Position numbers and translations under genes: made by a program
Shown here: piece by piece, positions 1 to 26,298 of the stretch
Layout of the letters: every line of letters begins with the position of its first letter
Position numbering within the stretch: the stretch's first letter is position 1
IMG/VR virus record: IMGVR_UViG_3300045988_009838
Span: 1-26,298 of that record
DNA from: a virus
Length of the DNA stretch: 26,298 bases
Strand: one strand, 5' to 3'
Notes under the pieces: model-generated
Database searches by the model: none
The model's input: only the letters and a program-made list of their open reading frames with translations
What the model was told of the DNA's origin: nothing

Positions 1-404
1 CGGTTGGCGTTTTCAATGACGTTGGTCCCCTCGCGGTCCATTGTGTTATAGAGTTCTTGGGCTTGCTGTCTGGTCATGCCGTAGTCTCTGGCAAGGGCGT
101 TGACACTTGAGCCGTTCTGTTTGAATAGCGTAGAAACACCACCCAAAGATTGCTCAAGGTCTGCATAGCCTTTGATGACGGCAGTCAAACCTCCAACCAT
201 AGGCAGTGTAAAAGCTGTGGTCATTCCAGCGCCGACTGATTGCATGGCGCTACCAACTGACTTCAAACTGCTACCAACTTGAGCAAGCATGCCCCCAGAC
301 TGATTCTTCAAATCAGCAAGGGCAGACTTGGCAGCATTGACACCGTTGGTGAAGTCGCTTGAATTGGCACGCAATATGGCCGTAACGTCAAAAGATGCTC
401 CCAT
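1..404 (-). CDS. Tail tape measure protein, N-terminal fragment (ORF runs off the left edge)
   Basis: Own translation of the minus strand from ATG 404-402: MGASFDVTAILRANSSDFTNGVNAAKSALADLKNQSGGMLAQVGSSLKSVGSAMQSVGAGMTT..., open to base 1. The start overlaps the stop of the upstream chaperone ORF (TAATG). It occupies the canonical position after the major tail gene and chaperone pair. Confidence 0.7.
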   Translation of the reverse strand, partial: MGASFDVTAILRANSSDFTNGVNAAKSALADLKNQSGGMLAQVGSSLKSVGSAMQSVGAGMTTAFTLPMVGGLTAVIKGYADLEQSLGGVSTLFKQNGSSVNALARDYGMTRQQAQELYNTMDREGTNVIENAN

Positions 405-730
405 TAACTACCCCCTTTCATTTTTTGATTAATGATCCTATTCTTATCAGCTAACGAAAGCGCTCGACTTCTAGGCACAGTGTCCTCTGGTTTAAATATC
501 CTACTGAACTCTTTCTCATGATCATAAAACTCATTAAAGGTTCGGTAAGCTGAGCGAACACTCTTGCCCTTGCCTTTGGTAGCCTGCACGGTCTGGTTAT
601 ACCATGCTTGAATTGCTGCGTTAAAGCGGATATCCTCTTGTTTAATTGCGTAGGCAGTATTGTATACCTCAAATTCAACAAGAGTTGTCCTAGCGGCTTC
701 TGTGTAGCTCATGCCGTGCCTTGCAATCAA
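404..730 (-). CDS. Tail assembly chaperone, distal (-1 frame) segment of a gpG/gpGT-like pair
   Basis: 108-aa track ORF listed from a TTG with no RBS of its own. Its frame stays open upstream to 832 and overlaps the end of 781..1122 in the -1 frame. It lies between the major tail and tape measure genes. Confidence 0.6.
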   Translation of the reverse strand: MIARHGMSYTEAARTTLVEFEVYNTAYAIKQEDIRFNAAIQAWYNQTVQATKGKGKSVRSAYRTFNEFYDHEKEFSRIFKPEDTVPRSRALSLADKNRIINQKMKGGS

Positions 731-780
731 TAAAGCAATTGCGTCATCGTAGCTGAAATCATAATCTGGTTGATGTTGCC

Positions 781-1122
781 CTACTCTTGAACGTTCATTG
801 CGAGTTTGAGTAGGGATGACGCTTTTAACTCGTCAATAATAGAGCCGATTGTCTCTTTGTATTTACCTTTGTCAATCAAATCAGCAAGATAGGCTTCAAT
901 GTCAGCGTCACTTGGCTTTTGTGGTGCTGTAATCGTACCAGCTTTGATGATATCCACAAATGCCAACGGGTCGTTGATAGCGACACCGGCTGAAATCAAT
1001 GTCATAGCACCGTAACCAGTCTTCATGCCCTCAAGTTCTGCTGAGTGCAATTTGTTGATTTCACGCAAGAACGCAAGTCCGAATTTCAATTCAAAGTCTC
1101 GTCCGTTGATAGATAGAATCAT
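781..1122 (-). CDS. Tail assembly chaperone (gpG-like)
   Basis: 113-aa ORF directly downstream of the major tail gene; RBS AAAGGAGAAATAAAAC before the ATG; synteny. Confidence 0.7.
   Translation of the reverse strand: MILSINGRDFELKFGLAFLREINKLHSAELEGMKTGYGAMTLISAGVAINDPLAFVDIIKAGTITAPQKPSDADIEAYLADLIDKGKYKETIGSIIDELKASSLLKLAMNVQE
822..828 (-). other. Candidate -1 programmed ribosomal frameshift site (TTAAAAG, zero frame TTA AAA G)
   Basis: This A-rich slippery run lies in the 52-nt overlap between the 781..1122 frame and the -1 frame that continues into 404..730. A -1 slip on AAA joins ...IIDELK to SVIPTQTRNERSRVGQHQPDYDFSYDDAIALLIARHG... Confidence 0.4.
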
Positions 1123-1141
1123 GTTTTATTTCTCCTTTATA

Positions 1142-1170
1142 CAAAAAAAGCAAGGGCACAAAGCCCCTGC
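1142..1170 (-). terminator. Intrinsic terminator/attenuator after the major tail protein gene
   Basis: Minus strand reads GCAGGGGC-TTTGT-GCCCTTGC (8-bp stem with one G-U) followed by TTTTTTTG, 8 nt after the stop of 1178..1720. Confidence 0.7.
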
Positions 1171-1177
1171 AGTTAGA

Positions 1178-1720
1178 CTAGATAGATGCCGTTAGGCCGT
1201 CTTCTTTAGCAAGAGTGTGGTAGTCGTATTGAGCGCTTGCGACTGCTTTCTTCTGAGCTTCTGTCAAGCTGTCAGTTGAAATAATACCGTTACCATCAAT
1301 AGCCATTTCATAAGAAAGCTCCACTTTGTCATCAGCGGGTGCTGAAATTTCAAAGTTCTTAAGATAACCTTGGTAATATTCAATGTCATAGACTTCTTTA
1401 GCTCCAGACATGCGTTTTGAAGCAAGGTCAGCTTGCCAGCACTCTACTTTGTCGCCTGCGATGAACCATTTACGCATTTCACGCCACATCTCAGTAGTAG
1501 TGCCATCTTCACGATAGGCAAGTGATACGAATTCCCCAGACACTTCGCCGTCGGAAATCGAGTTAACCACACCATCTTTAGTCTTGATAGTTTCGACCTC
1601 TTTCTCAGCGTTGATTTTGTGTTCTGTTTGAAAACGCACTTTAGCAGCGTCTTGTGTCTTTTGGTCTTTAACGCGACGGAAGAAGACTATTAGGTCTTTC
1701 CCCAAAATAAGTTCTGCCAT
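1178..1720 (-). CDS. Major tail protein
   Basis: 180-aa ORF with RBS; position between the connector genes and the chaperone pair; followed by a terminator as is typical for highly expressed tail tube genes. Confidence 0.75.
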   Translation of the reverse strand: MAELILGKDLIVFFRRVKDQKTQDAAKVRFQTEHKINAEKEVETIKTKDGVVNSISDGEVSGEFVSLAYREDGTTTEMWREMRKWFIAGDKVECWQADLASKRMSGAKEVYDIEYYQGYLKNFEISAPADDKVELSYEMAIDGNGIISTDSLTEAQKKAVASAQYDYHTLAKEDGLTASI

Positions 1721-2101
1721 TTATTCCTCCTTTTTGGTATATGAAAATGAAAAATCCAGCACAATGTGGATCAATGGCTGGGCGTCTGTATTGTCTGGTA
1801 AGACTTGCTTGTCTGTACCAGTCTTCAATAAGTTGTATTCAAACCCTCTAATTCTTTCGCTAACTTGTTCTAACGCTTGACAGTGGGCGTCTAGCTCTGC
1901 ACGCTGCACTCTAGTCCCGTAGATATGGACGGTTTGTCTTATCGTTCCAAAATTGTCGTTATTGAGTGTAGGCGCTGAGCTATTCTCACCAACGAAAGCG
2001 AAAGGATAGCTTGCGGATGAATCGGGTAAGTAGTCGTAAGTTGCTAGCGTCTCACTAGCAATAGCAAATAGATTTCTGAATAAGTCGTGGCTAGGTGTCA
2101 T
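1721..2101 (-). CDS. Tail completion / head-tail joining protein (family not recognised)
   Basis: 126-aa ORF, translationally coupled on both sides (start overlaps the upstream stop); synteny only. Confidence 0.5.
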   Translation of the reverse strand: MTPSHDLFRNLFAIASETLATYDYLPDSSASYPFAFVGENSSAPTLNNDNFGTIRQTVHIYGTRVQRAELDAHCQALEQVSERIRGFEYNLLKTGTDKQVLPDNTDAQPLIHIVLDFSFSYTKKEE

Positions 2102-2451
2102 TTAAAGGCTCCTTCCATAACTTTACGGATTTGGTCTGTGAAATAAGGCTCGATTTGCTGCATCATAGGACGCATAAACGGCTTACCGGGCTGATAGCGT
2201 GTCCCAAACTCTTGAAACCCGCTATAAGACGCCGCTGAATGAATGTGCGATTCTTCGCCCATGTGCCTAGTGGTGATATTGGCTCTCAAGAAGCCGGTAT
2301 CAACTGGCGCAAGCCCTTTTGAAATGCTCTTGCCTTTCTCAGCTGAGTTTTTAAGAGCTGTTTGGGCTTGTGTCCTAACCCCTTGGCTTGCCTTATTCAA
2401 AGCAGCAGCGAGGACTGTGTCCCCTCTCCACTCGATTGTGAAATTAGCCAT
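2098..2451 (-). CDS. HK97 gp10-like head-tail joining protein
   Basis: 117-aa ORF; the MANFTIEW...GFLRANI...YSGFQEFGT...GKPFMRP pattern resembles the HK97 gp10 family; synteny. Confidence 0.6.
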   Translation of the reverse strand: MANFTIEWRGDTVLAAALNKASQGVRTQAQTALKNSAEKGKSISKGLAPVDTGFLRANITTRHMGEESHIHSAASYSGFQEFGTRYQPGKPFMRPMMQQIEPYFTDQIRKVMEGAFK

Positions 2452-2752
2452 TCAGCTCACCTCTTTTCAATCTGATTGCGCCCTTAATCGGTGCGTCAAT
2501 CTGTTCGATAGGGTAATACTTCTTGCCCTCATATAGAGCGTAGTCAAATGGCTTCTGCTCTTGACTGAATCGGCATATCATGACAACGTCGGACCTACTC
2601 CCATAGGCTTCAAATACACGCTGCTGGTCAACAAAATTGACTAAACAAGGCACAATCTTACTAGACTGTGCCTTTTCTTCGTGCTTATCAGTAATCGGAT
2701 TGTAAGTCGAAACGCCCTGTTTCACTAGCTTTATGCGGTGCGGTGTTTTCAT
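2444..2752 (-). CDS. Head closure / head-tail adaptor protein
   Basis: 102-aa ORF with 4- to 8-nt overlaps to its neighbours; position downstream of the gp6-like connector gene. Confidence 0.55.
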   Translation of the reverse strand: MKTPHRIKLVKQGVSTYNPITDKHEEKAQSSKIVPCLVNFVDQQRVFEAYGSRSDVVMICRFSQEQKPFDYALYEGKKYYPIEQIDAPIKGAIRLKRGELNG

Positions 2753-3096
2753 AGAAACTTCACCTTACCTTTTCGAGCTAATGAGCCGTCCAGACCGAAA
2801 TCTTTATCCAGTATCTTTCTATAAGGCTTGAACATGTCGTCCCAATCCTCGTAAGTGACTGAATAGCCGTCTACGTTCTCGGTTTTAACACCCTCTGAGC
2901 CCTTACGACCATAGAGCTTGTAAACAACATTTTCGATGATGAAGTGATATTTCTTGTCAATCTCGGCTGTTCCAACTAGTGCTTTGAAATAGCTCTCAGC
3001 GTCGTTGACTAAGTCTTCAATCAATTGATCCTCAAGTTTGTCTTCAACGTCGATACCCAACCGACGCTTAATCTTCTCAAGTTGGATATCGTTCAT
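2749..3096 (-). CDS. gp6-like head-tail connector (DNA packaging) protein
   Basis: The track ORF 2749..3114 is trimmed to the ATG at 3096, which is preceded by GGAGGAGGTCTGAA. The upstream ORF stops at 3098. N-terminus is MNDIQLEKIKRRLGI..., typical of this family. Confidence 0.6.
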   Translation of the reverse strand: MNDIQLEKIKRRLGIDVEDKLEDQLIEDLVNDAESYFKALVGTAEIDKKYHFIIENVVYKLYGRKGSEGVKTENVDGYSVTYEDWDDMFKPYRKILDKDFGLDGSLARKGKVKFL

Positions 3097-3097
3097 T

Positions 3098-3370
3098 TCA
3101 GACCTCCTCCGCATCTTTTAGAAGTTCTTCTAAATCTGCTTTTTTCGCTTTGGCATCATACTCGATACCATCTTCATCAAGTTTTGCTTTGAGCTCTTTG
3201 ACTGTAAGCTCTTTTGACGGCTCGACTGGTTCGATACCGCCTTTTTCAAGAACTTCTGCCACACGCTCTTTAGAAGGCTCGTAGCCTTCTCGTGGGTAAA
3301 CTTCCCCGACTTGATAGATATACTCGTTATCTTGCAAGTCACGGAATGTAATCTTAGCTTTATAGGTCAT
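3098..3370 (-). CDS. Small head-associated protein with C-terminal HeH/SAP-like motif
   Basis: 90-aa ORF just after the capsid gene; the C-terminus LTVKELKAKLDEDGIEYDAKAKKADLEELL looks like a helix-extension-helix motif. Confidence 0.5.
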   Translation of the reverse strand: MTYKAKITFRDLQDNEYIYQVGEVYPREGYEPSKERVAEVLEKGGIEPVEPSKELTVKELKAKLDEDGIEYDAKAKKADLEELLKDAEEV

Positions 3371-3383
3371 TTAAACCTCCCGA

Positions 3384-4316
3384 CTAGACTCCTACTGGTT
3401 GGATAGCTGCAAATGCTTCATCATTCGGAATCGCTACGGCAATTTCAAAGATTGCACGGAGTGCTTGCATGTCTTGTTCGAACAAGTGAACATCACCAGA
3501 ATCAAGTGTGCCATCGTTTTGAACTTTAGACAAAGTAGCTTGATCTGCGATTTTAAGACGCAAGTTAGTACCGTTTGGAATACCGTACACCAAACCGTTG
3601 AAGTTACCAGTAATCAATGTACCTGCCGGATAAGTTTGCCCGTCTTGCAATTGAAGTTGTGAATATGGAAGACCATCAAGCTCACCGATTGCGTTAGGGT
3701 TAGCTGGTTTAGTGAAGATGTGTTGACCACCGTTCACATTGTCAACGATTCCACGGAGTGTGCGGTTGATTGTGCGGTGTCCTACAAATGCGTTAGGTTC
3801 TTTTTCCGACTTGTCCTCAACGTCATAGATGTTATTGAGGTTGATGTCCCCAGATACAATGTTTTGAGCACGTTTAGCAGACGCCAAAACGTTAGCACCG
3901 AATGGATTGTTATACAAACCAAGGAATGCTGCCCCGTCAATTTTCTTGTTAAACAAATCGACAATCTTGTCCTTGATTGATTCGAAGTAATCAGTCCAAG
4001 TGTAGTTGAGGACTTCTTCTGTAACTGGCAAGATAACTGACAATTTACGAGATTCAAGAACGTAAGATTTAGTTTGTACTTTTGCAGTACCGATTTTTTG
4101 ACCTTCACCTACGAAATAAGCGTCTGTCAATTGACCAACTTCTACGCCTTTACGAACCATTTTGCCGTCCATTTCAACTTTTTGACCAAGCTGAATGACT
4201 CTTGAAGTTTTTACAAGTTCGTCAGTGAATAGATCAGTGATGTATTCTGATGTAATCTCTTTACCAAGAGAATCAGACAAAAGGACTGTGTCCGGATTGA
4301 ATTTTTGTTGAGCCAT
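3384..4316 (-). CDS. Major capsid protein
   Basis: 310-aa ORF following the scaffold gene; size and position; RBS AAAGAAAGGAGAGCGC before the ATG. Confidence 0.8.
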   Translation of the reverse strand: MAQQKFNPDTVLLSDSLGKEITSEYITDLFTDELVKTSRVIQLGQKVEMDGKMVRKGVEVGQLTDAYFVGEGQKIGTAKVQTKSYVLESRKLSVILPVTEEVLNYTWTDYFESIKDKIVDLFNKKIDGAAFLGLYNNPFGANVLASAKRAQNIVSGDINLNNIYDVEDKSEKEPNAFVGHRTINRTLRGIVDNVNGGQHIFTKPANPNAIGELDGLPYSQLQLQDGQTYPAGTLITGNFNGLVYGIPNGTNLRLKIADQATLSKVQNDGTLDSGDVHLFEQDMQALRAIFEIAVAIPNDEAFAAIQPVGV

Positions 4317-4334
4317 GCGCTCTCCTTTCTTTGA

Positions 4335-4886
4335 TTAGAAATTAGTGATTTTGGCTTTATCAAACTTGTCTTTTCCACGGTGAGAACGCCCTTCCTCTCC
4401 ACCGCTTGTGCGAGGTGGTAGAGCTTTGGCTTCCTCTCGTTTCTGCAAGTTTAAGATATTAGCCATGTTTGAAACAGCTAGCTTAGTAGCTTCTTCATCG
4501 CCTTTAACAACAAACGCGAGCGTTGACTCATTGACAGGCACGCCTTGAGCTTCGAGCTCTTTAATAGCGATGTCCTGCATTTGACGTTGAGCGATTTGGG
4601 CTTGAAGTGCTGCAATTGTGCTCTGGGCTTCTTCGAATTCTTTATCCCGCTGTTTCTGTTGCAGCTCTTGAAGTTCTTCTTCACTCATTTTAGCTTTAGC
4701 AACGGCTTCCTCGATTTGAGATTGAATACCGGTTTGCATATCAGCAATTTCAAGAGTATGTTTCTCTTCCATCTGTTTGAGTCTACGCTGCATTTCAGCA
4801 ACTGACACCATCTTCTCCTCTTTTTCTGGTTGGCTAGCTTCAACCTCTTGAGGATCCTCAACTGTTTCAAGTTCTTTTTCTGCCAT
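4335..4886 (-). CDS. Scaffolding protein
   Basis: 183 aa, strongly acidic and coiled-coil-like (E/Q/K rich), immediately upstream of the capsid gene. Confidence 0.7.
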   Translation of the reverse strand: MAEKELETVEDPQEVEASQPEKEEKMVSVAEMQRRLKQMEEKHTLEIADMQTGIQSQIEEAVAKAKMSEEELQELQQKQRDKEFEEAQSTIAALQAQIAQRQMQDIAIKELEAQGVPVNESTLAFVVKGDEEATKLAVSNMANILNLQKREEAKALPPRTSGGEEGRSHRGKDKFDKAKITNF

Positions 4887-4972
4887 GATAGGCTCCTTTC
4901 TTTACGCTTTTACGAGCAACCCCCTCGAACTCATGCAGCTTTTAACGTCCTCAGCACGGTCTGGACAAAGGG

Positions 4973-5938
4973 TTATTCACCCCAAACACCGTTAACAGCT
5001 TCTTCATCAAGAGTGCTGCCACCAGCTTTATATTCCATTTTGATGTGGCCATACGCTGAACAGCGACAGTTAGGGTGCATTGGGTACATGTTAACCCCTT
5101 TCTCTGCCTTGTTAATTGGTATGGCTTTTCTATCTAGGGGCTTACAGATATCGCAAGCTCCACTTTCAGCAACATAGATTAAATGCGTGAAGTCATTCTC
5201 TTTCAGTATCATCAATTCTGTATCAGCATTAATGCGAGCTATTTCGGTCTTGAGCAATCGCTGGGCGTTGGCTTGGCTTGTGTTATATTTCTTAGCTAAT
5301 CGCTGCCGTTCCTGCTTAAAACCGTCCATGTCGGTGAAGATACGTGCTAACGAGCTAAACACATCCTTCTGCATGTTTCCATGAAGTCCATTCCTGCCCC
5401 AAACTCTGCAACTAAAATTCTGCCCGTAGAAATCAGCGTCTAAAATTGCTCTCATACGACTTACCGCATTGACAGCAGAATTGCCCAGAATACCCGCTTG
5501 GCGCTTAAATTCAGCTAAGTATTCACTCTCACGCGCCTCGTCGAAGACTTCGTTAACGTCTGATATAAGACTAGCTATTTCAAGCCTTAATTCTGCTTTG
5601 AGTAGCTCCAACCGACTGACTTTCATTTTTAAGTTAAACATTCTTAGCCATTGGTTAGTGCCGTGTGAGAAATCCTTCTCGACTACTGCCTTTCTTGCTC
5701 GGTCTCTATACTCAGTGACATCGAACTCATTAGCTCGCTTCATAGCTTCGGCACGGCTTAGCCCCTCTTTGTCAGCGTAGCGCATGTAAAAGCCGTTTAT
5801 TTGGCTCTGCATACGGTTATATGACGCTTGATAAAGCTCTTTTAAGACCTTGTCACGCTCTATGTCACGCTTGATTAGGTCTGATTGCGCTTTTCTCTCG
5901 GCATTGTAGCGTTCATTATTCGTCATCATCCTCAACAC
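4973..5938 (-). CDS. Minor head protein, MuF / SPP1 gp7 family
   Basis: 321 aa directly after the portal gene; C-terminal CDIC...HPNCRCS cysteine motif typical of MuF-like head morphogenesis proteins. The true start may be one of the ATGs 9-12 nt downstream of 5938. Confidence 0.75.
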   Translation of the reverse strand: MLRMMTNNERYNAERKAQSDLIKRDIERDKVLKELYQASYNRMQSQINGFYMRYADKEGLSRAEAMKRANEFDVTEYRDRARKAVVEKDFSHGTNQWLRMFNLKMKVSRLELLKAELRLEIASLISDVNEVFDEARESEYLAEFKRQAGILGNSAVNAVSRMRAILDADFYGQNFSCRVWGRNGLHGNMQKDVFSSLARIFTDMDGFKQERQRLAKKYNTSQANAQRLLKTEIARINADTELMILKENDFTHLIYVAESGACDICKPLDRKAIPINKAEKGVNMYPMHPNCRCSAYGHIKMEYKAGGSTLDEEAVNGVWGE

Positions 5939-7415
5939 CTACAATCTGACTAACTTCTAGATCAGTAGCCCCGCCCTCTTTGAGCAAACGGCTCTTTTCT
6001 TTGCGAGCGTCTGTGAAGCTAGCTGATTCCATAAGCGTCTCTTGTGAGATTTCCATGCCGGAATTGATAGCAGATTGAATCTCAGCCCATACATCCGTTG
6101 GCAGGTTCTCATGGAACGTAAATGTCAGCATGTCAGCGTCCACTGGTTCGATACCTTTGAGATTGTTAGATAGCAACTCAAGCAGCTTATAGCGTCGTCT
6201 GAGCGCCTTGACAAAGAACCCACGCTTAACGGCTGTAACTTGCTGCAAATCAACTAGCTTGTAGCGGATAGCGATCCCAGACGTAGCTGAGAAAGTCGAA
6301 TCGTCTTGCAAGTTAGGCAATCCAACAATGCGGAAGAAGTCTTTAATCAAACGTGATTTATACGCTTCGACACCGCTGACATCATATTGTTTGTAGATAT
6401 AGCCGGCATCTAGTGACGTTTGCTGCCCGTTGTGTCCGACACCACTCTCAAGTACTAGCATGTTAGCGTGCTTCATTTTCATGATGTCAGACGCATTCAT
6501 GCCAGTACTTTCGACATCACCCTTGATAACCAGCATGGCATCGTTAAGGTCTGACATGTAGTTAGCTGTGTCCGACTCTGCTGCGTCGTAAGCGTCAATG
6601 ATTGGAATCCCTTTCTCCCAATCTCCCGAACGCTCTCGGTTATTCTGCCATTCAACTACCGGCACCATTCCGAACGGGTTTTCTTTACGCTCGATTTCCT
6701 GCCAGTTTGGATCATAGCTGACAATCTTGCTATCAGTGTAGACCGTGACAAACATTTCACCGTTGTACACTGGGCAATGAACAGCCGCAATGATATCTTT
6801 TCGGACGTCTGCGCTACGGATTGTGAACATCTCCCTTGCATCAATCAAGACCACTGCTGGATTGCCAAACTCATCATAATAATGCAGCTCAAACGCTCGC
6901 CCAAAACGTGAAGCGTCATAGACTAACTCACGGTTAAGAGCTTCAATGTCGTTGTAAGCGTTGAAGTCATCAATAGCCGTCAAGTCGCTGTCAGTGTCAG
7001 TAGCACCAATTGAAATAGGTTGACCCACCGTATAACCAGTGAAGAAGCGGCTAGCTTGTCCGCCCAGATCATGCCTAATACGGTAGTCAGCTTTCTCTGG
7101 CTCTAGTCGTTTACGACCATTTAGAATGGTGTAGTTGTTCCCGTTTGAGTAGCTCTCTAGGATATTCAAGCGGTCTATCTGTCCATCTTGGAACTGAGCT
7201 ACCATCTTCTCTAACTTCTCTCGTCCTTGAAACGTGTCCACTAGGTCGTCAGCTGATTGAGCCATGAAGTGGGTGTTAGCTTCTTTCGGAAAACGAAGGA
7301 AGTCTTCACGTTTCTGCAAGCTAGTCGGTTCCATGTCTCGCTCAAATTGGTATGATCTAGGAATGTACTGTCCTTCATGTAAAATGTCGTCAGCACTATG
7401 TGTTGTGTTCGTCAT
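5916..7415 (-). CDS. Portal protein (SPP1 gp6-like)
   Basis: 499-aa ORF directly after terL (1-nt gap), followed by the MuF-like gene. Confidence 0.85.
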   Translation of the reverse strand: MTNTTHSADDILHEGQYIPRSYQFERDMEPTSLQKREDFLRFPKEANTHFMAQSADDLVDTFQGREKLEKMVAQFQDGQIDRLNILESYSNGNNYTILNGRKRLEPEKADYRIRHDLGGQASRFFTGYTVGQPISIGATDTDSDLTAIDDFNAYNDIEALNRELVYDASRFGRAFELHYYDEFGNPAVVLIDAREMFTIRSADVRKDIIAAVHCPVYNGEMFVTVYTDSKIVSYDPNWQEIERKENPFGMVPVVEWQNNRERSGDWEKGIPIIDAYDAAESDTANYMSDLNDAMLVIKGDVESTGMNASDIMKMKHANMLVLESGVGHNGQQTSLDAGYIYKQYDVSGVEAYKSRLIKDFFRIVGLPNLQDDSTFSATSGIAIRYKLVDLQQVTAVKRGFFVKALRRRYKLLELLSNNLKGIEPVDADMLTFTFHENLPTDVWAEIQSAINSGMEISQETLMESASFTDARKEKSRLLKEGGATDLEVSQIVGVEDDDE

Positions 7416-7416
7416 T

Positions 7417-8697
7417 CTATCTCCTTATCAGTTTGTTAACCCGTCTAATCTTAGCGTCTACATCCTGCCTATCCTTGACGAAAATAAGGTTTTGCAGTGC
7501 GTACCTAATAGCGTCGATACAGTGGTTATAGCTATCGCATGGCTTGTTGATGTACTCGTTTGTATACTTGTCCTTCTGCCATGTATAGTTCTCAAGCTCC
7601 TCAATCGTCTTGACACATCTTTCATCGACAATGATGTCGAACTGTTGCAAAAATTGAATCCCTTGTAGAACTGAGCCTTTGCCCTTGTCTACCGGAATAG
7701 CTCGACGCAAGCCCAGTGTTTGCAGTTCAGCAATAGATTTCTGCTCTGCTGAGTCGGCCATAATCACCTCTTTTGAATAACCAAGGCTAGTAATAGCTTC
7801 TGCTATCTGGTTGTTAAGCAAGCCCTTCTTGACATATTCCTCTAGGATATATAACCGCTTATTCTCTCGGTCTATTTTGACGTGCATAAACGCCGTGGGG
7901 TCGTTTGTGAATCCGAAGTCAAGACCAAAAAAGGACGGTAGCTGTTTAAGCTCGTCCTTATTGAGTAATCTCTTTTCATACTTCGGAAATACTAGCTTGT
8001 CAAGAGTGGCAAACTCACCCAAAGCATAGATTTTGTAGTAGGCTTCGTTTCTGTTGGCTAGTTCCTCGATATTCTCCTTGGTCAAGTCATCCAGAAAGCG
8101 ATTATCCTTGTACGTCGTTTGATAAACCACTGTATTCTTAGGGCTCTTCACAAAGAATGCGTTATATACCCAGTTGGCCTTAGACACTGGGTTAAACATC
8201 AAATAGATTTGTTTCTGCTTGTGAGCCTTATCCCTCAAGCGAAGTGTTAACTGCGTGTAATCATCAAGCGTAAACTCTGACGCTTCTTCCATGACCACGT
8301 CTGAAATGCCTTTGATTGACTTGATTTTCTCTGGGTTATCCATCCCTTTAAAAATCAGTTCAACTCCGTTTGGTAATTCAATACGGAATGCGCTCATGTT
8401 AACCTTGCATAGATTAAGCACACCGAAATAGGACAAGGCTGCTTGCACATCCGCAAACACCGAGTCACGAACCGTAGAGCCTACTTTTCGCAATATCAAT
8501 ATTTTTCGGGGTTTATCCCACTTTTTAAGAGCCTTGAGGACTATTTTTTGGAAGACGCCGTGACTCTTACCGCTAGATGCTCCGCCGTAGTGTACCTCGG
8601 TGAATGTGTCATAATCAAATAGATGTTCATAGATATGCCGATTAAACACCTTGCTTGGATTGATTTCAAGATTAATCGTCATTCCATTCACCGACAT
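7417..8697 (-). CDS. terL: Terminase large subunit
   Basis: 426 aa; Walker A-like GGASSGKSH near the N-terminus; nuclease-type acidic C-terminal half; preceded by terS with an overlapping start. Confidence 0.9.
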   Translation of the reverse strand: MSVNGMTINLEINPSKVFNRHIYEHLFDYDTFTEVHYGGASSGKSHGVFQKIVLKALKKWDKPRKILILRKVGSTVRDSVFADVQAALSYFGVLNLCKVNMSAFRIELPNGVELIFKGMDNPEKIKSIKGISDVVMEEASEFTLDDYTQLTLRLRDKAHKQKQIYLMFNPVSKANWVYNAFFVKSPKNTVVYQTTYKDNRFLDDLTKENIEELANRNEAYYKIYALGEFATLDKLVFPKYEKRLLNKDELKQLPSFFGLDFGFTNDPTAFMHVKIDRENKRLYILEEYVKKGLLNNQIAEAITSLGYSKEVIMADSAEQKSIAELQTLGLRRAIPVDKGKGSVLQGIQFLQQFDIIVDERCVKTIEELENYTWQKDKYTNEYINKPCDSYNHCIDAIRYALQNLIFVKDRQDVDAKIRRVNKLIRR

Positions 8698-9115
8698 TAA
8701 TATTGATATTTTGCGTTACATCAGCTTCGACCTTATCTGTCCACATCCTATAGCGCTTACCGATATCAACTGCCGCAGCCCGACGAGTAGCTACATTCGG
8801 TTTAGCTTGAGCAATGCGTTGCATACCCTCACCATCCAGGACAAGCAAGGGTTCTTCAACCTCACCACGCATGACGGCAGTGAGAAATTCCATGACCTCT
8901 TGTTGATCCGCAACACGTTCCGATTTTAATTGTTCCAGTCGTTCGTCTATATAAGCCTTGACCTCAGTATTTCTTAGTAGCTTACTACCATTGACTTCTG
9001 CCGTCCTTATCTTCTTAATACTAGGATAAGCCTTTTTGTACGCCTGCGTAGCGTTTAGGCTGATGATGTACTCATCGGCAAACTTTATTTGTTTTTCAGT
9101 CATCCCACTTTTCAT
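8672..9115 (-). CDS. terS: Terminase small subunit
   Basis: The track ORF 8672..9214 (GTG-initiated) is trimmed to the ATG at 9115 (or 9103) next to RBS AAAGGAG at 9119-9125. MTEKQIKFADEYIISLNATQAYKKAY is a typical terS N-terminal HTH. Confidence 0.7.
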   Translation of the reverse strand: MKSGMTEKQIKFADEYIISLNATQAYKKAYPSIKKIRTAEVNGSKLLRNTEVKAYIDERLEQLKSERVADQQEVMEFLTAVMRGEVEEPLLVLDGEGMQRIAQAKPNVATRRAAAVDIGKRYRMWTDKVEADVTQNININVGEWNDD

Positions 9116-9133
9116 CAACTCCTTTCTGATACT

Positions 9134-9164
9134 GAAAAAGACAACCCACAAAGTGAGCTGTCTC
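9134..9164 (-). terminator. Hairpin plus U-tract in the leader immediately upstream of the terS RBS
   Basis: Minus strand reads GAGACAGCTCAC-TTT-GTGGGTTGTCTT (12 bp, 3 of them G-U, so it folds only in the minus-sense RNA) followed by TTTTC. It ends 8 nt before the terS RBS. Confidence 0.5.
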
Positions 9165-9243
9165 TGATTTTCTTCGATAATATAATAATACCACTTTAAA
9201 CAGTTGTTAGACACCGTGAATTAACCGTCAAAATACCGTTATT

Positions 9244-9660
9244 TCAACGTTCCACAACTAATTTGCCATCTCTATACAATTCTGCAAATGCTAGGATAGC
9301 ATTATTTAGCAATCCTTGAAAGGCTGTCCTTTCGAATCCGATTGCTTGGGCGATTTGCCAGTTTGGTTTCGGTGGGTATGCTAGATATTTCTCTATCAGT
9401 ATTCTGCGATAGTCTGGACGATATAGCCCACTAACTGCTTGCTCTATGGCTTCTAGCTCGTTCATGGCATCGACACGCCTAACTGCGATATTTTCCACTG
9501 GTCTACTCACTCCGCTGCCACCTCTTGGCATAAAAGTGAACTCTTGTGTAATCTTCTGTTCAGCGCTATCGTGTGCTATCTCTCGCCATCTTGGATATTC
9601 TCGAAGTTTTCGCTTGCAACCTCTGATAGTTGCTTTCTCATCAATTTCCGGCAATAGCAT
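9244..9660 (-). CDS. arpU: ArpU-family late-gene transcriptional regulator
   Basis: The track ORF 9244..9750 is trimmed to the ATG at 9660 (RBS AGAGGA 7 nt upstream). MLLPEIDEKATIRGCKRKLREYPRW... and the position just before terS fit ArpU/RinA-type regulators. Confidence 0.7.
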   Translation of the reverse strand: MLLPEIDEKATIRGCKRKLREYPRWREIAHDSAEQKITQEFTFMPRGGSGVSRPVENIAVRRVDAMNELEAIEQAVSGLYRPDYRRILIEKYLAYPPKPNWQIAQAIGFERTAFQGLLNNAILAFAELYRDGKLVVER

Positions 9661-9683
9661 TGTTCTGTCCTCTTTGGTATAAT
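9655..9683 (+). promoter_or_regulatory. Plus-strand extended -10 promoter (TAGCAT-17-TGgTATAAT) overlapping the arpU start codon
   Basis: TGGTATAAT at 9675-9683; the weak -35 hexamer at 9655-9660 contains the CAT of the arpU ATG. Confidence 0.4.
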
Positions 9684-9776
9684 AGTAGTGTTGATTTCCA
9701 AAGAGTGCCGGCCATCGTGTCGGTCTTTTTTTGTTTGGCCCAAAAAACATTAAGAGGTTTTATAAGGGAAAGATTA

Positions 9777-9827
9777 ATGTATTTGTTTTTGGGTTGTTTC
9801 TTGGGCCTTGTTACCACCTCCTTCTAG
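9777..9827 (+). CDS. Possible 16-codon hydrophobic micro-ORF (MYLFLGCFLGLVTTSF) on the candidate plus-strand transcript
   Basis: ATG preceded by AAGGGA 7 nt upstream; the stop lies directly before the plus-strand terminator. Too short to judge coding potential. Confidence 0.2.
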   Translation: MYLFLGCFLGLVTTSF

Positions 9828-9860
9828 CCAAGACACCAGCAAGGTCTTTGGCTTTATTTA
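9826..9860 (+). terminator. Plus-strand intrinsic terminator
   Basis: AGCCAAGAC-accagcaag-GTCTtTGGCT (9 bp with one bulged T) followed by TTATTTA. The reverse orientation has no U-tract. Confidence 0.5.
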
Positions 9861-10030
9861 GTAATGCGATATCGATAAGAAAGAGGGTGTTTCACATCCT
9901 TTTTTCTTAAATTTGCTGGGTTTGTTTGAGCAAGGTCTGTCAGTTTGCCCGGTGTTGAAAAAGTGTTCAAGCCACTAAAAATCTATATCCATTTTTTAGC
10001 TTCATTTTTTATTTTTAGTGTATTTGACAG

Positions 10031-10068
10031 ACAATGACTGGCAAAGGAGTCGAACCCTTGACAGCCAG
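10031..10068 (-). ncRNA. tRNA-like minihelix E1 (T-arm plus acceptor-like stem), not a complete tRNA
   Basis: Minus strand reads CTGGC-TGTC-AAGGG-TTCGACT-CCTTT-GCCAG-TCATTGT. GGTTCGACTCC matches the tRNA T-arm consensus, but no D-arm or anticodon arm could be folded. Confidence 0.4.
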
Positions 10069-10087
10069 ATATAGTGAAATCATTATC

Positions 10088-10111
10088 GGGGATATTCCCC
10101 TTTCGTTTTTT
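10088..10111 (+). terminator. Weak plus-strand terminator-like hairpin
   Basis: GGGGA-tat-TCCCC followed by TTTCGTTTTTT; the stem is only 5 bp. Confidence 0.3.
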
Positions 10112-10350
10112 GAAATAATACAAGAATTTAGTTGGATGAATTATGAAGATTTCTGACCTATATCTACTTGCAGGCATACGCCTTGAAGAATCACGCCACC
10201 AGTAATGCGTTTTAGATTTTGTGAATAATAAATAAAGGAATACCTACTTTCTATATTTTAGATTTACTGGATTTTGGTAGCGTCAACAACCAGTCATGCT
10301 TCAGCTTGATTTGAATGAAAAGAAATCAAAAGGCTCCTCTTTTCTAATAT

Positions 10351-10404
10351 GTATTGACTGGTAATAGCTAGCGAGGGAAGTCGAACCCTCATAGACCGTT
10401 CTAG
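10351..10404 (-). ncRNA. tRNA-like minihelix E2, a direct repeat of E1, starting at the stop codon of 10405..11115
   Basis: Minus strand reads TAGCTAG-AACGGTCTAT-GAGGG-TTCGACTT-CCCTC-G-CTAGCTA-TTACCAGTCAATAC. It shares GGGTTCGACT and CCAGTCA(A/T)T...TAC with E1. Confidence 0.4.
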
Positions 10405-11115
10405 CTACACGCCTAACATGTAGGCTTTATATAGGGCTTTTCTGACCGTAATTTTATCCCTGCCTGTCTTGCCTTTAGTTCGGTATTCAAGCATAATGCG
10501 GTCAGCATCGTCATCCAGCCTATCGGGCCAATCGTAGTTATTGAAGACATAATCAACGATTTTGCTGAATAAGTCTCGTGACAGCATCCCTTCCATTTGA
10601 ATCACTTTCAATGGCGTTAAGGCAGCTTTCTCCGCATAGCAACAATTGAGGGCGTTTTGGGTTTTGTTAGCTTGCTTCTTATCGCAACCTTTAATGTCTC
10701 TGATGTACTTGTTTAGGTCGTTAGGGTGTTCCTTGCGTAGTTCTTCCACTTCCTCACGGAATCGCTTAAACAAGTCCTCTGGCAGTCCTGCGTTGGTTTT
10801 CTCCAAAACTGGGCGCGTGGTTTTGCCCCTTGTGTAGTGTTGTGACAGATATGCTTGTAGGTCGTTGAATAGTCCGTCGGAAATGATGCCTTTTAGTCTG
10901 TCAACTGTTTGAGGTGAGATCCTCGCACGCTCCACCACTGCACTATTAAACGCTTGATATATGATGCGAGCTTGTAACTCATCGCACTGTTTCACATCTT
11001 GGAAAAATTGCTTATAAGAGCCTTTTTTGTGTGCTTTTCTCAGTGCCGCATGTTCACTGACCAGCCGTTGATATAATTCTGGTGTCAGTCCGGAATATTG
11101 GTAGGTTTTACTCAT
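10405..11115 (-). CDS. Hypothetical early protein built from two tandem ~100-aa repeats
   Basis: 236-aa ORF. Residues ~9-96 and ~110-197 align (GLxxxL(Y/F)xR...LRKxH...D(V/I)KxCD..QA...A(L/I)(S/T)P..V...G(I/M)(I/L)S..LF). Confidence 0.6.
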   Translation of the reverse strand: MSKTYQYSGLTPELYQRLVSEHAALRKAHKKGSYKQFFQDVKQCDELQARIIYQAFNSAVVERARISPQTVDRLKGIISDGLFNDLQAYLSQHYTRGKTTRPVLEKTNAGLPEDLFKRFREEVEELRKEHPNDLNKYIRDIKGCDKKQANKTQNALNCCYAEKAALTPLKVIQMEGMLSRDLFSKIVDYVFNNYDWPDRLDDDADRIMLEYRTKGKTGRDKITVRKALYKAYMLGV

Positions 11116-11582
11116 GAGTTCACCTCTAGCAGTTCTGGATTTGTGTGGATGTTCCCGATGATTTCAAATTCAAAACTTGTATCTGTTATAAGCTCTTTGA
11201 ATGTTAAATGTTCATCATTTACTAGGTTAAATAGTGATGATTCAGGTATTTTAGTTTTTCCAAAACCAAAACAAGTTGTCTCTTTCTCTATTTCGACATA
11301 GTTCACACCATAGGAAGAACCGTCTATATATCCTTCGTAACAATATTCCTCCCATTCATCATTAAATTTTAAGATATCCCCCTCGAAGATTTCTTTGTCA
11401 TTTTTATCCGTCAGTCCAGTTGATTGCATTAAAACGATATCGTCGAAGTCGTAGCGATTTGTCTGGTCGAAAAAGAGTGTCTTTACAGAAATTTCGCTTC
11501 TTCCGAAATCGATAGACATAATATCATCAACTTCGTACATTGTTTTATGAATTTTATCCCATGCTCGAAATCTCGGTATCAT
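11112..11582 (-). CDS. YopX-like protein
   Basis: 156 aa; N-terminus MIPRFRAWDK...MY and C-terminus IIGNIHTNPELLE are typical of the YopX family. Confidence 0.65.
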   Translation of the reverse strand: MIPRFRAWDKIHKTMYEVDDIMSIDFGRSEISVKTLFFDQTNRYDFDDIVLMQSTGLTDKNDKEIFEGDILKFNDEWEEYCYEGYIDGSSYGVNYVEIEKETTCFGFGKTKIPESSLFNLVNDEHLTFKELITDTSFEFEIIGNIHTNPELLEVNS

Positions 11583-11911
11583 TGTCCTCGCCCCCTTAAG
11601 TAGCTAGGGATATCATCCCCAATGTTTACTTGGTCGTATTGTTCCTTGCTGACAAGGAACTTGCCGTAAGCCCCACAATCTAGCGTGTATAGGTTTTTAA
11701 TTTTTGATTTTCCAGTTACCTTGCCGTGCATCTCTGCGCCCACGTTATCCACTCGATGGATAGTTACTGTCTCCACCCTGCGTGGCACTGTCAGAACATA
11801 GTAGACAGACAGCATATTGACAACCAGACTGACGACTAAGATGGCGCTTGAAATAGTCAAGCTATCCGTGTACCACTTCTTAGAGGTCTTCTTCTTTGAC
11901 GAATGTGCCAT
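11579..11911 (-). CDS. Small N-terminally membrane-anchored early protein
   Basis: 110 aa; basic N-terminus followed by one TM segment (ISSAILVVSLVVNMLSVYYVL); overlaps its neighbours in operon style. Confidence 0.55.
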   Translation of the reverse strand: MAHSSKKKTSKKWYTDSLTISSAILVVSLVVNMLSVYYVLTVPRRVETVTIHRVDNVGAEMHGKVTGKSKIKNLYTLDCGAYGKFLVSKEQYDQVNIGDDIPSYLRGRGQ

Positions 11912-12194
11912 TAATCATTTTCCCATTTCTATTCTTAATTTCCTCGTAAGCAATACCGAGACACTCAGTTACATCAAGGTCTAACTGATGTGCTAGTACG
12001 ATAATTGTTACTAGCGTGTCACCGATTGCATCTTTCAACGCTGCTTGTGGTTCCGTGAATTTCGTCGGTTTCAAGAGTACGTCTCGAATCTCTCCAACTT
12101 CCTCAGTCACACGCATCCACTGGATCTTTGGGTCGGCTTGCTTAAGGTTGCGGTCATCGGCCCACTGGTTAATTGCAGTGATTAGATCTTCCAT
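11880..12194 (-). CDS. MazG-like nucleotide pyrophosphohydrolase
   Basis: 104 aa; EEVGEI and DAIGDTLVTIIVLAH acidic helix motifs typical of small phage MazG-like proteins. Confidence 0.65.
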   Translation of the reverse strand: MEDLITAINQWADDRNLKQADPKIQWMRVTEEVGEIRDVLLKPTKFTEPQAALKDAIGDTLVTIIVLAHQLDLDVTECLGIAYEEIKNRNGKMINGTFVKEEDL

Positions 12195-12422
12195 TTACCT
12201 TGCTCCTCCCGTAAAATTATTAATCTTGTTTTGCAATCCTGTATCAATCAATTTATGTCTATAATCTAACAACGGATTCATTAAATCGTTCATCAATGCA
12301 GGTTTTAAAATAATTTCATCCACTTCCGAAAATATTTCATCTCTGATGTTTATTTTTAAACCATAGCCATTCGCAATATATTCGAGGTCGTTTTTAGACA
12401 AAGAAATCTCAAACACGCCCAT
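12195..12422 (-). CDS. Hypothetical early protein
   Basis: 75-aa ORF with RBS AAGGGGGTGG upstream. Confidence 0.5.
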   Translation of the reverse strand: MGVFEISLSKNDLEYIANGYGLKINIRDEIFSEVDEIILKPALMNDLMNPLLDYRHKLIDTGLQNKINNFTGGAR

Positions 12423-12436
12423 CTATTCCACCCCCT

Positions 12437-12511
12437 TCATTCCCCGCCAAACAGCGTGTGCCAAGCATAAACCACAGCTACGACCATCAAAATAAATTTA
12501 ATCGTTTCCAT
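12437..12511 (-). CDS. Possible 24-aa hydrophobic micro-protein (METIKFILMVVAVVYAWHTLFGGE)
   Basis: Own translation; below the ORF-track length cut-off. AGAGGTGG lies 4-5 nt before the ATG and the ORF fills the gap between two track ORFs. Confidence 0.35.
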   Translation of the reverse strand: METIKFILMVVAVVYAWHTLFGGE

Positions 12512-13001
12512 CGTCCACCTCTTTCACTTCCACGCCTGGGCAAGAGAACACCCAGCCAAAACCAGTTTTTTCTATTTCTTCGCGGGTGTTGCGTACTCTA
12601 ACATCGTCATTCTCGAAATTGTCGCTAACAACCCACTCGTTATCTTTAACAATGCGGTTTAAATAACCCCCTTTACCAAATAGCCCCTTGATTCTAACCG
12701 TATATCTAGGCTCTTTCTCGACCTCGTAGCCATCAACCCAAGCACGAGCAAAGATATCTTGGTTTCTTGCCTTTTTAATCCAGCAAATAAGTTCATCACT
12801 TTTATTCCACTGTTTCAAAAAATCTGGATTCATAGCAGTATATAATCCTATTGCCAAATTTTCTTTACACACATCAATCCAATCCGCCACACATTGCGGA
12901 ACGATTGGTTTAGGGAAGAATGAATCGTATAGGTCTTCTGCGTACGATACAGAGATATGCCCGATTGTCGATAATTTTTCTATTGCTTCTTGTCTAGTCA
13001 T
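12498..13001 (-). CDS. Hypothetical early protein (resembles streptococcal-phage DUF1642-type proteins, from memory)
   Basis: 167-aa ORF, coupled to its neighbours. Confidence 0.5.
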   Translation of the reverse strand: MTRQEAIEKLSTIGHISVSYAEDLYDSFFPKPIVPQCVADWIDVCKENLAIGLYTAMNPDFLKQWNKSDELICWIKKARNQDIFARAWVDGYEVEKEPRYTVRIKGLFGKGGYLNRIVKDNEWVVSDNFENDDVRVRNTREEIEKTGFGWVFSCPGVEVKEVDDGND

Positions 13002-13210
13002 TTCGTACTCTCCTTGTAAATAATCAGTGCTGATGTATCATACGTTCTGCGAAAGTCATACTCATAGATTGCTAACGCCACATTAGATTGATATTTAATA
13101 TCAATAATTTCTATATTTGGGTTTTCTGCAAGAAAATTATTGATTAATTCATCAATTTCTAGGTGGTTAAAAGTGCTAGTATTCTCACGTAAATACTTCG
13201 TTCTAATCAT
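12998..13210 (-). CDS. Hypothetical early protein
   Basis: The track ORF 12998..13237 is trimmed to the ATG at 13210, which is preceded by GGAGGAAATCG. Confidence 0.5.
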   Translation of the reverse strand: MIRTKYLRENTSTFNHLEIDELINNFLAENPNIEIIDIKYQSNVALAIYEYDFRRTYDTSALIIYKESTK

Positions 13211-13355
13211 CGATTTCCTCCATCCAGACAGTAGCATCTACTGCCACGCTTAACTTTTTCAACGCTTCAACGTGTTTCAGTGCCTTGTTCTTATCTGTGA
13301 AATAGCACTCCTTAACATCATCCATTGTGCGTGCTACTCGTACTATCCACCGCAT
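13203..13355 (-). CDS. Possible 50-aa ORF (MRWIVRVARTMDDVKECYFTDKNKALKHVEALKKLSVAVDATVWMEEIDD)
   Basis: Own translation; GGAG lies 8 nt before the ATG at 13355; fills an otherwise ORF-free gap. Confidence 0.3.
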   Translation of the reverse strand: MRWIVRVARTMDDVKECYFTDKNKALKHVEALKKLSVAVDATVWMEEIDD

Positions 13356-13483
13356 TCGACTAGCTCCACCGTGTACATCCTAGAATTTCGATATTTAACA
13401 CCTCGCAAGCGGTGCAATTCGTTGATAGCGTCGTTCTTGTTGCTAAAAATATGCTCACTGTCTGGCATATTGTCGTAGTACAC
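13343..13483 (-). CDS. Possible 46-aa ORF (GTG start; YYDNMPDSEHIFSNKNDAINELHRLRGVKYRNSRMYTVELVECGG)
   Basis: Own translation; no clear RBS; the start is coupled to the stop of 13486..13728 (TAATCGTG). Confidence 0.25.
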   Translation of the reverse strand: MYYDNMPDSEHIFSNKNDAINELHRLRGVKYRNSRMYTVELVECGG

Positions 13484-13485
13484 GA

Positions 13486-13728
13486 TTACTTTGTATCGCA
13501 TAACTTCATCATCTCCTTTAATAATTCTTCATCCGGTAACTGCTCCAGCATTAATATGCGATTGAGCTTCTTTGCATTGATTCCTAGCTTGGCGCTGATG
13601 TATTCCATGTCTTCGTGATTAGCCCAGAACCACTTCGAGAATTCTTGTGTTTGACCTAATACGCTTGTGTGATCGTAACTGCCCGGAGCATATACACCGA
13701 CCAGCTTGTCTTTATATTTGCTGTTCAT
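13486..13728 (-). CDS. Hypothetical early protein
   Basis: 80-aa ORF whose start overlaps the rusA stop. Confidence 0.5.
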   Translation of the reverse strand: MNSKYKDKLVGVYAPGSYDHTSVLGQTQEFSKWFWANHEDMEYISAKLGINAKKLNRILMLEQLPDEELLKEMMKLCDTK

Positions 13729-14186
13729 TCCAGCTCCTTGATTTCAAATTCAATGCGTGGATTAGGACTGTACTTCTTGCGAGCTCTTAAATCACAGACA
13801 ATACTATCATCCGTCCAGACGATACCCTTCTTATCAACTTTGTTGTATCCAGCTTTTGAAATACTGTCAAAGAGCGATTTAACCAGATTGTCAACGTCTG
13901 GAATTTTCGCATGCCAAAGCGTTTCAGACATGAAACTCTTGAATGCGTCCCACGTTTTAGCTCTAGCTTTTGGCGTGGGCTTTTTTGATACGTTCAGCGG
14001 GGCTTTCATGTAAAACACGACATCGACTGAAATCGGGCCGTCAAAGAATTGTCCGTCATACTCTTGCTCGATAAGTTGCGAGCACTGACGACGCCACACC
14101 TTCATTTTAGGGTCTTCATAAGTTCCAAACTTGCTGAATCGTGGCCTTGTTTGAGGTTTAGGCTCGATATTTAAAGTCATTTTCAT
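13725..14186 (-). CDS. rusA: RusA-family Holliday junction resolvase
   Basis: 153 aa; PKPQTRPRF near the N-terminus and a PDVDNLVKSLFDSI acidic motif typical of RusA. Confidence 0.75.
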   Translation of the reverse strand: MKMTLNIEPKPQTRPRFSKFGTYEDPKMKVWRRQCSQLIEQEYDGQFFDGPISVDVVFYMKAPLNVSKKPTPKARAKTWDAFKSFMSETLWHAKIPDVDNLVKSLFDSISKAGYNKVDKKGIVWTDDSIVCDLRARKKYSPNPRIEFEIKELE

Positions 14187-14194
14187 GCTGCACC

Positions 14195-14713
14195 TCAGAA
14201 CGGCAAATCATCACTAGTGATGTCCATTGGGTTTGCGTTACCGAATGAGCTGCCACCTTGTGCAAATCCTTGGCTTTGCTGTTGTGGCCCTTGTTGTTGT
14301 GGAGCTTGCTGACCATAAGGCCCTGCATAGCCGTTGCCATTGCCAAACGCTCCCGATGTTTTACCTTGATTAGCATTGCCACCTTCACGAGCTGCACGGC
14401 TTTCCAGCATTTGGAAGTTCTCAGCGACTACCTCGGTCACATACACTCTTTGACCTTGCTGATTCTCGTAGCTACGGGTCTGAATGCGTCCAGTAATTCC
14501 AATCAATGCGCCTTTTTTAGCCCAGTTAGCCAAATTCTCAGCTTGCTGGCGCCAGATAACACAGTTAATAAAGTCTGTTTCACGTTCGCCATTAGCGTCT
14601 TTGAAATTACGGTTAACAGCTAGGCTGAATGTAGCTACTGCGATATTGTTGACGGTGTATTTTAGTTCCGGGTCTCTTGTTAATCTTCCAACAAGACAGA
14701 CTGAATTAATCAT
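14195..14713 (-). CDS. ssb: Single-stranded DNA-binding protein
   Basis: OB-fold N-terminus [20 protein letters not shown], Gly/Gln-rich linker, acidic tip DDLPF. Confidence 0.95.
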
Positions 14714-14780
14714 AGTATTCTCTCCTTCTATTCACGATTTAGTAAATCGTCCAGTTTGGGTTTAGATTTTGGTCTTGACA

Positions 14781-15791
14781 TTAACTTAAATGTATTTTCA
14801 ATTCTTCTTCGGTCATACTGGCTATGTTTTGATAGCCGCTGACAGTGTAGTTTTGTTTGTATTCCCAACCGTTTTCGCTAAGTAAACGTTTAAATCTGTC
14901 TTTATCGTCTGAATCTTCAAAGTAGACTTCAAGTGTCATTTTTTGGCGATAACGTTTTGGTTCTGGAATGTTAGCTTCTTCAATTGCTGGCGTGTTTTCG
15001 ATAATTTCGCCTGTTTCTGAATCAACAACTAATGCCGTTGGTGTTGTCTCTACTATTTTTTCTTTTTGCTTTTGTAATTCAGCTTGTCGTAGTGCTTCTT
15101 GTTCTTGTCTTTGGCGTTCAGCTTCTTGCTTTTGTAATTCAAAAGCATGGTCTGAGCGAATCTGATCTAACACCTCCGCTAATGTCAGATTTTGAAGCAT
15201 GCGGATATACGGTTGGTCGGTCATTCCGTACTCTGAACAAAGTCCGGATATGGATTGAGTGGCTTTTTTAAAATCCTCTTGTTTTTGATATTCAAAAGTA
15301 ACCATGTCGTCTAATGCCTTCATAGTTGCTTTTTTAAGAGTTACACCGTCCGCCATAAAATCGCCATTTTTGATGTATTCCGTTGCTTTTTCATCGAAAA
15401 TGCGAGGGTCAATCATATATTCGCTGGCTTTGTTAGCTAAATAACTTTTAACCGTGTCCAATCTCAGTGCTTTTTGATGATTTTCAAACTCTTTCACATC
15501 ATTTGCGATTTGGTTGATAATATTTTTAAGAGGTTCCTCTGTTTCCTTGATATATTTTTCAAAATCCGTCGCTGGTTTTGATAACTCATTCTTGATTTTG
15601 ATGCGTTCGTCTGAAATTTGCTTGGTTAATTTTCGTAATTCAGCCAATACTTTCTTGTCGTCTTTGATAGTGCCAGCGGTGACAGTGTAATTTTGATACT
15701 TAGCAACTACATCAGCAATGCCTTTTTCAAAAACCTCTTGCCCTACAATCTCAACTTTGGCTTGTTCAATATTAACTTGTAATTCTTGCAT
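14781..15791 (-). CDS. RecT-associated coiled-coil protein (DUF1351-like, from memory)
   Basis: 336-aa ORF directly downstream of recT; long charged helical regions. Confidence 0.5.
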   Translation of the reverse strand: MQELQVNIEQAKVEIVGQEVFEKGIADVVAKYQNYTVTAGTIKDDKKVLAELRKLTKQISDERIKIKNELSKPATDFEKYIKETEEPLKNIINQIANDVKEFENHQKALRLDTVKSYLANKASEYMIDPRIFDEKATEYIKNGDFMADGVTLKKATMKALDDMVTFEYQKQEDFKKATQSISGLCSEYGMTDQPYIRMLQNLTLAEVLDQIRSDHAFELQKQEAERQRQEQEALRQAELQKQKEKIVETTPTALVVDSETGEIIENTPAIEEANIPEPKRYRQKMTLEVYFEDSDDKDRFKRLLSENGWEYKQNYTVSGYQNIASMTEEELKIHLS

Positions 15792-15804
15792 TGTTCACAC
15801 CTCG

Positions 15805-16560
15805 TTAATAGTCGAGAAGTTCGCCTTGAACTGGCTCGTTTTGTGAGTTGGCAACCGGTTGAGAATTGCTTTCGCTTGTTTGTTGGAAATGCGTTTGTTC
15901 TTGCTTCATTTGTTTGATTTGCGCCAACTTACGAGCTCTAACATCCTCTTGTGTCTCTTGTGGTGTTACATCCTTGATTCTGTCGAATGTTTCACCGCCG
16001 TCATCCTCGGTGTACATACTTCCTAAATCCTCTGGGAAAGCTTCACGTAAGGCATTGACAAGAGCGGTTTTTCTAATCATGGTAGCTGGCATAGCGTTCC
16101 AAGTGCTTTGTTTTTTATCGTATTCTTCACGACTAACGAAAACCTCTACAGGAACCTTGAAATTCTTGCGGTAAACTCTTGCCCAGCCACCGACGAGCGT
16201 GTCGTTAGGTAGTAGCAGCGCCCCTTTCCGCTCTACCATATCGCCAGAATCGTCAACAACTACCACTCCGGCTTCGAACCCTTCATAGTTTGGGTTTTGT
16301 GCTGCACGCTTCAAGAACGCTTCTTTTGAGACAATTAAGCTAAATTCAGCCCCACCATTTTTCTTTTTGTAAGCTACGATATAGACTTCGTTTAGCAATG
16401 GGTTGAGGTTACGACCTTTAATCAGCGATAAAGCTTGCCCAACTTGTTTTTCTGTCAACAAATCTTGTGGGTCGTAGTAGCGTTTAATATCTTGAAACGT
16501 CCATGCGCTTGTATCTGTTGAAATATCCCTTTTGTTTTGTGTTTGTAGTTGATTTGTCAT
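15805..16560 (-). CDS. recT: RecT-family single-strand annealing recombinase
   Basis: The track ORF 15805..16626 is trimmed to the ATG at 16560 (RBS AAAGGAAG). Its size, sequence pattern and adjacency to ssb and rusA fit RecT. Confidence 0.8.
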   Translation of the reverse strand: MTNQLQTQNKRDISTDTSAWTFQDIKRYYDPQDLLTEKQVGQALSLIKGRNLNPLLNEVYIVAYKKKNGGAEFSLIVSKEAFLKRAAQNPNYEGFEAGVVVVDDSGDMVERKGALLLPNDTLVGGWARVYRKNFKVPVEVFVSREEYDKKQSTWNAMPATMIRKTALVNALREAFPEDLGSMYTEDDGGETFDRIKDVTPQETQEDVRARKLAQIKQMKQEQTHFQQTSESNSQPVANSQNEPVQGELLDY

Positions 16561-16573
16561 ATCTTGTCTTCCT

Positions 16574-16756
16574 TTAGTGTGCACTAAAAATCTGCGTTGA
16601 TTTCTTAGCGAAATACATATATTCATTAATTTTGCTGATGAATGAGTATAAATCTAAATCATCCATCATTTTCTGTTTATGCTCTTGTGAGAATACAAGG
16701 CCGTGAATACGCTCGTAGTCTTCAAAGAGCTTTAGTTTTACTTCCGTTTCTGTCAA
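16574..16756 (-). CDS. Hypothetical small early protein
   Basis: 60-aa ORF fitting exactly between the loader gene and recT. Confidence 0.45.
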   Translation of the reverse strand: MTETEVKLKLFEDYERIHGLVFSQEHKQKMMDDLDLYSFISKINEYMYFAKKSTQIFSAH

Positions 16757-17535
16757 AGCATCATCCTCTTGTCTTGTTGTGTCTTGAATTGATAAACATG
16801 TTCATTCGTCGTTCCAAGCCCTGTCTTTTTGAATACCCTCGAATAGACACGTTTACCATAAGTGCCCATGATGTCCCGTGGGCTTAAGTTAGTTGTGATG
16901 ATAGTCTTAGTACGCTTGTTCAAAATACTGTACAAGATACCGTTGGACCATTCTGTCACTTTTTCAGTCCCCAAATCATCAAGCACTAGCCATTCAGCCT
17001 CCGATATGCGTCTGATATATTCAGCTTCAAGGCTGAAATCTTCTTTGATTTTAGCTAATAGGTCAACCACGTTGATGAATAGCCCCATCTTTTTCGTGTG
17101 ATCAGACAAGGCTTTGAGTGCTGAGTAAGCTAGATGGCTCTTACCCACTCCAGTGTCACCAATCAAAACAATGTTGTAGTCTTGACCGTCAAGATAGCCT
17201 TTGAGTTGACTTCTAACATTCTTCAAGTCTTCTTTCTGCTCTCTGGTTACTGCTTTGTAATTGTCAAAGCTAGCGTTCTTCAAATCATCATCAAGCAGAC
17301 TGAAATCTTTGAGAAAGTACAAGCGTTTCTGCTCTTGCTCACGCTCGTACTGTTTTTGAGCTTTAACAGCATTCAAAATTTCTTGTTCTTCACGATGACA
17401 AGACTCGCAAACCGTGTAAGGGATTGAGTTAGGAAGTTGGATTGTTACGTAATGCCGATTGTGCTTTTCGCAGTATTTATCACTTTGTGTGATATACCGC
17501 TTGCGCATTTGTTTAGCTGTATGCTCTAGTGTCAT
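16753..17535 (-). CDS. DnaC/IstB-like AAA+ helicase loader
   Basis: Walker A GDTGVGKSH, Walker B LVLDDLG, N-terminal Cys4 motif (CEKH...CESCH). Confidence 0.85.
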   Translation of the reverse strand: MTLEHTAKQMRKRYITQSDKYCEKHNRHYVTIQLPNSIPYTVCESCHREEQEILNAVKAQKQYEREQEQKRLYFLKDFSLLDDDLKNASFDNYKAVTREQKEDLKNVRSQLKGYLDGQDYNIVLIGDTGVGKSHLAYSALKALSDHTKKMGLFINVVDLLAKIKEDFSLEAEYIRRISEAEWLVLDDLGTEKVTEWSNGILYSILNKRTKTIITTNLSPRDIMGTYGKRVYSRVFKKTGLGTTNEHVYQFKTQQDKRMML

Positions 17536-17549
17536 AGTTTTTCACTTCC

Positions 17550-18395
17550 TCAATACTTGCTACAAGCTGGACCAAATTTTGGTTTATCGCTGTTTGGTTT
17601 TTTGGACTCAAACTTGTTTTGTTCCTCTTGTTGCTGGACTACTGTTTTTATTCCATTCTGTGCCCAAGATTTCAAGATAGAGTTAACATAGCCAAAAGAG
17701 CGTTTAGAATTATCGGCTGCTTTATCAATGGCTATTTTGATTAAATCTGGTTCCAATCCATCAATAACTTGGTAACCCTCTAGTTGTTGAAGTTGGAATC
17801 CATCTAATAGCCCAATTCTTTCTTGGTAGTGTTCAAAGATATTGAAGTTAGATTTATCAGCAGTAGCAGAAGATAGTTTTCTATTCTCTGCTTCTACTTC
17901 TGTCTTTATATCTAGGTTTAACTCTTGTTTTAACTCTATATCTTCTTCTATCTCTTTCTCTATCTCTGTTGGACACTGGTTGGACATCGGTTGGACATTG
18001 TCCAATTTGGTTGGAATTTGTCCAATTTTGCGATCTTTACGCTTGTATTGTGCCCAATTTGTTTCTTGTTCAAGCAAGGCTTCAGCTTGTGGAAACTTAG
18101 CATTTCCGTCTGTGTCGATTTGGATAAGCCCGCATTTAGTAAAGTAGGCTATCGTCATGCTGACATCGTCCTCGCTAACATCTAGCTTGAGTGCTAACTC
18201 TTGGATTAAGTTATCGAAATAACCTTCATAATACAGAATGCAATCAGTTTCTAAACTCTCAAGCATTAGCCTAATATAGATCACGGTCATTGCGTAGCCA
18301 CCGCTAACACTTTTTAGCCGTTTGATGAATAGATTGTCAAAAAATTTTTTATCGAATTTAAGCCAAAAATAAACTTTAGTTTTTGTTTTAGCCAT
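17550..18395 (-). CDS. Phage replisome organizer with C-terminal DnaD-like domain
   Basis: 281 aa; N-terminus YFWLKFDKKFFDN... is typical of replisome organizers; C-terminus RSFGYVNSILKSWAQNGIKT is DnaD-like; internal DNA repeats (ori). Confidence 0.8.
   Translation of the reverse strand: MAKTKTKVYFWLKFDKKFFDNLFIKRLKSVSGGYAMTVIYIRLMLESLETDCILYYEGYFDNLIQELALKLDVSEDDVSMTIAYFTKCGLIQIDTDGNAKFPQAEALLEQETNWAQYKRKDRKIGQIPTKLDNVQPMSNQCPTEIEKEIEEDIELKQELNLDIKTEVEAENRKLSSATADKSNFNIFEHYQERIGLLDGFQLQQLEGYQVIDGLEPDLIKIAIDKAADNSKRSFGYVNSILKSWAQNGIKTVVQQQEEQNKFESKKPNSDKPKFGPACSKY
17968..18025. repeat. Origin-like repeat cluster inside the replisome organizer gene
   Basis: GTTGGACA at 17968, 17979 and 17990 (direct); palindrome TTGGACA-T-TGTCCAA at 17991-18005; TTGGAATTTGTCCAA at 18011-18025. 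Confidence 0.65.
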
Positions 18396-18420
18396 TTACC
18401 ACCTTTTTAATGCCTACCCT

Positions 18421-18444
18421 CCCACCACTTCAATGTTTAATTAG
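18421..18444. repeat. Left copy of the direct repeat bracketing the LPXTG cassette
   Basis: CCCACC-ac-TTCAATGTTT-a-ATTAG; compare 20274-20307. Confidence 0.5.
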
Positions 18445-18449
18445 TTATC

Positions 18450-20192
18450 TTATTTACCGTTGTATTTCTTGAAACCAAGAGTTAGAGCAGTGATTCCTGC
18501 AGCGATGACTACCAATCCTAAAGTGCTAGCAATTCCTTCTTTCTCACCAGTGTTAGGGAGAACACCGCCGTAAACGGCTGTATTTGGTGTCTCTTTGCTT
18601 GCTGGTGCGAAGTTATAAGATACTGTGGCAGATTGTGCCACTTTTTCTTTAGGCTTGTTAGGTACTTCTTTCGGTGTCACTGGTTTTTCTGGTGTTGGTT
18701 CCACTGGAATATGCAACTCTGGCAAATCAAGGATAGGGGCATCATTCGGAACTACTCCCCCTTCGAATGGTGGCAACTCACGGACTTCTGGAATTCCGGG
18801 AATACCTCCTTGGAATTCAGGTTTGTAATGGATAGGCGCTTCATTTGGCACTGTCCCGCCATTCCATTCTGGTTTATCCAAAACTGGAGCGTCGTTTGGT
18901 ACAGTTCCAATCGGTTCAGTGTACTCAGGCAATTCTCGCACCTCTGGGATTCCGGGGATACCGCCTTTAAATTCCGGTTTTTCGTACTTAGGTGCATCGT
19001 GTGGCACCTCAAAAGTTGGCTCTGGTTTGTTCTCGCCAGAAGCATCCCCACGCCCGCCGACAAGTTGAATCTTCTGATATGAAACAGCACCATCATTTTC
19101 AGCTTTCAATTCAATCTTGTTAGTCGGGTTTGTACTGTCTTTAACAGCATTTACAAGCTTAGTCTTGTAGTACAAGTAAATCATGTGGTCTAGTCTATCC
19201 ATTTTGATTTCAAATCCATGCTCAGATTTTGAGATAGACTTAACTAAGTCCATAGCTGAACCTTTGTCAATCCAAGGGTCTAAACTTTCAATATTTTTCA
19301 CTTCAAAGTAGTTATCAACCAACTTTTGGTTTTCTGACATTTCGTCAATGATTGTTACATAGTTTAGTACACGTTTTGCATAGTTAACTCGTGCTGTCCA
19401 ATTGATCACTGTAGGGTCTTCTTTGTCTTGAAATCCCCATTTAGCGATAAGTTCATCTTTGCCAATTACTTGCTCCGAACCTACATTGACTGTTACCACA
19501 GTGCCGTTAAAGTTGACATTTACTGGCTTGCCAGATACAACTTTATCTGTCCAACTTGCATCTAGTTTTAAGTTCATGATCTTATTCAAAGGGTGTGATT
19601 TGAAATAGTCATTGAATACAGTTGTCACCTTGTTAGTGGTAGCATCCGCTGTAGCTTTACCAACTACAGCTTTATCAGGATTGTGGACGTCAAACTCATA
19701 GGAAGTTTGAAATTTTACTTCTTCAGGTAAGTCAAAAGTAACCTTATCCCCCTCATTTACCGGCACGTCGTCCGGAATTTTAATGTTTTTATACTCAACC
19801 TCGAACGGGCTATACTTTCCATTCGGGAAAGTAACCTCAACGTTTGGGTTTTCAACGTTGAATGTGTCTCCCGTTTTAGTCACTGTAGTAGGTGCCGCTG
19901 GTGTTTCTGCAATCGGTTGAGCTTCGACTGGTGCTGGTGGAGTAAATACTGGTGTTTCCACTGGTGCCACTGTTTCAGACGGTGTCACTGTAATATTCCC
20001 GGCATTGTCAGCGGTATAGACATTAGACACCGCTGGTTGTGTGTCTGCCACTGGTTGAGTGGTTTCGTCTGCTGACACTGCCCCAGCTCCAATCAATAGA
20101 GCTGTAGCTAGTGCCAATGTGCCACAAAGTCCGTAGGCTTTAGTTTTAACGTAGCTAGGTTTTGAAGTTGTTTGAGTGTTGAAAGATTTCAT
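18450..20192 (-). CDS. LPXTG-anchored surface adhesin (MSCRAMM/collagen-binding-like A region, Pro-rich repeats)
   Basis: The track ORF is trimmed to the ATG at 20192 (RBS AAGGAG). Signal peptide MKSFNTQTTSKPSYVKTKAYGLCGTLALATALLIGAGAVSA. TVFNDYF and INWTARVNY motifs resemble adhesin N2/N3 folds. LPNTG at 18546-18560 is followed by a TM segment and a KKYNGK tail. Confidence 0.85.
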   Translation of the reverse strand: MKSFNTQTTSKPSYVKTKAYGLCGTLALATALLIGAGAVSADETTQPVADTQPAVSNVYTADNAGNITVTPSETVAPVETPVFTPPAPVEAQPIAETPAAPTTVTKTGDTFNVENPNVEVTFPNGKYSPFEVEYKNIKIPDDVPVNEGDKVTFDLPEEVKFQTSYEFDVHNPDKAVVGKATADATTNKVTTVFNDYFKSHPLNKIMNLKLDASWTDKVVSGKPVNVNFNGTVVTVNVGSEQVIGKDELIAKWGFQDKEDPTVINWTARVNYAKRVLNYVTIIDEMSENQKLVDNYFEVKNIESLDPWIDKGSAMDLVKSISKSEHGFEIKMDRLDHMIYLYYKTKLVNAVKDSTNPTNKIELKAENDGAVSYQKIQLVGGRGDASGENKPEPTFEVPHDAPKYEKPEFKGGIPGIPEVRELPEYTEPIGTVPNDAPVLDKPEWNGGTVPNEAPIHYKPEFQGGIPGIPEVRELPPFEGGVVPNDAPILDLPELHIPVEPTPEKPVTPKEVPNKPKEKVAQSATVSYNFAPASKETPNTAVYGGVLPNTGEKEGIASTLGLVVIAAGITALTLGFKKYNGK

Positions 20193-20200
20193 GGTATAAT
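20172..20200 (+). promoter_or_regulatory. Near-consensus plus-strand promoter TTGAGT-17-TGgTATAAT inside/abutting the LPXTG start codon
   Basis: -35 at 20172-20177; TG at 20192-20193 (shared with the CATG of the minus-strand start); -10 at 20195-20200. Confidence 0.55.
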
Positions 20201-20223
20201 CTCCTTGTAAATGTTTTTTTCTT

Positions 20224-20250
20224 GCATGGGCCCTAACCCATGCTTTTTTT
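20224..20250 (+). terminator. Plus-strand intrinsic terminator about 20 nt downstream of that promoter
   Basis: GCATGGG-ccctaa-CCCATGC followed by TTTTTTT. In the minus orientation the hairpin is followed by an A-rich tract. Confidence 0.6.
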
Positions 20251-20273
20251 AGTGCTTCAATCCGCACCCATCG

Positions 20274-20307
20274 CCCACCGTTTCATGTTTTTTCAATGTT
20301 TTATTAG
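20274..20307. repeat. Right copy of the direct repeat bracketing the LPXTG cassette
   Basis: CCCACC-gtttcatgtttt-TTCAATGTTT-t-ATTAG. Confidence 0.5.
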
Positions 20308-20415
20308 ACTTATGAATGGGAAAATTAGGAAAAAAGTAATTTAGTAAAGATTTTTTTGGGGAAAAGGCATAAGTTACACTCCACGGTGAGCCGTGGCTAC
20401 GGATTGAAGATGTTG

Positions 20416-20535
20416 CTATTTGATATATTTCTGTTTGAGCCGTTCGCTCTTTTCTTCTGGTGTTTCAATCACATCGAAGAAGTATTCTGGCTCTTTAGTT
20501 TTCTTCTTGAAAAATAGTTTTCTTAGTAGCTTCAT
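20416..20535 (-). CDS. Possible 39-aa early ORF (MKLLRKLFFKKKTKEPEYFFDVIETPEEKSERLKQKYIK)
   Basis: Own translation; the start lies 3 nt after the stop of the upstream micro-ORF. Confidence 0.35.
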   Translation of the reverse strand: MKLLRKLFFKKKTKEPEYFFDVIETPEEKSERLKQKYIK

Positions 20536-20538
20536 GAG

Positions 20539-20682
20539 TTACCCCACTAATTGATCTAATGGCAATCCGTGGTCTGCATTGAAATCTCGTACCTTTTCGT
20601 CAATCATGCGATATGGTCTTACCTCGAAGACTTCTACTTCATTTTGCTTTTTGCTCCAAATCCAATTGATAAGTTTTTTCAT
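20539..20682 (-). CDS. Possible 47-aa early ORF (MKKLINWIWSKKQNEVEVFEVRPYRMIDEKVRDFNADHGLPLDQLVG)
   Basis: Own translation; RBS AGAGGT 8 nt upstream of the ATG at 20682. Confidence 0.45.
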   Translation of the reverse strand: MKKLINWIWSKKQNEVEVFEVRPYRMIDEKVRDFNADHGLPLDQLVG

Positions 20683-20750
20683 GTTTTTTTACCTCTCTTA
20701 TTCTTCTAACTATGATTACTGTATAGTTATCTATTAGTTATTATTACCAG

Positions 20751-20796
20751 TTAGTGCCGTTAGGCTCTAGATTGTTGTCGGTTAGTGCCGTAGGCC
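20751..20796 (+). repeat. Two direct copies of TTAGTGCCGT(T)AGGC
   Basis: Copies at 20751-20765 and 20782-20796; related copies at 20837, 21528 (inverted) and 21649. Confidence 0.6.
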
Positions 20797-20799
20797 ATA

Positions 20800-20846
20800 T
20801 TGTTATATATTAGTACTTGTTATATATTAGTACTTGTTAGTGTCCG
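20800..20846 (+). repeat. Tandem 17-bp repeat TTGTTATATATTAGTAC x2 plus a partial third copy
   Basis: 20800-20816 and 20817-20833 are identical; TTGTTAGTGTCCG follows. Confidence 0.8.
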
Positions 20847-20960
20847 ATTATTCATCGTATGAATTTTCATCGGTTGAATTATTCATCGTATGAATTTTCA
20901 ACTTATGAATTATCATCGTATGAATTAATGGAAATTCCATTTATCGAACTATGAATTTTT
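20847..20960 (+). repeat. Iteron-like array: three copies of TCATCGTATGAATT within a 15-16-bp phased series of (T)ATGAATT
   Basis: 14-mers at 20852, 20883 and 20913; GAATT at 20861, 20876, 20892, 20907, 20922 and 20953. Confidence 0.8.
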
Positions 20961-21275
20961 AAGGCTACCTGTGGATAACTCTGTGGATAACTTTTTATCA
21001 AGGTATTCTATAAACTTGTCTGTCATGGGTATGTCTGATGCACATACAACTATTTCAAAACCTTTTTTATAGCCCTTGCTTTTTCGGAAAACCACGACAT
21101 ACCGTTTGTGTTTTAATTCTTCAAACGCTGAACGGTGTGAGCTTTTCCCATTGGTTGACCTCTTTTCGAGTTCTGACAGATAAACCCGCCAATCGCTTTT
21201 ATTTATCAAGATTTCAGCAAGTAAACCCTTAGCTTGTAAACTCAAGCTGGCGTCTTGCAAAAACTCGTTGTTCAT
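20949..21275 (-). CDS. Small winged-helix DNA-binding protein (RepA_N / DnaD-N-like pattern)
   Basis: 108 aa. LSLQAKGLLAEIL...WRVYLSELEKRS..GKSSHRSAFEELKHKRYV follows the wHTH pattern of Firmicute initiator N-terminal domains. The repeat array starts at its stop codon. Confidence 0.55.
   Translation of the reverse strand: MNNEFLQDASLSLQAKGLLAEILINKSDWRVYLSELEKRSTNGKSSHRSAFEELKHKRYVVVFRKSKGYKKGFEIVVCASDIPMTDKFIEYLDKKLSTELSTGSLKNS
20970..20990 (-). promoter_or_regulatory. Two perfect tandem DnaA boxes (TTATCCACA) 12 bp apart
   Basis: The plus strand has TGTGGATAA at 20970-20978 and 20982-20990, inside the last codons of 20949..21275. Confidence 0.7.
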
Positions 21276-21322
21276 GCATGTATAGTTTTTTTCATCGTTA
21301 GTGAAAGATATACTTCATTCGG

Positions 21323-21463
21323 TTATGCTCCTTTCTGGTAGATGCTTGCCACGATATCGTAGTAGCTATGCCCTGCTGGTATCGTGTACTTAGTTAGATC
21401 ATCAACTCTGGAACCATCTGCCATAATGTTGATTATGACTGGTTCCCATTTCTTTCGTTTCAT
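21323..21463 (-). CDS. Possible 46-aa early ORF (MKRKKWEPVIINIMADGSRVDDLTKYTIPAGHSYYDIVASIYQKGA)
   Basis: Own translation; below the track cut-off; AAGG lies 11 nt upstream of the ATG. Confidence 0.45.
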   Translation of the reverse strand: MKRKKWEPVIINIMADGSRVDDLTKYTIPAGHSYYDIVASIYQKGA

Positions 21464-21471
21464 GATATAAT
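21443..21471 (+). promoter_or_regulatory. Plus-strand extended -10 promoter TTCCCA-17-TGaTATAAT abutting the start codon of 21323..21463
   Basis: TG at 21463-21464 is shared with the CATG of the minus-strand start; -10 at 21466-21471. Confidence 0.45.
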
Positions 21472-21492
21472 TACCTTGATTTCAATATCTTA

Positions 21493-21523
21493 GGGTCTGA
21501 CTCTGGCAGGGGTCAGCCTTTTT
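21493..21523 (+). terminator. Plus-strand intrinsic terminator about 20 nt downstream of that promoter
   Basis: GG(t)CTGAC-tctggcaggg-GTCAGCC followed by TTTTTTG; the opposite orientation has no U-tract. Confidence 0.55.
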
Positions 21524-21527
21524 TGTT

Positions 21528-21663
21528 GCCTTAACGACACTAGAGAACTAGCGAGGACTTCGAATATTTATTTTTAGGAGTTCTTATAAATCAAATCGTC
21601 GCTAATGGTATTGCTTACGCTACAACTGAATTGTTGCCCCGCTAGCTCACTAGTGCCGTTAAG
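21528..21663 (-). ncRNA. Long imperfect helix (28 positions) closing an ~80-nt apical region in the early transcript
   Basis: 21528-21555 pairs with 21636-21663: 24 Watson-Crick pairs, 1 mismatch and 3 positions that are G-U in the minus-sense RNA but A-C in the plus-sense RNA. Confidence 0.5.
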
Positions 21664-21672
21664 GTGACATCC

Positions 21673-22425
21673 TCAATCGTCTTGTTCGATGATTGGCAGG
21701 ATGCCGTTAACTTTTAGCAATTCATACAAGAACAAGCGCCCTTTTTGTGTCCAAGTCGTTGTCATATTGACTTGAGCTTGACCGTTCTTATCCTTGTAAT
21801 CAAATGTCGAACTATCGACATAGCCCTTACCCATGTGTTTCTTATACAAAATCCATTGACTGTTGACCTTGTGTTGAACACCTAGATCATGCAAGGTTGC
21901 ATTGAATTTCTTGGCACTCATGCCGTAATCTGCCGCAATCTGGGTAACACGCACCGCCCCTTTACTTTCTAGAATGATGTCGAAGTAGCGTGCTTGCTCT
22001 TGCGCCAAGGCCAACTCAGCCTCTAGTTTCACCACTTTAGCCCGTTCGTCTTTAAGAGCTTGAAAGGCTGCAATGGCAAGGTCAGGATCATTAAGTAGTT
22101 GTTCTGTAGCATACATGCCATGTTTGCGTATGGTTGGCAAAACCTCTGATGTGACCCAACGTTTAAACTCCTTGGCTTGTGGTAGTTTGCTTGACAAAAT
22201 TAGGGAGTATAAACCAGACTCATTGATGATAATCATCTCTCTGTCTTGACCTGAGGTACCGAAACGGTACTTCAGCTTATCTTCTTCATCTACGTGTCTA
22301 TTGACATCTCGACTACCATTTTGGTACCCCAAAATCCCAGCCACATCCTTACCTACAAAGTAAGGCTCATTGTTAATAGTTACTGTTCGGACATCTTGTC
22401 CGTGGAAGTTGAAAATTTCATTCAT
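21673..22425 (-). CDS. Antirepressor (Bro-N domain plus KilAC/ANT-like C-terminal domain)
   Basis: The track ORF is trimmed to the ATG at 22425 (RBS AAAGAAAGGAAAC). FNFHGQDVRTVTINNEPYFVGKDVAGILGY is a typical Bro-N motif. Confidence 0.8.
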   Translation of the reverse strand: MNEIFNFHGQDVRTVTINNEPYFVGKDVAGILGYQNGSRDVNRHVDEEDKLKYRFGTSGQDREMIIINESGLYSLILSSKLPQAKEFKRWVTSEVLPTIRKHGMYATEQLLNDPDLAIAAFQALKDERAKVVKLEAELALAQEQARYFDIILESKGAVRVTQIAADYGMSAKKFNATLHDLGVQHKVNSQWILYKKHMGKGYVDSSTFDYKDKNGQAQVNMTTTWTQKGRLFLYELLKVNGILPIIEQDD

Positions 22426-22449
22426 AGTGTTTCCTTTCTTTGATATAAT
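22421..22449 (+). promoter_or_regulatory. Plus-strand promoter TTCATA-17-TGaTATAAT for the membrane-protein gene; its -35 contains the antirepressor start codon
   Basis: -35 at 22421-22426 (CAT 22423-22425 is the antirepressor ATG); TG at 22441-22442; -10 at 22444-22449. Confidence 0.55.
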
Positions 22450-22473
22450 AGTTAATAAAAACGAGGTTTTGAC

Positions 22474-22896
22474 ATGAAGAATAAATCTGAAATATCTGCT
22501 TTTCTGATGTTCGTTGGGTTGCTGTACATTGAATTCCACTGTATAACACCAGATAGCCATTCAGCCTTGACTAGGCTGGCCGACATCAATTGGACGTATC
22601 TATGCCTAGTGATTGGTATCGCTTTATTCATTTCGATGTTAGCGTTAAGCTATATCCATGACATCCTACTCTTTTTTAAACTTGAAAAAGACGGTGATAT
22701 AACTTATAGCTTTGTCGTCACTTTGCCTATCTTTGGAATCCTCGTTTTGAGAAACTGCTTGATTGTCCTGTCTGATACTCAATTTGGAAATTTAATGTCC
22801 TTTGTTAGCGTCCCTATCTTCGGTGCTTTCTGGTCGCTTTCCAAACGAACGCTCAAAGCGAACAGGCAGCAAGATGAGAACTCCGACAAGCATTGA
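22474..22896 (+). CDS. Four-TM membrane protein, counter-oriented moron (possible superinfection exclusion/immunity function)
   Basis: 140-aa ORF; GAGG 8 nt before the ATG; four hydrophobic segments; own promoter and terminator. The minus strand has no ORF between 22426 and 22791. Confidence 0.6.
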   Translation: MKNKSEISAFLMFVGLLYIEFHCITPDSHSALTRLADINWTYLCLVIGIALFISMLALSYIHDILLFFKLEKDGDITYSFVVTLPIFGILVLRNCLIVLSDTQFGNLMSFVSVPIFGAFWSLSKRTLKANRQQDENSDKH

Positions 22897-22986
22897 GAAT
22901 GTAAAAAACATATAGGTCGTAAAGTCCCACTCTGGGATTGGACGGCCTTTTTGCATGAACTCGATAAAATCGTGGATGTGATTCAT
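22792..22986 (-). CDS. Small single-TM protein downstream of cro
   Basis: 64 aa; strong RBS GAAAGGGG 6 nt upstream; 20 nt after the cro stop. Its 3' 105 nt overlap the convergent plus-strand gene. Confidence 0.5.
   Translation of the reverse strand: MNHIHDFIEFMQKGRPIPEWDFTTYMFFTFSMLVGVLILLPVRFERSFGKRPESTEDRDANKGH
22914..22953 (+). terminator. Plus-strand terminator after the membrane-protein gene
   Basis: AGGTCGT-aaag-TCCCA-ctc-TGGGA-ttgg-ACGGCCT followed by TTTTG. One U-G pair makes it specific to the plus-sense RNA. Confidence 0.45.
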
Positions 22987-23006
22987 TTTTTGCCCCTTTC
23001 ATAATT

Positions 23007-23243
23007 TTAATTATTTAGTTCAAGTTCTTGAACTTCATAGTTAAAAAAATATTCAACAATCTCTTTTTTTGAGATTTCTAATAATTTAGCCGCTTTCACA
23101 ATTTCGTCTTGTTGCCACTTTGCTTTCCCGTTGATTTTAAACGAAATCGTTGTTGGAGTTATGCCGATGGCTTCTGCGAAATTTTCTTGCGTTCCGTATT
23201 TTTCTTTGATACGACCTTTTAATTTAGCATAGTCAAATCTCAT
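23007..23243 (-). CDS. Cro-like XRE-family HTH regulator
   Basis: 78 aa; HTH TQENFAEAIGITPTTISFKINGK; divergent from the repressor gene across an operator-rich region. Confidence 0.85.
   Translation of the reverse strand: MRFDYAKLKGRIKEKYGTQENFAEAIGITPTTISFKINGKAKWQQDEIVKAAKLLEISKKEIVEYFFNYEVQELELNN
23018..23033. promoter_or_regulatory. Operator copy O3 GTTCAAGTTCTTGAAC inside the 3' end of cro
   Basis: Perfect GTTCAA-N4-TTGAAC palindrome, the same architecture as the two intergenic copies. Confidence 0.6.
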
Positions 23244-23260
23244 TGAGTTCTCCTTTCTAA

Positions 23261-23276
23261 GTTCAATCTCTTGAAC
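23261..23276. promoter_or_regulatory. Operator copy O1 GTTCAATCTCTTGAAC between the cro promoter -10 and the cro RBS
   Basis: Perfect GTTCAA-N4-TTGAAC palindrome. Confidence 0.7.
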
Positions 23277-23287
23277 TTTATGGTTTT

Positions 23288-23316
23288 ATTTTAATCTTTA
23301 TCTTTTTATTTGTCAA
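23288..23316 (-). promoter_or_regulatory. Early lytic promoter (TTGACA-17-TAAAAT) for cro
   Basis: On the minus strand the -35 is at 23316-23311 and the -10 at 23293-23288. Confidence 0.7.
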
Positions 23317-23324
23317 CAGTTTTT

Positions 23325-23340
23325 GTTCAATTTTTTGAAC
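23325..23340. promoter_or_regulatory. Operator copy O2 GTTCAATTTTTTGAAC between the two divergent -35 boxes
   Basis: Perfect GTTCAA-N4-TTGAAC palindrome; an extra TTGAAC half-site forms the repressor promoter -35 at 23357-23362. Confidence 0.7.
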
Positions 23341-23356
23341 TTTTTTCCGATTTTTC

Positions 23357-23385
23357 TTGAACTTTTTTATTTTCTACTATATAAT
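23357..23385 (+). promoter_or_regulatory. Repressor (lysogeny) promoter TTGAAC-17-TATAAT
   Basis: -35 at 23357-23362 and -10 at 23380-23385, about 28 nt before the repressor ATG. Confidence 0.7.
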
Positions 23386-23412
23386 AAAGCCATAAAGGAA
23401 AAGGAAAAAAAT

Positions 23413-23799
23413 ATGAAAAATACTACTGCTTCACGTTTGCGACAAGTTATGAGCGAACGAAATTTAAAACAAGTTGACGTAATTTCCCTTTCGAAAGTAC
23501 ATCAAAAAGAACTTGGCGTTAAACTTGGAAAGAGTGCTTTGTCTCAATATATCAATGGGAAATCAACACCAGACCAAGAAAAGTTGGTGCTGCTTGCTAG
23601 AACGTTGGGGGTATCTGAAGCATGGCTCATGGGGTACGATGTCCCTATGACGAAAGAACAACCGCAACCAACCAACGCCCACGACATTGACGAAATCATA
23701 GCTAATGCAATGATGTTCGACGGGAAACCGTTGACGGATGATGATAAACGTGCCATCCGTGGCATCATTGCGGGATATATGAGCAGCAAGGAAAAGTGA
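23413..23799 (+). CDS. cI-like XRE-family repressor (ImmR-type, partner of ImmA)
   Basis: The track ORF is trimmed to the ATG at 23413 (RBS AAAGGAAAAGGA). HTH LKQVDVISLSKVHQKELGVKLGKSALSQYINGK. Followed by the ImmA-like gene. Confidence 0.85.
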   Translation: MKNTTASRLRQVMSERNLKQVDVISLSKVHQKELGVKLGKSALSQYINGKSTPDQEKLVLLARTLGVSEAWLMGYDVPMTKEQPQPTNAHDIDEIIANAMMFDGKPLTDDDKRAIRGIIAGYMSSKEK

Positions 23800-23805
23800 G
23801 GTGCT

Positions 23806-24171
23806 ATGACTGAAAGTGAATTGCTTGAGCAGTTCAACGTGTCTCTTTGTGAGTTCGATTCTAGCCAGTGGCCACGAGATGGATTTCTAGACCCTGTTAA
23901 CCGTGTGGTTTACATCAACGGGGATTTACCCCCAGAAATACGTTTGAAGGTCATTCTGCATGAATTAGGGCACTTAGAACACAACTCTAAACACTACGAG
24001 CGTCTGCGAGAAAAGTACGAGGCTCAAGCCAATAGAAATATGATTCATGAATTGTTGAAAAATGAAAATCTGGACGATTTCAATTACTTACACTTCATGG
24101 AAAAATATAATCTCACCACGATTTGTGATGAGACGTTTGTAAAAAATGAATATCTAAAAATGATGAGGTAA
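23806..24171 (+). CDS. immA: ImmA/IrrE-family zinc metallopeptidase
   Basis: 121 aa with HELGH (HEXXH) and a position directly after the repressor gene. Confidence 0.8.
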   Translation: MTESELLEQFNVSLCEFDSSQWPRDGFLDPVNRVVYINGDLPPEIRLKVILHELGHLEHNSKHYERLREKYEAQANRNMIHELLKNENLDDFNYLHFMEKYNLTTICDETFVKNEYLKMMR

Positions 24172-24175
24172 TGTC

Positions 24176-24724
24176 ATGAATTTATTAACAGTTCAAACTC
24201 AATTAATGCAAGCCGGCGTCCCTAAGATGTTTGGCACTCGAAAAGAGGTTAACTACCTACCGCAATTACTATCAGACGACGAGGTGATACAATATGCCGC
24301 ATCTGGATTTTATGACGGCAACACTGTCTTAATCGTTTTAACTCAAAAACGCATTATGTTTGTTGACAAAGGCATGATTTACGGCGTCCAGACTTCTGAA
24401 ATCCCTCTTGATATGGTCAATGGGGTATCGTCTAAAAGTGGGGTTCTCTTAGGTGAAATCTCGGTGATGAACGGGGTATCTTGGGCACATATCAAGAACA
24501 TCCCGAAGATTGCTGTCCCAGTCCTATCTGACAAGATTAAACGTGCATCCGAAGCATACAAACAAAGTCTATATAGACCACAGATAGAGGTTAGTCAGAG
24601 CAGTCAACCGCTATCACAGAATTTAATTGCTGACGAATTGATTAAGCTGAAATCATTAGTTGATAACGGCGTACTCACTGAGGAAGAATTTCAAGCACAG
24701 AAAGCTAAATTATTATCACAATAA
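24176..24724 (+). CDS. Bacterial PH-domain protein with C-terminal SHOCT motif
   Basis: 182 aa. The central region resembles YokE-type bPH domains. The C-terminus ADELIKLKSLVDNGVLTEEEFQAQKAKLL is a SHOCT-type short oligomerisation motif. Confidence 0.6.
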   Translation: MNLLTVQTQLMQAGVPKMFGTRKEVNYLPQLLSDDEVIQYAASGFYDGNTVLIVLTQKRIMFVDKGMIYGVQTSEIPLDMVNGVSSKSGVLLGEISVMNGVSWAHIKNIPKIAVPVLSDKIKRASEAYKQSLYRPQIEVSQSSQPLSQNLIADELIKLKSLVDNGVLTEEEFQAQKAKLLSQ

Positions 24725-24767
24725 AAAAAGCCCTACACTCACCGTCGCCAAACTTCGAGTGTAGAGC
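24723..24767 (-). terminator. Minus-oriented intrinsic terminator between two plus-strand genes
   Basis: Minus strand reads GCTCTACACTC-16 nt-GAGTGTAGGGC (10 bp plus 1 mismatch) followed by TTTTTTTAT. The plus orientation has no U-tract. Confidence 0.5.
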
Positions 24768-24855
24768 AAGCATCACAGAAAAAATCGTGTAAACTGAGAG
24801 CAGTCTTACAAGTCTTTTTCTGTACCCATTTTATCAAAAACGAGGTACAAACACA

Positions 24856-26298
24856 ATGGCAACACATAAAGTCGCTATCTATGTCCGAGTATCGACCACA
24901 TCGCAAGTTGATGAAGGCTATTCTATCGACGAGCAAAAGGCAAAGTTGACAAGCTACTGTGAGATTAAGGACTGGAATGTTTATGAGATATACACAGACG
25001 GCGGTTTCTCTGGGTCTAACACGGAACGCCCTGCCCTAGAGCAGTTAATAAGGGATGCAAAGAGAAAACTGTTTGATACTGTTCTAGTGTATAAGCTAGA
25101 CCGTTTGAGCCGCAGTCAGAAAGATACACTCTATCTGATTGAAGATGTCTTTCTGGAGAATGATATAGAATTTGTCAGCTTGCTCGAAAACTTTGACACC
25201 TCAACGCCATTCGGTAAGGCAATGATTGGGCTCCTCAGTGTGTTTGCCCAGCTAGAAAGAGAACAAATCAAGGAGCGTATGCAGCTAGGCAAACTTGGAC
25301 GGGCAAAGTCCGGCAAGGCCATGCAGTGGTCAAAGACTTCCTACGGCTACGACTATGTCAAAGAGACCGGCACGCTATCAATCAATCCATATCAAGCTTT
25401 AATCGTCCGAAAAATGTTCAAATGGTATTTATCAGGTATGTCGATAACCAAGCTCAGAGACGCCCTCAATGAGCAATATGGGCAAGATAAAGAGTGGAAC
25501 TATAGAACGGTGCGGGTTATCCTCTCAAACCCGGTATATTGTGGATACAATCAGTTTAAAGGGCAGATATTCCCCGGCACTCATGAGCCTATCATATCAG
25601 AGGACGACTTTAACAAGACGCAAGAGGAAATCAAAACAAGACAAAGGACAGCCGCCCAGCGTTTCAATCCAAGGCCATTTCAAGCTAAATACATGCTTTC
25701 TGGTATAGCTCAATGCGGTTACTGTTCAGCCCCTCTTGCTATCAAGCTAGGCATGAAACGAAAAGACGGCACGCGCTTAGTCAAATATGAGTGTAAGCAG
25801 CGACACCCAAGGAAGACCAAGGGCGTGACTGTTTACAACAACAATGAAAAGTGTGATTCTGGGTTTTATTTCAAAGACGATATAGAGCACTTCGTCCTAA
25901 CTGAAATCAGCAAACTACAAACTGATTCAGATTATATCGACAAGCTATTTTCAAACACTGACAAAGAGACGATAGACCGGGACAGCTACCAGAAACAGAT
26001 TGATAATCTAACCGCTAAAATTAGCAGGCTTAATGACTTGTATATTGATGACCGGATTTCACTGGAAGAATTACAAAAGAGGTCAAGCGACTTCATGGCA
26101 GAAAGAACAGCACTTGAAAAAGAGCTAGACGCTGACACCTCTCTCAAAGCTGTAGAGCGAAAGAAAGATATTAGACGGGTGCTTGACACCAAGGACATCT
26201 TCACGCTTGATTACGATCAGCAGAAAGCCATAGCACGCGCCTTGATAAGCAAGGTTAGAGTTACTAGTGAATCCATCGTTATTTTATGGAAATTATAG
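24856..26298 (+). CDS. Large serine recombinase (prophage integrase), complete
   Basis: 480 aa. Resolvase catalytic N-terminus VAIYVRVSTTSQ and YKLDRLSRS, a recombinase domain, a Cys-rich zinc ribbon (CGYCSAPL...YECKQ) and a coiled-coil C-terminus. The TAG stop is the last codon of the window. Confidence 0.9.
   Translation: MATHKVAIYVRVSTTSQVDEGYSIDEQKAKLTSYCEIKDWNVYEIYTDGGFSGSNTERPALEQLIRDAKRKLFDTVLVYKLDRLSRSQKDTLYLIEDVFLENDIEFVSLLENFDTSTPFGKAMIGLLSVFAQLEREQIKERMQLGKLGRAKSGKAMQWSKTSYGYDYVKETGTLSINPYQALIVRKMFKWYLSGMSITKLRDALNEQYGQDKEWNYRTVRVILSNPVYCGYNQFKGQIFPGTHEPIISEDDFNKTQEEIKTRQRTAAQRFNPRPFQAKYMLSGIAQCGYCSAPLAIKLGMKRKDGTRLVKYECKQRHPRKTKGVTVYNNNEKCDSGFYFKDDIEHFVLTEISKLQTDSDYIDKLFSNTDKETIDRDSYQKQIDNLTAKISRLNDLYIDDRISLEELQKRSSDFMAERTALEKELDADTSLKAVERKKDIRRVLDTKDIFTLDYDQQKAIARALISKVRVTSESIVILWKL

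Follow-up and report, generated by a model that had tools for sequence, protein, structure and literature searches.

A putative antisense unit opposite the LPXTG gene

The window analyzed here, a 26,298-nt stretch of viral DNA (IMG/VR record IMGVR_UViG_3300045988_009838), carries on its minus strand a gene for a 580-aa LPXTG (LPNTG) surface protein of the collagen-binding type (18450-20192). The protein combines a signal peptide with Big_8 and Collagen_bind domains and has a hydrophobic tail after its LPNTG motif. The translation initiation region of this gene (20190-20206, minus strand) consists of the Shine-Dalgarno (SD) sequence AAGGAG (20206-20201), the spacer ATTATACC, and the ATG (20192-20190). 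Inspection of 20193-20415 by eye for a sense sigma-A promoter gave only a weak TAGCCA-17-TAACTT.

On the plus strand, the same initiation region reads as a promoter. A -35-like hexamer, TTGAGT (20172-20177), overlaps codons 6-7 of the LPXTG gene and is followed, after a 17-nt spacer, by the extended -10 element TGGTATAAT (20192-20200), exactly where the original prediction had placed a promoter on the LPXTG start. The -10 element coincides with the SD-to-ATG spacer and extends by one base, the A, into the minus-strand start codon (20192-20190); the T of the TG pairs with this A. All parts of a sigma-A extended -10 promoter are found at 20172-20200, namely TG, TATAAT, and a -35 hexamer at 17 nt. 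The complement of the SD, CTCCTT, comes directly after them at 20201-20206.

Downstream lies an intrinsic terminator (20224-20250, plus strand) with a 7-bp G+C-rich stem containing five G-C pairs, a 6-nt loop, and T7; the hairpin GCATGGG-CCCTAA-CCCATGC spans 20224-20243 and the T7 tract spans 20244-20250. The minus strand reads AAGAAAAAAA after the hairpin and is A-rich, so that the U-tract is met by plus-sense transcription only, in agreement with the earlier claim of a plus-specific terminator. The predicted product is an antisense RNA of 44 nt (20207-20250, plus strand) that begins with G20207 and contains a 17-nt tail, the hairpin, and U7, which bears out the proposal of a unit for an RNA of ~45 nt: promoter and terminator form one conserved unit. 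The start at G20207 is deduced from geometry (TATAAT, 6 nt, then G), and mapped Streptococcus pyogenes starts have the same spacing. The predicted RNA folds with -12.2 kcal/mol (z -3.4), compared to -13.9 kcal/mol for the minus strand, so the fold energies of the LPXTG unit by themselves do not separate the strands.

As expected for an antisense RNA, the LPXTG unit has its own promoter and terminator opposite the target, at the level of sequence and comparison. The predicted RNA covers the leader only: its 5' end lies one base upstream of the SD complement (20201-20206) and leaves the SD and AUG uncovered, so the overlap with the ribosome-binding site (RBS) or start codon of the target that marks a sar-type RNA is not found here. 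Rfam searches in gathering and E-value modes gave no match reaching the gathering score, with only chance-level E-values near the unit, and a tRNA search gave nothing relevant to it.

Related units and motif counts in the window

Two further units of this kind were found, both on the plus strand. In the second (21443-21524), TTCCCA-17-TGATATAAT, with the -10 element at 21463-21471, sits on the ATG of a 46-aa open reading frame (ORF); the predicted start is G21478, and it is followed by a hairpin (21497-21516) and T6 (21519-21524). The third (9675-9732) has TGGTATAAT upstream of the arpU SD (ATG 9660), a predicted start at G9690, a hairpin with two G:U pairs (9707-9724), and T7 (9726-9732). The RNAs predicted from the second and third units are ~47 and ~43 nt long. 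The plus strand folds better by 6-8 kcal/mol in these two units, with -15.6 versus -8.0 kcal/mol for the 46-aa unit and -11.2 versus -5.3 kcal/mol for the arpU unit. A type I toxin-antitoxin arrangement was considered and rejected: the 46-aa product is hydrophilic and has no membrane segment, and the remaining targets are the 580-aa surface protein and ArpU.

The original prediction had counted four copies of TGNTATAAT on the plus strand, each followed by a plus-specific terminator. The actual number is five, all of them on the plus strand (9675, 11069, 20192, 21463, and 22441); the copy at 11069 had been missed. That copy, TGATATAAT at 11069-11077, lies within a gene (phrog_1814), arises from the codons Leu-Tyr-Gln, and has no terminator. 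The copy at 22441 begins a different kind of element (22421-22953, plus strand), in which TTCATA-17-TGATATAAT (-10 at 22441-22449), upstream of the Ant SD, leads into the SD and ATG of a 140-aa membrane-like ORF (22474-22896) and then a plus-specific terminator (22914-22953). It is a protein-coding cassette in antisense orientation, not a 45-nt RNA, and the RNA units in the window therefore number three. Relatives have the same promoter type at the Ant junction, differing cargo ORFs, and a plus-strand terminator at the end. Of the copies that the original prediction placed within 25 nt of a start codon, those at 9675 and 22441 are upstream of the SD (ATGs 9660 and 22425) and not in the SD-ATG spacer.

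For both strands together, 1.17 copies of TGNTATAAT are expected in the window, and none of 100 shuffles reached five. A terminator lies 10-45 nt downstream of three of the five motifs, an outcome matched by 3 of 200,000 random placements. The hairpin and T-run stand at nearly constant distance past the -10 element (24 nt at 9675 and 20192, 26 nt at 21463). The plus strand of the window is T-rich, which makes terminator-like matches commoner there. Across 74 related loci, the motif is split 148 to 16 between the plus and minus strands, and a terminator follows 71 of the 148 plus-strand copies against a background of 2%.

Conservation in related phages

The extended -10 element is kept across more than 190 loci of related phages, while the bases around it vary. 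Most of these relatives are closely related, so locus counts are not counts of independent events. The LPXTG unit has TG-N-TATAAT or TG-N-TATACT in 69 of 70 homologous loci, where the SD-to-hairpin segment and the coding side vary and contain indels; in our own reading, TTGnnn is also present 17-18 nt upstream in relatives with other N-terminal coding sequences. For the 46-aa unit, whose loci were collected by a hairpin-anchored DNA scan, TG-N-TA... is kept in 49 of 52 loci with any of the four bases at N, the hexamer departs from TATAAT only as TACAAT or TATAGT, and three loci retain the hairpin without the promoter. The motif of the arpU unit is not part of the RBS; even so, TGNTATAAT is kept in 73 of 75 loci beside an SD and spacer that occur in 11 variants, and two of the 75 have lost the G of the TG. 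Across the units, variation is otherwise confined to N and to positions 3-5 of the hexamer. The original prediction had named a freely varying spacer in homologous phages as the finding that would count against it. In the homologs we compared, ATTATAnC is constrained and the flanks vary.

The hairpins also appear to be maintained. The LPXTG stem GCATGGG/CCCATGC is replaced by the compensatory variants GCACAGG/CCTGTGC and GCACGGG/CCCGTGT, and the G1:U20 variants, as well as U4:G17 in phage 2972, pair on the plus strand only. These G:U pairs would be A:C mismatches on the opposite strand, which indicates that the terminators act as plus-strand RNA. For the same reason, and because the T-runs are on the plus strand only, a sense-strand terminator or 5' stabilizer is not favored. 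The 5' single-stranded tail, in turn, ranges from 17 nt in the window to ~3 nt in 2972, and a second TGGTATAAT in YMC-2011-type phages would yield a hairpin-only RNA. That tail length is not conserved argues against simple tail-initiated pairing.

Units that have this layout but are unrelated in sequence occur in the S. thermophilus phages 2972, 20617, and TP-J34, and S. pyogenes has them in Javan454, Javan489, and T12. The arpU-unit layout is shared with 2972, 20617, Javan454, and T12; the terminator of the arpU-type units in T12 and Javan454 is common to both and differs from that in the window. The arpU unit is absent from Javan240 (S. gordonii), so it is not universal.

From these comparisons, we conclude that the promoter and terminator at 20172-20250 are real rather than a chance pairing and that they make up a genuine mini-gene for a predicted cis-antisense RNA of ~44 nt.

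A junction element before the replication module

The original prediction had described this unit at the start of the adhesin gene. It is not specific to that gene but an element of the replication-module junction: the LPXTG unit is homologous to the element preceding the replication module in S. thermophilus 2972 (virulent) and TP-J34, both of which have no LPXTG gene behind it, and other cargo N-termini follow the element in loci L050, L073, and L079. Because the element occurs in phages without the adhesin gene, the LPXTG gene is best read as an insertion behind it. Past the LPXTG gene and a small gene, and before the replisome-organizer gene, relatives have a second unit whose tail (CCCACCnnTTCATGTT) is similar, and a 5' AAGTAAATT is common to a Javan489 unit and an S. 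salivarius unit preceding the replisome organizer.

The terminator adjoins a conserved long-range stem-loop (20255-20409, 155 bp, minus strand), whose arms CTTCAATCCGCACCCATCGCCCACCG and CGGTGAGCCGTGGCTACGGATTGAAG close an AT-rich loop (z -4.3). One arm change is compensated by the other in SA-TP2 (CAATCCG/CGGATTG to CAACGTG/CACGTTG), and the TP-J34 annotation has a corresponding stem_loop of 150 nt. Iterons lie farther along (20740-20923), in front of the replication module.

Short RNAs mapped in streptococcal prophages

Differential RNA-seq of the S. pyogenes S119 lysogen provides mapped starts and short products for units of the same layout (Rosinski-Chupin et al., 2019, PMC6431027, Tables S2 and S6). 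The start sites lie 7 nt past such -10 boxes and the products end at the terminators (PMC6431027). They include SP119_SR105 (29 nt), whose -10 is within the SD-ATG spacer, SP119_SR104 (34 nt), SP119_SR035 (46 nt), and SP119_SR036 (32 nt), which is upstream of a late-regulator gene; partial read-through gives products of 249-1394 nt (PMC6431027). The S. pyogenes equivalent of the 22441 promoter likewise has a mapped primary start, pyotss0681 (PMC6431027).

These tiny RNAs resemble the predicted one in several respects. Their extended -10 is on or beside the RBS of a lytic-strand gene, they start 7 nt after it, the terminator is ~5-20 nt from the start, and the products are 29-46 nt long. They are located at early-region junctions and before the late-regulator gene, and they are expressed in lysogens. 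In fact, the geometry of SR105 (TAAAAT-tccttt-A) is identical to that of the LPXTG unit (TATAAT-ctcctt-G). They differ in host species and phage lineage, and no sequence similarity to the LPXTG unit is apparent by eye.

Two other reported RNAs were compared. For Spy_sRNA1212757, a 42-nt prophage sRNA of SF370 that was confirmed on Northern blots (Le Rhun et al., 2016, PMC4829319), the coordinates matched neither candidate unit on Javan489. An antisense RNA has been reported between ORF37 and ORF38 of phage 2972 (PMC13575424); it was rejected as the same element because its site differs from those of the two units in 2972.

The original prediction had regarded the arrangement as not known to be described for this phage group. 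This is true only in part: tiny antisense RNAs of this kind were already catalogued in S. pyogenes prophages, where they had been listed but never analyzed, recognized as a class, or tested for function. Our literature search found no paper describing or testing an RBS-embedded promoter-terminator arrangement.

A possible checkpoint function

We hypothesize, with a confidence slightly below even, that the unit is a self-contained mini-gene opposite lytic genes whose RNA pairs with rare sense transcripts and sets a threshold for induction. At the level of sequence and comparison, the host-type sigma-A extended -10 is made out of the initiation region of the lytic-strand gene that lies downstream, such that the ATG, 8-nt spacer, and SD correspond to TG-n-TATAAT plus a 6-nt discriminator. 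With an intrinsic terminator 17 nt past the predicted start G20207, the likely product is an RNA of ~44 nt that is fully complementary to the sense leader and ends one base upstream of the SD. Host RNA polymerase would make this RNA constitutively when sense transcription is low, as in the lysogen, and the RNA would pair with rare sense transcripts entering the next module. Pairing would either block use of the transcript or mark it for RNase III, creating a threshold for induction to exceed. Strong sense transcription would in turn disable the antisense promoter, and the terminator would shield the adjacent stem-loop and early genes from antisense transcription. The unit is part of the junction that precedes the replication module, and its sister units lie at the 46-aa ORF and at arpU, the gene of the late activator.

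A repressive checkpoint role of the predicted RNA is plausible. Silencing in the lysogen only, as first proposed, is too narrow, since phage 2972, which is strictly virulent, has the unit as well. The arpU leader hints at activation.

A broader reading is possible but distinctly more speculative. Streptococcal phages, both temperate and virulent, may carry conserved RBS-embedded micro-genes at module junctions, whose RNAs of 30-47 nt would serve as checkpoints or timers. The arpU RNA would then act on an SD-sequestering hairpin whose loop holds the antisense promoter, and in this way tie the start of late gene expression to the close of early transcription. The RNAs might also interfere with superinfecting relatives that have the same conserved leaders.

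The arpU leader and alternative explanations

In the arpU sense leader, the SD is sequestered by an upstream anti-SD sequence (CUCUUUGG/CCAAAGAG). The loop of this hairpin carries the sequence complementary to the antisense -10 element. The antisense RNA, for its part, would cover the anti-SD arm, which predicts activation there and not repression. It is thus possible that the arpU antisense RNA activates by opening the SD-sequestering hairpin. This supports an alternative, which we regard as unlikely, in which the unit is transcribed but is no brake, the RNA or the act of transcription working positively or in processing: opening a closed leader, separating early polycistronic modules through RNase III, or timing late genes as early transcription falls. 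The SD-sequestering arrangement recurs with unrelated sequences in 20617, Javan454, and T12, the CUUUCUG-CAGAGAG covariation in the arpU leader fits the sense strand, and the units occur in virulent 2972 too. However, the arpU hairpin is degraded in that phage, and an anti-SD element is absent from the leaders of the LPXTG gene and the 46-aa ORF.

It is rather unlikely that the units are conserved relics of module junctions, that is, empty or minimal counter-oriented cassettes and recombination joints that are transcribed without a regulatory role. In this view, promoter and terminator would frame a site for the insertion of cargo such as the 140-aa ORF. The Ant junction gives this idea its appeal, because there the same type of promoter drives variable cargo ORFs ending in a plus-strand terminator; cargo, including the LPXTG gene, comes immediately after the junction element, and relatives have the second, similar-tailed unit after the LPXTG region. 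However, no ORF lies between promoter and terminator of the LPXTG unit in any of ~70 loci, and the layout is retained across species despite unrelated sequences. The stem covariation and G:U pairs further indicate selection on the RNA hairpin and the -10 element.

The terminator could instead be primary, as a one-way insulator guarding the stem-loop, the ori-like region, the early genes, and the genetic switch against plus-sense transcription that begins within the lytic genes, with the promoter being secondary. The three loci that have the 46-aa-unit hairpin and no promoter are consistent with this, as are the position of the terminator beside the long stem-loop and the frequency of plus-strand extended -10 motifs in these phages. 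Even so, this explanation is improbable given that TG and the -10 hexamer are conserved beside variable flanks in all three units, including the arpU unit, where the RBS imposes no constraint, that the -10-to-stem spacing is held at 24-26 nt, and that mapped S. pyogenes starts directly precede such terminators.

Priming or activation of replication, a role once proposed for lambda oop RNA, might be served by the short transcript or by read-through at the adjacent AT-rich stem-loop or iterons. The promoter does point at the stem-loop and iterons before the replication module, and 2972 and TP-J34 show the same neighborhood. We consider this quite improbable, because identical units occur at arpU, the 46-aa ORF, and S. 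pyogenes junctions that lack ori-like sequence, and the terminator is strong and conserved.

Finally, a chance by-product, in which an AT-rich RBS spacer happens to read TATAAT backwards beside an unrelated hairpin, is very improbable: two motifs do coincide with SD-ATG spacers and the T-rich plus strand does favor terminator-like matches, but the motif-terminator statistics, the pattern of conservation, the recurrence across species, and the mapped S. pyogenes starts all contradict it.

Comparison with known systems and significance

Comparable systems are known from other phages. P22 sar is an antisense RNA of 68-69 nt that represses ant translation. Like the predicted RNA, it is small, is made from a promoter that points back across the beginning of a gene for lytic control, ends after a few dozen nucleotides, and forms a secondary control layer besides the main repressor. 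However, sar covers the ant RBS, whereas the LPXTG-unit RNA stops one base short of the SD. The LPXTG unit is also from a Gram-positive system, has no homology to sar, is shorter, is present in several copies per genome, and builds its promoter from the SD-ATG spacer itself. Lambda OOP, a 77-nt RNA encoded beside ori that is complementary to the 3' end of cII and depends on RNase III, is likewise a short, constitutive, terminator-ended antisense RNA in the early region near replication functions. The target of OOP is at the 3' end of a coding region and that of the LPXTG-unit RNA would be a 5' leader; the two have no homology.

In coliphage 186, interference between the convergent promoters pR and pL is described by the 'sitting duck' model. 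Here too, lytic and counter-oriented promoters face each other, each exposed to polymerases from the other. For the LPXTG unit, the sense promoter would lie kilobases away, and collisions would be confined to one RBS-sized spot by the end at ~44 nt. Prophage morons and other counter-oriented accessory cassettes are matched exactly by the 22441 unit, with its promoter, cargo ORF, terminator, and place on the lysogeny strand; the LPXTG unit differs in having no ORF in ~70 loci.

If the units are not regulatory, they still mark joints for the insertion of cargo such as the collagen-binding adhesin. The design is compact, with one 9-mer doubling as RBS spacer and promoter. With a regulatory role, one would understand the build-up of perfect host-type promoters on the 'wrong' strand in the related loci (148 versus 16) and the recurrence of prophage RNAs of 29-46 nt in streptococcal transcript maps. 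If the RNAs do regulate, their targets would be entry into the replication module and the late activator, and a large phage group, which covers S. thermophilus dairy phages and the toxin-carrying prophages of S. pyogenes, would have an extra level of RNA control on top of its repressor/Cro/ArpU circuit.

Gene layout of the phage

The window belongs to a temperate phage of Streptococcus (S. salivarius / S. thermophilus group) that is related to SA-TP2, Javan535, Javan536 and YMC-2011. Its plus strand carries the lysogeny genes, namely a cI-like repressor (23323-23799), an M78 peptidase, a bPH/SHOCT protein and the integrase. The lytic genes occupy the minus strand, in the order Cro-like gene (23243-23007), antirepressor (22425-21673), 46-aa ORF (21463-21323), 108-aa DNA-binding or replication-initiator-like protein (20949-21275), iteron-like repeats, two small ORFs, LPXTG surface protein (the adhesin, 20192-18450) and replisome organiser (18395-17550), and run on down to arpU (9660-9244).

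Just downstream of the 108-aa gene, 20740-20923 holds three direct-repeat families with 31-, 21- and 17-nt units, which look like an iteron-type origin. The small ORFs that follow are one of 47 aa (20682-20539), which resembles TP-J34 orf9, and one of 39 aa (20535-20416); 41 bp of this region (20543-20583) match Sfi21, TP-J34 and TP-778L at 95% identity. Beyond them lies a conserved long-range stem-loop (20255-20409), also found in two related phage loci (L085, 2328-2477, and L001), whose arms CTTCAATCCGCACCCATCGCCCACCG and CGGTGAGCCGTGGCTACGGATTGAAG enclose ~100 nt of AT-rich loop (fold z-score -4.3). It carries compensatory changes in SA-TP2, the TP-J34 record annotates a stem_loop, and the element could be an origin, a PER-type element or a structured leader. 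Two tRNA-like T-arm/acceptor remnants, GGAGTCGAACCC (~10030-10060) and GGGAAGTCGAACCCTC (~10375-10405), with the minus-strand reading GGGTTCGAC, sit in the noncoding DNA that separates arpU from the genes before it; ARAGORN calls no tRNA at either, and phage 20617 has a similar remnant.

Promoter-terminator units opposite lytic genes

Every sequence feature that the original prediction had placed at 20172-20250, the LPXTG unit at the start of the adhesin gene, was found there. The plus-strand promoter consists of TTGAGT, a 17-nt spacer and TGGTATAAT, and the T of its TG lies opposite the A with which the adhesin gene starts. Next come the SD complement CTCCTT and, 17 nt further on, a 7-bp G+C-rich hairpin with T7, adjoining the long-range stem-loop. 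The expectation that this hairpin can end only plus-sense transcripts was borne out, because on the other strand an A-rich sequence follows it.

Four copies of the motif had been reported, whereas we count five of TGNTATAAT, all on the plus strand (1.17 expected; five reached in 0 of 100 shuffles). The motifs at 20192 and 21463 are themselves SD-to-ATG spacers (AAGGAGATTATACCATG and AAGGTAATTATATCATG), and those at 9675 (arpU) and 22441 (antirepressor) lie just upstream of the SD. A terminator had been proposed behind each of the four. At 9675, 20192 and 21463 a hairpin and T-run follow after 24, 24 and 26 nt, respectively; at 22441 the terminator comes only behind an ORF, and the antisense-RNA reading fails. 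When five sites were placed at random 200,000 times, only three placements equalled these three terminator-paired motifs. With the geometry of mapped S. pyogenes starts (TATAAT, six bases, G), plus-strand start sites are predicted at G20207, G21478 and G9690, for RNAs of ~44, ~47 and ~43 nt from the LPXTG unit, the 46-aa unit (21443..21524) and the arpU unit (9675..9732), respectively. The fifth perfect motif, TGATATAAT at 11069-11077, arises from the codons Leu-Tyr-Gln inside a phrog_1814 gene. It is kept in three related loci (L035, L043, L070), has no terminator and may be incidental or a genuine internal antisense promoter.

At 22441, the strong counter-oriented promoter overlies the antirepressor RBS region and leads into a 140-aa membrane-like ORF with an SD and ATG, behind which comes a strong plus-specific terminator (22914-22953). 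Instead of a small-RNA unit, 22421-22953 is a protein-coding cassette. The 140-aa ORF matches nothing in Pfam or PHROG, and the cargo varies among relatives, which have at least five different ORFs downstream of this promoter. Read-through, if any, would oppose the cro-like gene and enter cI in the sense direction.

The terminators read best as plus-strand RNA, as judged from their wobble and compensatory pairs. The LPXTG hairpin occurs as GCATGGG/CCCATGC, GCACAGG/CCTGTGC and GCACGGG/CCCGTGT, and also shows wobble pairs, G1:U20 in some variants and U4:G17 in phage 2972, which form on the plus strand only; its fold energy by itself does not tell the strands apart. Two G:U pairs in the arpU hairpin and two U:G pairs in the 46-aa hairpin would become A:C mismatches on the sense strand, and these hairpins fold at -11.2 and -15.6 kcal/mol on the plus strand versus -5.3 and -8.0 on the other.

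Conservation in relatives

Relatives were gathered with anchors that exclude the promoter itself; they are mostly close kin, so that the locus counts that follow are not independent events. A conserved 17-mer 64 nt downstream of the LPXTG unit retrieved ~70 oral-metagenome phage loci, and CATG-N-TATAAT, or CATG-N-TATACT with a 2-nt shorter spacer, is present in 69/70. The spacer thus does not vary freely in homologues, which had been raised as a sign of a chance by-product: the motif is kept while its flanks change, the SD-to-hairpin segment being much rewritten, with indels, and the unit being followed by N-terminal coding sequences of at least three unrelated kinds.

For the 46-aa unit, anchored on its own hairpin (52 loci), N is A, C, T or G and the hexamer departs from TATAAT only as TACAAT or TATAGT; three hairpin-anchored loci lack the motif and have a different downstream gene. 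The arpU motif, which lies outside the RBS, is TGGTATAAT in 68 of 75 loci anchored on the ArpU protein, TGATATAAT in five and TTGTATAAT in two, near-constant against 11 variants of the neighboring SD and spacer. Across the three sets, the changes sit at N and at hexamer positions 3-5, apart from loss of the G of TG at two arpU loci, with T1, A2 and T6 invariant. Such variation is within the tolerance of a sigma-A -10 element. Among 74 loci, the perfect 9-mer lies opposite lytic genes 148 times and on the lytic strand 16 times, and a terminator follows 48% of those 148 motifs versus 2% in the background.

Distribution and mapped precedents

The LPXTG unit aligns with elements of virulent S. thermophilus phage 2972 (CATGGTATACT, hairpin, T7, AGTACTTCAATCCGCACCC, upstream of the Gam-like gene that opens the replication module) and of temperate TP-J34, where the depositors annotated the hairpin as a stem_loop. 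These homologues assign the element to the junction before the replication module and make it older and more widespread than the adhesin gene, which was inserted behind it. In eight relatives (L003, which is YMC-2011, L012, L027, L036, L040, L045, L062, L077), a second TGGTATAAT between the SD and the hairpin (CTCCTTGGTATAATTTTCTTGCA) creates tandem extended -10 boxes; RNA from the second box would be hardly more than the terminator hairpin.

Another unit, missing from the window, immediately precedes the replisome organiser in relatives such as Javan536-type phages and reads TGTTATAAT-CAAGTAAATTGTTTTGATGAACG with variable hairpins and T7. Seven loci carry it ~2.1-2.3 kb left of the anchor (L029, L049, L056, L061, L044, L071, L082), with a conserved 5' part AAGTAAATTGTTTTGATGAACG, interchangeable hairpins and a tail CCCACCnnTTCATGTT resembling that of the LPXTG unit; a unit of S. 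pyogenes Javan489 has the 5' sequence AAGTAAATT in common with it. The arpU layout recurs in 2972, in 20617 with another hairpin, in S. pyogenes Javan454 and Javan489 (ArpU ~50% identical, hairpin unrelated, two wobble pairs) and in phage T12 before another late-regulator family, phrog_36; it was not found in S. gordonii Javan240. A 2026 paper describes an antisense RNA in 2972, between ORF37 and ORF38, as a type III CRISPR spacer target (PMC13575424). It is neither of the two units that we located in that phage (L222), and these phages therefore have more antisense transcription than is annotated.

A transcript map of an S. pyogenes lysogen gives primary 5' ends and 3' ends (Rosinski-Chupin et al., 2019; PMC6431027), and we placed its table entries on phage sequences. 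SR105, a 29-nt RNA, has the promoter ...CATGATAAAATtccttt with its -10 between the SD and the ATG of an early gene, starts 7 nt after the -10 and has its terminator directly behind. SR104 (34 nt) has the promoter CAT..ctctc..TGTTATAAT, and SR036 (32 nt, with a read-through product of 1203 nt) has TGATATAAT upstream of the SD of a late-regulator gene. The equivalent of the 22441 cassette is pyotss0681, the primary start of a counter-oriented cargo gene, where TGATATAAT overlaps the opposing gene's RBS region. A 42-nt prophage sRNA, validated by Northern blot and called unusually short (Le Rhun et al., 2016; PMC4829319), has no sequence placement here. Neither study contains a class analysis or function test of such units.

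Possible roles

By sequence and comparison, the unit is a conserved mini-gene made of a promoter and a terminator, and it runs antisense to the leader of whichever lytic gene comes next. The role that we infer and favor, at slightly less than an even chance, is that of a threshold or checkpoint device. Host polymerase would make the RNA whenever sense transcription is low, and the RNA would pair with stray sense transcripts, which would be blocked or exposed to RNase III. After induction, heavy sense transcription would displace polymerase at the antisense promoter, and throughout, the terminator would keep antisense transcription within bounds. Four features speak against a simple checkpoint: the predicted LPXTG RNA falls one base short of the SD; the 5' tail of that RNA measures 17 nt in the window versus ~3 nt in 2972; the second box of some phages would yield only a hairpin; and a strictly virulent phage has the unit. 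Among other explanations, an insulating terminator would put the weight on the hairpin, and an ori-directed transcript on the nearby stem-loop or iterons; a cassette or recombination relic would make the unit a remnant at such a junction. Chance sits poorly with the shuffle and placement counts.

The arrangement resembles P22 sar and lambda OOP in the way it would work, with homology to neither. Coverage of the RBS is the specific feature of sar, and the unit here lacks it. Closest to it are the tiny antisense RNAs, uncharacterised so far, that earlier work lists for S. pyogenes prophages. In the papers searched, four aspects appear undescribed: a promoter made of the translation-initiation region with fixed -10-to-terminator spacing, the placement of units at module junctions, their conservation from S. 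pyogenes to dairy phages, and the arpU leader hairpin.

In that sense leader (9660-9715, minus strand), an upstream anti-SD CUCUUUGG pairs with the SD region CCAAAGAG, and the hairpin loop holds the complement of the antisense -10. The design recurs with unrelated sequence in 20617, Javan454 and T12, and all five distinct CUUUCUG leaders carry CAGAGAG; the U:G pair that results can form in the sense strand alone, so that covariation fits that strand. Because the antisense RNA spans the anti-SD arm, it could open the SD at arpU and activate translation. If so, the sign of regulation may differ from unit to unit.

Follow-up and report, generated by a model that had tools for sequence, protein, structure and literature searches.

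Several phage and plasmid replication systems place the binding sites of their initiator in or beside its gene. Replisome organizers with in-gene origins are known from SPP1 (G38P and oriL) and from the lactococcal phages TP901-1, r1t, and Tuc2009. In staphylococcal phages, the proteins phiSLT orf256 and phage 88 ORF018 each combine an HTH_36 domain with a Phg_2220_C domain, and each is followed by a DnaC-like loader. Origins with DnaA boxes are found in the iteron plasmids and P1 oriR (pSC101, F, RK2, R6K, and P1). The non-coding origins of the dairy streptococcal and lactococcal phages Sfi21, phi31, and phi50 adjoin primase/helicase-type modules and, once cloned, bring about “Per” resistance. 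No helicase, loader, or primase can be recognised in many prophages of streptococci, among them those of S. pyogenes, S. agalactiae, S. pneumoniae, and S. suis, and annotation leaves the start of their replication unexplained. The module described here offers a concrete candidate answer, its parts being a 100-aa specificity protein, the iterons belonging to that protein, and a host DnaA box. Full-text searches of the literature found no description of the module, which may be described elsewhere.

Layout of the module

The module lies in a stretch of viral DNA of 26,298 bp, the whole of which was analysed and which we call the window. Positions 20683-21275 probably represent a cassette that serves a temperate Streptococcus salivarius phage as replication origin. 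The repeats are read on the minus strand, along which the early genes are transcribed, and the features are as follows.

20949..21275, minus strand: stand-alone winged-helix initiator gene, 108 aa, predicted to be of the HTH_36 type from profile matches and an AF2 model
20982..20990, minus strand: DnaA box 1, TTATCCACA, perfect consensus, codons Leu-Ser-Thr
20970..20978, minus strand: DnaA box 2, TTATCCACA, perfect consensus, codons Leu-Ser-Thr
20851..20956, minus strand: iteron array, six units ATTCATACGATGAA(W) plus the palindrome ATGGAATTTCCAT, with 15-16-bp phasing
20836..20850, minus strand: conserved junction TAATCGGACACTAAC, family consensus AAAATCG(G/C)ACACTAAY
20805..20838, minus strand: 17-bp repeat AACAAGTACTAATATAT in two tandem copies, G-poor and AT-rich, a candidate unwinding or primosome-loading element
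20750..20804, minus strand: two units with 31-bp spacing, ending in (C)CTA(A)CGGCACTAAC (copies at 20781-20795 and 20750-20764), kept in many relatives though not in all
20683..20749, minus strand: A/T-rich tail with AACTAAT and the RBS of the next gene (GAGAGG, 20692-20697)
20539..20682, minus strand: 47-aa ORF, phrog_1022, function unknown, the first gene past the origin and not DnaD-like
17550..18395, minus strand (context): replisome organizer (Phage_rep_org_N plus DnaB_2) with in-gene iterons at 17968-18032
16753..17535, minus strand (context): DnaC/IstB-like helicase loader, which travels with the replisome organizer

A preliminary description of this DNA had reported an origin-like layout beside a small initiator-like winged-helix gene. 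The boxes, iterons, and AT-rich stretch that make up this layout are present, every repeat and box was found where that description had placed it, and the flank that it had called AT-rich has a GC content that drops to 0.275 over 20800-20999. Chance can be excluded for the repeats, because the 26,298 bp contain no perfect DnaA box besides these two, the iteron pattern has nine matches in the window against 3.5 +/- 1.9 in shuffled sequences (none of 100 shuffles reached nine), and the CCTAACGGCACTAAC pattern occurs six times against 0.38 expected. Seven of the nine iteron-pattern matches fall inside the array. We also considered RNA-level explanations and rejected them: positions 20300-21400 gave no Rfam match to a non-coding RNA (best E 0.12, far below gathering), and the conserved segment folded no better than its shuffles (z -1.6). 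Phage records contained no close relative at the DNA level (coverage 8% at most), and relatives were gathered via protein-guided searches.

DnaA boxes in the last codons of the gene

The gene ends in the codons K-LST-E-LST-G, which hold both TTATCCACA boxes, 12 bp apart from start to start. Box 1 belongs to a 12-bp unit (GAGTTATCCACA) that is duplicated here and single in one relative (L023), and a box at the position of box 2 is kept across the genus. Across 83 distinct proteins, Leu-Ser-Thr within the last 22 codons is written TTATCCACA in 71 of 72 instances where codon use predicts about 2%, which argues for selection on the box at the level of DNA. Box-like DNA is retained despite changed residues, as TTATACACA (LYT) and TTATCCAAA (LSK), and in relative L061 it sits just beyond the stop codon. 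A second perfect box is found at the far end of the gap at 11 loci (nine without duplicate regions). The same word, TTATCCACA, clusters at the dnaA-dnaN origin of S. salivarius and, as far as its sequence goes, is the DnaA box of the host. A prophage-carrying host genome contains no other tandem, same-orientation pair of perfect boxes. The idea that the module is a copy of the host oriC was discarded, as the conserved 168 bp had no other match in a prophage-carrying host genome.

The boxes are followed by GGTAGCC and then by the iterons. No DnaA-trio run (at least three in-phase NTA/3'-GAT-5' units) is present after the GC cluster beside the boxes; trio-like GTACTAATA runs, found by inspection, lie only at about 130 bp from the boxes, and their frame shifts with the 17-bp repeat. 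Inspection likewise led us to reject the 15-mer iterons themselves as DnaA-trios, since no reading frame yields an NTA run.

Iterons and the G-poor ACTAAY segment

The iteron units, 14-15 nt long, lie at 20943-20956, 20912-20925, 20897-20910, 20882-20895, 20866-20879, and 20851-20864, with spacings of 31, 15, 15, 16, and 15 bp, and the first overlaps the stop codon of the gene. Every 15-mer is a dyad, TTCAT-N3-ATGAA, and the 31-bp interval holds a related palindrome, ATGGAA-T-TTCCAT (20927-20941). Relatives have 3-7 iterons with the same 15-16-bp period, and their array units may be quite different in sequence, such as AATTCACGTCGTGAT in L024 and TTTACAACTTTGTAT in the phage SA01. Across relatives the sequence of the unit varies with the recognition-helix segment of the winged-helix protein: the 15-mer is common (with at most two mismatches) to 84% of pairs whose winged-helix cores are at least 90% identical and to 0-2% of pairs below 60% core identity, a co-variation that is confounded by linkage and shared descent.

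The ACTAAY element stays constant among relatives while the iterons diverge. ACTAA in the junction is 100% conserved over 63 distinct segments, the gene-strand composition of which is 52% A, 25% T, 17% C, and 5% G, and the AT-rich repeat of the AACAAGTACTAATATAT type is present in 2-4 copies. The gap after the gene spans 125-300 bp, with a best periodicity of 15-18 bp, mostly 15-16 bp, and the boxes lie about 100 bp away from the AT-rich segment, with the iterons between them.

The 108-aa winged-helix protein

The 108-aa protein matches phrog_1456 (1.3e-24, residues 1-105) and also the N termini of the replication initiation families phrog_4707 and phrog_428 and of phrog_186 (DnaD-like helicase loader). 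Its homologues in Javan phages are annotated “replication initiation protein”, and tblastn searches with the winged-helix sequence reached staphylococcal rep genes at about 1e-6. HTH_36 was detected in 17 of 20 diverse members of the family; the window protein itself falls below Pfam reporting and has no Pfam match. A search for a RepA/Rep_3-type identity gave no Rep-family Pfam match, only generic winged helices and HTH_36, and a C-terminal DnaD-like/Phg_2220_C domain is absent both from the 108-aa ORF and from the 47-aa ORF that follows.

The AF2 model (pLDDT 77) predicts a single winged-helix domain and one C-terminal helix. Foldseek returned generic winged helices, including DnaD-N (2v79), with MarR, SarA, and ArsR regulators scoring as well as the DnaD N-domain (all E > 0.04), and a PDB profile search returned MarR and Lrs14. 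These matches were too generic for a structure-based family assignment, which we did not adopt. A relationship to the N-domain of the window's own replisome organizer was also rejected (hhalign probability 0.3%).

Distribution and the alternation of box and DnaD-like ORF

The module, defined as an HTH_36 winged-helix gene of about 100-130 aa plus the gap, was found in 55 of 401 Streptococcus species genomes, in 27 IMG/VR viral contigs, and in 104 Streptococcus phage records. The gene is small in every case and, in 21 of the 80 records listed, has no annotated feature. In all relatives, which are integrated prophages, the module lies within the lytic early operon. The preliminary description had raised the loss of repeats and boxes from otherwise syntenic relatives as the observation that would count against it; all relatives that were examined retain the architecture. 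Two complete modules of winged-helix gene and iterons stand in tandem in the prophages G168 and G071.

In streptococcal modules that lack the box, the ORF directly past the gap is a stand-alone DnaB_2 (DnaD-like) protein (7e-22 to 3e-25). Clustering at 70% identity gave 12 clusters with the box only, 7 with the DnaD-like ORF only, 1 with both, and 1 with neither, and the DnaD state arises at three or more places on the tree. Box and DnaD-like ORF are almost mutually exclusive, with at least three independent switches between them. The either/or rule is not absolute, because both the box and an adjacent DnaD-like ORF are missing from a clade of eight relatives (L094-L101); the only trace of a downstream organizer in this clade is a weak 45-aa fragment in L094. 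Five further relatives, Javan83, SA01, Javan37, and two proviruses that are ~100% complete, gave no match to PF07261, PF01695, PF03796, PF09681, PF09524, or PF09250 and are without helicase, loader, primase-polymerase, or replisome organizer.

Is the module a working origin?

We consider it likely that the module is a working origin that recruits host DnaA. The 108-aa protein, probably as dimers, would bind six or seven dyad-symmetric 15-16-bp iterons from its own stop codon onwards, and host DnaA would occupy the two consensus boxes in the last codons of the gene. Together they would open the adjacent G-poor ACTAAY segment or load the host primosome (DnaD, DnaB, and DnaI/DnaC). We infer the binding of the winged-helix protein, the binding of DnaA, the site of unwinding, and the origin activity, as well as the choice of the origin or origins that would fire in the window phage.

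That choice arises because the window phage really does carry what, on sequence grounds, are two initiator/origin modules. The replisome organizer (PF09681 plus PF07261) contains an in-gene origin at 17968-18032, with three copies of GTTGGACAYYG at 11 bp and dyads, which bears out the “classical ori” that the preliminary description had recognised in this gene. The same description had called the winged-helix module a “second origin”. Two modules there are, but the priority is reversed: the winged-helix module is constant, and the organizer/DnaC cassette is present in only 2 of ~24 close relatives, the window phage and L015. Since most relatives have the winged-helix module as their sole initiation module, it is the organizer cassette that looks like the extra one.

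Several points speak against the origin reading: the generic winged-helix fold, the complete alternative initiation system of the window phage, the distance of the boxes from the AT-rich segment together with the lack of a trio run after them, the exceptional clade L094-L101, and the confounded co-variation of iteron and protein. Because the alternative system comprises an organizer, its own iterons, and a DnaC-like loader, the module could be redundant or silent in the window phage, an origin by ancestry in a phage that has replicated from 17968-18032 since it acquired the organizer and DnaC. The module would then be no more than a recent relic, or it would serve some other function (copy-number control or incompatibility, for example), and two full initiation systems do seem superfluous in one 40-kb phage. 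We regard this explanation as unlikely. Winged-helix gene, boxes, and iterons are all intact here and share 93-99% identity with their counterparts in organizer-less relatives (99% for the gene itself, which to all appearances shows no decay), the organizer-bearing L015 likewise retains an intact module, and the two complete modules of G168 and G071 argue that dual modules have been tolerated repeatedly.

A still smaller likelihood attaches to the possibility that the array is an operator, with the winged-helix protein as an early-operon regulator that coats the 15-mers and switches the downstream genes (the 47-aa ORF, an LPXTG adhesin, and the replication genes), the DnaA boxes linking it to host DnaA as a transcription factor. 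In its fold the protein comes closest to MarR-, SarA-, and ArsR-type regulators, the units are dyad-symmetric like operators, and several relatives have a second DnaA box over the RBS region of the following gene. However, no promoter-like or terminator-like site was found on the transcribed strand of the gap, the family of the protein shares homology with the N-domains of initiators, and in staphylococcal phages the identical cis layout lies within rep genes, a position that rules out an intergenic operator. Moreover, a DnaD-like ORF adjoins the gap in box-less relatives, and five complete relatives would be left without any initiator. Neither a pure operator role nor a partition centromere, both of which had been proposed in advance, found positive support. 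Finally, a plasmid-type second replicon, partition centromere, or DnaA titration site through which the prophage would be maintained or segregated as an episome is very improbable: it would account for the superficial resemblance to P1 oriR and iteron plasmids (boxes, iterons, AT-rich DNA, and a small DNA-binding gene) and for the winged-helix centromere binder AspA among the weak fold matches, but the phage has a serine recombinase/integrase and a cI/cro switch, no ParA/ParB-like or other par gene was seen in the window, the protein is not of the RepA/Rep_3 type, and in all relatives the module sits in the lytic early operon of an integrated prophage.

Implications

One idea, which we hold tentatively and stop just short of favouring, is that streptococcal prophages use a minimal “initiator-only” origin in which the DnaD-like recruiting domain of a Firmicute phage initiator has repeatedly been swapped for a host DnaA box written into the final codons of the initiator gene, the two being interchangeable routes to the host primosome. 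In that case the window phage and the prophages with tandem modules would be dual-origin phages, in which origin choice and incompatibility could be studied within one genome. The near-exclusive alternation of box and DnaD-like ORF would be a natural experiment in the recruitment of DnaD, DnaB, and DnaI by Firmicute initiators. The cassette would show where phage origins should be sought in streptococcal genomes, and the sequence of the 15-mer would predict incompatibility or specificity groups. Small origin fragments might serve as “Per”-type phage-resistance decoys in dairy or laboratory streptococci.

Comparison with known systems

Like the Sfi21-type origins, the module is non-coding and repeat-rich and lies within the replication region; the only sequence similarity to Sfi21 that was found is a 41-bp match within the 47-aa ORF. 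With the iteron plasmids and P1 oriR it shares DnaA boxes, initiator-specific repeats, an AT-rich region, and an adjacent initiator gene. Its assignment to that type in the preliminary description nevertheless does not hold, as the candidate initiator, an HTH_36 protein of ~108 aa, has a single winged helix and not the two of the RepA type, dyads of 15-16 bp stand where iteron plasmids have longer direct repeats, and the phage, in whose lytic early operon the module lies, integrates by means of a serine recombinase and showed no partition genes.

The basal unwinding region of a bacterial oriC consists of tandem DnaA boxes, a GC cluster, and DnaA-trios or a DnaD recognition element, followed by AT-rich DNA (PMC10201434). 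The module resembles it in having tandem, same-orientation consensus boxes upstream of a G-poor, TnnT-rich A/T/C strand, and the phage repeats again contain the TACTAAT motif. In the host origin the sequence is TTATGCACAGTGTCCACAAGAC-CTACTACTACTACTA-AAATAATACTAAT, with a proper run of five CTA. In contrast, the module places ~100 bp of phage-specific iterons between the boxes and the AT-rich part and has no uninterrupted in-phase trio run by the boxes, so that the oriC unwinding mechanism is not directly transferable; a phage initiator would take part instead.

In common with the replisome organizers, the module has an N-terminal DNA-binding domain, iterons in or beside the gene, and a DnaD-like function in helicase recruitment, which box-less streptococcal relatives provide through their separate DnaB_2 ORF. 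It differs in that its N-domain is HTH_36 and not PF09681 (there is no profile similarity between them), the gene is split, and a host DnaA box would replace the DnaD-like domain.

The closest likeness is to the staphylococcal proteins phiSLT orf256 and phage 88 ORF018, which have a homologous N-terminal winged helix (HTH_36) and, in the middle of the gene, the same order of elements as the window module: phage-specific 15-bp iterons, then ATCGCATACTA, then ACTAATAAT repeats. The ATCGCATACTA junction of the window type is found inside the phiSLT rep gene, the junction ATCG(C/G)AYACTAA is common to the window, phiSLT, and phage 88, and the in-gene equivalent of the 17-bp repeat is ACTAATAATAAT in three to five copies. 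In the staphylococcal 256-aa protein the repeats are translated as a linker, a C-terminal domain is present, and a loader gene comes after, whereas in the window the first iteron marks the end of the gene, the repeats lie in non-coding DNA, the C-terminal domain is missing, and DnaA boxes are present. Judged by this comparison of sequences, the cassette is a split or truncated initiator of the staphylococcal type (HTH_36 plus a DnaD-like C-terminal domain, with an in-gene origin), in which the DnaA box would substitute for the DnaD-like recruiting domain that is gone from this lineage.

The module and the early genes of the phage

The window is an IMG/VR viral contig of 26.3 kb (~70% complete), and its source is a temperate Streptococcus salivarius phage, judging from a 96% identical copy of its small winged-helix (wHTH) gene in a prophage of strain 85-06.

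Early region of the window phage
23323-23799, plus strand, cI
23007-23243, minus strand, cro
21673-22560, minus strand, antirepressor
minus strand, 46-aa ORF between the antirepressor and the 108-aa ORF
20949-21275, minus strand, 108-aa wHTH ORF
20683-20948, 266-bp gap after the 108-aa ORF
minus strand, 47-aa and 39-aa ORFs, after the gap and before the adhesin
18450-20267, minus strand, LPXTG collagen-binding adhesin
17550-18395, minus strand, replisome organizer
16753-17535, minus strand, DnaC-like loader
minus strand, RecT, DUF1351, SSB and RusA, after the loader

In 18 of the 24 window-related IMG/VR loci (L005-L028), the adhesin gene comes after the module and a pair of tiny ORFs, which makes it a stable early-operon passenger just downstream of the origin. 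Within the 47-aa ORF, 41 bp (20543-20583) are 95% identical to S. thermophilus phages Sfi21, TP-J34 and TP-778L, and the match is annotated as a stem-loop in TP-J34.

When the window sequence was re-read, the repeats and boxes of the preliminary description were all found where it had placed them.

Elements of the module in the direction of transcription
Two DnaA boxes, TTATCCACA-GAG-TTATCCACA, codons K-LST-E-LST-G, first element
Six ATTCATACGATGAA(W) iteron units, 15-16-bp phasing, stop codon within the first unit
Related palindrome ATGGAATTTCCAT, occupying one slot of the iteron array
Junction TAATCGGACACTAAC, 3' of the iteron array
Two copies of AACAAGTACTAATATAT, after the junction
Two units ending CCTA(A)CGGCACTAAC, 31 bp spacing, after the AACAAGTACTAATATAT copies
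A/T-rich tail, then the next gene's RBS, final element before the 47-aa ORF

Every 15-mer has dyad symmetry (TTCAT-N3-ATGAA). The window contains no perfect DnaA box besides these two, and no shuffle reached the observed counts of iterons and of CCTAACGGCACTAAC. Two inverted copies, CCTTAACGGCACTAGTG ... CTAGTGTCGTTAAGG, ~105 nt apart on the minus strand (21528-21542 and 21647-21663), separate the end of the antirepressor gene from the 46-aa ORF and have the core of the origin motif CCTAACGGCACTAAC; this pair could give the early transcript a long stem or provide a second site for the recogniser of the origin motif.

Distribution of the module and selection on the DnaA box

The 108-aa protein resembles phage replication-initiator families in their N-terminal part, matching phrog_1456 (1.3e-24; residues 1-105 of the 365-position profile) and also phrog_4707, 428 and 186. 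Pfam HTH_36 matched 17 of 20 diverse family members, and the AF2 model of the protein (pLDDT 77) showed a winged helix with a C-terminal helix; Foldseek with this model did not discriminate among wHTH families. Protein-guided searches located the gene in 104 Streptococcus phage records (with hosts including S. pyogenes, S. agalactiae, S. pneumoniae, S. suis, S. equi and S. anginosus), 27 IMG/VR contigs and 55 of 401 Streptococcus species genomes. Many phage records already label it "replication initiation protein," and in 21 of the 80 phage records listed no feature is annotated at the matching position. At 98-141 aa the gene is small throughout, and in all 101 modules collected it is followed by a 125-300-bp gap, with a periodicity that is best at 15-18 bp, mostly 15-16, and begins at or near the stop codon. 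By these comparisons, the module is conserved and not peculiar to the window phage. Literature searches found no account of it, and an earlier description may exist.

Several observations show that selection acts on the DnaA box at the DNA level. The last 5-19 codons of nearly all box-type members (modules with a box in the last codons of the wHTH gene) include TTATCCACA in a common orientation. Of the 72 Leu-Ser-Thr triplets that 83 distinct proteins have in their last 22 codons, 71 were spelled TTATCCACA, where the codon use of the same genes predicts ~2%. Box-like DNA is retained despite changed amino acids (TTATACACA and TTATCCAAA), and in locus L061 the box lies just past the stop codon. 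A second perfect box marks the distal end of the gap in 11 loci (9 without duplicate regions); the two boxes of the window lineage represent a 12-bp duplication, with a single box in L023. TTATCCACA is also the host's own box: a 2.3-Mb host genome has 75 copies that cluster around dnaA and dnaN (19 for the reversed control), and its only perfect tandem pair belongs to the prophage.

Iterons vary with the protein while the AT-rich part is kept

Comparison of modules showed that the same recognition-helix segment (residues 41-60) accompanies the same 15-mer and a different helix a different 15-mer.

Examples of recognition-helix segments and their iterons
TNGKSSHRSAFEELK, iteron AATTCATACGATGAW
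TNGESSHRAAFSELK, iteron AATTCACGTCGTGAT
GISRRTVDEHFKLLE, iteron AAAATTGCCATGTGT
GVSRDMVDRHFKKIE, iteron TTTTACAAATCTGTA
KDGLVSHRSAFDELE, iteron TTTACAACTTTGTAT

With up to 2 mismatches allowed, 84% of pairs with wHTH cores at least 90% identical shared the 15-mer, but only 0-2% did so when core identity was below 60%. In contrast, the junction (consensus AAAATCG(G/C)ACACTAAYAAATACTAAC) and the ACTAAY repeats are kept family-wide, ACTAA being invariant in 63 distinct segments with a gene-strand composition of A 52, T 25, C 17 and G 5%. This is the pattern that would be expected of initiator-specific sites beside a segment serving a common (host) factor, and linkage and shared descent contribute to the iteron/protein pattern. 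In one clade (L098-L101), the coding sequence includes the iterons (GAAAGTGAGATGTCA) as the last wHTH codons, translated as SEMS repeats, and the gene/origin boundary therefore slides within the family.

A probable initiation module, constant in the lineage

Close relatives have their genes in the order wHTH, gap, 47-aa and 39-aa ORFs, LPXTG, small ORFs, Erf or RecT, DUF1351, and SSB; only the window and L015 among them carry the organizer and DnaC-like cassette. Five complete box-type genomes (Javan83, the isolated phage SA01, Javan37, and two ~100%-complete proviruses) were searched and lacked a DnaD-like domain, DnaC/IstB loader, DnaB helicase, organizer N-domain, Phg_2220_C and Prim-Pol, so that the wHTH/iteron/DnaA-box module is their only recognisable initiation module. 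Together, these distributions suggest that it is the constant initiation module of the lineage and the organizer cassette an occasional addition. The "second origin" of the preliminary description was thus right about dual modules but reversed their priority. The window module shows no decay, with 99% identity to organizer-less relatives. Dual modules recur, and two prophages carry them in tandem, each with a wHTH gene and ACTAAY repeats: two complete ones with different iterons 290 bp apart in G168 (L073 2501-3740), and two with distinct iterons 812 bp apart, one missing the DnaA box, in G071 (L092 2498-4250). These would therefore be natural dual-specificity origins.

Relation to staphylococcal initiators and to the host origin

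The full-length staphylococcal homologues, phiSLT orf256 and phage 88 ORF018, are each 256 aa (HTH_36 plus Phg_2220_C), and a DnaC-like loader gene comes after each of them. Mid-gene, both contain phage-specific 15-bp iterons, then ATCGCATACTA, then three to five ACTAATAAT repeats, and this cis order and junction are those of the streptococcal gap. In box-less streptococcal modules, the ORF directly after the gap encodes a stand-alone DnaB_2 (DnaD-like) domain. Among 70%-identity clusters, 12 have the box only, 7 the DnaD-like ORF only, 1 both (L081), and 1 neither; a tree of 79 proteins requires no fewer than three changes for the DnaD-ORF state, and the box is missing from every instance except L081. 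Clade L094-L101 has neither box nor adjoining DnaD-like ORF. In the box-less locus L080, a CTACTACTACTA run likened to DnaA-trios or a DnaD recognition element lies ~130-165 nt past the wHTH stop, directly before the RBS of the DnaD-like ORF. The staphylococcal layout and the alternation of box and DnaD-like ORF lead us to view the streptococcal module as an initiator that has been split, its origin lying in the gap, and we infer that in box-type phages, including the window phage, host DnaA may replace the phage DnaD-like domain.

Less probably, the module could be a silent or redundant origin in the window phage, an operator array, or a plasmid, partition or titration element. These explanations are opposed mainly by the recurrence of the cis layout within staphylococcal rep genes, the DnaD-like ORFs adjoining the gap in box-less relatives, the complete relatives without any other initiator, a gap in which no promoter or terminator signals were found, and the integrative lifestyle of the phage.

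In a split initiator of this kind, wHTH dimers would occupy the dyad 15-mers in 1.5-turn phasing, DnaA would bind the box or boxes at the upstream edge, and the G-poor, TnnT-rich ACTAAY repeats would be opened and then used for primosome loading. No in-phase trio run was found adjoining the boxes of the phage, and the oriC mechanism therefore serves as an analogy only. Bacillus subtilis DnaD recognises 5'-TnnT-3' pairs on the A/T/C strand of the origin (PMC10201434). The origin core of the host S. salivarius (dnaA-dnaN spacer, L139 about 1859-2000) reads TTATGCACAGTGTCCACAAGAC-CTACTACTACTACTA-AAATAATACTAAT; TTATGCACAGTGTCCACAAGAC is followed there by five CTA and then AAATAATACTAATAAAATAAA. 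The heptamer TACTAAT in its AT-rich part is likewise at the core of the 17-bp phage repeats, a short, AT-rich resemblance. In host origin and phage module alike, the boxes lie upstream of an A/T/C strand.

What the first reader, a model, noticed from the sequence alone, without database searches (positions are those of the whole stretch)
22421..22953. Self-contained counter-oriented membrane-protein moron wedged between cro and the antirepressor, with 105-nt convergent ORF overlap
The only protein-coding plus-strand unit inside the minus-strand lytic region has its own promoter, whose -35 contains the antirepressor start codon. It also has an RBS, a 140-aa four-TM ORF and a plus-specific terminator at 22914-22953 lying inside the convergent 64-aa ORF 22792..22986. 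On the minus strand 22426-22791 has no ORF, so the early transcript crosses 366 nt that is purely antisense to this gene. The arrangement predicts expression in the lysogen (cro promoter repressed) and head-on transcriptional interference with antirepressor expression. The geometry recalls lambda P_RE reading antisense through cro, but here transcription is stopped before cro. The protein is a candidate for superinfection exclusion, immunity or abortive infection. No family was recognised by eye.
Basis: partly seen in the sequence, partly recalled or inferred. Interest (0 to 1): 0.62.

Follow-up and report, generated by a model that had tools for sequence, protein, structure and literature searches.

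The report
Backward membrane gene overlapping small early gene
A Streptococcus salivarius-type prophage carries, just after its cro gene, a backward-facing gene for a four-helix membrane protein of an undescribed family that overlaps tail-to-tail with a real small early membrane-protein gene; this is probably a lysogen-expressed accessory ("moron") cassette, and its function is untested.

Summary
A TG-extended -10 promoter (22421-22449) has a -35 that contains the antirepressor start codon. It is followed by a GAGG ribosome-binding site, a 140-aa four-helix membrane ORF (22474-22896), and a hairpin terminator that folds well only on the plus strand (22914-22953).

The 140-aa gene is real. It has 84 full-length relatives, and pN/pS is 0.23. 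Its family is tiny: 16 hits among 1.84 billion representative proteins, found only in Streptococcaceae, with no match in any family, defence or structure library searched.

The new result is that the convergent 64-aa ORF is also a real gene.
- It is open in all 23 distinct relatives.
- A Shine-Dalgarno sequence precedes it behind four different cro types.
- pN/pS is 0.11 in its non-overlapping part.
- It persists in two loci that lack ORF140.

Inside the 105-nt overlap, selection passes from one frame to the other. Every distant family member (23-38% identical) also converges on a small one-helix ORF (combined p about 2e-5). Other phages carry other backward genes in the same slot.

Function is inferred only: a lysogen-expressed membrane moron, possibly for phage exclusion, coupled by antisense to the early operon. 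The scan noted the same cassette in another genome.

The parts
22421..22449 (+). Promoter of ORF140: -35 TTCATA (contains the antirepressor start codon as CAT at 22423-22425), 17-nt spacer (holds the complement of the antirepressor Shine-Dalgarno), TG-extended -10 TGATATAAT
   Evidence: 10 of 12 positions, TG present; sequence. TTGA(T/C)ATAAT is conserved in all 23 distinct relatives. The same layout, SD complement plus TGnTATAAT, sits in front of every distant family member.
22464..22467 (+). Shine-Dalgarno GAGG of ORF140, 6 nt before the ATG
   Evidence: conserved in the alignment.
22474..22896 (+). ORF140: four-helix membrane protein of an undescribed family. Residues S30, N94 and P114 are invariant; H62 and Q103 are nearly invariant.
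   Evidence: ORF; 84 relatives at 64-99% identity; pN/pS 0.23; 16 hits among 1.84e9 representatives; conserved residues; model pLDDT 69.6, helices 2-22, 40-67, 77-98, 101-137; hydropathy.
22914..22953 (+). Plus-strand intrinsic terminator: a two-tier hairpin containing G-U pairs, then a T-run. It lies inside codons 12-25 of ORF64.
   Evidence: -24.8 kcal/mol, z -4.6 on plus; -13.1, z -0.4 on minus. (99.6% of cells paired in 16 distinct sequences; changes are wobble only; no double compensation). In most relatives the T-run that would serve the minus strand is broken.
22792..22986 (-). ORF64: small early membrane protein with a 26-aa N-terminal part, one hydrophobic helix (about residues 22-45) and a charged tail. 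It is the second gene after cro.
   Evidence: Open in 23 of 23 distinct relatives. pN/pS 0.107 in the non-overlap part, with variable columns 14/7/1 at codon positions 3/1/2. 34 relatives, some annotated by NCBI as hypothetical proteins. Present without ORF140 in L030 and L039.
22993..23000 (-). Shine-Dalgarno GAAAGGGG of ORF64, 6 nt before its ATG
   Evidence: AAAGGAG or GAAAGGA sits at the same place behind other cro types.
22792..22896 (.). 105-nt convergent coding overlap in which codon position 2 faces position 2, and selection passes from one frame to the other
   Evidence: In 22792-22851, pN/pS is 0.13 in the ORF140 frame and 0.74 in the ORF64 frame. In 22852-22893 it is 0.63 and 0.28 respectively.
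22426..22791 (-). 366-nt stretch of the early (minus) transcript with no conserved ORF, wholly antisense to ORF140
   Evidence: only unconserved ORFs of 38-59 aa; pN/pS 0.98 in the ORF64 frame.
23007..23243 (-). cro-like regulator (DUF739/HTH_3), first gene of the early operon (context)
   Evidence: PF05339, E 2.8e-26. The P_R-like promoter TTGACA-17-TAAAAT runs 23316 to 23288 on the minus strand.
21673..22425 (-). Antirepressor (Bro-N plus KilAC), the next early gene. Its start codon and SD lie under the ORF140 promoter (context).
   Evidence: PF02498, PF03374; phrog_130, E 1.2e-95.

Best explanation
This is a mobile two-gene membrane cassette in a 'moron slot' just downstream of cro in streptococcal temperate phages.

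Shown:
- ORF140 and ORF64 are both genuine protein-coding genes and overlap tail-to-tail.
- ORF140 has its own sigma-A-type extended -10 promoter, built over the SD and start codon of the next early gene.
- ORF140 has a strand-specific terminator inside ORF64.
- The block moves between phages that differ in repressor, cro and antirepressor modules.

Inferred:
- No copy of the switch operator lies at the ORF140 promoter. The nearest copy, per an earlier scan note that I did not check, is at 23018-23033.
- The same promoter also accompanies the cassette in phages of other immunity types. ORF140 is therefore probably transcribed in the lysogen while P_R is repressed.
- It would put a four-helix protein (N and C termini inside) into the cell membrane as an accessory function, most likely exclusion or abortion of incoming phages, as with other small prophage membrane proteins.
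- Its roughly 500-nt mRNA is antisense to about 160 nt of ORF64. The promoter also fires head-on against P_R read-through. In the lysogen this would suppress leaky expression of ORF64 and of the gene downstream (here the antirepressor).
- After induction, strong P_R transcription crosses all of ORF140 in antisense. It would shut ORF140 down while making Cro and the small membrane protein ORF64.
For: - Anatomy.
- ORF140 is real and conserved: 84 relatives; pN/pS 0.23.
- ORF64 is real: searches (pN/pS 0.107, clear period-3 pattern; SD kept behind four cro types), and (it survives without ORF140).
- Selection hand-over within the overlap.
- Cassette boundaries fall at about 22415-22432 and about 22989-23010, while the flanks differ.
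- Distant family members (S. suis type, L033-L036) all have the same promoter layout and a convergent overlapping small one-helix ORF with an SD. Avoidance of the codons that would close the antisense frame gives combined p = 1.9e-5.
- The same slot in Javan535, Javan536 and L030 carries unrelated backward genes that converge on small early ORFs.
- Counter-oriented extended -10 promoters are enriched: 5 of 5 on the plus strand, 1.17 expected.
- In S. pyogenes lysogens, 19 of 81 intergenic and antisense ncRNAs and 44 of the strain-variable mapped promoters lie in prophages (PMC6431027). This fits such promoters being active in lysogens.
Against:
- There is no similarity to any known exclusion, abortive-infection or defence protein. 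PADLOC gave nothing. Pfam, PHROGs and NCBIfam gave only sub-threshold noise. PDB sequence and fold searches gave nothing with E below 0.001.
- GC content does not mark ORF140 as foreign: 0.40 against 0.416 for the window.
- The terminator shows no double compensatory changes, so its conservation could come from the ORF64 protein sequence alone. L039 keeps the hairpin with no convergent gene directly behind it.
- ORF64 occurs without ORF140, so the two need not act together.
Confidence: 0.45

Rival explanations
1. A toxin-antidote (type I toxin-antitoxin-like or Esc-like) pair. ORF64 would be a membrane-active small protein, harmful or host-arresting. It would be held in check by the convergent ORF140 transcript through RNA duplex formation over about 160 nt, and possibly by the ORF140 protein itself. 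Alternatively, ORF64 would be the phage's own antidote against an abortive ORF140.
For: - ORF64 has the build of type I toxins: 64 aa, one hydrophobic helix and a charged tail.
- As recalled from the literature, the convergent 3' overlap of about 100 nt or more matches txpA/RatA, bsrG/SR4 and fst/RNAII.
- Every member of the four-helix family in six lineages faces such a small ORF.
- L030 lost ORF140 but kept exactly the overlapped remnant, the terminator and another backward promoter and gene.
Against: - The antisense RNA is an mRNA for a protein under purifying selection, not a small non-coding RNA.
- ORF64 has no promoter of its own. It sits 20 nt behind cro in the early operon.
- In L039, ORF64 stands with a co-oriented gene 2 nt behind it and no convergent partner.
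- The one-helix look of the small ORFs is partly forced by the genetic code, because the antisense of a K/N/D/E-rich tail reads as F/I/L/V.
Confidence: 0.2
2. ORF140 is an accessory membrane protein with another role, such as host physiology or lysogenic conversion, or a role late in infection. The overlap and antisense geometry would then be only a by-product of tight packing at a recombination hot spot, with no regulatory meaning.
For: - The slot accepts unrelated cargo, including soluble proteins.
- Cassette ends coincide with short shared SD/start/promoter sequences that favour recombination. In S. suis Javan569 a roughly 40-bp repeat lies at both ends.
- There is no defence-family signal.
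Against: - Overlaps of 72-219 nt recur in all six lineages, with non-random avoidance of antisense stops (p = 1.9e-5).
- The terminator is strand-specific.
- The promoter is placed exactly over the next gene's translation start in all lineages.
Confidence: 0.2
3. ORF64 is not a functional protein. It would be an accidental open frame created when the cassette was inserted behind an SD and ATG, and kept open only because that antisense frame rarely has stops.
For: - The frame is the one in which only TTA, CTA and TCA give antisense stops.
- In S. suis the small ORF starts with the same SD plus ATGAACGAAATT as the antirepressor, as if duplicated.
- Gene callers often omit it.
Against: - pN/pS is 0.107 with 14/7/1 variable columns at codon positions 3/1/2 in the 90 nt that no other gene covers.
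- pN/pS is 0.28 over its hydrophobic helix, against 0.63 in the ORF140 frame.
- It is intact at 73-76% identity in loci without ORF140.
- An SD is kept behind four cro types.
Confidence: 0.08

Closest known systems
Prophage morons encoding small membrane exclusion proteins (P22 SieA, T4 Imm, HK97 gp15, lactococcal Sie2009, S. thermophilus TP-J34 Ltp). Recalled from the literature; Ltp and SieA papers were seen only as titles and abstracts.
   Same: A small membrane protein gene in a temperate phage with its own promoter and terminator, set apart from the lytic operons, variable between otherwise related phages, and expected to be expressed from the prophage.
   Different: There is no sequence or fold similarity. 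The gene lies inside the early lytic operon, between cro and the antirepressor, whereas Sie2009 and Ltp lie between the integrase and the repressor. It overlaps a second gene tail-to-tail. No exclusion phenotype has been tested.
Lambda RexB (144-aa, four-helix membrane partner of RexA; recalled from the literature)
   Same: Size (140-144 aa), four membrane helices, prophage-encoded, and expected lysogen expression opposite to the early lytic transcription.
   Different: No Pfam match of any kind at E up to 1, which would include a RexB model if the library holds one. No RexA-like partner is present. It is not co-transcribed with the repressor.
Lambda OOP RNA against cII (recalled from the literature)
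   Same: A leftward transcript with its own promoter converges on, and pairs with, the 3' part of the gene that follows cro in the P_R operon.
   Different: Here the antisense transcript is a 500-nt mRNA for a conserved protein. The target is a small membrane protein, not a transcription activator.
P22/lambda sieB-esc with the sas antisense RNA (recalled from the literature)
   Same: A prophage membrane abortive-exclusion gene whose output is switched by antisense transcription tied to the phage's own early expression, with a small product that protects the phage itself.
   Different: In P22, esc is an in-frame part of sieB and sas is a small RNA inside it. Here there are two separate convergent genes, and no homology.
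Type I toxin-antitoxin systems of Firmicutes prophages (txpA/RatA, bsrG/SR4, yonT/SR6, fst/RNAII; recalled from the literature)
   Same: A small one-helix hydrophobic protein whose mRNA is overlapped at its 3' end by a convergent transcript, often sharing a terminator region, in prophage DNA.
   Different: The partner RNA codes for a conserved protein. The small gene has no promoter of its own and lies in the early operon. Toxicity is untested.
Tiny counter-oriented promoter-terminator units of this same prophage and of S. pyogenes prophages (earlier scan note e1-4043484; PMC6431027)
   Same: The same promoter design, TGnTATAAT laid over the SD and start of an early gene and firing against the early operon. 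It occurs five times in the window, always on the plus strand. One example is 9675-9740, followed by a hairpin and a T-run.
   Different: Those units run straight into a terminator and predict RNAs of about 45 nt. This one encloses a 140-aa gene.

Membership tests
Type I toxin-antitoxin system | Small (under about 60-70 aa) hydrophobic membrane peptide as the toxin | tested here: met
   ORF64 is 64 aa with one hydrophobic segment at residues 22-45 and a charged tail.
Type I toxin-antitoxin system | The antitoxin is a small non-coding antisense RNA | tested here: not met
   The convergent transcript carries a 140-aa ORF under purifying selection (pN/pS 0.23) with 84 relatives.
Type I toxin-antitoxin system | The toxin gene has its own promoter | tested here: not met
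   ORF64 starts 20 nt after the cro stop, and no minus-strand promoter was found between them.
Type I toxin-antitoxin system | The small protein is toxic, and the RNA neutralises it | not testable with these tools
   This needs expression experiments.
Superinfection-exclusion / abortive-infection membrane proteins (Sie2009, Ltp, SieA, SieB, Imm, RexB) | Sequence or profile similarity to a described family | tested here: not met
   Pfam, PHROGs, PADLOC and NCBIfam gave no hit at or near threshold, either for ORF140 or for 14 relatives. A PDB profile search gave E of 0.27 or worse.
Superinfection-exclusion / abortive-infection membrane proteins (Sie2009, Ltp, SieA, SieB, Imm, RexB) | Fold similarity to a known exclusion protein | tested here: inconclusive
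   The model is of moderate quality (pLDDT 69.6, pTM 0.60). No Foldseek match has E below 0.001 in BFVD or PDB. The best is an unnamed viral protein, A0A1S5SAJ3, with E 0.046 and TM 0.48.
Superinfection-exclusion / abortive-infection membrane proteins (Sie2009, Ltp, SieA, SieB, Imm, RexB) | Expressed from the prophage, and blocks or aborts incoming phage | not testable with these tools
The phenotype needs plating assays.
Moron (independent transcription unit inserted between phage genes) | Own promoter and terminator flanking a gene that some closely related phages lack | tested here: met
   Promoter and terminator. Javan534, 535, 536 and 539 share the cro and switch region but lack the cassette. 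Javan535 and Javan536 were inspected and carry other genes in the slot.
Moron (independent transcription unit inserted between phage genes) | Base composition different from the surrounding genome | tested here: not met
   GC is 0.402 for ORF140 against 0.416 for the window.
Holin / antiholin | Similarity to holin families and a position in the lysis module | tested here: not met
   Only one relative gave a PHROG holin hit, at E 0.017. The gene lies in the early region beside cro, not beside an endolysin.

The most novel reading that the evidence does not exclude
The four-helix protein and the small one-helix protein may form a conserved, antisense-coupled two-state membrane module. The lysogen would make only the four-helix protein, which aborts or excludes incoming phage. 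The phage's own early transcription would silence that gene by antisense and supply the small protein as antidote or partner. Such a self/non-self exclusion switch, built from two genuinely overlapping convergent genes, would have been kept across streptococcal phage lineages down to about 25% protein identity.
Probability: 0.15. Interest if true: 0.75.

Novelty: new variant of a known kind. Interest (0 to 1): 0.5.

Why it matters
Prophage accessory genes expressed in lysogens are a main source of phage resistance in dairy and oral streptococci. This is an unannotated family. In the four S. suis phage GenBank records that contain it, no gene is called at that place.

It also gives a clean natural example of two real genes overlapping tail-to-tail by more than 100 nt. 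Each gene's dispensable tail lies over the other's constrained part, and a terminator is written inside coding sequence.

If the antisense coupling is functional, it would show how a phage ties an accessory gene's on/off state to its lysis-lysogeny switch without any repressor site.

Tried and rejected
- First structure model, from the shallow alignment A1: pLDDT 52, unusable. The second model, with S. suis-type sequences added, reached pLDDT 69.6 but brought no informative fold match.
- Searches of viral contigs with four distant family members (P0119, P0120, P0124, P0125) found nothing.
- tblastn of P0120 against phage records found nothing. P0125 and P0127 hit only the same four S. suis phages.
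- NCBIfam 'DxFTY motif-containing membrane protein' matched 5 relatives at up to 22.6 bits against a cut-off of 60. I rejected it as noise.
- The 163-aa backward membrane protein in L039 looked motif-similar by eye, but hhalign gave a probability of 0.8%, so I rejected it.
- The S. thermophilus M17PTZA496 prophage paper has nothing on this gene. Two literature searches found no description of the cassette.
- A test for covariation in the terminator gave only one-sided wobble changes, no better than shuffles.
- GC content as a sign of foreign origin showed no difference.
- P0118, a 51-aa partial relative of ORF64, is not on record in the contig index.
- The pN/pS values are pooled pairwise Nei-Gojobori estimates with no correction for phylogeny. 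The ratios between frames are robust, but the absolute values are rough.
Full report
**What the window is.** It is a 26.3-kb IMG/VR viral record of a Streptococcus salivarius/thermophilus-type temperate phage.
- Plus strand: serine recombinase (24856-26298), a PH/SHOCT protein, an ImmA-type M78 peptidase and a cI-like HTH repressor.
- Minus strand: a DUF739 cro (23007-23243), a Bro-N/KilAC antirepressor (21673-22425) and the rest of the phage.
- The finding lies between cro and the antirepressor.

**Check of the observation.** Everything described is there.
- The promoter scan finds TTCATA-17-TATAAT with TG before the -10 at 22421-22449. CAT at 22423-22425 is the antirepressor start codon. The complement of that gene's Shine-Dalgarno fills the spacer.
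- GAGG lies 6 nt before the ATG at 22474. The ORF runs to 22896 and encodes 140 aa.
- Hydropathy and AlphaFold2 both give four long hydrophobic helices.
- The hairpin and T-run at 22914-22953 fold at -24.8 kcal/mol (z = -4.6) as plus-strand RNA, but only -13.1 kcal/mol (z = -0.4) as minus-strand RNA, because two stem positions are G-U pairs.
- The 64-aa minus ORF (22792-22986) overlaps ORF140 by 105 nt.
- ORF140 is the only plus-strand ORF of at least 90 aa in the lytic region that is not a shadow of a longer minus-strand ORF.

**ORF140 is a real gene of a very small family.**
- It has 84 relatives, mostly full length and 79-95% identical, in oral and gut metagenomes and in S. salivarius and S. 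thermophilus genomes.
- In 27 related loci (23 distinct sequences), the part not shared with ORF64 has pN/pS of 0.23 in its own frame and 0.98 in the ORF64 frame. Variable columns number 59, 25 and 15 at codon positions 3, 1 and 2.
- A profile search of 1.84 billion representative proteins gave only 16 hits. Besides the close relatives, nine of them are proteins of 100-175 aa with the same helix pattern, 23-38% identical where aligned.
- The family was found in 6 of 401 Streptococcaceae genomes. It was found in none of 400 other Lactobacillales genomes.
- Among 50,697 phage records it appears only in four S. suis Javan phages, where the place carries no annotation.
- No Pfam, PHROG, PADLOC, NCBIfam or PDB match is meaningful. 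The second structure model (pLDDT 69.6, pTM 0.60) has no Foldseek hit with E below 0.001.
- Conserved polar residues are S30, H62, N94 (in helix 3), Q103 and P114.

**ORF64 is also a real gene.**
- It is open in all 23 distinct relatives, at 62-64 aa.
- A Shine-Dalgarno (AAAGGAG, GAAAGGA or GAAAGGGG) precedes its ATG behind four different cro genes. The block of homology ends just there.
- In the 90 nt that ORF140 does not cover (22897-22986), pN/pS is 0.107 in the ORF64 frame. Variable columns number 14, 7 and 1 at codon positions 3, 1 and 2. The plus frame gives 1.87.
- There are 34 relatives, and NCBI has called some of them hypothetical proteins.
- Two loci keep an ORF64 homologue without ORF140:
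  - L030 is an S. thermophilus prophage in which only the overlapped 3' remnant of ORF140 and the hairpin are left. Another backward 71-aa gene sits there with a similar promoter.
  - L039 has a co-oriented gene following 2 nt later.
- These two copies are intact despite 12 non-synonymous and 8 synonymous codon differences between them.

**Selection inside the overlap.** The two frames face each other with codon position 2 on position 2.
- In 22792-22851, ORF140 helix 4 faces the ORF64 tail. pN/pS is 0.13 for ORF140 and 0.74 for ORF64.
- In 22852-22893, the ORF140 tail faces the ORF64 helix. pN/pS is 0.63 for ORF140 and 0.28 for ORF64.
- Each gene's poorly constrained C-terminal tail is therefore written over the other's constrained segment. 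Little sequence is doubly constrained, which explains how the overlap can persist.
- These are pooled pairwise estimates without tree correction. The contrast between frames is the result, not the absolute values.

**The arrangement is older than this clade.** I compared the S. suis type (L001, L032) and four other lineages (L033-L036), all about 25-35% identical to ORF140.
- In every case the four-helix gene is counter-oriented inside an early region.
- Each has cctttct...TGnTATAAT laid over the SD and start of the next early gene. That gene is an antirepressor, a cro-like gene, dnaB or an HTH gene, depending on the locus.
- Each converges on a small ORF with an SD, one hydrophobic helix and a charged tail. 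The overlap is 72-219 nt, always in the same relative frame.
- That frame is the one with fewest antisense stops, and the antisense of a K/N/D/E-rich tail reads as hydrophobic residues. Part of this pattern is therefore forced by the genetic code.
- Even so, the runs of Leu and Ser codons that avoid TTA, CTA and TCA at the 3' ends are longer than each gene's own codon usage predicts. Per-lineage p values range from 0.63 down to 5e-5, and Fisher's combined p is 1.9e-5.
- The small proteins are not demonstrably homologous to one another. ORF64 and the S. suis ORF are 24% identical, pairwise E 0.017.

**A moron slot.**
- Phages with nearly the same cro (Javan536 at 91% and Javan535 at 86% DNA identity) lack the cassette. 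In the same place they carry other backward ORFs that converge on other small early ORFs. In Javan535, one of these is an unannotated 110-aa ORF facing a 43-aa one-helix gene.
- In S. suis Javan569, a roughly 40-bp repeat lies at both ends of the cassette and in front of the next backward gene. The repeat reads as SD plus ATGAACGAAATT on one strand and as an extended -10 on the other. It looks like a recombination joint.
- TGNTATAAT occurs five times in the window, always on the plus strand, against 1.17 expected. At least one other copy (9675) runs straight into a hairpin and T-run. That matches the tiny antisense units an earlier follow-up described.

**Terminator.** In 16 distinct sequences, 99.6% of stem cells pair. 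The only changes are U-G to C-G or U-A, U-A to U-G, and G-U to A-U. All are compatible with a plus-strand RNA hairpin. No position changes on both sides, and the shuffles do as well. In most relatives the T-run that could serve the minus strand is broken. The hairpin is therefore conserved and strand-specific in energy. Its conservation cannot be separated from that of the peptide QKGRPIPEWDFTTY, which it encodes.

**How it most likely works.** The steps above are shown; what follows is inferred.
- The ORF140 promoter has no operator of the switch type nearby. It also travels with the cassette between phages of different immunity. It should therefore be active in the lysogen.
- It would give an RNA of about 500 nt, from about 22456 to about 22953, and a four-helix inner-membrane protein.
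- That RNA is antisense to about 160 of the 195 nt of ORF64. Its promoter sits on the translation start of the next early gene. Together these would oppose any leak from P_R.
- After induction, P_R transcripts carry cro and ORF64 and then run 366 nt in antisense through ORF140 before reaching the antirepressor. This should silence ORF140 by collision and RNA pairing.
- The protein's role is unknown. From its build and placement I favour exclusion or abortion of incoming phages (confidence 0.45).
- The rivals are: a toxin-antidote reading centred on ORF64 (0.2); a non-defence accessory role with an incidental geometry (0.2); and ORF64 being non-functional (0.08).

**Comparison with known systems.** The cassette works like a moron. 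Its geometry resembles lambda OOP/cII, P22 sieB/sas and the type I toxin-antitoxin pairs of Firmicutes prophages. I recall all of these from the literature and did not test them here. It fails membership of type I TA on two tested features: the partner RNA is coding, and the small gene has no promoter of its own. It fails membership of every described exclusion family by sequence. PMC6431027 reports 19 of 81 intergenic and antisense ncRNAs in S. pyogenes prophages, along with 44 of the strain-variable mapped promoters. This fits counter-oriented prophage promoters being active in lysogens, but that paper does not concern this gene.

**Verdict.** The finding is an undescribed protein family in a conserved convergent-overlap cassette, which I class as a new variant of a known kind (prophage moron). 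Interest is 0.5. An earlier first-stage note (e1-4041908) records the same cassette in another genome.

Noticed in passing
window 9675-9740, 11069-11077, 20192-20200, 21463-21471, 22441-22449: TGNTATAAT occurs five times, always on the plus strand (against the lytic strand), with 1.17 expected by chance. The copy at 9675 is followed about 30 nt later by a GC-rich hairpin and T7, like the tiny antisense units described in an earlier follow-up.
   Followed up: partly
L001 (Streptococcus phage Javan569, MK448808.1) 3880-4560: A 175-aa member of the four-helix family (3929-4456 +) and a convergent 57-aa ORF (4325-4498 -) are not annotated in this record. The family member is also unannotated in Javan563, Javan567 and Javan590. 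A roughly 40-bp repeat (aatttcgttcataaaattcctttctaatttggtataat) lies at both ends of the cassette and in front of the next backward gene (4555-4986 +).
   Followed up: partly
L043 (Streptococcus phage Javan535, MK448799.1) 2053-2505: In the same slot after cro, an unannotated backward 110-aa ORF with a C-terminal hydrophobic helix (2053-2385 +) converges on an annotated 43-aa one-helix gene (2374-2505 -), with a 12-nt overlap.
   Followed up: no
L030 3346-3495; L032 2747-3058; L033 925-1068; L044 2335-2514: Small early-region ORFs starting M(K/R)PK(R/H)YPY recur in several unrelated streptococcal prophage early regions. They appear to be an unnamed small protein family.
   Followed up: no
L039 990-1481 (-) and 842-1090 (+): Another backward 163-aa four-helix protein, not detectably related to ORF140 (hhalign probability 0.8%), also converges on and overlaps a small one-helix ORF of 82 aa.
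   Followed up: partly
L002-L007, for example L002 6502-8435: Prophages carrying the cassette sit next to a T2SSF-domain (comGB-like) gene, with a 480-aa serine recombinase at the junction. Several carry a Big_8/Collagen_bind adhesin gene in the early region, as this window does at 18450-20267.
   Followed up: no
window 23018-23033: An earlier first-reader note places a third perfect copy of the switch operator (GTTCAA-N4-TTGAAC) inside the 3' end of cro. The sequence read shows it there, about 30 bp upstream of the ORF64 start and about 65 bp beyond the plus-strand terminator. A repressor bound there could block transcription in both directions.
   Followed up: no
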